Source: Octopus vulgaris
Taxonomy: Eukaryota
Length of the DNA stretch: 64,000 nt
Assembly: GCA_951406725.2 (NCBI GenBank)
Contig: OX597827.1
Coordinates: 26,722,001-26,786,000, forward strand
Direction of reading: 5' to 3'
Of the stretch, positions 1 to 64,000 are shown one piece after another. The position numbers and the translations under genes were made by a program. A model generated the notes under the pieces. It saw nothing but the letters and a program-made list of their open reading frames with translations, did no database searches and was not told where the DNA came from. Position 1 is the stretch's first letter. Each line of letters opens with the position of its first letter.

Positions 1-320
1 TGTGTGTCAGAAAGATATGAAGAAAGAGCAGAGTATTAGAAGAGAACATCGTCCTGACGAAGATCACAAGACCTTATTTCTTCGGTGGACATTTTCACTC
101 GGTTGTCAGCATAATTACACCCACTTGTGATTACATGTGTGTGTGTGCACGAGCGTATACATTCTGTGCGCTTTTTTTGTCTTCATCTTTCTTCAATAAC
201 ACTATCTTAATCTATTTTTCTGTCTCAGCCTATGTTCTATCTTCTCAATGTACACACACACATACACACAGACATAACACATATATATAATATATATCAT
301 ACGCACACACACACATACTT

Positions 321-377
<57 letters not shown>

Positions 378-533
378 TATACACACACACATATATATAT
401 ATATATTTATTGTATGTGTATCTCTCGCTTCATATATTGGTTTTCTATTAACCGATACTGCTACCATGGCCTCTAACTAAGCAAAGCTTGGTTATGTTCA
501 TTCACTTACAACTTTATTCTTTCTACATATATT

Positions 534-584
<51 letters not shown>

Positions 585-1364
585 ATATATATATATGTAT
601 ATATATATAGACACATACATACTTATATAACCCTATTTGATCCGAGGTTAATACTTTTATACACATGATTATCTTGAGTCATTAACCAACGTCAGCTCAT
701 TTATTTAATCCAATATTATCTTTTCCACTATAGCCTCCCATAATTTTCCAAACGCATCTATTACTATTATTATTGTTGTTATTACTCCTGAAGTTATTAT
801 TATTGCCATATATATATATATATTAGCTCTGTAGCTGTGTTGGTGTCTTAGTTAGCTTTTCGTCTTCGTTTTCCGTTTTCCGTATTTCGGTTTTTCCTTT
901 GCTTTGTTTCGCTTTGTTTCATTATGGACTTAACCAATCGCATTTCGTCTGTTACGTCTGTCTGTCTAGTATGCGTTGATTGTTCACATACAATCCAGCT
1001 TTTTCATTTCAGCCAGAGAATTGATTGATCTTCTTATGTCTTTGGAGTGCCAGACAATGTCTTAGCTATTTGCCATTACTTAGACTCGCCTCTCTCTGTT
1101 CATAACATCGCCATAGCACACATAACAGAACACACAACATTACGACAGAGCATTAAACATAGGCTTCCAGACTGACGCTTTTTATACGAAGCAAACTTAT
1201 TCCAGCCGACATATTTCTAAACGTTTAAAGTAGTCAAACACTTCCTTCGTCTCCTTCTTCCTTCCTTTCTTTCTATTTAGTCTACACAACCGCGCACCCG
1301 CGAATCTATGCGTGTGTGCTTGCGCGTATGTAGGAAAGCGTGTGTATATATTAATCACGTTGAA

Positions 1365-1497
1365 ATTTCCGCCGAGATCAACTTTGCCTTTCATCTTTTC
1401 GGGGTCGATAAATTAAGCACCAGTTGCGTACAGGGGTCGATCTAATCGACTGGCCCCTCTCACAAAATTTCGCGTCTAGTGCCTATAGTAGAAAGGA
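1365..1497 (+). mobile_element. Nin-domain-like SINE, 3' half
   Basis: gcctttcatcttttcggggtcgataaattaagcaccag core matches the fuller copies at 11103 and 21851; ends in (TTA)n. Confidence 0.75.
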
Positions 1498-1515
1498 TTA
1501 TTATTATTGTTATTA

Positions 1516-1575
<60 letters not shown>

Positions 1576-1576
<1 letters not shown>

Positions 1577-2329
1577 TTTTTTTCTTCTTTCAAATTTGCT
1601 TCCATTTCTTGCCAAGTGTCTTCCCGACTCCTAGGGCAAAGAAACTCATAGTATACATTGGTAGGCCATTAAACCAAACTCAATACTTCGTTCATTTTTT
1701 TTATTTTTTATTTTTTTTAAAGTTAAATTAAAATACATGGGTAGTAATAATTCTCACATCGACAATGCTCTCAATACGTGTGATGTACCAGTTAAGACAA
1801 TCTTTTGTACTTCTTGCAGGGATGGTAAGCCAGGGATCATTCTCATATAATTTTCGGTTCCCTTCTTGATCATTCCTAGTGCTCCTACGATCACTGGTAT
1901 TGTAACCGCCTTGAGATGCCACATTTTCTCAATTTCAATGAGTAGGTCTTTATATTTTCTGAGCTTGTCAAACACTTTCGCTGAGATATTATGAACTACC
2001 AGGCCAATGTGATGAAAAATGGAGCAGACCCAAAATGCCGATTCTGCAACGACATGATTGAAACAGTGGACCACCTAATCTCTGGATGTAAAGTCTTAGC
2101 ACCAGTGGAGTATAAATTAAGACATGACAGAGTTGGCCAATATCTACACTGGCTAATAAGTCGGCATTACAATATCAAAACTGCCGACAAGTGGTATAAT
2201 CACCACCCTGAGGCTGTAACTGAAGGAGAAAATGTAACCATTCTGTGGGACTTTCCAGTATATACAGACCGAACCATCAAGGCCAATAAACCAGATATTG
2301 TTGTGAAAGACCAAAACAATAAAGTTTGC

Positions 2330-2330
<1 letters not shown>
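1576..2330 (-). mobile_element. R4/Dong-like RLE non-LTR retrotransposon, 5'-truncated, with inverted 5' segment
   Basis: + strand 1991-2330 encodes CRFC..ETVDHLISGC (CCHC), RHD and KPDIVV. - strand ~1993-1754 encodes the continuation KLRKYKDL..IPVIVGALG..QKIVLTGT to a stop. Flanked by (TTA)n on both sides. Confidence 0.85.
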
Positions 2331-2379
<49 letters not shown>

Positions 2380-2650
2380 GAGTGAGAGGGTAGTGCATGC
2401 CATCAAATTGACGCTGGGGTAAAATATACGAAGCCCAGTATACCCATCATGACTACCCGTCTTATAAAGGAACACCAAGCATATGCATCACAACCATATG
2501 TGTACGAAAAACTGAACTCATATCAAAATAAACAGCGCATGAACTTGCAGATAGGTCCGAGCGAGAATTTTCTTCAGTTCGTGTCGCCCATCCCGCTCAA
2601 AAGGTCCCTGAATATGGTTTGTTTCAGGATGATGAGCAAAACACCCATGT
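2380..2650 (-). mobile_element. Probable 3' end of a non-LTR element with (TAA)n tail
   Basis: Complex sequence abutting (TTA)n at 2329-2379; family not identified. Confidence 0.35.
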
Positions 2651-2720
2651 GACCGCGTGTGTGTACCGTTGGCGATTTTTTTCCTCCGTCTTCCCTTCTT
2701 TGGATTTTTCCTTTTCCTAT

Positions 2721-2754
2721 GTTCTGACGAAGAGCTCCGCTCGAAACGTTAAAC
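2721..2754 (+). ncRNA. Minimal type I hammerhead ribozyme (family A, Penelope pLTR-like repeat ~2680-2860)
   Basis: gtt-CTGACGA-a-gagc(tcc)gctc-GAAA-cg-TTA-aac; palindromic AACGTT stem III; stem I only 3 bp. Confidence 0.7.
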
Positions 2755-2857
2755 CCTCCTTCTTTCCTTCTTTCCTGAGCGTCCAATAATACTATACTTG
2801 TTCCACGTCCTCGCGTTGTTGAGTTTTCTCTTTGTGTTTTCCTGTTTGGATTAACTG

Positions 2858-2906
<49 letters not shown>

Positions 2907-3058
2907 ATAGTTATCGCCATACTAATATGGCATTCTTATAAAAATAAGAAAAAAGCTGTCCGCTTATTAGCTCCATGAGGCCATCGCCTTAAGTTAGCTA
3001 TTTGATACACAAACTGTATCCATATAACCTTCGAACAAGGGAGGTCAGTCGCTCCACA

Positions 3059-3129
3059 CTACTTGACCGGCAGCTACAGACGCGTTTCGGGGTATTGCCC
3101 CTTTTCAATGCAGCGTAGCCAGCCAGTAG
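3059..3129 (-). ncRNA. Type I hammerhead ribozyme, U3-A8 variant (copy 1)
   Basis: - strand ctgca-TTGAAAA-gggg(caata)cccc-GAAA-cgcg-TC|tgtag; stem I extends via ctactggctggc/gccggtcaagtag. Confidence 0.8.
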
Positions 3130-3420
3130 GTGTCGCTTCCGACAATCTCTGTTCGATGGTTTTATTTACCTAGTTTCGGTGGAATACATCCACTTGTTTT
3201 CAATAATAGAAATATTAAAATAACTAAGTCTCTTTAAAAGAGAACAGCGGCAGCGTTCCCGGAAAATAATAGTTATCGCCATACTAATATGGCATTCTTA
3301 TAAAAATAAGAAAAAAGCTGTCCGCTTATTAGCTCCATGAGGCCATCGCCTTAAGTTAGCTATTTGATACACAAACTGTATCCATATAACCTTCGAACAA
3401 GGGAGGTCAGTCGCTCCACA

Positions 3421-3491
3421 CTACTTGACCGGCAGCTACAGACGCGTTTCGGGGTATTGCCCCTTTTCAATGCAGCGTAGCCAGCCAGTAG
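3421..3491 (-). ncRNA. Type I hammerhead ribozyme, U3-A8 variant (copy 2)
   Basis: Identical to copy 1, 362 bp away. Confidence 0.8.
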
Positions 3492-3818
3492 GTGTCGCTT
3501 CCGACAATCTCTGTTCGATGGTTTTATTTACCTAGTTTCGGTGGAATACATCCTCTTGTTTTCAATAATAGAAATATTAAAATAATATTAAAATAGTTTG
3601 TAGCTGCCGGTCAAGTAGTGTGGAGCGACTGACCTCCCTTGTTCGAAGGTTATATGGATACAGTTTGTGTATCAAATAGCTAACTTAAGGCGATGGCCTC
3701 ATGGAGCTAATAAGCGGACAGCTTTTTTCTTATTTTTATAAGAATGCCATATTAGTATGGCGATAACTATTATTTTCCGGGAACGCTGCCGCTGTTCTCT
3801 TTTAGAGAGACTTAGTTA

Positions 3819-3870
<52 letters not shown>

Positions 3871-3871
<1 letters not shown>

Positions 3872-4198
3872 GAGGAGTACCGAAAAGTAACCGGAACCTA
3901 CTCTGTGGGACAAATCCATTGTAGTTCAGGCTTCCGCCGCTAGAAGCCACTTGATACATTCCTCAGGCATCAGTTTGCCGAACGGCGTCGTTGAGTGATA
4001 TCCTGCTGCCACCTGGTGCGTCTTTGTTTTGCAGTGCTTCTCCCCTGTTCGTCGATTTTTGCGATGGCTGAAACGAAAGAACCACGTGTTTCCATGAAAT
4101 TCTGTTTTCTGATGGGGGAAACGGCGGCCGAAACATTTGTCATGCTTCAAACAGCTTATAAGGACGCTGTCAGGAGCAAAATGGTTTTCGCGCTTTAG
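3871..4198 (+). mobile_element. Mariner 5' end fragment
   Basis: TA-cgagg TIR start; ATG at 4064 gives MAETKEPRVSMKFCFLMGETAAETFVMLQTAYKD, a mariner N-terminal HTH. Confidence 0.8.
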
Positions 4199-4499
4199 GT
4201 CAACCTCGTTCAGGGTGGCCTTCGACCTTCCGAACGAATAGCACACATTGGATAATAGTATTCTGGGTACCCTGCATATTGGAAGAAACTGAATGGCCAT
4301 GCGTGCAATGCCTTTCTTCGTTGGCCAGCTTCATCAGGATTGACCTGGGGTTAAGCATCAACAAATTACCGTTGTTATCATTGTTGTTGTTGCTCTTGTT
4401 ACTGTTGAAGCTCTTGTTTTTGTTGCTATTGTTGTTGTTGTGTTACCCGAAGTCTTCCCGCACTGAGCAGACGGGTGCCAATTGAGTGACACTGGTATC

Positions 4500-4820
4500 T
4501 GCTACGACAGCGATTTTGCTCGTCTTGATGGGTCTTACTCTCAAGCATGACATAACGCCAAAGGTTTCGGTCATTACCTTCCTAAGGCCCAACGCTAGAA
4601 AGGAACTCAACCACCAGCACGGGTGAACGTGACTTGACGGGTCCTCTCAAGCACAGCACAACACCAAAGGTCTCGGTCACCAGTCATTGCCTCTGTGAGG
4701 CTCAACGTTCGAAGATCATACTTCACCACCTCGTCCCATGACTACCTGCGTCTACCTTTACCACAGGTTCCCTCCACAGTTAGAGATCGACACTTCTTTA
4801 CACAAGTGCCCTCGTCCATA
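4500..4820 (-). mobile_element. RTE-clade LINE 3' end
   Basis: - strand CVKKCRSLTVEGTCGKGRRR*SWDEVVKYDLRTLSLTEAMTGDRDLW; duplicated 3' block at ~4530 and ~4640. Confidence 0.7.
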
Positions 4821-4872
4821 CGCATATATACATACATACATACATGCATGCATACATACATACATACATACA

Positions 4873-4905
<33 letters not shown>

Positions 4906-4911
4906 GAGACC

Positions 4912-5138
4912 TTTTAAAGCCTCATGGCCCCGGATTCCCGGTTTCATTGGCGTATGTGTTCCCCAGCTGGATGGGACGCCAGTCCATCGCAACGTTACTC
5001 ATTTTGCCAGCTGAGTGGACTGGAGCAACGTCAAATGAAGTGTTTTGCTCAATAACACAACGCGTCGCCCGGTACAGGAATTGAAACCACAATCTTACGA
5101 TCATGATGCTGACACCCTAACCATTAAGCCATGCGCCT

Positions 5139-5140
<2 letters not shown>
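4912..5140 (-). mobile_element. tRNA-derived SINE, Meta/MESC-like core
   Basis: Head ggaggcgcatggcttaatggttag (A box) and ggtttcaattcc (B box); core ctccagtccactcagctggcaaaatgagta..gcgatggactggcgtcccatccag. Confidence 0.75.
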
Positions 5141-5214
<74 letters not shown>

Positions 5215-5216
<2 letters not shown>

Positions 5217-5663
5217 TCAAGGAATACCAAATAAGCCACCCATACCTGGATACAACTCACTCGACAAGAACTCCCTACTTCAATAGACCATGATACCACA
5301 AAAAGGATTTAGATAATCTTATCAGGTGGGCTTTTAAGTTAGACATGGCCTGGACCAATCTACAATTATTTATGATTGTGGAATCCTACGCTGAAGAGAT
5401 GAAAATAGTCGGGTAAGGTATGATTATTTACTATTTATGCTTTATACTGGCTTAATTCCGAAACGCGCGTCCGTAGGTAACCTATTATAGAATGACTTTC
5501 GTCATTTTTTCCCCTTTTGCCAACGTGGTTTGTTTTCAAGTGCTTTGGTTTTTCTGGGAACTCCCTTTAAAGTAGAAGGAATAGCTAAGATTTTGACTGA
5601 TATTTCTAAATTTCGGTGTGTGGTGAGGCTAATCGTTGCTGAACCTTAATTATATAGTAAGTT

Positions 5664-5666
<3 letters not shown>
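5215..5666 (+). mobile_element. ~450-bp non-coding HHR-containing insertion in (TA)n
   Basis: Complex sequence bounded by (TA)n at 5184-5214 and 5667-5705; contains the HHR at 5385-5477. Confidence 0.6.
5385..5477 (+). ncRNA. Type I hammerhead ribozyme with long stem II
   Basis: cctacg-CTGAAGA-[62-nt hairpin]-GAAA-cgcgcg-TC|cgtagg; perfect 6-bp stem I; palindromic ACGCGCGT stem III. Confidence 0.85.
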
Positions 5667-5708
<42 letters not shown>

Positions 5709-5744
5709 TTCAACACCAGGGCCAGGATGTGATTAGGAATAGAC

Positions 5745-6008
5745 GAACTTTGGCTTAGCTAAAATATGTTTGTGACACATCTTAAATTCTAAAAGCAATT
5801 TCACTGCTGTCACTGTGGAGAAAAAAAAAATTCTCTCTTACAGTCATGTGCGGAATGCCTTTGATCATTGGTCAACTCGATCAGGATTGACCTGGGGTTA
5901 AACATCTTTTGCCATAAGAGAGAGTCTTTTCTCCACGTTAACACTGCTGTGAATTTGCTTTTAGAAGTTGATATGTGTCACAAACATATTTTAACTAACC
6001 CAAAGTTC
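5745..6008. mobile_element. MITE / foldback element
   Basis: ~95-bp imperfect inverted arms (gaactttggcttagctaaaatatgtttgtgacaca.. / ..tgtgtcacaaacatattttaactaacccaaagttc). Confidence 0.75.
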
Positions 6009-6047
6009 ATATCTCTATATATACATACATACTTGTGTATATAAATA

Positions 6048-6075
<28 letters not shown>

Positions 6076-6079
<4 letters not shown>

Positions 6080-6164
6080 GCAACAAATACACAAACATAC
6101 ATACATACACACACATACACACATATATGTATATATATAGATATATAGATATATGTGTATATAT

Positions 6165-6254
<90 letters not shown>

Positions 6255-6337
6255 ATATATACACATATATCTATATATCTATATATATATATATGTGTGT
6301 GTGTGTATGTATGTATGTTTGTGTATTTGTTGCTATA
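6076..6337. repeat. Near-perfect palindrome centred on (TA)n
   Basis: tatagcaacaaatacacaaacatacatac.. mirrored by ..gtatgtatgtttgtgtatttgttgctata; internal interruptions are mirrored too. Confidence 0.75.
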
Positions 6338-6703
6338 GTGTAAACAGTAAGATAGACGTAGACAGAGGGTGGGAGGGGAATATGTGGGTGTTTGGGGTGT
6401 GTATGTGTCTCAGTGTGTGAGACTGAGTGTGTGTGTGTGCGTGTGTGTGTGTGTTTGTGTGTGAGTGATTAGTAGATATATTGATATCAAGTTAGAGTGT
6501 GACAAGATGAATATTTATATAAAAGGGAGAGACAGAGAGAGAGACAGAGAGAGAGAGACTTCAACTTACAGTTACACATTGACAATATATATCGTTCTCT
6601 TTCTCCTTTTCCTATCTTCACCTACTTTTACCAGCATCCCTCCACATAAATTAATGCGGGGGTATTCATCTTACTCATTCACACATACCGTATACCTGCA
6701 TAA

Positions 6704-6970
6704 TTTATTCTAAGCTGAAATAAACCCCGTCAGTTTTGACAGGTACTACTCTTGCTTATAAATAAATAATACAGGTGACAGATATAATAGAGTCCTGTCA
6801 GACTACGTAAATGTTTAGTTTTCTGTCTGTATAGTACGAAATTTTGATCCAACTGAAGTCGATTCCGGTTCCTTTGCATCTGTCCTTCCTGTTTTCCTTT
6901 CTTCCACAATCGATAAAATTGAACGGAGTCGAGATTATAGTCTGCGCTTCTTTCTTGGAAGAGTGTAACC
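6704..6970 (-). other. Candidate terminal exon of an unknown host gene
   Basis: Acceptor tttttgttcttcatag| at 6971; phase 0 gives GYTLPRKKRRL* (6970-6935); AATAAA at 6709-6704. Confidence 0.3.
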
Positions 6971-7074
6971 CTATGAAGAACAAAAAAGTAAAAATGATAA
7001 TAATAAATAAATAAATACATAAATAAATACATAAATAAATTATCTTTATAAATAATGGAATAAGGAATTCTAAA

Positions 7075-7230
7075 ACCTGGCTGGATGGATTCTGATAATA
7101 CAGGAGACAAGAGGTCATGCTTGTTTTGAGGAATGTAATTATGATCAGTCGCCTGGATTATTGTCTCCAGCTATGATCCACCCGTAGTACTAAGCTCCTA
7201 ACTAAATTGGAATAAATCCAAAAGGCTTCC
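7075..7230 (+). mobile_element. CR1-like LINE RT C-terminal relic
   Basis: Translates as QEVMLVLRNVIMISRLDYCLQL*STRSTKLLTKLE*IQK (LDYC..W.P-type motif). Confidence 0.5.
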
Positions 7231-7879
7231 ATAAATAAATAAATAAATAAGGGAGTGTTTCCATGCACCTGCTGAACTTAGACAACAAACAGAACAATAA
7301 GCTAATCACCGCCAGAAAGCATTTAATCCAATCCTTTACCGATTCCGTCACTCCATTCGCCTTAATAAGTCATGGAATATTTAGCGAGTGAGTGACGCGA
7401 GACTCATAAAAGACAGATCTAAGAGAATCTCGAGTTACTTTCAATAAATATTTTGTATAAAATGAATATAAAAGGGGTAATAATATTTTTATTACTCTTT
7501 GTTTATTAACCATGGTTGAAAGTGGTCAAGTTGACCCTTGGGTAATGTATCCAAAGCCTATCTGGTCAAGGGAACCATTACAGTTTGTAATATATTGGAT
7601 TTTCTGTTCAACTGGTGACGAAAATTCTTCAATTTTAGGAGGAAGGGGAATTGAGGTTTTGCATAAATAACAGGATTTGAGCTGCTTTCACACCAGACAG
7701 GCGTAAGTTTTGTGGGGGTTAAGATTTAGGTTTTACAAATATGCGGCTTTAGGTTCAATCCCATTGTGGGTATCCTTGGAATATTTTGCAGCTAGATTTC
7801 TTGAACACAGTCTTGTGTGCATGTATGAATACATGGATGTAGAAAACAACTAATCTGGACTCATAGGACACATGAAAGT

Positions 7880-8166
7880 TCACAATTCAGAAAGTACACA
7901 ATTCAGAAAATACAGATTCCAGAAAGTACACACTCTAGAAAGTATAGATTCCAAAAAGTACATAATCTAGAAAGTACAGATTCCAGAAAGTACACACTCT
8001 AGAAAGTATAGATTCCAAAAAGTACATAATCTAGAAAGTACAGATTCCAGAAAGTACACAATCTAGAAAGTACAGATTCCAGAAAGTACACAATCTAAAG
8101 AGTACAGATTCCAGAAAGTACATAATCTACAAAGTACACAATTTCAAAAGTACACAATCCAGAAAG
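7880..8166 (+). repeat. 16-bp minisatellite with alternating variants
   Basis: agaaagtacagattcc alternating with agaaagtacacaatct/cactct/cataatct. Confidence 0.9.
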
Positions 8167-8270
8167 AGGATCTTCTTCCCTTTCCAAAATATGGAAAGGA
8201 ATGCTGCATGGGCGACATTAAATGCAAGACGCTTGCGTTTTTGAAAGCCATTGTACTTTTTATCATATAT

Positions 8271-8610
8271 TTTTCTTATTTCAGTCATTAGACTGAGGCC
8301 ATGCTGGGGCACCATCTTGAGTAATCTTAGTCGAATGAATTAACTCGTCTTTTTTAGGCCTATCGTCTCTTTTGCTGAACCGTTAAGTTACAGGGACATA
8401 AGCAGTGTCAAGCGGAGGTAGGAGATACACATACACACACTCATGCATACATCCGACAGGCTTTTTTCAGTTTACGCCTCCAAATCCACTCACAAGGCTT
8501 GGTCGGCATGGGGCTATAGTGGAAGTCACTTGCTCAAGTTGCCACGAACTAGGATTGAACCCGGTACCATGCAGTTAGGTAGCAAGATCTTTACCACCCA
8601 GCCACGCCTA
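8271..8610 (-). mobile_element. Abundant tRNA-derived SINE (family 1), diverged
   Basis: Homologous to 42297-42713. Confidence 0.8.
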
Positions 8611-8778
8611 CACTTGTGATTACTTTAAAAAATAAAAATGTAGAGAATTTGTTAGAGAGGGTCATAATTCTTCAACGTGTATCATGTAGAAAACAAAGCA
8701 TGAAAGATTCTTTATAAGATATTCCGTTAATTCTACTTACGTACATTTCATTAACATAAGATGTGTATTAATTATGTA

Positions 8779-8814
<36 letters not shown>

Positions 8815-9440
8815 TGTATGTATGTATGTATGTATGTATGTATGTATGTGTTATATAAACCATAACCTCTCAATAAAAAGGAGTTAGTTTTCCGAATCCG
8901 GTAACATCCGATTCAATCAGGGCAGAGTTCTACGTCTCTCAAGATTACAGTATTTTTGAAAATGAGGAAATTATGAAACCGGTTAAGTTAATGCAAATAA
9001 AGCTACGATTTCGAGTTAAGGACTTTTGTTGTAAGTATACTCTCTAAAGCTACGATTAATCATTTAGATCCTTGTAAGATAAGATACAAGTTTATTAGCA
9101 GCAAGTCATCTCGGAGATTTATGCAATATCCCCGTGCCATTAGTAAATTCAATAAGAGCAAGCTATACAAACAGGAATAATATTTTATAGACGTTGTGGT
9201 TAAAAGGTTTGCTTCACAAACATGTGGTTTTGGGTTCAGTCCTATACTGAAGAACGATAGGCAAGTGTCATCTACCATAACCCCGAGCAGATTAATGTCT
9301 TATGAACGAATTTGGTAGACGTGAACTGTGTGAAAGCTCATTGTATACACACACACACACATACACACACACGCACACACACACACACACACACATACAC
9401 ACACACACACATGCGCACACCCACACACACATGTATGTAT

Positions 9441-10685
9441 GTCATTATTCAGTTTATTTCAAGATTTCTTGCCAATAGAGAAAGAACCCTTTTCTAGCCT
9501 AGATCCAAGACTCCTTCATTGGGATTTCAACATCATTAACAGGGCATTTTTGTTTGTATGTATGTATGTATGTATGTATGTATGTATGTATGTATGTATG
9601 TATGTATGTATGTATGTATGTGCAGATTTGTATGTTGTTTTATGTATGTCTTCTCATGCATATAGTTCCATATCCAGAAATGTTCATATATATTTAAATG
9701 ACAAACTTCTGGAATGCTTTACAGGTTTTTACAGTTCCAGTGTTGGATTGGATCTGTAGTCTTCAAATTAACTTTCTCCTTTCTGGCTTTGTAAAGCCTA
9801 ATTTCTCAGGATTGGTATTTAGGCTGTGTGTTACATATCCCAGGGTCCCAATAATTACAGGTATAAACCTGAACTTGTAATCTGGATAGAGTAACTGCAG
9901 ATTTCTCAATAGTTCAGCATAGGTATTCTCTTTCTCTGATCTTCAGCTTTATGTTAACATCCGCTGGGCAGCTAATTTCCACAACTGTTCCCAGTTTCTC
10001 TTCTCTTTGCCAAACCATTATATCAGGTCTGTTGTGCTTACATTTTATTGAGGTCTTCACTGGTGCATTACATCAGTATTCCTTTTTATTACAAGTGGCT
10101 ATGGCTTCTACCATATTGTGGGTTCTTATTTCTTTGTCTTCGGGATTATCCTTCCGACGGATTTCATCATAGAGTGTCCTAACTACAATATCATGTCTCA
10201 TCGGTGGATAATGCCGTGATTACATTTTTGGACAACTGCTTATGATGTGGGTGATATCTTCAGCGTGAAGTCCACAAAGTCTGCATGGAGTGTCACACTT
10301 TACGGCTTTATCTAGATCTCTATCCCTTTTGTGCATCAGGTACTTTGGTCGATATTTCCTGTTCCTCGATTGCAAAATAGGAGTTAGTAATCAAAATAGG
10401 AGTTAGTAATCTGGCTATTGGTCCATGATAAACTGCTTTGATGATCGATGTTACTATCGTCACGGACTTTTCTACTAACATATCCATGCATAGTCTTCTG
10501 CTCATAATAGGTTCGTCCTATCATCTGATGATATGTTGCGGTAGAGTTGTGCGACTTCTTTGGGCATGTATTTTAGGTCATCAGACAAAGAATGTTGCTA
10601 AAGGAGCTACCTTCCAAGTCTTATCACGTTTTCAGCCTCGTGTATGCAAACTTGCTCAAGGGATGCACTTCGATACTTGCTGGTT
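9441..10685 (-). mobile_element. Second R4/Dong-like RLE retrotransposon family, decayed, in (TACA)n
   Basis: - strand KTMHGY, AIEEQEI, CRLCGLHAEDITHIISSC, RHDIV, PDIMVW..VEISCP, IPVIIGTLG; stop ~9694; 3' UTR 9441-9693 with internal (TACA)n. Confidence 0.85.
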
Positions 10686-10703
10686 ATGTATGTATGTATG
10701 TAT

Positions 10704-10818
10704 GTCATTATTCAGTTTTATTTCATGATTTCTTGCTAATAGAGAAAGAGCCGGTTTCTAACCTAGACCCAAGGCTCTTTCAGTGGAATTTCAACATCAA
10801 CAAGGTATTTTTGCTTGT
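10704..10818 (-). mobile_element. Solo 3' UTR of the (TACA)n-associated RLE family
   Basis: Homologous to 9442-9556 and 56168-56283; embedded in (TATG)n. Confidence 0.75.
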
Positions 10819-10959
10819 ATGTATGTGTGTGTATGTATGTGTGTGTGTGCGTGTGTATGTATGTATGTATGTATGTATGTATGTATGTTTGTATGTATGT
10901 ATGTATGTATGTATGTATGTATGTTTATATGTATGTAACTACACACGTGTTGTTAGTGA

Positions 10960-11090
10960 TTTATTTTCCCTTCTTTGCACTTTTCTTTTTCTCATTTTCG
11001 AAGAGCTGTGCTCGAAACGTCGAAAACTCTCTCTTCTTACTGAGCGTCAAACTAATACATTCTTTGTGTGAGTCCTTTTGTTGTCTGTTA
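10960..11090 (+). mobile_element. HHR family A repeat, degenerate ribozyme
   Basis: ttttcga-a-gagc(tgt)gctc-GAAAcgtc-gaaaa, lacking CTGA; downstream ctgagcgtcaaactaatac shared with ~2775. Confidence 0.6.
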
Positions 11091-11102
11091 TAGTTGATTA
11101 TA

Positions 11103-11290
11103 AGGCAAGCTGGCAGAAACGTTAGCATGCCGGGCGAAATGCTCAGTGGTATTTCGTCTGTCTTTATGTTCTGAGTTCAAATTCATCCTTTCGGAGTTAA
11201 TAAATTAAGTACCAGTTGCGTATTGGGGTCGATCTAATCGACTGGCCCCCTCCCCAAAAATTTCGTGCCTTGTGCCTAGATTAGAAAATA
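11103..11290 (+). mobile_element. Nin-domain-like tRNA SINE
   Basis: A box tggcagaaacg, B box gagttcaaatt; homologous to 21851. Confidence 0.8.
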
Positions 11291-12413
11291 ATTTATATAG
11301 ATATAATGGTATATATGGTGGTGGTGGTGGAGGTGAATGTGGTGTAATTTGCCATTTAATTAAAGTGACCCCCCCCCCAGTACTTAATTCATTCTTATTT
11401 TATCAACCTCGAAAGGATGAAACAAAAGACAAAGTTAGAAACTAGAGGGCAACTGAACTTGTATTTAATTACGTAACGTAAGTGGAGAGCTAAATCCAGA
11501 ATTGCATTTCGTCCGTCGCTCTACAGACTCTGCTATCGACAGTTTTTACAATCAGGATTTCTAATTTAGATGCACGTCGACAAATGTTGGCGAGGAAGCA
11601 GCGGAAAATATCAACCACAGTACATGACTGGTACTTCATCTTATCAATTTCCGCGAGGCTGCAACGCGAAGTATTTGAACTCAGGGCGCCAGTTAACCTT
11701 TTAATTTATTGTTTTTAACAGAGATACGATTTACTCATGCGGTAGAGATCTTTGGCGGCTAATAACCAGGATATACTACTCTGATCCAAGCTCAACGGAA
11801 AGTTATACAATTCCTGTTCCCTGTAGAGATTGCAGCCTATTCTCGATGGTCAGGCGAACTTAATGATAACCTGACGTCGTCAAATCAGTTAACCATCGAG
11901 TGATAACTGTTACTGCTGAAATTCCACACTACAGAATGGTGACAATTCGACTGACGCCAACAACTTGTTTCCACAACCACGTTTGGTACCGAATATAAAG
12001 ATCTAATGTCGCTGATATATGTCTCATCACTTTGCTTATGACGGCCCATCAAAGGTGATGACATCATCGGTCCAAGACATCCATCCCCTTCCGCCACAGA
12101 CACATTGTTTCTCAAAGGAGCGGGCGTGGTTGACAAGACCCATACGAGATAGGCAAATCTTATGAGTTCTGAGGGTACTGCAACTGGAGCCGAACAACAG
12201 CCACAGGAGTATTATCGCATCGTCTCCTCCACTCTTCATGCAATCTCCTACGTTCGGTTTCAAAGTGCTCTACTCCAGCATCAAACAAGGGCTTCCATGC
12301 CTCTCGACTAACAACCAGGGGCTACAACTGATTGGGAAGGACACCGCTTAAAATAAAAACCGCTTGAGATTATCATGAAAACGATGTTTAGACATCCGTG
12401 AGGCCTAATTCTA

Positions 12414-12981
12414 TGAGGGTGAGTCAAAAAGTAATGCCATTTTGTGTATGACAGGTATAATTACTAACAAAGGAACATGTATCATACATCAAAATAAAGC
12501 TGGTTCTCTGTGGATCACATCCCTACTTCTCAACATAGCCACCATTTCTCTCAATAACAATGTTCCACCTTCGAATGAGAGAATGTATCCCTGCCCCGTA
12601 AAATTTTGTTGACTGTTCTTTGAGGCACTTCTTCACTACAGTTTTCACTTCCTCATCACTGGAATAATTTAGCGCCTTCAGACTATCATCTCTTCGGCCC
12701 CATGAAAGAGGGTTTGCGAAGCAAACATTATTCCAGTGACGAGGAAGTGAAAACTGTAGTGAAGAAGAGGCCCAAAGAACAGTCAACAGAATTTTACGAG
12801 GCAGAGATACATGCTCTCATTCGAAGGTGGAGCATTGCTATTGACAGAAACGGTGACTATGTTGAGGAGTAGGGATGTGATCCACAGAGGACCAGCTTCA
12901 TTTTGGTGTATGATACATGTTCCTGTGTTGGTAATTATACCTGTCCCAAACAAAATGGCATTACTTTTTGACTCACCTTCG
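12414..12981. mobile_element. Palindromic mariner derivative (two inverted 3' ends), TA TSD
   Basis: TIR gagggtgagtcaaaaagtaatgcc at both ends; both arms encode a mariner C-terminus (SDEEVKTVVK..FY.AGIH.LIRRW..NG.YVE). Confidence 0.85.
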
Positions 12982-13411
12982 TATCTTTGGCAGTCAGTTA
13001 CCCGACATCCGAATCGCATAGCCAACCCAGCGGAGAAGACGAGGAACGATGCAGGTCTCAGCACTGTACATCCCAGACCTCAGGAGGATTTCGGTATGAA
13101 GCACATTGTCCTGCTACGTGAGACCGAGGACACTTTTGAGTAATCTGATAAGGAACGCTTCGAGTTATGGAACAGATTAAGATATGGCACAGATTAAGGA
13201 TCCAGCACTCAGAACCGTACTGGACCCTTAACGTCGACAAGAATACCGACAAAGCAATCGATGCCAGCTTCCTGCATGTTCCACCATGCGAACCTAACAA
13301 TAAAGTGTTTGATGTCGCTATAATAGCAAAAACAATCACGTGAAATAAACAGACAACTGAAATCCTAAATACCCATGAACCTTTAGAAATTCCTTTAACA
13401 CTTTTGAAGCA

Positions 13412-13442
<31 letters not shown>

Positions 13443-13629
13443 GCTTCTCCCTTCTCTCTGTGCATCTAATGGTTAGATCTCCCCTACGCCATCGAAACTT
13501 GAAGTAAATTGGAGTTTTGACAAATGGTTATTAAATATCTGTGACTCCAACCAAATATTCAGAGTGTTTCTTGCTTTCGTTTGTTCATTTATATACTCGC
13601 GCGCGTGTATGTATGTATATGTATGTATA

Positions 13630-13677
<48 letters not shown>

Positions 13678-13787
13678 TATAATATAATATGCATATGTAA
13701 ATATGTATATTTTTACACACATACGTTCACATGTATTTATGTTTGTGCTTAGATAAGTGTACGTGTGTTTTTGTGTTTGTGTGTGTG

Positions 13788-14012
13788 TGAGTGTATATAT
13801 GATTGTATGTATGCATGTAGGTCTCATGCTTGCATGTATGTATGTATGTATGCATATGTGAATGTGTGTATGTACGCGTGTATGTCGCTATATGTATATG
13901 CACGTGTGTATGATTTTTGGGTATGTACGTATGTATATCTCTATGTATGAATGCTTGAATGTATGCGTGCGTGTGTATGCGTGCGTACTTGTGTAGTATA
14001 TATGTATTAAGC

Positions 14013-14048
<36 letters not shown>

Positions 14049-14053
14049 GTGTG

Positions 14054-14095
<42 letters not shown>

Positions 14096-14318
14096 AGTGT
14101 ATATATGATTGTATGTATGCATGTAGGTCTCATGCTTGCATGTATGTATGTATGTATGCATATGTGAATGTGTGTATGTACGCGTGTATGTCGCTATATG
14201 TATATGCACGTGTGTATGATTTTTGGGTATGTACGTATGTATATCTCTATGTATGAGTGCTTGAATGTATGCGTGCGTGTGTATGCGTGCGTACTTGTGT
14301 AGTATATATGTATTAAGC

Positions 14319-14335
<17 letters not shown>
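13788..14335 (+). repeat. 306-bp tandem duplication of low-complexity DNA
   Basis: tgagtgtatatatgattgtatgtatgcatgtaggtctc at 13788 and 14094; near-identical copies. Confidence 0.85.
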
Positions 14336-14366
<31 letters not shown>

Positions 14367-14519
14367 GTGTGTGTGTGTGCGCGCGCGCGCGCGTGTATGT
14401 GAGTTCCAGTTGTTAGCCAGTTGTTTGATATCAGTTACGGTGGAAACTAGTGTTTAAGAAGATACTGAGGAGGACTATATCAAAGGTAGACGACATAGAT
14501 AATGAATATGAACACAGGC

Positions 14520-14930
14520 CAACCACTTGGCTCCAGGTTCAGTCCCACTGCGTGGCACCTTGGGCAAGTGTCTTCTACTATAGCCTCGGACCGATGAAAG
14601 CTTTCTGGGTTAATTTAGTAGACACAAACTTAAAGATTCCTTTCATATATATGTGTGTGTATGTGTGTGTGTGTATGGGTGTGTGTGTGTGTTTGTATGA
14701 ACATGTGTATATGTGTGCGTGTTTGAGTGTATTTGTGATTGTCCCTTAGAACCGCTTCACAACCGGTTTTGGCTTGATTACCACCGTATGATTTAGCGGT
14801 CGGCAAAACTGACCAATAAAATAAATACCAGGTTTAAAAGTAAGTACGGGGTTCGATTTATTCGACTGAAACCTTTCATGTGGTACCCCAGCATGGCCGC
14901 AGTCTAATGACTTAAACCAGTAAAAGGTAA
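14520..14930 (+). mobile_element. SINE family 1, diverged
   Basis: ggttcagtcccactgcgtggcaccttgggcaagtgtc.. ..ccagcatggccgcagtctaatgac. Confidence 0.8.
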
Positions 14931-14977
14931 TAAGTACATGTATGCAGATGAAATTGGTTTTGAATTTGTTATATATC

Positions 14978-15388
14978 CTCTTTTACTCTTTTACTCTTTT
15001 ACTTGTTTCAGTCATTTGACTTCGGCCATGCTGGAGCACTGCCTTTAGTCGAGCAAATCAACCCCAGGACTTATTCTTTTAAAGCCTAGTACTTAATCTA
15101 TCGGTCTCTTTTGCAGAACCGCTAAGTTACGGGGACGAAACACACCAGCATCGGTTGTCAAGCGACGTTGGGGGGGGGGGACAAACACAGACGCATTTAC
15201 ACACATACACACATGTATATACATATACATATATACGACGGGCTTCTTTCAGTTTCTGCTTACCAAATCCACTCACAAGGCTTTGGTCGGCCCGAGGCTA
15301 TAGTAGAAGACACTTGCCTAAGGTGCCACGCAGTGGGACTGAACCATGTGGTTGGTAAGCAAGCTATTTACCACACAGCCACACCTGT
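14978..15388 (-). mobile_element. SINE family 1, near full length
   Basis: Tail (ctctttta)n; body and tRNA head as at 42297. Confidence 0.85.
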
Positions 15389-16237
15389 ACACACACATCC
15401 AATAGAAATTTATGAACTGAATTGACATGCGCAGACGTTGTGGAAGTGATATCACAATCGGTGACTGTAGGATGCTAATTGACTCATCAGAAGGTGTCTT
15501 CCAACATGCACTGATTGGGCTGAATGCCGTTCGACGGGATTGTGAATTAGTTTTGCCGAGTCATTGGTCTCTCCCCCAAAAAGTCTTCTGACTTGCATGT
15601 CTGTGGAATTTCACTGAGATATGTTGATATGCTTAAGCATCGCAGGGTCGTATTCGCGAGTTAGGGGAAACCTTTCAGCCTTCCATCCTCCCAGTTTTCC
15701 AGCCTTTTGCTCAAAACAATTCCGTTATCTTTTATTTTTTTTATTTTTTGTTTTTTGCTATGATCAGTGATCCTGATATTCGGTGTGTTGTTCTTTTTCA
15801 AAACGGCAGCATATAAAATGAGGAATTTAGCAGTTATTTCTTGCAAGCAAAGAGTCCATTTCAGAGATTTCTTCATTTCGTTACCTCGGTTATAAGGGAA
15901 CTATGGCTGTTGTTATTGCTGGGCCCCAGGTAAGCTCTAGTGGCTGTGTGTTTAAGAAACTCGTTTTCCAACCACGTCGTTTCTGGTTCAGTCCCACTGT
16001 GCCGCACATTCGGCAAGTGGGTTCTGCTCCAGCCCCGGGCCTACCATTTGTGAATTTGGGTTGGTGAAATTATATAATAACTCACACATAAATGTATCGT
16101 TGTGTTTGTGTTCCTTCTATCGCTTCGTAACCGGTGTTCCTTTGTTTACATCGTGAAACACCAATAGAGTAAGTACTAGGCTTTTGCAAAAAACAAAAAC
16201 AAAGCAAAAGTGCCCAGTTAGATTTGTTCTATAAACC

Positions 16238-16380
16238 AGTGGTCCTCAACCAGGGTCCATATGACCCATAGGGGACCGTATATGATTTGAGAGTGGGTCG
16301 GGAGACCTTGCTAGCGAAATAGTAACTTGGGGACCCATAGAAGCACATTAACGATCCATGAAAAAATGTTTTTAGCATTC
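16238..16380 (+). mobile_element. hAT-like terminal fragment
   Basis: cagtggtcctcaacc start resembles hAT/Charlie TIRs; partner TIR not seen. Confidence 0.35.
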
Positions 16381-16610
16381 AGTGTATTTATTGCACGACA
16401 CAGCTGGGTTTGTTTCTCTGTCTTATATAGTTCAAACTACACAAGTTAATGTGTGTGCGATGGACCTGCGTCCCGTCCAGGTGGGGAACTTATACGCCAA
16501 TGAAACCAGGAAACCGGCCCTTATGAGCCAGGCATGGCTCGAGAAGGAACAAACAACAACACACAAGTTAATGAACAAAACAGGAATTTTGAAAGAAGAT
16601 TTTTCTTTTA

Positions 16611-16839
16611 TTTCATTTTTCTTGTTTCAGTCATTTGACTGCGACCATGCTGGAGCACCACCTTAAGGGGTGGGGGTAATCAAATAAATCGATCCCTAGG
16701 ATTTATTCTTTGTAAGTCTAATACTTATCATATCGGTCTGTTTTGCCGAACCGCTAAGTCACGGGGACGTAAACACTCCAACATCTGTTGTCAAACGATG
16801 ATGGCGGGGACAAACAGACATACAAATATATATACACGC

Positions 16840-16876
<37 letters not shown>

Positions 16877-17053
16877 CATATACATATATATATACGACGT
16901 GATTATTTCAGTTTCCGTTCATCGACTCCATTCACAAGGCTTTGGTCGGCCCGAATCTATAGTAGAAGACACGTGCCCAAGGTGCCACGCAGTGAGACTG
17001 AACCCGGAACCATGTGGTTGAGAAGCAAGCTTCATACCACACAACCACGCCTG
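16611..17053 (-). mobile_element. SINE family 1
   Basis: Homologous to 42297-42713. Confidence 0.85.
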
Positions 17054-17749
17054 TATGTATGTGTGTATGTATGTATGTATGTATGTATGTATGTATGTAT
17101 GTATGTATGTATGTATGTATGTATGTATGTATGTATGTATGCATGCATGCATGCATGCATGTATGTATGTATGTATGTATGTATGTATGTATGTCTACAA
17201 ATTTTTTAGCTTTTAAACATGGGATGGCGAAAAGACTTCCGCAGACTAAAATAGAGAGCCACCGGACAAAACGCTTCACTGTGGTTCCCCAGCATGGCCG
17301 CAGTCCAATGACTGAAACAAGTGAAAGACAAAGGATGATTTGTTAGGAGACGGAATTTAGCTGCTATTTCTAGCCGACTGAGCGACCACATTACTAACCG
17401 CCCACTCGCCAGGCTAGTTGCTACTAATACGGCGAGATTTTTATCAATACTACAGATTTCTGCTGGATCTGAAATCTTATAAATATAACCAACACAGCAA
17501 TATTGTATCGTAAAAGACAATATAGATTATTTTTTGAGGAGTTGTTTAGTTTTAACTGCCGTAACCTTCCATGTCTGTTTGGAACAGGTTAATCAGTATG
17601 TTTTCTTCCCAAGTAATACCCAGCGTTTTCTATTAGAATTTCATTTTACACTGTTGCGTATGTATGAATGTATGTATGCCTGTGTGAGTGTGTTTGTGTG
17701 TGGATGGATGGATGGATGGATGGATGGATGGATGGACGGACTTATCTTT

Positions 17750-18170
17750 TGTCCATGTTGTCGAGAAATGATTCCCTAGATGTAAAAATACATCTACTTA
17801 TACAGACAGCATCTGTAATCAAATGGGAAGCTTGAAAAGGGATTCTGCGCAAATCGCAGCATCGCCCACAAGACCAGGCTTAGAGTTTACCACATAAACA
17901 GTGCACCTTAAGCAGCTCCAGCGGCTGGCAAATTAAAACACCCAGCACAGAAGCCCTTGCAAAAGCATTCAGTGACTCATCGTATCTACTCGGATATGTT
18001 GGGCAGGCCATTGTTGTTTGCATGGAAAATAATAGGGTTCCAAAACAGCTGTTCCACGGTGAACTGTGCACTGAAAAGCGTGCTCAGTACAAATCATGAA
18101 AAGGGTTCAAAGACTGAATAAAATGTAACCTAAAGAACTGCAAATCAGTGTAAAAAAAAACTGGAAAGAA
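17750..18170 (+). mobile_element. RTE/BovB-like LINE fragment
   Basis: SRNDSLDVKIHLLIQTAS..KTRLRVY..MENNRVPKQLFHGEL, with frameshifts. Confidence 0.7.
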
Positions 18171-18382
18171 CTAATTAGGTTTCAGTGTTGAGCGGAAGTT
18201 CTACTGTGGGCCAGAAAGGGATAATGGATAATTGATAGCAGTGGAATGTATCAAGGATTAGGATCGAGGCTGGTAGCCTTTAAACCAGTTATGGGAAAAT
18301 TGAGGACCGCAGAACTTTCTGAATATCACCCCTTACAAAAAATTACTTGTTTAAGTAGTTTAACTACTAACTCTTAACTAAC

Positions 18383-18586
18383 TGCTTAACTCTTAAATGA
18401 CCAGTGTTCTTCAATCAGAATTGCCAAGAATACTTTAGAGTGAAATGACCTCTTCATTCAACAACTATGTGCTCTCATTGTTTGGGAGTAAAATGGACAC
18501 TTGAGAGCTACGAGGCCAAATCGTTCGAGAGTAAAGTATTCTGGGCAATTCTGATTGAAGAACACTTGTCATTTAAGAGTTAAGCA
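18383..18586. mobile_element. MITE
   Basis: ~55-bp inverted arms tgcttaactcttaaatgaccagtgttcttcaatcagaattgcc / ggcaattctgattgaagaacacttgtcatttaagagttaagca. Confidence 0.75.
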
Positions 18587-18934
18587 TTATTGTCATTTGA
18601 GAGTCAACTGTCCTAGTTATTTGCTCGGTGTGAACCCAGGTCAGTTCAAGGCCAGATTCGGTGGTTTTTGAAAGTGAAATTTTCTGGTCATTTAACTTTC
18701 ATTTTCCCTAAGAGCTAGATATTTTGATTATCTCAGTCATTGAGTGCTCTGGTGAATCACACAGCCTATTGGCGACGTGATTATCTGAACCCCCTTTATC
18801 CCTCTGCTGGTTTAGTTAAGCCTACTGTTACCATGTCCGCTTAGCCACACATCTGATATTGCTCTCCTTTGATGACCTGGCTGAACAGAAGAATCGAAAG
18901 GGACAAGATTATCCACCACTGAACACTTAGGTAT

Positions 18935-18990
<56 letters not shown>

Positions 18991-19039
18991 CGTGGTGGTC
19001 GTGGTGATCGTCGTCGTCGTCGTAGTAGTAGTAGTGGTG

Positions 19040-19106
<67 letters not shown>

Positions 19107-19122
19107 AAGTAGTAGTAGTAGT
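18935..19122. repeat. (GTA)n/(GTG)n compound microsatellite
   Basis: Seen directly. Confidence 0.95.
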
Positions 19123-19533
19123 CAGTGTTACCTATGCATGCTATGGGAAGCTACAGCGACAGCTATCGTCAGCCATCATTATCAGGTGGTGAGTTGAGTT
19201 TTAACATGAGAAAATGGCTGCTATTAACAACACAACACCTCACTTCCTAACCAACCCCCAAACACTCACACTCACCTCTCACTTACACCTCCGTAAACAT
19301 GCGTGTCTATTATAGATGTGTGTATGTGAGTGCGTATGTGTATGTATTTTGCATATATGTAGGTGTTTATGTCCCCGTCACTTAGCGGTTCGGCAAAAAG
19401 AGACCGATAGAATAAGTACTGGGCTTACAAAGAATAAGTCCCGGGGTCGATCTGCTCGACTAAAGGCGGTGCCCCAGCATGGCCGCAGTCAAATGAATGA
19501 AACAAGTAAAAAAGAAAAATATATATATATACA

Positions 19534-19570
<37 letters not shown>

Positions 19571-19624
19571 ATAAATAGATAGATACATGTTTCTGTATGT
19601 GTACATATATATATATATAAATAA

Positions 19625-19697
<73 letters not shown>

Positions 19698-19852
19698 CCT
19701 TTATATATATAGAAGACCCTGACACAAAGGCATACGCACACACACACACACACATATATACACAAACACTCTGAACATGCACACATACAAAAACACGCAC
19801 ACATGCATACACGCAGGCACACAGGGGCATACACATATACATACACACATAT

Positions 19853-19885
<33 letters not shown>

Positions 19886-21850
19886 CATGCAGTGATTCTT
19901 TGAGTTTCCACCTACCAAATCCACTCTCAAGGCACCGTTCGGCTTAAGGCTATTGTAGATGACAGACCAGGTGCCACGTAACGGGACTGAACCCGGAACT
20001 ATGTGGTTGGGAAATACTTACACGAATACATATTCGTGTTTATGTATGTATTTATGTATGTCTATGTATATATATATATATAAATAAATCAATAGAATTT
20101 TAACCAGTTGGACACATTAATATAATTTTTCTCAAATACTTTAACACCGAACAAGAAGATATATATATAGAGAGAGATCTTTTAACAGTATCTCTACAGA
20201 TTTCCTTCAGAAATTAGAGCAGCACCGAGGTATACGAATTCGACTAATGCAAAAAACAAAAAAATGCGACCGAAAATAGAAAGGTATGTAATTGGTGTAT
20301 GTGCACATATCAGGAGTTGTTGTACCTTCTTCGGCGCCACAACCAATCCATTAACCATGCACGGACGCATTGCTCAATTAACCACCAAATATAGAGGTGT
20401 AACCTTGTTAGATATACCAATTTTTACATAGTAAACGCATGGGTATATATGCATATTTCAGATGTTAGGGATAGCTTTAAAAAGTTATTTAATAGCACTG
20501 TTAACACAGGTGAATCACTGTATTGGTTTATTAGTCGTTAATAAACTTGGTAGTATATTGTGGTTGCATAACTAAGTACGGTGTCCTTACCAGTAATTAA
20601 TATATATTTGAGTAATGAGGGACAGCAGTTCCTGGTGCTGCGTTATAAAACGAATCCTGATTCCAGCCGCTGGAAGACGCATTAGTAGCACGCGCGCGCA
20701 CACACACACACACACACTCACACACACACATACACACACATCACACTATGTATTTTAGTGTCGCAACTTATATTCTGACAGCGGGAAACCGGAAGCTATT
20801 TTTCATTACTTTACTAAACACCCTAAACAATTATCGTTGCTCGATGATATTTTTGCGACGATCATTTTTAACTTTTGTCAGATTTGTGTGACGGCTCTCT
20901 GTTATGTAATCAACTATTATATACATTAATATACATACATACTTACACACACAATATATATGTATGTATATACATACTGACGCGCACATGCACGCACACG
21001 CTCATACACATAGACACACACATATAGAGGTAACAGGGTGTAGTTCCTTTCTGCAGCAGGCGTTTGATACATCATTAATTAATATTCTTTTTATTTTACT
21101 ACGTTGCAACGAAAGCACTGATATGCAAATCAGATTAATCGATCTAACGGCATCATAGTATGTATCTATGAATAATCAAAGCTTTATGGGTAGAATGAGA
21201 TCTTAGTAGAATGAGCTCGCATGAATGTTCCAATGAGATTCGAAACCAAGGGTATTCACTGTCACACACCCAGATAATACCTTTTAATGTCTTTCAAGGT
21301 GGTATGGTTGTTCGGTGTACGATTTCTTCGATGAAGCAGGATCTCTTAAGAGAACACTGGAATGAATTTTAACGGTTACAGATTGGTTGGTAGATCTGCG
21401 ACTGTGAGTCAGTTATACTACTGGTAGTGTTGCTTAATCTGGAAAGCTTTGTGGTCCAAACATGAATATATAACTTTAAAGATGTGTGAGGTGAAGAGCT
21501 CATGTTTTTGTCGGTTACTCTTTTACTCTTATATTTGTTTCAGTCATTTGACTGTGGCCATGATGGAGCACCGCCTTTTGTCGATCGAGCAAATCGACCT
21601 TAGGACTTATTCTTTGTAAGCCTAGTACTATTTCTATCGGTCTCTTTGGCGAACCATTAAGTTACGGGAAAATAAACACACCAGCATCGGTTGTCCTGAA
21701 TCTCCCCGAGAACTACGTTAAGGGTACACGTGCCTGTGGAGTGCTCAGCCACTTGTACATTAATTTCACAAACAGGGTGTTCCGTTGATCGGATCAAGTG
21801 AACCCTCGCCGTCGTAACCAACGGAGTGCCACGCGATATAGGTTATCTAA

Positions 21851-22081
21851 GGCGGCGAGCTGGCAGAAACGTTAGCACGCTGGGCGAAATGCGTAGCCGT
21901 ATTTCGTCTGCCGTTACGTTCTGAGTTCAAATTCCGCCGAGGTCGACTTTGTCTTTCATTATTTCGGGGTCGATTAAATAAGTACCAGTTACGCACTGGG
22001 GTCGATATAATCGACTTAATCCGTTTGTCTGTCCTTGTCTGTCCTCTCTATGTTTAGCCCCTTGTGGGTAGTAAAGAAATA
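21851..22081 (+). mobile_element. Nin-domain-like tRNA SINE, full length
   Basis: ggcggcgagctggcagaaacgttag (A box), gagttcaaattcc (B box), tttcat..ttcggggtcgattaaataagtacc core. Confidence 0.85.
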
Positions 22082-23154
22082 TATCTACATATGCTAACTT
22101 TTCACCGAAGATGTTCCTAGTTACCATGTTATTAAAATGTCTATTGAGCATATCCTTACAACCACAAGGTCCGTTGTAGTTGTAATTTTTAAGGATCTAA
22201 GTGGTTTTTCAGTCGACAGTTTGTCAGGGTAATATGGTTTAATGTTATGCCTAGGAATTACCTATTGTTAATTTAGTGCTCATAGTTGAATTAATGCTTA
22301 GATATTCATAAGAGTCCCATTACCAACAGCATCCAATGTATTGTTATTCATGTTGTAAGGGAATGCTAACCCGCAATTCCGGCTCAGTACAAAGCTCTGT
22401 GGAATAGCGTGCATTCAGAGAGTTCCAAACATAATTCTTTCCGATCTGCTGTTTTAGCACCAACATAACTCTGCAGGGAAACGTCGAATAAAAGTCGCCC
22501 TACTTTTTGACACAGTAGGGACCGTCGTGGTATAACCGTGACTTCCTAATTATGTCCTTGTCAACGAGAAAGAAAATTCTAGGTCTAAATAACAATAACG
22601 AAAAATATAGAAGCTTTCCAATTGTGAGAATTTGCAAATTTCCTTATTTTAAATGAAGCATATAATAACGGCGGCATTCTAAAACTATGGCTTTAATCAC
22701 GTGGTGCTACTAATCTCGAGCTTGATAGCATCAAGTATATACTAGTTAATTCTCCTTAATTCGGTTTTGGAGTGGTTAATTCATCTACGTTAGAGTTGGA
22801 GAAGAAATAGGAAATTGGTCACGTGATCTAAGCACTTGGTGAAGAGATGCACAGGTTGTTCGATTTTAAATGTACACTCTAATTCATATACCACGTGCTC
22901 TTCACTCTGCGCCATCAACACATACGTTTATGCGTATAAATAACATACACACATATAGACATTCATATATATGTATATATATTAGGTACACACATATACA
23001 CAGACATATATATATATGTATTGTGTATATATATATATATGTATGTATGTATGTATGTATATGTGTATGTATGTGTGAGTGTTCGTACATACGCATATGT
23101 CTATATTTATATATATATATACATACATATATATATGTGTGTGTGTGTTTGTGT

Positions 23155-23189
<35 letters not shown>

Positions 23190-23486
23190 TTAGCATGAAG
23201 AACATTTCTCTTATACGTATTAGCTATGAGAGAACTATTCTTGATTCTAACCCACCCTTCACTCATATATACACATGCACATGCATGGTGGCCTAGTGAT
23301 TTGGGTGTTAATTGTAAAGTCGCAGGTTCGATTCCCAGACAAGGCGACACAGTGTGTGCTCGAGCACACACTTCACATCACGTCCATCTGGCCTACTCAA
23401 CTGAAAACAAGTAGCAGAGCCGTTTATGTGTTTATGGAAAGAAGTTGTGCGCGTGTGTGAAATAAGCACACACACACACTCACATA

Positions 23487-23598
<112 letters not shown>

Positions 23599-23721
23599 CT
23601 TTTCTGTTCCTGAGCGCTATACTAATACATTTGTTTGTTTGTACTTCATGTGCTTCGTCTTTTGTTTATTTTCGTAAACTTTCCCTTTATATATATATAT
23701 ATATATGTGGGTAGTAAAAAA

Positions 23722-23761
<40 letters not shown>

Positions 23762-23765
23762 TTTT

Positions 23766-23938
23766 TTACTACCCACAAGGAGCTAAACACAGAGGGGACA
23801 AACAAGGACAGACAAACGGATTAAGTCGATTACATCGACCCCAGTGCGTAACTGGTACTTAATTTATCGACCCCGAAATGATGAAAGGCAAAGTCGACCG
23901 CGGCGGAATTTGAACCCAGAACGTAACGCATTTCGCCG
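23766..23938 (-). mobile_element. Nin-domain-like SINE
   Basis: Reverse complement of most of 21851-22081. Confidence 0.85.
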
Positions 23939-24585
23939 TGTATATATCTATATCTATATAAATATATATACATAAGTATGTATGTATATATATATATATA
24001 TACTTCATGTATGTCCGCACACATACGTATGTAGGCATATATAAACATATATACTTCAACTTCAATTTATGTACACATCTATATTTACGCATACAATCAT
24101 ACCTACCTACCTACATATATAAATGCATAAATACATACATACATACATACACAGGAGAGGACTCAATGTTCTTATATATAGTACAAACAGCTTTGACCCA
24201 CATACAAACACTATATACATGCATTTATATATGCACCTACGTAACTACAAGCATAAACACATGTATACATACAAAACGTATATACACACGGACAAACACA
24301 TTCGCACACACACACACACACACACAACACTGCGAAGGCACTAATGCGAACATGAGTAACGCGAGCTTCAACAGACAAGCACATTGTTGTATAGTGAGAC
24401 GTTCATCTTACTAACAAACAGACACACCTACAGCCACACACATGCACATGCGCACACGCATGCACATCCAATACGAACAGACACTCTCACACATTCAAAC
24501 ATGCATGCATTCGTGGATGCAAATATGCATATAATAATTGCTCGCATACAGATTTCTCTGTGTGTGTGTATAGGAATGAGTGCGC

Positions 24586-24701
<116 letters not shown>

Positions 24702-24731
24702 TTGTGTGTGTGTGTGTGTATATATGTATAT

Positions 24732-24888
24732 AGGCATGGCCGTGTGATAAGAAGATTCCTTCCCAACCACATCGTTCCGGGTTCAGTCCCACTGCGTTGG
24801 ACCATGGGCAAGTGTCTTCTACTATAACCTAGAGCCAACCAAAGCCTTGTGAGTGGATTTGGTAAAAGGAAACTGAAAGAAGCCCATC

Positions 24889-24965
<77 letters not shown>

Positions 24966-25250
24966 AACGAGCTTAGAGAAGAAGAAGAAACGAAACGAAA
25001 CCAAACGAATCGAATCGAATACATACACATGTATGTATGTATGTATGTATTTGTGTGTCTATGTTTGTCCTCCCACCATTGCTTGACAACCGATGTTGGT
25101 GTTTACATCTCCATAACTTAGCGGTTCGGCAGAAACGGCCGATAGAATAAGTACTTGGCTTACAAAGAGTAAGTACTGGAGGTCAAATTGTTTGACTAAA
25201 AGGCGGTGCTCCAGCATGACCGCAGTCAAATGACTGAAGTAAATAAAAAA
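24732..25250 (+). mobile_element. SINE family 1 with expanded internal (TA)n
   Basis: Head, body and tail present. Confidence 0.85.
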
Positions 25251-25937
25251 ATATATGTGCATATATGTGTGTATATATATGTGCATATATATAAAAGAAT
25301 GTTATATGTGTATGTATGCACATGTCTGCGTGCGTGTGTAAATATGCATGCTTAAATATATGCATGTATATACACACACACACGTGCATACGTACTCGCA
25401 TACCTATATACATACACAAGTATTTACAAGACACGCGATCTCACTATGTCGATGTACATATACGCATACGCACACACATACACATGTGCTCACCTGTACG
25501 CAACACAGGCAAACGTGCACACACACACACATTTAAGTGCACATACACGCATACATATCGTACAGACACATACATGCATACCCCCTTCAATCATACATGC
25601 ATACATATATATATACATACATAGATACATACATACACACTCATATGCATACAAACGCACATATACACACACATCTAGAACAAGCAATCTGGCTTAGTCT
25701 GTTGTTTGGTCGAAAACTCCGCCCACTGAGGCCGAAAGAGAAAGAGAAAGTGAAAGAGTGAGAGAGAGAGAGAGAGCGAGAGAGAGAAAGAGAATGAGAG
25801 AGATGAAGAGAAGTTGGGAGTTAGAGTGACAGGATGAGGGTAAGAGTTAGGGTGAGAAAGAGAGATAGAGAGTAATTAGCGATAGATGGAAAGAATGAGA
25901 AAGTGTGGGTTGACAGATAGAGAGTGGCGTAGAGGGA

Positions 25938-26390
<453 letters not shown>

Positions 26391-26862
26391 AGAGAAAGGT
26401 AGACTGGTAGATAGATAATAGTTAAAAAAGAGAAGGGTGATTAGGAGTGAGGTACGAAGCAGGTGGGAGTGAGAAGATATGAAATAAGAGCCGAGTAACG
26501 TTTGATTGACAGGTGGATGTTATCAGAAATGTTGACATGGTAGAGCAATGAGGCAAGTGAGAACCTGAGTCGCGGGGGTGGGGGTTACAGTGTGTGTGTT
26601 TGAGACAGTGTGTCTACGTGTAACAGTATCTGTGTGTGTGTGTATGAACAGGGGTGAAAGTGTGTGAGGGAGAAAGATAGAATGTGTGCGTGTGTGTGTG
26701 TATGTGTATGTGTGACTGTGCGTAACAGTCACTGTGTGTGGATAGGGTTGAAGATATGTGTGTCTGAGAGGTAAAGAGAGAGAGAGGTGTATGTGTGTGT
26801 TACAGCGTGTGTGTGTGTATACATGTGTGTGCATGAGATAGTGTGTCTGCCTGTAACAGTAT

Positions 26863-26896
<34 letters not shown>

Positions 26897-27857
26897 CTGT
26901 GTGTAACAGTCTCCGTAAGTGGGTAGGGCTGAAGATGTGTGTGTCTGAGAGGTAAAGAGAAAGAGAGAGGGAGTGTATGTGTGTGTGTGTGCATGTGTGT
27001 GAGTGTGAGTGTGTGTGTGTGTGTAGGTTCTGTAACAGAGTGTAATAGTATGTGTGTGCATAAGGGGTGTTGATGTGTGTTTTTGTGTAACAATATGTGT
27101 TTGTGTGTTTGTGTATCAGAGAAAAAGGGAAAGAGTGTGTGTGTGTATGTCTGTGTGTAAGGGTGTTTGAGAGTGAAAGAGAGAGCGTGTAACAGTGTGT
27201 GTGTGTATGTGTAAGGGTGTGTTTGTGTGTGTAACAGTGTGTGTGTATGTGCGTGTGTGTATATTTTTAACACTATGTAATAGTATATGTGTGTGAATGT
27301 GTGTATTTGTGTAACAAAGTGTGCGTATTTTTGTGTATCAGAGAGAGTGAGAGAAAGAGAGAAGAGAGAGAGAGAAAGTAAGAAAGAAGGAAAAAGAAAA
27401 AGAAGGAAAGAAAGAAAGAAAGAAGGAAAGAAAGGAAAATGATATTGTGTGTGTGTGTGTGTGTGTGTGGTAGAGGGTGGGGTGGTTGTGCAACAGTATG
27501 AGAATGCATATGTGTAGAAGTGTGTCTGTGTAGGTATGTGTCAGGCTATGTAACAATGTGTGTGTGTGCGCGCACGCGAGGGATTGTGTATACATATTTA
27601 CGCAATAATGTATGTTTGTGTTTGTATGTAATAACGATGTGTGTGTGCGTGTGTGTGTGTGTGCAATAGTGCTTGTCTTTGTGAAACTATTGTGTGTACA
27701 GTTGTGACACTGAATGTAAGTGTATGTGTATGTGTGTGTGCGTGTGCGTGTCACAGTGTGCATGTGTACATTGAGAGGTGTAGGTGTCTGTGTGTCACAC
27801 ATATATGTGACAATGTACGCGTAACAAGTGAAAGTGTAACAATGAAATGGTGTGTGA

Positions 27858-27921
<64 letters not shown>

Positions 27922-28157
27922 AAGTGTTAAAGTGTAATTAACTGACTGAATATGTACATGTGTGGAACCTTGTCGTGTGTGTGTTTGTGTGTTTCTATGC
28001 AACAGTGTGTATGAGTCAGCGTGCATTTGTGTGTTTTCCTGTGCATCATTGAGTTCGTGTGTATATGTGTGTGTGCGTGTGCACAGTGTTATGTATGAAT
28101 GTTTTCAGCATTTAGGGTCGCTCTGCGTTTGTGCATTAATGTGTGTGTGTGTGTGCC

Positions 28158-28197
<40 letters not shown>

Positions 28198-28408
28198 AGT
28201 GTACTTGCATGTATGCATGGACGGGTAGAAGAGGGTCTGTATATGTGGGTCCATAAATATGCATGTGTATATATGAATATGTATGTATGCGTGTGTATGC
28301 ATGTGTGTGTACATATATATCTATACATTCGTCTACGTATATGTGTTTTATGTATATGTAAGCAGGAATTTATGTATATATGTATGCATGTGTGCATATA
28401 TGCATGTA

Positions 28409-28474
<66 letters not shown>

Positions 28475-29119
28475 TGAATATACATATATATATGTATGTA
28501 TGTGTGGCTGTATGTGTGTGTATATGTATATACGTGCATGTATATGTATACACGCATATAAACGCATATATGTATGTATATATGCATGTATGTGTATATG
28601 TATACAGTTTAGTATGTATACATATTACATTTATTTATATGTATTGAAATATTTGTAAATGTATGTACATATATGTGTGTGTGTGTAAGTATATGTGTAT
28701 ACGCACGTATATATGTATGCATGGGTGTGTGTATGTATGGTACTCATGCATATAAGTATGTAAGTATGTATGTATACATTCTGGTGTCATTGGACTAGTT
28801 TTACGAGTATATAGTTGTGTATATGTGTGGCTCATTCTTCGTGTGTGTGTTCGTGTTTGTGTGTGTGTGTCAGTATGTGTATGCATGCAATAGTGTTTCT
28901 ATGTGTGCGCGACACATGCGTGCACGGATGTGTGTATGTGCGTGTGTGTGTGTGTATGAGACAGAGGTCGCGCGTGTGTGTACACGTGCGTGCGAGTCTA
29001 TGTGTGTGTAGGAGGCTGCGTGTGTAGAAGTGTCAGTCTGTTTGCGTGTATGTGTGTGTGTGTGTGCGTGTGTCTCTATGGATATGCAGAGGTTAGCAAG
29101 AACACACCTGTGCACGTAA

Positions 29120-29610
29120 CTACCACCACCACCACTACCGACACTACTACTACTACTACTACTACTATACTATTATTACTACTACTACTACTATTAATAA
29201 TAATAATGATAATAATTTTACTATTACTACTGCTAATAATAATAATGATAAGAAGAAAAAGAAGAGGAAGAAGAAGACGAAGACGAGGAAGAAGAAGACG
29301 AAGACGAGGAAGAAGAAGAAGAAGAAGAAGAAGAAGAAGAAGAAGAAGAGAAGAAGAAGAAGAAGAAGAAGAAGAAGAAGAAGAAGAAGAAGAAGAAGAA
29401 GAAGAAGAAGAAGAAGAAGAAGAAGAAGAAGAAGAAGAAGAAGAAGAAGAAGAAGATCGGCAGCAAGCAATTCTACCACCTAAGCTTTCACAACAATCAT
29501 CGTCATCATCATTACTAGCACAATACCATCTCCAGCATCGCCAACAATTTTAACTACTACTGCTGCTGCTGCTGCTGCTGCTACTACCACCATCACTACT
29601 ACTGCTACTA
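29120..29610. repeat. Stacked trinucleotide microsatellites (CTA, TAA, GAA, CTG)
   Basis: Seen directly. Confidence 0.95.
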
Positions 29611-30024
29611 CTGCAAGCTTTTATGAAATAATACGCCATTGACAAATAGGAGAGATGCTAAGATATAATTTAGTTAAATGTTCAGATAGGAGAAAGTGAA
29701 GGAGAAAAGGAGAGCGATGAGGAGGAGGTGGAGGAGGAAGGGAAGGGGAGGGGTGGAGAAGAAAAGCGGTGACAATTGAAGAGAGAGAGGTGGGTAGAAG
29801 GATAAATACAAATAGAGGGAGAGAAAAGGGGAGGAGGGAAGTGGAAATAGAGAAAGAGACAATGAAAGTTACAAGTAAATACAAAGTGATACATTACCTT
29901 GTTATGTTAAGATGTATGGTTGTTTACCTTGATTAGATGGGGGTACACATACATACATACATGAATATATACATATATATACATACATAAATAGATGTAT
30001 ATATATATATATATTTATATATAA

Positions 30025-30104
<80 letters not shown>

Positions 30105-30177
30105 GTGTATATGTATATATATATATATATGTATATATATATAAATAAATACATATGTATATATATATATATATATT

Positions 30178-31558
30178 CTTTTATTTGTTTCAGTCATTTG
30201 ACTGCGGTCATGCTGGAGCACCGCCTTTAGTCGAACAAATCGACCCCAGGACTTATTGTTTGTAAGCCTAGTACTTATGCCATCGTTCACTTTTGACGAA
30301 CGTCTAAGTTACAGGGACGTAAACACGCTAACATCGGTTGTCAAGCGATGGTGGAGAGACAAACACAGATACATAAACACACACACACACACACACACAC
30401 ATAGACACATAAACTCACACACACACATACACTCATATATACGACGGGCTTCTATCAGTTTCCGTCTACCAAATCCAGTCACAAAGCTTTGGTCGACTCG
30501 AAGCTATAGTATTTATATATATGTATATATATAAATATATCAGTACACATAACACATACATACACGCAAACATTTCATATATATCTAAGTATATTTGTAT
30601 GTATGCATGCATTTATGAAAGTATATTTGTCTGTCTGTATGTCTGTCTGTCTGTACGTCTGTCTGTCTGTATGTCTGATTGTCTGTCAGTCTGCCTGTTT
30701 GTATGTATGTAAAATTGGGCGGTTTCACTCATTGGACTGCGGCCTTGCTGAGTCACCGTATTGATAGTTGTTACTCGAGCGATTTGACTCCAGAACTTAA
30801 TATAGAAGAAACCTGTTATTTATTTGTTTTATCGGTATTTGATGGTAGGTTTCGGGGACGTAAATAAACCAAAACCTGTTGTCATGTGGTAGTGGTGGTG
30901 GAGGTGGTGACAAAAGTAAACGCAAACACACTCATAGATACAAACATACAAATATATATTCTTTTATTCTTTTATTTGCTTCACTTATTTGACTGCGGCC
31001 ATGCTGGAGCACCGCCTTTAGTCGAAAAAAATCTTCCCCAGAACTCATTCTTTGAAAGCCTACTACTTACTTTATCTTTCTCTTTGGCCGAACCGCTAAG
31101 TTACGAAGACGTAAACGCACCAGCATCGGTTGTCAAGCGATAGGTAGGGGGGACAAACAGACAGACAAACAAGTAGATATATACATATACACATATACGA
31201 CGGGCTTCTTTCAGTTTCCGTTTACCAAATCTACTCAGAAGGCTTTGGTCGGCCAGGGCTATAGTAGAAGATACTTGTTCAAGGTGCCACGCAGGGGTAT
31301 TGAACCTGGTACCATGTGGTTGGTAAGCAAGCGACTTACCACACATGTATGTATGTATGTATGTATGTATGTATGTATGTATGTATGTATGTATGTATGT
31401 ACGACAAGCTTCTTTCAGTTTCCGTCTACCAAATCCACTCACAAGGCCTTATTCGACTCGAGACTATAATAGAAGACACTTACTCAAGGTGCCACGCAGT
31501 GGAACTGAACCCAGGTCCAGGTGGTTCGGAAGCAAGCTTCTTATCGCACAGCCACGGG
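30178..31558 (-). mobile_element. Cluster of four SINE family 1 copies/fragments (30178-30510, 30715-30890, 30961-31343, 31401-31558)
   Basis: Each homologous to parts of 42297-42713. Confidence 0.8.
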
Positions 31559-31979
31559 CTTAACAACTGTCGTCAGCATCCCAGCATTTCCAACGGCATT
31601 AATTTTAAGACCCTGTGAAAAGTTGTGAGTTAGCATGACATGACCCTCTCTGGTCACCACTCCTAAAGTATTCACAGTTACTGGAAACTTACTGTGCATC
31701 ACTCTGCTGACATCAGAAGGATCTGCACTTAACCGTCTGTCTTTTGGTGTTGGTCAAAGATTTTCTCGTCAGAGAAGAACCAACGCATGCCATGTGCATG
31801 AGGAAGTTTAACTTTGTGAAGGAACCTCTCGACTCGGATTAAACGGATTACCCGTGGCTTTGCAGACATGAATTGACCTCATCTCAGTACACACGACTTC
31901 TATCGAATACCCTTATACCCCAAAATTCTGATGGCCCACCCTCACACCTAAAGTTCTTAGGTGATGGCTCTCAGTGAGT

Positions 31980-32323
31980 TTCCGGGCTGCCTTCAATAAT
32001 ACTTTGAACATGTTGTATTAATTGCAGTGTCTTCATAGTGTCCGAAAATTTAGAATTTTTTTCCTTTTCATGAAATGGAAACATATCCGCCAGAGGTTTC
32101 CCATTGCGTCCGAACTTTTTGTCCAATAGGTCTTGCTACATTTAGAAAGTTGGTCATTTCAAAATCGCTGTGTTCCGCTCTCTTGGCAAAAATGACACCA
32201 TTTTTTGCAGTTCTTGTGGCAGCATTTTATCTGCTTAGAGGGATCCCAAACAAACAAAAGCCGTTTAATTGGTTTAAAAGAAGAATATACTGCTAATTGT
32301 CCTGAAATACCTATCGGACCTCG
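31980..32323 (-). mobile_element. maT/Tc1-mariner 5' fragment
   Basis: TA-cgagg end; - strand VIFAKRAEHSDFEMTNFLNVAR resembles the N-terminal region of the 45393-46461 element. Confidence 0.5.
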
Positions 32324-32339
32324 TATGTATGTATGTATG

Positions 32340-32447
<108 letters not shown>

Positions 32448-32520
32448 GAGACAGACAGACACACAGACAGATAGATAGAGGTTAATGTGTGCTTTATACA
32501 TGCATACATACATATATGTG

Positions 32521-32566
<46 letters not shown>

Positions 32567-33099
32567 CAGATTCTGATAAGAAGTACGTACATATACACGC
32601 ATAAACTCACATATATCGACAAATGTGAATGCGTGTATGAATAAACCTTTATATTCATTGGCATTTGTATGGAATGTGCATGTTATTGCGTGCCTGCATG
32701 CATCTGCTTTGGTATGTATTCCCGTGCGTATACATTGTATGGAAGTTTCAGCACTGTAGCATCTATACGTATACATGCGTGCGTGTGCATTAGAACTGCG
32801 TCATGTATGCACGCATGAGGCGTGTAGTATTTATACGACTGAGGGTTTATTCTTTGAGATATATATGCATGTGGGCTTGCGTGTATATGCACACCAAAAG
32901 TACATTTTGCCAACGACAGAATAAATCTGTCGCAGACTAAAACCGGATTGACGTAGAGAGGTTCCTGACCAAAAATATTGAGGTCGTACAGTATATGTCC
33001 ATCAAGATAATGGCCCATTAATGTTATTTCTAAGTACGTAAGATGGGATGAAGGTCAGGTAAATGAATTCTTGAAGCAGGTAAAGTGCGTAAGATCGAG

Positions 33100-33770
33100 T
33101 GTTTTATGTTGAAAACATAATATTGACAATGCAAAGCTAAAGATGTAGGGTTGATTGGAATATGTGGCAGAATATGAAGTGTTAAAGCGGTAAGATTATT
33201 CAAATGTATGCTTGCCAAATGAAGGATGAAAAAAGTGAGGTTGAAAACGTAAGAGTGGAAGCATGAAGTTAAGATCTTTGGGTAGAAAATGGAGTGGGAA
33301 ACATGTACGGTTGTGAAAAAGCGGGGTTTAAAACCTAAGGTTGAAAATATGAAAGGGAAAATATAAAATTGAAACGTTAATTTTGGTAACATAAAACTAC
33401 AGCAGTATGACAAAAGCGCTGAAAACGCAAAGGCGAAAAAGGTGTTGGATTAAAAAACGTCAGGTTAGAAATGTAAAGGTGAGAGAAAAAAGTTCAGAGT
33501 GCCATGTTAAAAGCGTAAAATTTAAGTTATAACGCCGAGACAGTAACATTTAAAAAATGCAAGATTGGAACGGGGGAATTTAAAACGTAAAATTGATAAA
33601 CTAACGTTGGAGAAGTAAAGATGAAACTAATATTAAAAACGTGGAATTGAAAATGGAACGTTGAAAATGTAAAATTGAAAATGTCATGGAGGGAGAGTAA
33701 GATTAAGGACCAATGGATGAGAATGTTACATTAACAAAATGTAAGCAAACGTGAAAATGGAAACATTGTG
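33100..33770 (+). repeat. Cryptic degenerate ~14-bp repeat (GTTGAAAACGTAAA-like)
   Basis: Recurrent gttgaaaacataa, gttgaaaacgtaag, gttgaaaatatga, gctgaaaacgcaaa, gttaaaagcgtaaa, gttgaaaatgtaaa. Confidence 0.6.
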
Positions 33771-34290
33771 TTAACAATGCGGCCGGAAGAAGCGAAGATA
33801 GTCACACGCAATAACTTGTAAATCATAACCAAGCTTGTATGTATGTTTGTGTGTGTGTGTGTGTATGTCGCTCGACTTGCATCTTGACTGATATGATGCC
33901 CTAAGTTCGATCCCACTGGGTTCCATTTTAGGCTTTTATTTATTTTTTTCTAGCACAGAGTCGAATCGGCCAAAGTTTTGTGACTAAAACTGAATAGAGA
34001 TGGAAACCACTGAATCCCATTCAAACATTCAACCCTCTTTCTTTTATCTCCTCTCTCTCTTTCTCTTTCCCTCACCCTCTCTCACACACACATTGTTTCA
34101 AGGTCATTTTATTGTCATTTTATCGCAAACATTTGAACGAAAATGCCATTGAAAGAAAGAAGCTGTCCGAATAAAGTTGATCGAATCAACAATTAATCGA
34201 ATTACAAGCAAATATTCGAAATATGGAAAAATGTTTAAAGTGACGTTTTGTCATGTTTTGATCTTTTATCTTACATCTTTAGTCTTTAAT

Positions 34291-34829
34291 ATCTTTCATT
34301 CATTAGACTGCGGCCAAGCTGGGGTACCGCCTTAAAGAATTTTTAGTCGAATGAAGCGATCCGCGTGCTTATATTCTTAAGTCTAGAATTTATTCTATCA
34401 TTCCCTTTTGCTGAACCACTAAGTTGCGGGAACATAAACACGCCTACACTGATTGTCAGTGGTGGTGTTGGTGGTGGTGTTAAGGGGAAGCAAACACAGA
34501 CACACACACACATACACACACGCATTTATACACGACGATCTTCTTTCAGTTTCCGTCCACCAAATCCACTCATAACCCTTTGGTCGCCCCGAGGCTTTAG
34601 TAGAAGACACTTGCCCAAGCGTCAAACTTTGGGAGTGAACTCAGAACCATGTGGTTGGGAGGCAAACTTTCACACACAAATATATGTACGAAGAGCTTCA
34701 CTTCATTTTCCGTCTACCAAATCCAGTGACAAGGCTTTAATTGGTTCTGGGTCCATGGTACAAGACAGAGGCCAGAGGTGCCGTGCAGTGGCAAACAAGT
34801 TTCATTAGCACACAGCCGCGCCTGCGCCT
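34291..34829 (-). mobile_element. SINE family 1 with duplicated head region
   Basis: Two successive ttccgtc..caaatcca.. head segments (~34550 and ~34710). Confidence 0.7.
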
Positions 34830-35303
34830 ATAGAGGACATCTTTAATCAGATGTAACAATGTAATCTTAAAACGAAATCGTTTGAATAGCTGCTATAAGT
34901 CAATTAATTGTTGATTCGATCAACTGCTACTTCGCTCAATTGGTTTCTTTTTTTTTATTTTATTGAGTAACAATTTTCGATAAATTGTGTTTCGATCAAA
35001 TGCTTGTGTTTCGATCAAATGCCCGCACACCATAATTCAACTAATCAAACAAGTGCAATATTATTCCTCATCAACACAGACGGAGATCCCGGTTATCACT
35101 CCTGTCTTATCACTGTTGTGTGCGCGCGTCTGCATGCAGGTGCCTATGTATGCTGGCACGTGAATATGCATGCCCTACTTCTTGAGGTAATGTGTGTATG
35201 TGTGTGTGTGTATGTGTGTATATATATGTGCGTGTATATATATATATATATGTGTGCGCGTTTATGTATGAGTTACCTGAGTGTGTGTGGTTTTGTTTAT
35301 GTA

Positions 35304-36171
35304 CGAGGACTGATCAATAAGTATCCAGACTGTTGCTATAGTAGCGAAGCTAATACACACAGAGTGAAACCGCTCGGCACAGATTGACATTGAACTCTGC
35401 TGCGCATCCGCATAAAGTTTTAACGATCTAGCTCACTTCTACTGTTTACAGTGCTTTGAAGGTACGTCTGTAGCGTGTGGTCATCGCATTGACCATGACA
35501 GAGAAAGCTGAGCACAGAATCTGCATAAAATTTTGCTAAAAGCTTGGCGATACCTTCTCAGGGGCCTACGCAAAGTTTTCAAAAGGTTTTCATCGTTAAG
35601 ATTTTGTGCAACTGAAACCCGAGTGTCTTTTCAGTCAGCTAAAAGCAGTTTTGGCACAAACTTGGCAGGCACATGTCTCATACCCAAATCTTCAGTGATA
35701 ATGGACTGAACTGAACCATTGCTAATCTGCACAATCTCTAACTCACAGATGGTGATTCAACGATTTCCTCTCACATCTGTATGCTCATCAGCAATGATTT
35801 TTTTCTCTGCTAGTTGCGGGTCTCCCAGAACGTTGGTTAATATTGACATTTTTTTCGGTTATCTTGGAAATGTCTGAACTACTCGTACACTTGTGTGTGG
35901 TTAATACACTTTCTGCAACTTTGCGTAGGCCTCTGAGCAGGTATCACCTTCTTACTCTATCATATCAATGGGACGATCACACGCTACACACCTTCCTTCC
36001 AAGCAGTGCTTGGAAGTGAGTTAAAACGTTAAAACTTAGTGTTCTAGCATGTTAAAACTTAGTGCGCATGCAAAACAGAAATCAAGGTCAACCTGAGCCA
36101 AGCGGATTTACTCTGCGTGGTTTAGCTTCGTCACCATGGCAACAATTCCGATACTTAATCATTAAACCTCG
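35304..36171. mobile_element. Mariner-derived element with long inverted 5' arms, TA TSD
   Basis: ta-cgagg..cctcg-ta; ~270-bp inverted arms; MTEKAEHRICIKFC start at ~35495. Confidence 0.8.
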
Positions 36172-36506
36172 TATGTATGCCTTTAGGCATGTGACAAGGT
36201 CTGCAATAATTTCGCTGACCTTATACCTGTCTGAGTAAATCTCTGTGTGTGCGTGTGCGCGCATCGTTTTGTTCTAAGTGTCTATATATATATGTGTGTG
36301 TGTGTGTGTGCAAACATGTGTATGTGTTATTTATGTATTTTTAATGTAGCTGTTTGCATTTCCATCTCTTCTTTATATATGCACGTGTTTACAATGTATG
36401 ATAGTCGTGTGTGTGTGTGTGTATTTGTACATGCATGATTATGCATTTTTATGTATACCTAACATGTTCGCGTCTGCGTGCGTGTGCATGCGTGAGAAGA
36501 TGTATC

Positions 36507-36540
<34 letters not shown>

Positions 36541-36654
36541 TGTATGTATGTATGTGTGTGTGTGTGTATTCATGCACGCCTGTACGAATGTATGTTTATA
36601 TGTTCCCCTAATTCTGTACCTGTGTATATCTGTATGCTTATGTATGTACCTAAA

Positions 36655-36711
<57 letters not shown>

Positions 36712-36977
36712 TGTATGCATGTGTGTGCATGTGTGTGTTCGTGTGTGTTCGTGTGTGTGTGTGTGTGTGTACATCTATGTGTGAGAGACAGATTAGATGG
36801 CGGACAGAGATAATTTAGATGTCAGGTTGACAATTGTGTCTTGTCGGCTGTATTTGATGGCGGTGGCGGCGTGGTAGGATGGAGGCAATTTAGGTGTCAG
36901 GATGACAGAGAATCTGGTAGATCGAGTGGCAGAGATGGGGAGGGAACTAGAGGGTAGTGGTTGCGAGAATATAGTGA

Positions 36978-37033
<56 letters not shown>

Positions 37034-37092
37034 ACGGTATGAATAAATAAAATGCAGTCGAGGTTCATTGCGTGGTAAACAGACACAGACAG

Positions 37093-37248
<156 letters not shown>

Positions 37249-37599
37249 ACAGTCTGAGAGAACATAGAATTTCATTTCAAATTATTTCAGTCCACTCAGC
37301 TGGCAAAAGTGAGTTAACCCTGCGACAGACTGGCGTTCCATCCAGGTGGGGAGTTTATATGCCATGGAAACCGACCCTTATGAGTCTGCATGACTCGAGA
37401 GATGGTAACTTTTTAACACGTTATACAATGTTTGTTCTTTCGCAAGGCGCCATGGTTTAATGTGAGACTAATTTGGTTGCTATTTTTAACTGGCTGAATG
37501 AACACGCAGAGACTCCTTCGTTGTTTTTGCAAGCACCTAAAGAAATTATAGAAAATTTAAAGAATCTACAGGATTTCCATCTTCTCCTCTCGCAATTCT

Positions 37600-38130
37600 T
37601 GGAAGGGTAATTTCGGTAGGGTTCCCAGACGTCACTTCCATAGCGTCCTCAGAAGCAACTCTCATGAAACTTGTCGGTTGCATTCCAAAGAGTGACCAAC
37701 TGAAATCTCTTTCATGGCTTACATTTAGGTTTCCTGCTGGTTGGTTCGACTCGAAGAATCCGTCTTGCGAACCTTTCCTGCAACATTCTAATCCCATTTT
37801 CGGAATACCAGACCTGACACTCCTCAGCGGAGAAGCTGCGGCTCAACTTCGACAAATTCCCGATCTCCGGGTCACGGAAACACTTTAGAAAAACCCCGTC
37901 TCAGTCGCTTGTATCCCTGCTCTTATTCTTACGGTCATTACCCAACATTCTGCACCATAGGGGAGGATGGGCACAAAAACCGAACTGAAGATAGCGAGCT
38001 TGACTTTTTCTATCCCTTCCTTCTGAGGATCGAATGCTCGAGTCGGGGCATAACTAAACCAGTAACCAATTCAACCTCCAGCTACCCATCACTTGGGAAT
38101 ATGGCTCCGAGTTACTTAAACTTCTCCCAT
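37600..38130 (-). mobile_element. RTE-clade LINE fragment
   Basis: - strand KFK*LGAIFPSDG (FKYLG motif), followed by decayed C-terminal region. Confidence 0.55.
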
Positions 38131-38498
38131 TATCATAAAAGAAATCTACTTCCAAGATTATGCTTATCTCTAATCTAGGATTATATTATATCAACCTGTA
38201 GTCGTTATAAGAATAGCTGATAAAAGAAATTATTGGTTAGTTGGTTGGTTGGTTGGCTGAATTCCCCAGTCACGCTTAGAATCATATAGAGAGAAAAAGG
38301 GGCTGGAATAAACATAAGGGAAGTAGTCTGAGCGCACATACTAGGCTTGGTGGTAGGCAATGTGTAAAGGAAGGTTTTATACGCATACACTCCGCGAGCG
38401 TGGGAGAACCTATCTATCTATCTAGCTAGCTATCTGTCTGTCTGTCTGTCTCTCTCTATCTATCTATCTATCTATCTGTCTGTCTGTCTATCTGTCTG

Positions 38499-38546
<48 letters not shown>

Positions 38547-38555
38547 CCTATCTGT

Positions 38556-39175
38556 CACGTGTGGGACGAGTCCGCCTGTCGGTAGAGTCTATCGTGGCGA
38601 TCGCTCCGCCGCCTTCCCTCGACCGGGAAGGCAAGGCAGTCTTCTTCGTACTGGTGGCCATGGTGAAAGAATGTGTATGGTGGACTCGAGCGAAAGGATT
38701 AGAAACAAACACTTACTTCTCTGGCCAATTGCTCATCAACTTTTTCATGTACCACTTGAAAAAGATGAGGATGGAGAAGCAGGTTTTGTCTTGTGAAAAT
38801 TTCAAACAAAGTTGGGTGACTGTAGCAAGGATGGTGCGTGCGAGCGACAAAACCACTTTGAGCATGATCCTGTAAATCAAAAAAAGAGAGAGAAAGAGAG
38901 CACTTTGCTCCCATGTGTTTATTTCTTCCCTGTCTGAGGTTCCCGTGGTCTTTTCCGTAGGCTTTTCTTTTCACGGATAAACCAATTTTGCGTTTTACAT
39001 TTTTAAAATTCTTCTGATATACGATCCCTTTTGGTCGTTTTTTCTTTTTTCCCGATCCCTTTTGATTGGAATTTTACACACACACCCTTTCGTTTTCATT
39101 TTCGAAAAGAAGAGCTCTACATTTGTATTTGCCCTCTCTGTGTTCAGCCTTCTGTGGCTAATAAAGAAAGTTATA
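38556..39175 (+). mobile_element. Tx1/L1-like LINE 3' end inside (CTAT)n
   Basis: ORF ..VAMVKECVWWTR..LINFFMYHLK..SW to stop 38875, homologous to 61728-62219; 3' UTR with AATAAA ~39160. Confidence 0.75.
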
Positions 39176-39377
39176 TATTAGTCTATCTATCTATCTATTT
39201 ATCTATATATATCTATCTATCTATCTATCTATCTATGTGTATGTGCGCGTGTGTAGATATACAGACAGATAGACTGACAAGCAGACAGACAGATAGATAG
39301 ATTATCTCAATCAGTGGACAAGTTTTATGTTACAACCACACTAATTTCTAGAAAAGTTGTTTTTTTTTATTTATGCG

Positions 39378-39668
39378 CCCTTTTCAAGCCTAGCCTGGCT
39401 CATGGGCCCGGTTTCCCAATTTCTGTGACGTATGTGTTCCCCCCAGCTGGACGGGACGCCAGTCCATCGCAGCGTTACTCAAGAAACAAGAAGAGAGAGT
39501 GAGAAAAAGTTGGGGCGAACGACTACAACAGGGGTCACCACCACCCCCTACGTCGAGCTTTTAGGTGTTTTTGCTCAATAAACACGCACAACACCCGGTC
39601 TGGGAATCGAAACCGCGAACCTCCGACCGCGAGTCCACTGCCCTAACCACTGGTCCATTGCGCTTCCA
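39378..39668 (-). mobile_element. Meta/MESC-like tRNA SINE
   Basis: Homologous to 4912-5140 and 41036-41332. Confidence 0.8.
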
Positions 39669-39854
39669 CTCTAAAAAATGTATTGCCATATTATTTGAAA
39701 ACCTGAAATTAATTAAAATCGGTCAAATCAGTGAGAATCCAATCCGAGTCATCTCATTGTTGACGCTTTGGCATTTTACATCTCTCTCTTCGTCTGTCTG
39801 TCTCTCTATCCCTCGCTCCCTCCCCCTCTCGCTCTCCGTCTGTCAATCTGTCAG

Positions 39855-39917
<63 letters not shown>

Positions 39918-40640
39918 AAACCCTTAATCTAGACACTCTGGTCATTTTATCGCCCTCACACAAGCTAAAATCGCCTCTGATCTTATTCATCTCCCTCAAG
40001 TGGAAATTGCGTGTTTTATTTTTGTTCATGTTTTATATGTTGTTCTCATATTTTAGGTGTTTTTCGTTTTACAGCCGCTGTCAAGAGTTGATTGCAAAAT
40101 CATTTTACTTCCTTTTTCCGGTACTCATGTTGGCGATTTCCGACTAATTCAGAGTAAGAGCATGGGTCATAATTGGTCCTACGGTTAAGAAGTGTGTTTT
40201 GCAATCTCGCCATTGTGCGTTCGGTCCCACTCTATTCACCTTTGAAATATATCTTCTTCCATGGTCCTCGGCGTCACACAGGCTTTAGAAGTTTGAAATC
40301 CAATATTTACTAGCTTTATGTGCTTCGAGATCCATTGTTACAATCAAGAATTATTTCCCGTTCTCGCGAAATTTTGTGAAATTATCAGGATTTTCCTTGG
40401 GGAAAATACTGTTCGACGGATTACTGAAACATAATATTTATCCCTTGCTGGATTTATACCACTACCATCACTACCACGACCACCAATACCATCGCCACGA
40501 CGACGACGACGACGACCACCACCACCACCACCACAACAACAACAACAATAACAACAACAACAATAACAACAACGCTTAATTCATGTGTCCGTTTTGCAGA
40601 GTTCTTAATAAGTAATCACTTTAAAAAGATCCCATAATCT

Positions 40641-40922
40641 CTGACAAGTGATATTCGTAGCCACTTCAACATGGCTGTCCATTCGAGCGGACTCTACTGC
40701 GATTTTTTAACCCCAAATGGACATCTCCTCTAGCTGGTTAACGATGCACAGCTGCATCCTATAAAATTGCGAGCAGGGGAGCCAACCTGTCCCATCTTCT
40801 ATCGGACGCAACTGTGCATCATTAACCAGCTAGAAGAGATGTCTTCTTGGGGTTAAAAATATCACAATAGACCCTTTCGAACGGACAGCCATGTTAAAGT
40901 GGCTACGAATATTATTTGTTAG
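40641..40922. mobile_element. Hairpin MITE
   Basis: ~125-bp inverted arms atattcgtagccacttcaacatggctgtcc.. / ..ggacagccatgttaaagtggctacgaatat. Confidence 0.85.
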
Positions 40923-41035
40923 GACAACTAGTGCGTTGATTTCTTGGAGAGATTTTAGAACTAGCATTTCTGCTCCTATTGGTTCTGTTTTTAAGGAACC
41001 CTCATCTAGCTCTCACAGATTCTACTCACCGTATT

Positions 41036-41332
41036 TGTTTGTTCCTTCTCGAGCCACACCTGGCTCATAAGGGCCGGTTTCCCGGTTTCCTTGGTGTATC
41101 GGTTCCCCACCTGGAGTGGACACCGGTCCGTCGCAGTCAGCTGCTAGATGCATGAGGAAAGAGAGAAAGTTGTGGCGAAAGAGTCAGCAGAAGTTCGCCA
41201 TTACCTTCTGCCGGAGCTGCGTGGAGCTTAGGTGTTGCGCTCATAAACACACACATCGCGCGGTCTGAGATTCGAACCCGCGATCCCTCGACCGCGAGTC
41301 CACTGCTTTAACAACTAGGCTATGTACCTCCA
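41036..41332 (-). mobile_element. Meta/MESC-like tRNA SINE
   Basis: B box gggttcgaatctc on - strand; tail gaaaccgggaaaccggcccttatgagcc. Confidence 0.8.
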
Positions 41333-42097
41333 CACTCGCTATATTTACGATAACATAATTAATCTAAAATATTGACATAAAAGAACACATGACTAAACAG
41401 GAACGATAGATATCGAAGCAGACAAAGCTACAAATTACAGCATGCAAATACTAAACCAAAAAATCCTCCGGTTTAAAAAAAACGGGGGCCAGAATTCCTA
41501 AAGCTTTGAAGAACTTATGATGGAACAGCGTAATGTATCGAAGGAAAATTCATAATATGTTTTCTGCCTCTTAACAAACATTTAATTTTTAAAACATGTA
41601 AACATGTGTTTCATGTTCAATCTAAGATTTCACGAAACGGTAAACATAATTTTAAAAATGTTTGATGTAATCTAATTTCAGTTCTACGCACATATTTTTG
41701 TGTATAGGTTAATGCAAACCTTACGCTAGCGTGTCTAACAAAACTTTATATATCTCCCCACATGATACACCCACAAATAAATAATTATATGTGTATATAT
41801 AACTAAATATGCGTTTATCAATTCGTTCAGATGGGGCTGAGGGGAAGACCATACTGCTGCTCAAAACTATGACGCACACACAAGCATACACACATACACA
41901 CACACACAAGCATACACACATACACACACACACACACAAGCATACACGGACACATAAACACACAAACGCACGAGCGGGCGTGCACACACGCGCGCACACA
42001 CACAAACAAAGATACAAAAGCATGCGCACACAAGAATACACATCTTAGAAGAATAGAATAGAGGAAGTGGAGCAAGAACGCACGCAAAAACGAAAAG

Positions 42098-42142
42098 TGT
42101 CGCTGAAGAGGTCACAGACATGTGACGAAAGATTTTCGGACA
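42098..42142 (+). ncRNA. Type I hammerhead ribozyme candidate
   Basis: tgtcg-CTGAAGA-g-gtcaca(gaca)tgtgac-GAAA-gattt-TC-ggaca; one mismatch at the base of stem I. Confidence 0.65.
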
Positions 42143-42247
42143 ATGAACCTGAGTTAAAATAATAAAATAGAAACAGTAATAAACGGGTGTAGAAAAAATA
42201 TATATATATAGTGCGTGTGTTTGGCAACAAAATGACCATGCCAAAAT

Positions 42248-42296
<49 letters not shown>

Positions 42297-42297
<1 letters not shown>

Positions 42298-42518
42298 TCT
42301 TTTATTCTTTTACTTGTTTCAGTCATTTGACTGTGGCCATGCTGGAGCACCGCCTTTAGTCGAGCAAATCGACCCCAGAACTTATTCTTTGTAAGCCCAG
42401 TACTTATTCTATCGGTCACTTTTGCCGAACCGCTAAGTGACGGCGACGTAGACACACCAGCATCGGTTGTCAAGCAATGCTAAGGGAACCAAACACAGAC
42501 ACACAAACAACCACAAAC

Positions 42519-42549
<31 letters not shown>

Positions 42550-42711
42550 TACGACGGGCTTCTTTCAGTTTCCGTCTACAAATCCACTCACAAGGCTTTG
42601 GTTGGTTTGAGGCTATAGTAGAAGACATTTGCCCAATATGCCACGCAGTGGGACTGAACCCGGAACCATGTGGTTGGTAAGCAAGCTACTTACAACAGAG
42701 CCACTCCTGCG

Positions 42712-42713
<2 letters not shown>
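42297..42713 (-). mobile_element. SINE family 1, full-length reference copy
   Basis: Head ggcgcaggagtggctctgttgtaag, B box gggttcagtccc, tail ..gactgaaacaagtaaaaga; about 20 copies or fragments in the window. Confidence 0.9.
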
Positions 42714-42752
<39 letters not shown>

Positions 42753-43047
42753 GATTTCGCAAAAAACACTAGGACATGCTAATACTGATATCATCAAATA
42801 TTATCAACAATATATTCGGTCATTCGTAGTCCCTGCTCTTCCATCGACTTCAACGCAACAAGCCATTCCATCACCCAGTCATTCGTAAGCTGCATCTTCG
42901 CAGTGTTCTCTCTCCTACCACTTCATGTCTATATATAGTGCTCCTATGATCCTTCTTGCGTTCCTTATCAGTTGTAGCCAATTTTTTTTTTCTAACATAG
43001 AGAAAGTAACACTCCACTTTGTCCCTTCATTTTTTCTCTTTTCAAAT

Positions 43048-43085
43048 TTTCTCTGAAGAAGGACCTTGTCCGAAATGTTGAATTT
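43048..43085 (+). ncRNA. Degenerate hammerhead motif (family A-like)
   Basis: CTGAAGA-a-ggac(ctt)gtcc-GAAA-tgttg; cleavage triplet and stem I are defective. Confidence 0.45.
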
Positions 43086-43100
43086 TCTACACAACTCAGC

Positions 43101-43549
43101 AAAGTGATAATATGTTGTCAACTTAATGAAAGGGAAGAAAGCTACTGTTATTTAGCCCTAGGAAATACCGTCTCCTGTTGAACTCGACACATTTCCTCTG
43201 TCCTTATATTTTCAAAGTGGAGACAAGCAACTCCACCCAGCAAAGCCAACACTCAGAGACTAGTTTCACAGTCATTGCTCATCATAAGTCTGGAGTAGCA
43301 TGGCTTACTAACTGTCAATGCCTATCCGCCTTTGAAAACACATATATTTCAAGTGAAATACATTCACTGATTTTTTTAAATAGAAATAATACGTTGCTGG
43401 GTGGGGGTACTTGCTTCCACTTTGAAAACATAAGGACACAGTAAATGTGTCAAATCCAACAGGAGACGGTGTTTCCTGGGGCTAAATAAAAGTAGCATTC
43501 TTCCCTTTCATGGAACTGTCACATTAAGTTGACAACATACTATCCCTTT
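43101..43549. mobile_element. MITE with ~140-bp arms
   Basis: aaagtgataatatgttgtcaacttaatg..cacccagcaa / ttgctgggtg..cattaagttgacaacatactatcccttt. Confidence 0.85.
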
Positions 43550-43747
43550 ATCATGCTACTAGTACATAAAATTCTCTGAGAGATTTAGAAATGAATTATT
43601 TCTACCGTTCAGCAAGTTCACTGAAATCCTTTACTAAACAATACAAGCCTGGCCACTGAGGATCAGAACCAGTCCTTTTGTAGCTTGTTTGATCATCGCT
43701 AGCCACTCAACCTTTTCTATTTTCTCTCCCTGTTTATTTCTGTGTTC

Positions 43748-43783
43748 CTTTCTGTTGAAGAGCGTAGGCTCGAAACATAAAAG
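43748..43783 (+). ncRNA. Hammerhead motif, family A, A6U core change
   Basis: cttt-CTGTTGA-a-gagc(gtag)gctc-GAAA-ca-TA-aaag; downstream gagccttaaactaatac shared with family A. Confidence 0.55.
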
Positions 43784-44039
43784 ACTTACTCACTTTCCGA
43801 GCCTTAAACTAATACATCCGTTTGTTGTTTACACACCCGTCTTCGTCTTTTGTTTTGTTTGTTTTTTTTGCAAAATTTCAGTACATACATACTTTACATC
43901 TATCCATCTATCCATCCATCCATCCATCTATCCATCCATCCATCCATCCATCCATCCATCCATCCATACATACATACATACATACATACATACATACAGT
44001 TATATATATGTGTGTGTGTGTGTGTGTGTACGTGCAGTG

Positions 44040-44165
44040 TATGAGGGGGTGCTAAGAAGTTCTTGGTTTTGGACAAAAGAAAACAGGAGAATCAGTTAAT
44101 TATGATTCACATTTATTGCAGCGATCCTTCAGCTTTTCTAAGCCCTGTAAAAGAACTCGGAAGTT
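44040..44165 (-). mobile_element. Mariner 3' end fragment
   Basis: - strand QGLEKLKDRCNKC followed by TIR-like end with TA. Confidence 0.55.
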
Positions 44166-44214
44166 TAGGCCTCCAGCCAGGCCATTCGCGAGACACTTAA
44201 AGGCAGGAAATTTA

Positions 44215-44253
<39 letters not shown>

Positions 44254-45188
44254 GCCAACGATGCACAGATTTTGTCACACAACAGACCCTTCTTTTAACA
44301 ACATCCGAAGATTTGGTTATGTTATTTTTCTTGCAAGTCAAACAGAGGAAGATTTGGTTGCCATTTTTCTTACAAGTCAAACTACAGTATACAAGTTTTT
44401 GCAAGGATGGTGTATTAATGGCCGTTGTGATTAATATTGTTCTGACTAAAGCAAGTGGCTATACGAAACCTGACCGCATACTGTGATCAGTGAGTATAAC
44501 CCGGTGACATTAAACGCTGCTCCAACAGCATTTTCATATTTCCTGACTTTTGGCCCAGCCTATAGTTTGATGGAACTAGCTGCATTCATTTGGCATTTCT
44601 AACTCTAAGCTATTTGAAATTGCATGGAATTACAGCTTCAAATTCACCCAACATTTACCTTTTCAAACACGTATCGTCTATGCTAAAAGTCGCAAGACGT
44701 TTGCTTGCGGCGTGACAACGTCGCATTATGTCGTCTGTCAAGGATGAATTTTTAGATGTAAAGGAATAAATATGAAATGCTTCTTTATCTCTTGAGGTAT
44801 ATCTATGTTCAATCGGATAGATGTTCATGCATGATCTTCTAGTTTATATATTCATAAAGTAAACACATCTGTATCTTTATAAGTATACATACTTGTATTT
44901 AACTTTCTTATAAATATATCGTTCTTAAATAAACTCCGTAACGCTATAATCTAAAGCATTGAGTTCTAACTACTGGTTAGTTGTGACGCTATGGCTAAAC
45001 GTATCATAATGTATGTGCATGTATAGGTGACTATGTGTTTATATATATATCTGTGTGTGTGTGTGTGTATGTATATATATACAATGAATGGATCTCTTAT
45101 GCGTTCGAATATGCCTTAAACATATTGGAACTGGTTACAAGCTTTATTTATACAACTTAATGCTTAGCGTTTTCGCCTCGTCTCTCTC

Positions 45189-45276
<88 letters not shown>

Positions 45277-45392
45277 TGCGTGCGTGTGCGTGCGTGCGTG
45301 CGTGCGTGTGCGTGCGTGCGTGCGTGCGTGTGCGTGCGTGCGTGCGTGCGCGTTCGTGCGTGCGTGTGTGTGTCTGTGTCTGTCTGTCTGTT

Positions 45393-46461
45393 TACTCAGA
45401 CGACTTCGGAATCTCCTGCAACTCTTCTGGACAGTCTCCTTGTTTATGTTTGTGAATGCTGCCATAATCCTTGCCTTCAGTTCAGCTTTGGTGTTACAAG
45501 GAGTTTTGTTGATCTCTCGCTCAACTGCGCCCCACACATAATAATCAAGGAGGTTGCTGTCTGGGAAGTTAGATGGCCAGATGATAGGTGTGATGTTGTC
45601 GCAAAAATTGTCAGACAGACTCCTGTTGCCAGATATAGGGTTTTCCAGCAGCCACCCCCTTTGACCCAGGGCAGCCCTACCTCCTTCAGGCTCTTGATGT
45701 AAGCCTTCGTGTTGAGTGTCAGGCCATGTGGGAGGATGAATGGAGGCATCACTAGTGATCACTCGAAAGACAATGATGTTGACTGGATGTTTTATTTTCA
45801 TCACTCTCGGTACATATTTTGGGGACATGGTAAGCCAACGGATGTTCTGTATGTTCACCATCTGATCATGGCAGAAATGTTTCTCGTCTGAGTAAAACAC
45901 AAAGCATGTTTGCTTGAAGGGGATGCTTGAGTTTGTTCAAAGGCTTTCCTTTTGTCGTTGATAGCTTGGGATTATCCCAATAATTGACCCTTTCTCATCT
46001 TGCATAAGGAATACCAAGTGTCTTCATGCACAACCTAATTGATAAGAAACTGAAACCCTCCCATGTCTCTGGCGATGTACCAGATTGACTTGCAGCGATC
46101 GTTGTCGATCATGGCCTGGATCTCATCAACAAATTCAGGAGTTCTTTTCTTATCAAAACCAACAAAGTAAGTTTTGTGAGCTGTCGTACCTCCGTAATCA
46201 CCATTATATTCAGCCACTCCTTCCAGATCCTCTGCAATGCCCTTAGATTGACATCCAAACACTCTGAAATGTCCATGTTGAAGCTTCCAGCATATCATTT
46301 CCAAATTTCTGGCGGAGTGAATTGCATCATGGTGCTGTTTTTCTCACAGACGGTGCCCATCTGACCCTACTATACTGTGTAGTCGACAAAATCAAAAGCA
46401 AATAATGAGCATGCATGAGATTAAAAATATAAAATTGCAACAATTTACCCATCGAACCCAG
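45393..46461 (-). mobile_element. maT (DD37D-like) Tc1/mariner transposase pseudogene
   Basis: FYSDEKHF..NIQNIRW; [30 protein letters not shown]; frameshifted. Confidence 0.85.
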
Positions 46462-47037
46462 TATATATACATATTATCTTTTCTATTTTACTTGTTTTAG
46501 TCATTAGACTGCGGCCATGCTGGGGCATCACCTTGAAGAACTTAATTCGACCGAGTCGACCCTTGTGCTTGTTTTGTCGTCCTCTTTAACCGATAACATA
46601 TGGGGACGTAAACACACCAACATCGGTTGTCAAGCGATAGTGGGAGACAAGCACAGACACAAAAAACACTCACACACATGCACGCATACACAGATAAATA
46701 CACACACAAATACACATATACATAGTGTAACCAGCCATTGAACTATGTCGGGAATATCATAATAGGAGTGTGTGTGTGTATTTGTGTGTGTCTCCTGTTC
46801 GCAGCGTCTGCCTTTCCGGTGTCCGGTGCTGAAGAGGAAATAACCAATTCGAAATGCAACAGCCTAGTTAGGGAACGCTGCGAGCTGACTCGGTGTATAC
46901 AAACCTGTCTTCAGCGAGAAATTTTCTCTATCACAAGATACGTTCGAACATGCTTTAAACATATTTGCACAGGTAAGGCGCTTGCATTTATACCACTCAG
47001 TGCTGAACGCTGTCACCTCGTCTCTCTCCCTCTCTAT

Positions 47038-47139
<102 letters not shown>

Positions 47140-47171
47140 GTGAGCCAGAGAGAAAGAGAGAGAAATAATTT

Positions 47172-47249
<78 letters not shown>

Positions 47250-47268
47250 TTTACATATATATGTATGC

Positions 47269-47302
<34 letters not shown>

Positions 47303-47307
47303 CTATA

Positions 47308-47429
<122 letters not shown>

Positions 47430-47979
47430 GATAGATAGGAATAGATATATATTTACATACATATATATACATATATATACAAACGCACACACGCAAAACA
47501 CACACACACACTCACACATATATATGTGTAAACTTACATCTGTCTCTGGTTATCATGTGTGTGTGCGTGTGCGTGCTTGAGGGTGGATGCATGTCTGTGT
47601 GCTGTGAGTGTGTGTGTGTATGTATGTGTGTGTGAGTGTGTGTGTACGTGTGCATATGTGTCTGTGTGTGGCACTCAATCACCAGTTCATTTATCTGCTG
47701 TATCTACTTCATTCTAATTCTCCGTATATTGGAATATATCATCACTTCCAGATAATGTTCCTTCACCAAAATAATCCACGCGCTTACACTTATGGGGTGT
47801 CCGTGAGAGGCATTATGCAAAGACAACGATATGGTAAACAATAACTTTCTATTCTTCAAGATTTTCCATCCATTGGAGAAAACCTTAGAAATGCAAACAG
47901 CAAACTACAAACACACAATGCTCATGCGCATGTCAGTGTATGCCTTCATAGATGCGCGTATACGTGCATGATGTGTGCG

Positions 47980-48028
<49 letters not shown>

Positions 48029-48055
48029 GTGTGGGCATATGTATAAATAGATGGG

Positions 48056-48087
<32 letters not shown>

Positions 48088-48671
48088 CATAGATATATAT
48101 ATACGTTTACATATGTGTGTGCATGTGCATGTGCGTGTACGAGAGTGTGTGTTTGTATGCACACACATACATATATATGTATGTGTGTGTATGTATCTAT
48201 GTATACACACACATCACACACAAGCTATCGGAAGTGTTGTGAAACTATATAAGTGATTCCATCACCCACATGCATTATTTATCTGGCGCTTTTATCCAAC
48301 TCTCAACTCGATAACCTGCTTACACATAGCCTACCTTATCTGTTTATATATGTACTTATATAATTACCTACCTGCCTCTATCTATTTGTATACCTCAGTG
48401 TCTCTCCACCACCACTCTCTCTCTCTCTTTCTCTGCATTTCAAACTCATCATTAATGCATAGTCTCTCAACTTACAATAAATAACTGCCAAATCTACCTT
48501 AAATTACATTCTACCGTCTAAAATATGGGGGACATTAAATAATACGGTGCTAAATACGATTAAAAAGGTGTGATGGTCACGGCTGGTGTCCAAAGTACCT
48601 TACTTCCACTTTATACGTATGACCTCCAAAGAAATACACATGGGTGTATATCATACGTATATTCATACGTA

Positions 48672-49925
48672 TTGTTTCATCTCATAAATAATGTGCTGTT
48701 TTTTTTATCCAATTGCCTGAACTAAAAGTCGGATGGGGACGGGATAAACTACCTGTATCAACTTGCAAAAAAGCAGGTAGTAATTTTACCTTGTGCTTAT
48801 TCTTGGCGATAGTTTTGAAGAGTGCAGTTCGAATTTAACAGTTATTTTTTCAAAGCTATAATGGTAGTGACAAAGGTGTATATTCGGCAGCAACGCAACA
48901 GAGTATGAGGAATATTAATGCAGTGTATGGAGATCGGACTATAAGCGTAAGCCAGTGTCAACGGTGCTTCCACAAATTCCGAGCCGGTAACTACAGTCTA
49001 GAAGACGAGCCTTGTCCTGAAAGATCTGTGGAGCACGACAAGGGCGTTCTGCAAACCCTGGTGGAACAAAATCCATTTTAACTGTTGAGAAACTAGCAGA
49101 AAAGCCTGGATTTGGTCATTCAACCATTTATCGACATACGCGTGCCATCGGAAAAATCAGCAAATTGAGGCAATGGGTTCCTCACAAACTTCCCAAGTTT
49201 AATCGCACACAGAGAGTAAATGTGTGCACTTCTTTGCTGCCACATCTTATGAAGGAACCTTTTATGAACCGAAGAGGGACTGGTGACAGGAAATGGGTTG
49301 TCTATAAAAATGTCAAGCGCTGGGTAAGGAAAGGAGAAACACCTGAACTCCAGGCTAAAGAAGGTCTTCACCCACGCAAGGTATTGTTATCTGTCTGGTG
49401 GGATAAGAAAGGTTTAGTCCACTTTGAACTTTTAATTCCAAACCAAATGGTAACAAAGGAGATCTACTGCGAGCAGCTCGAGCGGCTTAAGTCAGCGCTT
49501 GAAGAAAAACAACCATCTTTGGTTTCAAGACAAAAGGTGCACATCCATCAGGTAAATGCTTGGCCACATACAGTGAGGATGACATTCCAAAGGCTGGAGC
49601 AGTATGAATGGGAAACGATGCCCCACCCACCATATTCGCCGCGCATTACCCCCATTTAATTATCATTTATTCGGCAGTCTTCAAAATCAATTGGACGGGA
49701 AAAATATAAATTCTGTAGGCGAGGTCAGAACAGTACTGGAAGAGTATTTTTCGTCACAGGCAAGTGAATTTTAGAAGAGGGACCTTGCAAGTCTATCAGA
49801 TAGATGGAAGAGCATAACAGAAAATGAAGGACGGTATATTTTAGATTAAAAAAGAACTTTGCTTATCTTAATTATGAAAAATAAAAGAAGTATAAAAAAC
49901 CGCATTATTTATAGGATGACTCATT
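48672..49925 (+). mobile_element. Near full-length decayed mariner (DD34D) with TIRs
   Basis: WVPHKL, TGDRKWV, KVLLSVWWD, HPPYSP motifs; matching TIRs tcatc..ataaataatg; ATG ~48861, stop ~49848; frameshifts. Confidence 0.92.
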
Positions 49926-50769
49926 ATATATGCATTTGTATTCAATCATACACAGATATATACTCACACATGTATACATACATACATACATACATACATA
50001 CACATACACACATATATATGTGTGTGTGTGTGTATATAAATATGCATCTATATATATAATCTTCTGTGCGTATATATGTATACACGTATCTAAGTATATC
50101 ACACATAACAAGGTGTTGAATGAGGCGTACATGCGATGTGTCTCATAAGAATGGTTAACAAGTCTTGATCACGGATTGCATTATGTATGCATATATGTGC
50201 ATGTGTATTTGTGTAGGTGTATCTGCGTGTATGTGTGTGTGTGCGTAGGTGGTGTATTCGTTCTTACATGAATGTGGATATGGTCATGCAGAAGCGTGGT
50301 TCTTGATACGAGAGTGCACAAGTGTGTGGTGGCATTATGGTCGTGATTGTGTAGTGAAGGGGACCAACTTTGACCCCAAAACATGTGTTTGCGAAACAGC
50401 ACCATCGTTTTATTAATGACGAGCACATCAAAATGTCGCCGCATATTTTAATTTACACTTATGCACGGGGTAAGCGGCATGGTGACTGTGGCACTGGCTG
50501 TCAATCGAAGATTATTTTGCTTAAGGCATCAAACTTTCCGCTAACGCTGAGATAGGGCTTTGTAGATGGATGTTGTTATGCATGGGTGTGATTGAATGTG
50601 TTCCTTTTGTGATGATGCATGTGTATCATATAGGTTTAGATTAGTGGAATAATTGAATACGGGAGGGAGGTAGCCCGAGGGTGAACAATGACCTGCGCGG
50701 AATGTTTGCATTAATTGCACTTTTGGTGCCAAACGTTTACCTGTGAAGCAGAACGTTCGCAGTATCAGA

Positions 50770-50990
50770 AGACCATAAAGGTCTTGTCTGGAATTAATTG
50801 ACGCAGCGGGGTTATTTAGTAGTAGGTTCTGAAAGAAGAGGATCTGGAAAGCCTCAGTGAGGCATGGATTACAGGGTCAGTGTTTATCTGCGTAAGATTT
50901 GATTGTAGCATTTTTACAACTTAATCAATCGTCAATGTTCACATTCTTAAGCTCCCATATGTATTTTGACAAAGTGGTTGCCGAGCTTGA
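50770..50990 (-). mobile_element. Penelope-like element GIY-YIG endonuclease C-terminal relic
   Basis: - strand SATTLSKYIWELKNVNID..PCNPCLTEAFQIL..INSRQDL, resembling the PLE TLSKYIW.LK..CNLCLTE..LN.R.EL motif. Confidence 0.7.
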
Positions 50991-51422
50991 GTCAAAAGTT
51001 TTAATTACAGTGAAAACAAAGAGATCGCCCTTCCTCTGTACGAGCGGAAAATGTGATCCATCTCACTAGTTCCAGTTATTAAAGGTTCACAAGAAACTGG
51101 TTACTCATCCTTGTTTGCTAGGAGATAAACACTTTATACTTAGAATAAACATGCACACAGACAGAAGTAAATTGGTTTATCGAATCTGGATGCCATTGCA
51201 AGCTTTGGAAAGAAACTTAATTATTTAGTGACTATATATGCGTGAATACAAACTGGTTAGAAGCTTCTCTCTGTAACTAGGAATAAACATCTTGTTCCTG
51301 TTTATGCTTAAATAAAGATGAAAAATAGTTAGATTCATATTGTTTTATGCTGACACAAAGAAAAAAGATGTTGTGTAACTATGATATCTACACATTCATA
51401 GCGGCATGCTAAAAACACACGC

Positions 51423-51482
<60 letters not shown>

Positions 51483-51542
51483 AAGTAATTTAAGTAATTT
51501 AATTAGGTGAAAGTTCTATTTACCGGTTGCGCATTTGTTATG

Positions 51543-51585
<43 letters not shown>

Positions 51586-51635
51586 ATATATATACATACA
51601 TATATACATGCATAAATATACATACATACATACAT

Positions 51636-51672
<37 letters not shown>

Positions 51673-51694
51673 TACATACTGGCAAAAATGTGTA

Positions 51695-51739
51695 CAAGGG
51701 TGAGTCAAAAAGTAATGCCATTTTGTTTAGGACAGGTAT
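51695..51739 (+). mobile_element. Solo mariner TIR (same family as 12414)
   Basis: ta-caagggtgagtcaaaaagtaatgccattttg. Confidence 0.8.
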
Positions 51740-51786
51740 TTAGGTGTTTAGGACAAATATTTTATACACACTTATATATATACACA

Positions 51787-51831
<45 letters not shown>

Positions 51832-51834
<3 letters not shown>

Positions 51835-52080
51835 GGAGTAAACACGTAAATGTGAAACAAGGTGGAAAAAAGAGTACTCAAATACCAGTGGTAGAGTAAT
51901 ATGCTTTATTTAAAGCAGCAGAAAATTCAACAAAACCTGTTACTCTGAGTTTCCCGTTGCCGTTCATCGGACAGTTTTTGCTAGAATAGAACCGATAGAA
52001 CTAGATAGAATTGACATATCGGCAACGGGAAACTCAGAGTAACAGGTTTTGTTGAATTTTCTGCTGCTTTAAATAAAGTA
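51832..52080 (-). mobile_element. Small HHR element with 59-bp perfect inverted duplication, next to (TA)n
   Basis: Arms 51904-51962 and 52020-52078. Confidence 0.75.
51937..51974 (-). ncRNA. Type I hammerhead candidate, U4C variant
   Basis: - strand ctgt-CCGATGA-acg(gcaa)cgg-GAAA-ctc(a)gag-TA|acag. Confidence 0.6.
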
Positions 52081-53813
52081 TATCCCACGCACACACGCAT
52101 ACATTCTCACACACACACACATACGTACACACACATTGTACATACATTCATACATTTATTCATACATACATACATTCATACATACACACACACACAAACA
52201 TACACATACACACACACATACATACATGCACACATACATACACACATACATACATACACACACACATACACACATACACACATACATACATACACACAAA
52301 CACACTTACATACATTCACACATACATACACACATGCACTTACACATATACATACACACACATACACGCATGCACACATACATACATACATACACACACA
52401 CATTCATACATACATACATACACATACACACACACATACACACATACACACACACATACATACATACATACACACACACATACATACATACATACATGCA
52501 TATGGGGTTGGCTGTATTGCAGGCGTGCGTGAGTGCGTGTGTATGTGTGCCTGTGGATTCCCATACACCCACACCAAAATTTTTTATTCCATCAATCTTT
52601 CAATTATAAAGTGTGTGCTTGCATACATATATATACACACATATAAACATATAAACACATATATAAACCCCTACATTTGTACACACACGCACATATATAT
52701 TCACTCCCACGTACGTACACACACACGCACACACACACATTTACATATATATACAATACACGCACACACACATACACACGTACAAACACACACTAATTCA
52801 CATACACACCGACACATATACATACACACAATATATACCTACACGCGCACGCACACATACACATACGTAGACACATATAAGCACAGACACACACATACAT
52901 ACGCACAAAAAAACATGCGCTCACATACGCACGCACACGCGCGAAAAAAAGCCTCACAACCCCACGGATACACGCATATACATCCATATACGCTTACACA
53001 CACCCCCATACCAACGCACACATACACGCACACACAACTACACGCATATACATACACACACACACAAATGAACCCACACATGCATCCCATACACACGGCA
53101 CACAACCATACATACACGCATACACATACATACACGCACACAATTATACATACATAGCGGTTCGGCAAAAGAGACCGATAGAATAAGTACTGGGCTTACA
53201 AAGAATAAATCCCGGGGTCGATTTGCTCGACTAAAGGCGGTGCTCCAACATGGCCGCAGTCAAATGGCTGAAACAAGTAAAAGAGTAAAAGAGTAAAATA
53301 TATATACACACACACGCACGTACAAGCACACACGCACACATACACTAAGTTAAGCACAGTTACTCGCCACACACTCAAACTCCACGCATACACACAAAAA
53401 ACACACACATACACACACACATACTACAAACAAAACACACACACGATACATATACATACACGCACACACACATACCTCTTTGTTTTTGACCTGTGATTGG
53501 ACCCCAAACACCACTCCTTAATTTTTATTACTAGCCTGCTAGCCAGTTGTTCGCCATACACACACACACACACACATGTCATCATTGCTACATACACACA
53601 CACGCGCACACGCTGACCTCCCCGCATGCACTACACCCACACACATTCCCCCTCTCACTTTCTTTACCATACTGTCTTTGATATAGCTCTCCTGTTTTTT
53701 AAAAACATTATTCTTCTAATTTTACTACTTCCGTCTTTTAGTATGTGACCTCGTCTGTATCACTAGCGATTTTTTTCCCCTGTCTCCACTTCTCGGGATC
53801 TTTCCTTCTCCTA

Positions 53814-53850
53814 TGTTTCCGACGAAGAGCTCCGCTCGAAAAGTCAAGCC
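53814..53850 (+). ncRNA. Hammerhead motif, family A, U4C variant
   Basis: ttt-CCGACGA-a-gagc(tcc)gctc-GAAA-ag-TC-aag; upstream flank homologous to ~2680-2720. Confidence 0.55.
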
Positions 53851-54005
53851 CTCCATATAAGCATGTATGAATTATGTATGTGTGTATGTACGTACTTATG
53901 CAAATATGTATGCATGAACAGAGAAACAGATAGGCACAGCACGAACATACATACATACATATATATATATATATTAAAAAAAATGAACCTAACTATTTTA
54001 CACAT

Positions 54006-54102
<97 letters not shown>

Positions 54103-54207
54103 TTTATTTATTATATAGAAGCTCCTTCTATATAATAAATTAATTTTACTCTGCTATGTATTGAGTACCTTACTTACTGTGGTTAACCCCGAATCAACCC
54201 GGGACCT

Positions 54208-54255
<48 letters not shown>

Positions 54256-54597
54256 TCTTTATCTTTTATTAAACTCTTAATACTTTTGATATATATTTTT
54301 AAAAAATTTTTTTAAATAAATAAATAAATTAAGAAATTAAGAAATAAAATAATATATAAATATAAAAATATACATACATACATATATATATAAAATTTAT
54401 AAGTTTAAATTATTTAAATAATTTTTTATTTTTAACTTAATTTATGTATTGGCTTGTTTTTTACTGTTTGATTTGCCTAATAGTGGTTTTATCTCTAATT
54501 TAATATAATATAATACAATATATTTATACTATAAAATTGGATTTAATCCTAAATCTAATTTTTCCCTGTAAGTTTGGATTTATTCCCTAATATTATA

Positions 54598-54660
<63 letters not shown>

Positions 54661-55404
54661 TCTATGTATGCATAATTGCGTGCATGTCTCAGTGCATATA
54701 TATCTATAAACCTCGGTGTGTATATACTTGCAATGCGTACAATTCTGCATATAGATAGATATTCATAATTAAAATTTTAAAATTTTAACACGGTACAATA
54801 AAACGATCTGTCATATCTCACATCTCATTATCGCCTTCGTTATCATTTTTATGCATGTAATATCACCAATTATAGATACATATACACATGTGTGTGTGAG
54901 AGAGAGTGTCTGCGTGATTAAGCGTGTGCATGTGTGTATATACGTATATGTAATAAAAAAACATCAGTATCATCATCATCAGCGCAATCAATATCATCAA
55001 CATCACCATCATCATCACCAATTCCAAATCAATTGAATTCTTCACACAGAAGCGATATAATCCTCCCACCGCTTCTGCAAATTGATTCCAATCTCATCAT
55101 TGCGGCAGACTTTCAATCTTTAATGCAACGTGTACTCTCTCACTCTCTCTCTCTCTCTCCCTCCCTCTCCCTCTCTCTCCCTCCCTCTCCCTCTCTCTCT
55201 CTCTTTCTCTCTCTCTCTCTGTCATATGACGGCATATATGAATGTATATCACGTTATTGAACAGACTATCGGATGTTGCTGTACATCGCTGGTCACAGTG
55301 CGCTTCGCATTGTTTTAGCTTTTAAATAATTCTACCCCATTGGTTAGGCAAGCAGGTCAACATTCCACCTTGATCGGAAAGTTAGTCTATTGAGGGGGTT
55401 GACC

Positions 55405-55545
55405 CATTCACAGCTGAGTGGACTGGAGCAACAGTGGAGTGAAGTGTTTTGCTCAAGAATACAATGCACCGATCGGTTCCATAACCTAACCCACGATCCG
55501 CTGATCGTGAGTGCCACACCCTAACCACTAAGACATTCGCCTTTG
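55405..55545 (-). mobile_element. Meta/MESC-like SINE 5' part
   Basis: cagctgagtggactggagcaac..gaagtgttttgctcaag..ccctaaccac. Confidence 0.7.
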
Positions 55546-55858
55546 GCATATATATATATGTGTGTTTGTGTGTGTGTGTGTGTCTGAGTGTGTATGTGTG
55601 ATTATGTGTGTCTGTGTGTGTGTATACAAAGCGAATATACACGAAGTACGATCATTGCTAGAAATAGCAGCCAGTAACTATTTCTGGCAATGAACCTACT
55701 TCGTGTACATTCGCTTTCTATTGATAATTTTACCTTTTTTGGTGCTTTATTTTTGCTGGGTAGTAATATTATTTTTAGTAATATTTATATCTCTTGTATG
55801 TATGTGTGTATGTGTGTATGTATATACATACATATGTATATATATATATATATATATA

Positions 55859-55959
<101 letters not shown>

Positions 55960-56167
55960 CATATATATGTACACACATACGTTTGCCACTGTTTGTGTAA
56001 TTCACGAACTGGGAGACTGCAGTTCAACAAAGGAATCAATGATTGACAAAGGAAGCGTATATATTCGTATAACCTTATACACGATATCGACTTATGCGAG
56101 CTGTTTCAGTGCTTTTTCATGGCTCCTCAGAGATCATAACATACATACAAACATACAAACATACATA

Positions 56168-56283
56168 CAAACAAAAATACTCTGTTGTTGATGTTGAAAT
56201 TCCAATGAAGGAGCCTTGGATCTAAGTTAGAAACCGGTTCTTTCTCAATTGGCCAGCAATCTTGAAGTAAACTGAATAATGAC
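56168..56283 (+). mobile_element. Solo 3' UTR of the (TACA)n-associated RLE family
   Basis: Reverse complement of 10704-10818; flanked by (TACA)n. Confidence 0.75.
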
Positions 56284-56345
56284 ATACATATATTTCGAAA
56301 TCTCCAGCTTCTACATCCAGAATATAAATTCACGTTTACATATAC

Positions 56346-56398
<53 letters not shown>

Positions 56399-56727
56399 TG
56401 CGCACATCCATATGCCACATACATACTCATACACAGTTACTCATACGCATATAAGAAAATACGAAGTTTCAATTACTTGGAAAGAGTTTAGAAAAAGTAT
56501 TAAAGGCTGAAAGTAATAAAAGAGAGAAGGAAATGAAAACAAGTAAAGGAAAATCCATTACAGTTAAGTAACACGCACGCACACACGCGCATGTGTGTGC
56601 GCAGGCGCACCAATAACACATACAAATATAATATGCATGTTGATATTAATTACAAATATGCGAGTGAAACGGAAGAAATATATATGTGAAAATCTGGTGG
56701 GGAAAGATATATTCGTAATACAAACTA

Positions 56728-57015
56728 GAGGAAGAAGAAGAAGAAGAAGAAGAAGAAGAAGAAAAAGAAAAAGAAGAAGAAGAAGAAGAAGAAGAAAGAA
56801 GGAGAAGGAGAAGGAGGGGAGAAGAAAAAGGAAGAGGAGGGGAGAAGAAGAAGGAGGAGGGGAGGAGAAGAAGAAGAAGAAGGAGGAGGGGAGAGAAGAA
56901 GGAGGAAGGGAAGAGGAAGAAGAAGGAGGAGGGGTAGAAGAAAAAGAAGGAGGAGGGAGAGAAGAAGACAGTGTGGTGGTGGTGAAGAAGAAAAAGGAGA
57001 GGGAAGATGATGATG

Positions 57016-57074
<59 letters not shown>

Positions 57075-57075
57075 C
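56728..57075. repeat. (GAA)/(GGA)/(TAA) microsatellite block
   Basis: Seen directly. Confidence 0.95.
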
Positions 57076-57289
57076 ATTAACCATAAATAGTTTACATTAA
57101 GAAAAACATTGAGGACGGCAGAGGAAAAAATTCGAGTGTGTGTATATGCTTATGTGTGAGTTGGTGTGAGGGTTTTGCATGTAAGCAGATTTAAAAGGGA
57201 AAAAGAATGAAAGAAGGCAATAATGGTTTAAACAATAGGGAGATGTTTGAGGGCTGCTCATGGAAAAACTTTATAAAACCACGAGTGCT

Positions 57290-58210
57290 TGACTTATAGA
57301 GAAAGTACCTTTTCTCAGTACCTCATCTCTGATTTACAGACGTATGCTCACAGGGCTTTCCTGTTCACTCGCACCATGATCCCCACTCTCTTCCACCTTT
57401 CAACAAAATGGCTGGAAGGCAATTCTTCCCTCTCCACCCTTATTTTCCTCTTCAAGTTTAACTTAAAGAAATTGATAAAGGACTGGCCAAAGAAGAAAGT
57501 GTTTGTCTTTTGCCGCTTCAATCGCGCTTACCATGGTCACTCGGTACCACTTTCACCATAGTCACTAGTTATAAAAAACTGCCTGCCATTCACGATTAAA
57601 CAAGATGAATTCAGTTGATCCGCCTCGCTCGTGACAGCAGGTGTTCCACAGAAACCCACAGGTCAGAAATGTTCGGTCACTGAATGAGTGCACGCTAGAT
57701 GGTTTCGGACATGCTCGGCTGAGGGCACTTCCGTGCGTGTAGAGTTTATCTGGAACAGATACCGTTCTAGTTATAATGGCAGGTGAGGGATTTCTGAAAG
57801 TTATCTATCGGTCCTGGGTCGGAAGTTCTCCGGAAGAAAGAGATCGGCCATTTGATCATCTTCCCCAAGTATATGTTTGCACTTTTCCGCCACTAATCCT
57901 TTATAGAACGCTAAAGTGTACTTTCTACATGTCGTAATGCCTAAACGGCTGTGAGAGCTAGAAGACATTTCCCTTTTCAAACGCTTTCTCTCAGTTTTCG
58001 TCTGATCCAGGACTGCAGCGCCATCACAGAGACAAGCTGAGAAAAGACACGTCTGGCGAACAGCAACCACATGCATTGACTACCAAGAAAGCGGTGGAGA
58101 TGTCGTAGCCTCAGCATTTGTTTGGGCATCACCAACCACGGCGTGCCCTGTCTAACACGATGGAGACGTTGACAGCAGATAGACTGCCTGGCCACAGGAA
58201 AGCATCCCTA
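57290..58210 (-). mobile_element. Tx1/L1-like LINE fragment, decayed
   Basis: - strand TLAFYKGLVAEKCKHILG..; QRLHR..GTPWLVM; collinear with the 61655-63130 element. Confidence 0.65.
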
Positions 58211-58224
58211 CCACAAGACACCTT

Positions 58225-58264
58225 CACGGTAGGGAAGTGAAAGCACGATATACAAATAAAACTA

Positions 58265-58323
<59 letters not shown>

Positions 58324-58533
58324 AAATACAAATACATAATAAAAACACCAGGACTTACAAACACATATAACATACAGAAAATTGCACTACTAGGCACTGC
58401 ACACATCCTACGCAGAACACTTTCCATACAATAACCATAAGGGCATCACAACAAATCACAGCACATACCCAAAGCACACAGAGCTGCGTTCGGTAGTGAA
58501 GTAAAAGCACGCTATAAAAATAAAACTACTGAA
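58225..58533 (+). mobile_element. Two tandem 3' ends of an R4/Dong-like family in (TAA)n
   Basis: KTPGLTNTYNIQKIALLGTAHILRRTLSIQ* at ~58342-58434; terminal cggtag..aaagcacg..aaataaaactactg at 58226 and 58491, each followed by (TAA)n. Confidence 0.8.
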
Positions 58534-58538
58534 TAATG

Positions 58539-58623
<85 letters not shown>

Positions 58624-58989
58624 CAGTAATAATATTAATAATAACAACAACAGCAACAACAACAATAACAACAACAAGAATAATTATAATAAATAGTTTC
58701 AAGTTTGGGCAGAGGACCAGCAAATTGTTTTGTGGGTGGTGGGATGGAGTTGGTTGATTAGACCAACTCCAGTACTCAATTAAATGATGAAAGGCAAAAG
58801 ACGACTCCGATTCAGAACGTGAACACGGACGAAATGCCGCTAAGCATTTTGTCCGGCAAGCTATCGATTCTGCGTACATTGATGGTTGGATGGTTCAATG
58901 ATAGTTCTGAGTGATGTAAGAAGAACCGAAATGGTTGGAGTTCAAGTGTTATGTGATTGGGGGTAGCAGGGTTGTGTCTGTAATGGGAA

Positions 58990-59698
58990 TAATTGTGGTG
59001 GTGTTGAGGGTAGCGGAAATGTCGATGGTGATGGTGATGGTGGTGGTGGTGGTGGTGGTGGTGGAGGTGGTGGTGGTGATGATTGTGGGGTTGTTCGTAG
59101 CGATTGTAGTGGTGGCGTTAGTGGCAAGAGGTAATGGTGCTGTATGTGGTGATGGAAGTGGTGGCGGTGCTGATGATGGTGCTGATGATGGTGGTGATAG
59201 TGATGAGGTGATGGTGGTATTGGTGGTGATGGTGATAGTGATGATGGTGATGGTGATGGTGGTGATGGTGAGGTGATGGTGGTGCTGGTGACGGTGGTGA
59301 TGGTGATGGTGGTGATGGTGGTGATGATAATGGTAATGGTGGTGAGTTGATGTTGGCGATGGTGGTGATGGTGATGGTGATGGTGGTGATGATAATGGTA
59401 ATGGTGGTGTTGGTGGCGGAGTGGTGGTCGTGGCGGTGGTAGTTTTACTCGCCTTGCTGTTAGTGGAGATGATGGTGGTGGTGTTGTTGGCGGTGGTTAT
59501 AGAAGTTCTCATGCTATTGTCGCTATTGTTGTTGTTGTTATTGGCGGTGGTGGCGGTAGCGGTGGCAGTTATTGGTGGTGGTGGTGGTGGTGGTGGTAGT
59601 GGTGATGGAGATTTGAAGAGGTTGCATTTTGTTGAATGAGCGAGAAGGTTTCTTAGATTGGCAGAATACAGCAAGGGTTAAACGATAGAGACAGCAAT

Positions 59699-59752
<54 letters not shown>

Positions 59753-59841
59753 AACTACTACTACTGCTACTGCTACTGCTACTGCTGCTGCTGCTGCTGC
59801 TGTCGCTGTACGAGTAGTAGTAGCAGCAGCAGAAGCAGCAC

Positions 59842-59911
<70 letters not shown>

Positions 59912-59940
59912 GGTGGTGGTGGTGGTGGTGGTGGTAGTTA
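58990..59940. repeat. (GGT/GAT), (CTA) and (GTA) degenerate trinucleotide region
   Basis: Seen directly. Confidence 0.9.
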
Positions 59941-60052
59941 CTGCGAAGGAATGAAATTGAGAGAATGTTCGTGAATGTCTTCGTGAAGTGAAAATACACC
60001 CACACCCACACCAACATACACACACACACGCACACGTACACACACACGCACG

Positions 60053-60135
<83 letters not shown>

Positions 60136-60383
60136 TATATATACGTATATATATACATACATACATACATACATATATATATGTATATATGCATATATTC
60201 ATATATATGTATACATATATGCATATATACATATATATTTATACATATATATTACACATGCCCATATGTATTTATATATACGGATGTATAATATGTATGT
60301 GTGCGCGCGTGCATGCATACGAACGTATAACTTAATACACAGAGAAAAAAAGCGTCAGAAACAGAAAGAAATGATAGATAAAT

Positions 60384-60426
<43 letters not shown>

Positions 60427-61049
60427 ACAGAGAGACAAAGAGAGTGAGGGGTAAGGGAGAGGGAGAGGGAGAGTAGGACATAATTTTATTGAAAATAACA
60501 GATATGTGTGTTTAATGAAATTTACGTGTTTGGTATGTAAAGAATTCAGACAAGGTTTGGTGCGTAGTTTATGCGGTGTGGGTGGGAGGTGGGGGTGGAT
60601 AGAGTGAGCGGCATTGGAGGAAGAGGAGGAGGAGATAAAGGAGATGGGGAGATGGGGAGAAGGCTGTAGAAGAAGAAGATGAAGGAGGAGGAGGAGGAGG
60701 AGGAGGAGGAGGAGAAGAAGAAGAAGAAGAAGATGAAGGAGGAGGAGGAGAAGAAGAAGAAGAAGAAGAAGAAGAAGAAGAAGAAGAAGACGACGAAAGA
60801 GAAGTAGAAGATGAAGAAAATGAAGAAGAAGAAGAAGATGATGATGATGATGATGATGAAGTAGACAACGGTGGTGGTTTGTGGTGGTGGTGAAGAAAAA
60901 GAAGAAGGAGAAGAAGGTGATTGCAGCGGCGACGATGACGACGACAATGATGATGATGATGATAAAACGTGTAAGAAAAAGGACATCGAATAGTATACAT
61001 GGACACTTTCACAAGTACACACGCATGCACACACATATACGCACAACAT

Positions 61050-61152
<103 letters not shown>

Positions 61153-61359
61153 CAAGTTTGTATGTTTGTGCGTGTAGGCAAAGGGAAGGAATGAGAAAGT
61201 GAATGAGAGCAATGGTGAGATAGTACGAACGGCGGGGGTGCGAGAGGTAGAACAACGTGAAGAAATGATAAGAAGCCGTATGATACAGCGTGACATATTC
61301 CGGATAAATAATAATAATAACAACAACAACAACAACAATAATAATAATAATAATAATAT

Positions 61360-63130
61360 ATGATTTCATTTATTTGTCACAAGGGCGACGGATGAGGGCG
61401 ACACTACAGAGACAGACATAATCTGTGGGGGGAGGATTACATATAATAATGAAATGATAAAAAAATGTATACACGGTATACACAGGAAAAGAAGGGACAT
61501 AAGCATAGCATAAAAAGGTAAACAAAAAGGGGGATGATGGTGATGTAGCCCTCCTGATACAAGAAGGCCCCGAGGGATAATCGAGGAACTCTACTGTCTA
61601 AGATTTCCCGGAAACCCTATGAGCAAATGTCCTCTCCAATTCCTTCTCTCTGACTCACAGGTCTACACTTAGAGTGGTACCATCCACTCTTGCCATTTTT
61701 GCACCTTTCACCCACCTTTCAATAAACTCACTTGAAGACAGCACTTCTCTCTCCACTCCCAATTTCAGATTTCAAGTGAAACTCGAAGAAGTCAATGAGA
61801 CCTCTGCCAAAGAGGAATGTATCTGTCCTCATGCCTTTCAGCCTTGTCCACCAAACAACCTCTTTCGCCAGGCAAAAGAAAACTGCTTTGTCTGACCGAT
61901 TGAAGGAGGATGGCGGTGCAATCATCCCTACAGACTTCGGCCGATAGACGGATCCGTCCCACACGTGACAACAGCTGTTCGACATAACCCCATGAGTTAG
62001 CAATGCCCCGACACTGAACGAGGGCGTGCGGAACGGTTTTGTCAATCGGCGTTCACCTCGGACAAGTCCGTCTGACAGCACATCCATTCCTGTAGAGCTT
62101 GTCTCGAACCGGTAGCGACCCCCACCCCCCACCCGACGGTAACACTGCCAGGCCAAGGACATCTGGAAATTATCCATGATAGTTACCGACCGGAAAGTTC
62201 TCCGGAACAGACTAGCCAATTCGTTCTCGTCGGTGCCCAGAGAACGTCGTCGCGCTTCCCCACCACTAATCCTCTATAAATTTCTAAAGCGGAAGATCTA
62301 CCGATCCCATTGCCCAAATGGTAGAGAGTTGTGAGCACCTGACTTCATTCTAGGTGTCAGGCGCCCAGTTTCATTCTTTTCTTCACCCAGAACTGCAGCT
62401 CCGTTAAGGAGACGAGCTGCGGAAAGACGAGCCTCACAAAAGGAACCCATACGTGCTCCCCGTCCAGAAGTCGTTGCAGGTAGCGTCATTTAAGCGCGTG
62501 TCTGAGGATTACAAGCCACGGCATACCTAATCCGCCACGCAGAGGATGCTGTCAACAGACTGACCACCTGACCATTGGAACGCGTCCCTTCCACAAAAAT
62601 TTTAATAAGAGAAGTTCCAACCTGATCAAGCAGTAACCAGGAGACAAGGCACGACGGTTAGGCGATAAATGATAACGGAGGCGATGTAACCGTTTGCCAC
62701 CTCTGCCCGACCTTTCAGTGATAGCTGTCATTCCACCCATTTCTGGGTAAGAGTGGCCCCCCCTGTTCGCCACCTCGTCCCAGTCCTTATCAACCAGGAA
62801 GTCGGGACCAAGCTAGACCGTGAGCATTTTAACTAGTCTGTCAATCCAGCATCCGAATGGCATCGTCCTGCGTTTCCAGGAGCCCAACGGCAAACCAATT
62901 GATTTGTCGGCGTTGATTTTAGCCCCTGCAACCGACTCATATTCCTTTAGGATGGTGGTGACCGTCTCCATTTGGAGGCATCCGACACCATACGGTGACA
63001 TCGTCCGCGTATGCTGACATTGCCCTTCCTTGTCCCAGTTTGAAAGGGATACCCTTAGCTGTTCCAATTTCCGCAACAGCGGCTCGCGTGCCAATACGTT
63101 TACAAGAGGCGACAGCTAAGGCGTTCTGGA
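61360..63130 (-). mobile_element. Tx1/L1-like LINE, RT to 3' UTR, decayed
   Basis: EPLLRKL, AYADDVTV, YESVAGAKINADKS, KFLWKG, LAKEVVWWTR motifs across frames. Confidence 0.88.
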
Positions 63131-63422
63131 GATTAATCATGATAGTCTCCCACAGGAAACTCCTCCAGAACAGATTAGCTGGTTCGTTTTCGTCGACGCT
63201 CAGAGTTTCCTCGTTTGCACTTCCCTGACCGACTGGGGACAACAAGTACCAACCTTTTTCCTAACAATTTGAATAATTTGTAATATAAAAAGTGGGTGCG
63301 AACGGGTTGCGAACGTCTCTTTCTTAAAAAGGCCTATTTATTGTTATATGTACTGGAATGGAATGAGAAGTTTAACGAAAGACATTGACAAAAAGCAATA
63401 TATATGCTTTTATATTTTTCTT

Positions 63423-63610
63423 TGTTTTTACTCTTTTATTTGTTTCAGTCATTTGACTGCGGCCATGCTGGAGCACCGCCTTTAGTGGAGCAAATCGACC
63501 CCAAGACTCATTCTATGTAAGCCTAGTACTTATTCTATCGGTCTCTTTGCCTAGCCGCTAAGTTACAGGGACGTAAACACACCAGCATCGGTTGACAAGC
63601 GATGGTGGGG

Positions 63611-63620
<10 letters not shown>
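63423..63620 (-). mobile_element. SINE family 1, 3' half
   Basis: Homologous to 42297-42500. Confidence 0.85.
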
Positions 63621-63643
<23 letters not shown>

Positions 63644-64000
63644 CACACACACACACACACACACATACACACACACACTTGTAATCTCAGGACAAATACC
63701 GAAGTTACTGGCCTGTCAACGGTGTATATGCATTGAATGTGATACGTAGGTGGCTGTGTTATGTTGATACTGTTTCAGTTTTGTATAGCAGTCTTCTATT
63801 CAGCCCAGCAGTTATTTGTAATGCATGTGAATATTTTATACCCTGTTTCCTATGTCAGATGCTAAGAATTCTCCTCCAGGTATGTAGCCGGTCCTTTGGG
63901 GATGTTTCTATGATATACACCTCATAGAATAAACCGCAAAGGGACTAAATGTATTCTCCCTGTCCCGGGGCATCTTTTCGTCTCGCTTCAGTTTTATTGT

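Follow-up and report, generated by a model that had tools for sequence, protein, structure and literature searches.

Circular RNAs of retrozymes have been demonstrated and Penelope-like elements (PLEs) were proposed to mobilise them (Cervera and de la Pena 2020, PMC7229834), and retrozymes have further been linked to pLTRs (Li et al., bioRxiv 10.64898/2026.07.22.740005). The reverse transcription of retrozyme circles by PLEs is treated as a hypothesis so far (PMC7229834, PMC4209133). For PLEs themselves, an inverted copy and a one-sided tail have been described (Craig et al. 2021, PMC8557442; Arkhipova et al. 2013, PMC3846280), and the origin of the tandem/inverted structures and of the one-sided tail is stated as open (PMC8557442). 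A U3-A8 variant of the hammerhead ribozyme (HHR) has been described for PLEs, and a palindromic helix III is given as the signature of hammerheads cleaving as dimers (both PMC4209133). In vitro, uncleaved RNA was reported as the main substrate of the anole Poseidon PAc (Frangieh et al. 2024, PMC11167929).

The window analysed here is a stretch of 64,000 nucleotides of Octopus vulgaris (contig OX597827.1, positions 26,722,001 to 26,786,000, forward strand). The insertion at window positions 2901-3827 belongs to a young family of 362-base mobile elements that code for no protein and carry a ribozyme predicted to cut itself. Unit positions were numbered from window position 3440 on the - strand, which is the first base after GUC and therefore unit position 1. 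Re-analysis of window 2858-3870 confirmed what the initial annotation had described in the sequence, namely a tandem, an inversion, an overlap, a filler and TA flanks. The 362-bp tandem on the - strand at 2901-3585 was reproduced (1.9 copies, 99%), as was the inverted + strand segment at 3599-3827, and the first bases of this segment (position 3599) are the first bases after GUC. The 12-nt overlap of the arms is real, with the + segment ending at unit position 229 and the - arm starting at unit position 218. A 13-nt filler (3586-3598) is present between both arms, and (TA)n occurs on both outer sides (2858-2901 and 3824-3870). The features are as follows.

2858 to 2901: left (TA)n target tract (TRF), the tail of a separate 210-bp HHR-bearing repeat
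2901 to 3585, - strand: long arm, running through unit 218-362, 1-362 and 1-178 in that order, with a P175-class priming site at its outer end
3079 to 3440, - strand: one full 362-nt unit from cut site to cut site, predicted to form a closed branched rod
3435 to 3476, - strand: type I hammerhead with U3-A8 core and palindromic helix III, predicted cut between 3441 and 3440
3073 to 3114, - strand: the hammerhead again, as a second copy whose cut is predicted between 3079 and 3078
3586 to 3598: junction filler of 13 nt, made up of 10 templated nt that repeat the end of the adjoining arm and 3 extra bases
3599 to 3827, + strand: short arm, unit 1-229; its outer end is a P238-class priming site
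3824 to 3870: right (TA)n target tract (TRF)

Two of the three extra filler bases match unit 360-361, so a start of the short arm at 360 is equally possible, in which case the cleavage base carries a C>T change. More than 100 other insertions share the same architecture, which makes a general assembly artefact unlikely as its source. An allele at 207 that this copy has in common with one other locus (L002) was judged a chance recurrence picked by best-hit ranking.

The separate repeat on the left (~210 bp; window 2647-2857, + strand) contains, at 2724, a minimal hammerhead of the C3-G8 type and has (TA)n as its tail, and 4,696 first-look candidates were obtained for this C3-G8 repeat. It is probably the 3' end of another PLE family into whose tail the retrozyme was inserted, and other copies of it end in a TA run that lacks the present insertion. 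The right TA tract adjoins an element with a decayed frame (window 3869-4330), which we take to resemble the start of a Tc1/mariner element. Window 1754-2422 contains an element fragment broken by a (TTA)n run; it presumably corresponds to a non-LTR retrotransposon endonuclease region, which it resembles.

Judged from its unit, hammerhead, fold and insertion content, the element is almost certainly a non-LTR retrozyme, in agreement with the young retrozyme-like insertion first proposed for this locus. The 362-bp tandem, non-coding unit falls in the 150-450 bp range of non-LTR retrozymes; no long ORF could be found in the unit, and no RT or GIY-YIG frame there. Insertions consist of unit sequence only, between TA tracts, and an LTR/PBS/PPT organisation was absent as judged from this insertion content. 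In the 2.8 Gb, microsatellite-rich host genome, a tight ribozyme pattern was matched 1,118 times and a relaxed HHR pattern 1,982 times, and a second subfamily was ~85% identical to the main one. A total of 190 loci were fetched, comprising the 30 best matches, 100 picked by an end near 175 and 60 picked by an end near 238; 10 of them were duplicates and were dropped before the counts, leaving 180 distinct loci with 189 clusters. The end statistics leave out subfamily B (<91% identity) and the 30 best-match loci. One segmental duplicate, L035, was counted twice in the cluster tally and in the inner-end and junction counts, and once in later counts. Two arms were present in 138 of the 189 clusters, and a TA run bordered both outer ends in 119/134 two-armed clusters and one end in 15, in sets partly chosen by one TA end. 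Assembled contigs from four presumed-RNA runs cover the unit sequence (one of them 392 nt), a cover in which circle, tandem and DNA sources look alike.

Some loci of the sample are more complex. Extra template switches within one arm were observed in L098, L014, L100, L037 and L157, and L157 joins two haplotypes, so two RNAs can contribute to an insertion. In L007 and L116 both flanks are inverted copies of each other, owing to either a secondary rearrangement or an assembly fold-back.

The presence of a hammerhead in each unit, with cleavage predicted, could be backed by family-wide conservation and covariation despite the lack of an Rfam hammerhead match in the unit, either at the gathering score or by E-value; its class (type I, U3-A8 core) was assigned by eye. 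U3 and A8 were invariant in 236/236 copies of the fetched loci while N7 varied, and helix III was a 6-nt palindrome in 226/236 copies, with two alternative palindromes. Among 13 natural copies, 94% of the hammerhead cells were paired compared to 28-51% in slid controls, and five pairs were changed on both sides, relatedness of the copies inflating the shuffle comparison. The 40-295 domain was left out of this count, only one distinct stretch of it having been extracted. Folded as a circle, the unit is predicted to be a closed branched rod, with -121.0 kcal/mol against -83.4 +/- 5.3 for 60 shuffles (z -7.1), and the ~85% identical subfamily retains the main stems and hairpins of this predicted fold. 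The ribozyme core and the predicted closed rod are under selection. Insertion makes use of ends located within, or next to, AU-rich parts that are predicted to be single-stranded; positions 236-238 are predicted to be paired, which counts against the priming model proposed below. A second hammerhead-like motif was noticed at unit 238-272 (window 3203-3169 and 3565-3531, - strand), with a U3-A8-type core, a hairpin, GAAA and GUA, and without stem I. In the predicted fold it forms a junction presenting the P238 loop, and it may be either a relic or a structural domain.

The outer ends of the arms revealed a family-wide rule. In 121 of 124 classifiable two-armed insertions, one arm ended at unit ~175 (P175) and the other at ~238 (P238); the 189 clusters were distributed as 121 mixed P175/P238, 3 same-site, 10 with one atypical end, 4 cut by the fetched stretch and 51 single-armed. 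A second P175 end was found in 1/75 of the loci chosen by a P175 end, and a second P238 end in 1/27 of those chosen by a P238 end, and no independent-choice ratio fits both oppositely selected locus sets. One of the three same-site cases is L007, the flanks of which are inverted-duplicated.

Both arms of an insertion also share a haplotype. The variant 128A was present in both arms of 30 insertions, in one arm of 1 and in neither of 53, and 219A in both arms of 15, in one arm of 0 and in neither of 36. All 12 variants unique to single insertions occurred in every covering segment, and 7 of the 12 span both arms. Neither arm contained the other in 36/75 insertions, and these non-nested insertions were concordant at 128, with 11 carrying the variant in both arms, 13 in neither and 0 discordant. 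Further, 81/115 arm junctions overlapped by at least 2 nt compared to 17% by chance, as determined by mismatch-tolerant extension. Fold-back self-priming, in which the second arm is copied from the first as proposed for PLE inversions (PMC3846280), would account for the inverted junction microhomology and for the identical arm haplotypes. Such copying does not produce the 36 non-nested insertions, nor the 6/12 simple two-armed insertions that are likewise non-nested in a Neptune-type PLE of this genome, and the nested share is close to the expectation for two independent cDNAs. As the general route, fold-back is refuted by the non-nested insertions and was given hardly any chance; it could hold for a minority of the nested cases. 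Two separately primed cDNAs are kept as the preferred reading of the arms, and a highly probable one.

The copying of the template could be followed across the ribozyme site. Crossings of this site were exact in 159/164 cases, with 4 carrying substitutions and 1 a 1-nt insertion, and up to 4 crossings occurred per arm. Fixed haplotypes numbered 23 among 66 insertions, and unfixed variants were not inherited in register between insertions (54 vs 54.7 expected); these two results together require repeated copying of a monomer somewhere in the cycle. The rolling-circle type of template suggested by the initial annotation was graded likely. An unfixed variant was common to both arms in the same round in L074, L076, L149, L155 and L181, and unfixed variants were shared out of register in L021, L149 and L157, which points either to mixed multimers among the templates or to conversion between the arms. 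Shared haplotypes would likewise be expected if identical RNAs came from a single source locus.

A tandem built by repeated template jumps on one linear monomer, each leading from its 5' end back to its 3' end, would account for the monomer bottleneck and for the two-site rule, and the long stem holds both monomer ends together. Template jumps between free ends usually add or lose bases, as seen in R2 work, whereas only 1 of the 164 crossings has an indel; such jumping was considered very unlikely. Uncleaved read-through transcripts of tandem sources, primed twice within one unit and followed by DNA-level homogenisation of the arrays, fit the exact crossings equally well. In-register mixed units in about 5 insertions are also in their favour, as is the dominance of uncleaved RNA in vitro for the anole PLE (PMC11167929). 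With read-through transcripts, arrays could lose units but not gain them, yet up to 4 crossings are seen in single arms, and variants are fixed across inverted arms even in very young copies. The lack of in-register inheritance between insertions and the selection on ribozyme core and rod also count against uncleaved transcripts, which were judged improbable as the source. The circle is the template on which the balance falls, somewhat above an even chance, as the main one.

The initial annotation had placed the beginning of the template exactly at the ribozyme cleavage site and had suggested checking whether copy ends pile up at GUC|. The placement was not borne out, since inner ends did not accumulate there. 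When inner ends were measured after extension across the unit boundary 362|1, 4/219 fell at 361-3 against 2.5 expected (P=0.25), and only 2/157 passes ended at positions 1-3, the other 155 continuing. A count of 13 ends at 1-3 was rejected as a BLAST query-edge artefact, most such arms running 3-17 nt further upstream. Inner ends were enriched in broad zones at 11-20, 31-52 and 201-210, partly at recurrent inverted microhomologies. The short arm of the present copy starts at position 1 without microhomology, and its start at the cleavage site is probably a chance end point. The earlier joining of the two arms into one continuous RNA of ~900 nt was also not supported, as family-wide there is no relation between where one arm ends on the inside and where its partner ends on the outside. 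Of the L1-style twin priming invoked at first, the priming of both DNA ends stood, while the first cDNA does not stop at the second primer; no excess of ends was observed at 171-190 or 231-250, as L1-type twin priming would need.

First-pass stops 4-20 nt downstream of the site were observed in 18/122 cases compared to 1/54 in later passes, and first-pass ends were rare at 21-36. The excess at 4-20 is real but ambiguous. These stops could reflect a 5' end that was cleaved and then trimmed, or else stalling within the long stem, and the same excess would arise on a circle if the stem were intact during the first turn only. Where an insertion had an end at 1-20 (18 cases), its second arm ran across the site in 9, so a circle fits better than a trimmed cleaved end. 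Stalling was compared between P175 and P238 arms (15/79 vs 4/43), and the difference was not significant (P=0.20). For a ligation scar, substitutions at 355-7 were not clearly raised in a tally that omits two C>A changes at 362. A linear multimer with its 5' end made by ribozyme cleavage, twin-primed so that the internal cDNA ran off at the cut, would be in line with the start of this copy at position 1 and with the first-pass ends, the enrichment at 4-20 and rarity at 21-36 being as trimming would give. Four insertions (L035, L036, L089, L135) in which both arms end near the monomer 5' end also agree with such a run-off. The site itself has no excess and almost all passes continue through it, the other arm crosses it in half of the 18 insertions, and the stop at the other primer is missing. 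Nor could new variants become fixed in every unit if linear multimers were the sole templates. Run-off from a cleaved linear multimer is an unlikely explanation, and the two separately primed cDNAs on a probably circular template are retained.

Overall, the reading leaned towards is that a TA repeat is cut by a PLE-type RT/GIY-YIG protein, which then primes from both DNA ends with a single 362-nt RNA, probably a circle, as template. Tandem transcripts would self-cleave through dimeric HHR, and the monomers would be ligated to give 362-nt circles. The PLE protein, possibly as a dimer, would cut the (TA)n target, and would bring one target 3' end to the AU-rich linker (near 175) and the second to the AU-rich loop (near 229-238). 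Each RT would then roll for 0-4 turns, and the two minus-strand cDNAs would be joined by short inverted microhomology or by templated filler. One RNA, or one particle, probably stands behind both arms. The complete version, in which a protein dimer primes both cut microsatellite ends at two fixed sites of one circular RNA while two RTs roll, is put forward tentatively, at slightly less than an even chance. The family, the two-site rule, the common haplotype of the arms, the exact read-through, the non-nesting and the junction microhomology are established here; all RNA and protein steps named above are inferred from genomic architecture and statistics.

A candidate for the helper could be found in the same genome. 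This PLE has a 784-aa open frame with a Cys-rich linker and a GIY-YIG Pfam match, occurs in many near-identical copies and appears to be active; it may be called Neptune-type from the linker motif described in PMC8557442. Like the retrozyme, it has a U3-A8 core with palindromic helix III and a (TA)n target. It starts 56 and 94 nt past its own predicted cut site (38 nt apart), and the first start site was on exactly one side in 13/14 two-armed insertions; the two-site rule holds for this PLE too. The retrozyme unit gave no blastn match to the Neptune pLTR or ends, and the local score was 37 against 27.4 +/- 3.7 for shuffles (max 45). In the absence of significant similarity, Neptune is a helper candidate by behaviour only; other PLE families are also present in the genome, and this particular Neptune was given slightly less than an even chance of being the helper. 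At L221-L238, a very young Neptune-type PLE has a 4,433-bp unit in tandems of up to 3 units; a 446-codon frame lies upstream of the 784-aa RT/GIY-YIG frame, and (CTT/CAT)n makes up a long 3' region. Beside the retrozyme insertion of L259 (from 144, + strand) lies a PLE-like 575-codon open frame with RT-like and C-terminal GIY-YIG-like motifs, and no hammerhead could be found at its 3' end.

The locus is of a known kind, being a non-LTR retrozyme whose insertions are PLE-type. Neither the two-site rule seen across the family nor the outcome on non-nesting was found in print; literature searches covering open-access main texts gave no account of the mixed-site rule or the non-nesting test, and the supplements of PMC11167929 and PMC7229834 may bear on this novelty. 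Non-nesting argues against the published self-priming explanation of PLE inversions. With over a thousand young copies, a 362-nt template, two mapped starts and a co-resident, apparently active PLE, both the origin of the PLE structures and the reverse transcription of retrozyme circles become testable in vitro. If the proposed mechanism is true, one rule would explain the PLE tandem, the head-to-head inversion and the one-sided tail; retrozyme circles would be genuine transposition templates, and the genome would record the PLE integration mechanism directly.

Compared with described non-LTR retrozymes, the octopus family is alike in its non-coding 150-450-bp tandem unit with one type I HHR each, in its low GC, in its self-paired fold and in the co-residence of PLEs (PMC7229834; bioRxiv 10.64898/2026.07.22.740005). 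The octopus copies differ in being dispersed and two-armed, head-to-head in (TA)n, with two fixed ends and a U3-A8 core. The text available from these two sources contained no end mapping, inversion analysis or per-insertion haplotype analysis.

With EN+ PLEs of the Neptune type, as far as described, the family shares partial tandems, an inverted 5'-truncated copy, microsatellite targets and a tail that is often one-ended; it differs in the lack of an ORF and in a tail-equivalent of ~63 nt against their 30-40 (PMC8557442; PMC3846280). In these papers the tail is presented as optional and inversions are attributed to self-priming or endonuclease resolution (PMC8557442; PMC3846280), whereas the end asymmetry of the retrozyme is near-obligatory and half of its insertions are non-nested.

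The anole Poseidon PAc is alike in that both target strands are cut and extended, a dimer is predicted, and two internal RT start sites bound the tail; it differs in that, in the account given, start sites did not differ between strands and had no homology to the target (PMC11167929). The two ends of the retrozyme insertions, in contrast, use different sites, both of them AU-rich and TA-like.

In L1 twin priming both target 3' ends prime and a head-to-head joint with microhomology is formed, and the retrozyme insertions are alike in both respects. They differ from it in having two primers that are internal and fixed, in arms that overlap over long stretches and run past the other primer, and in a template that is read over several turns.
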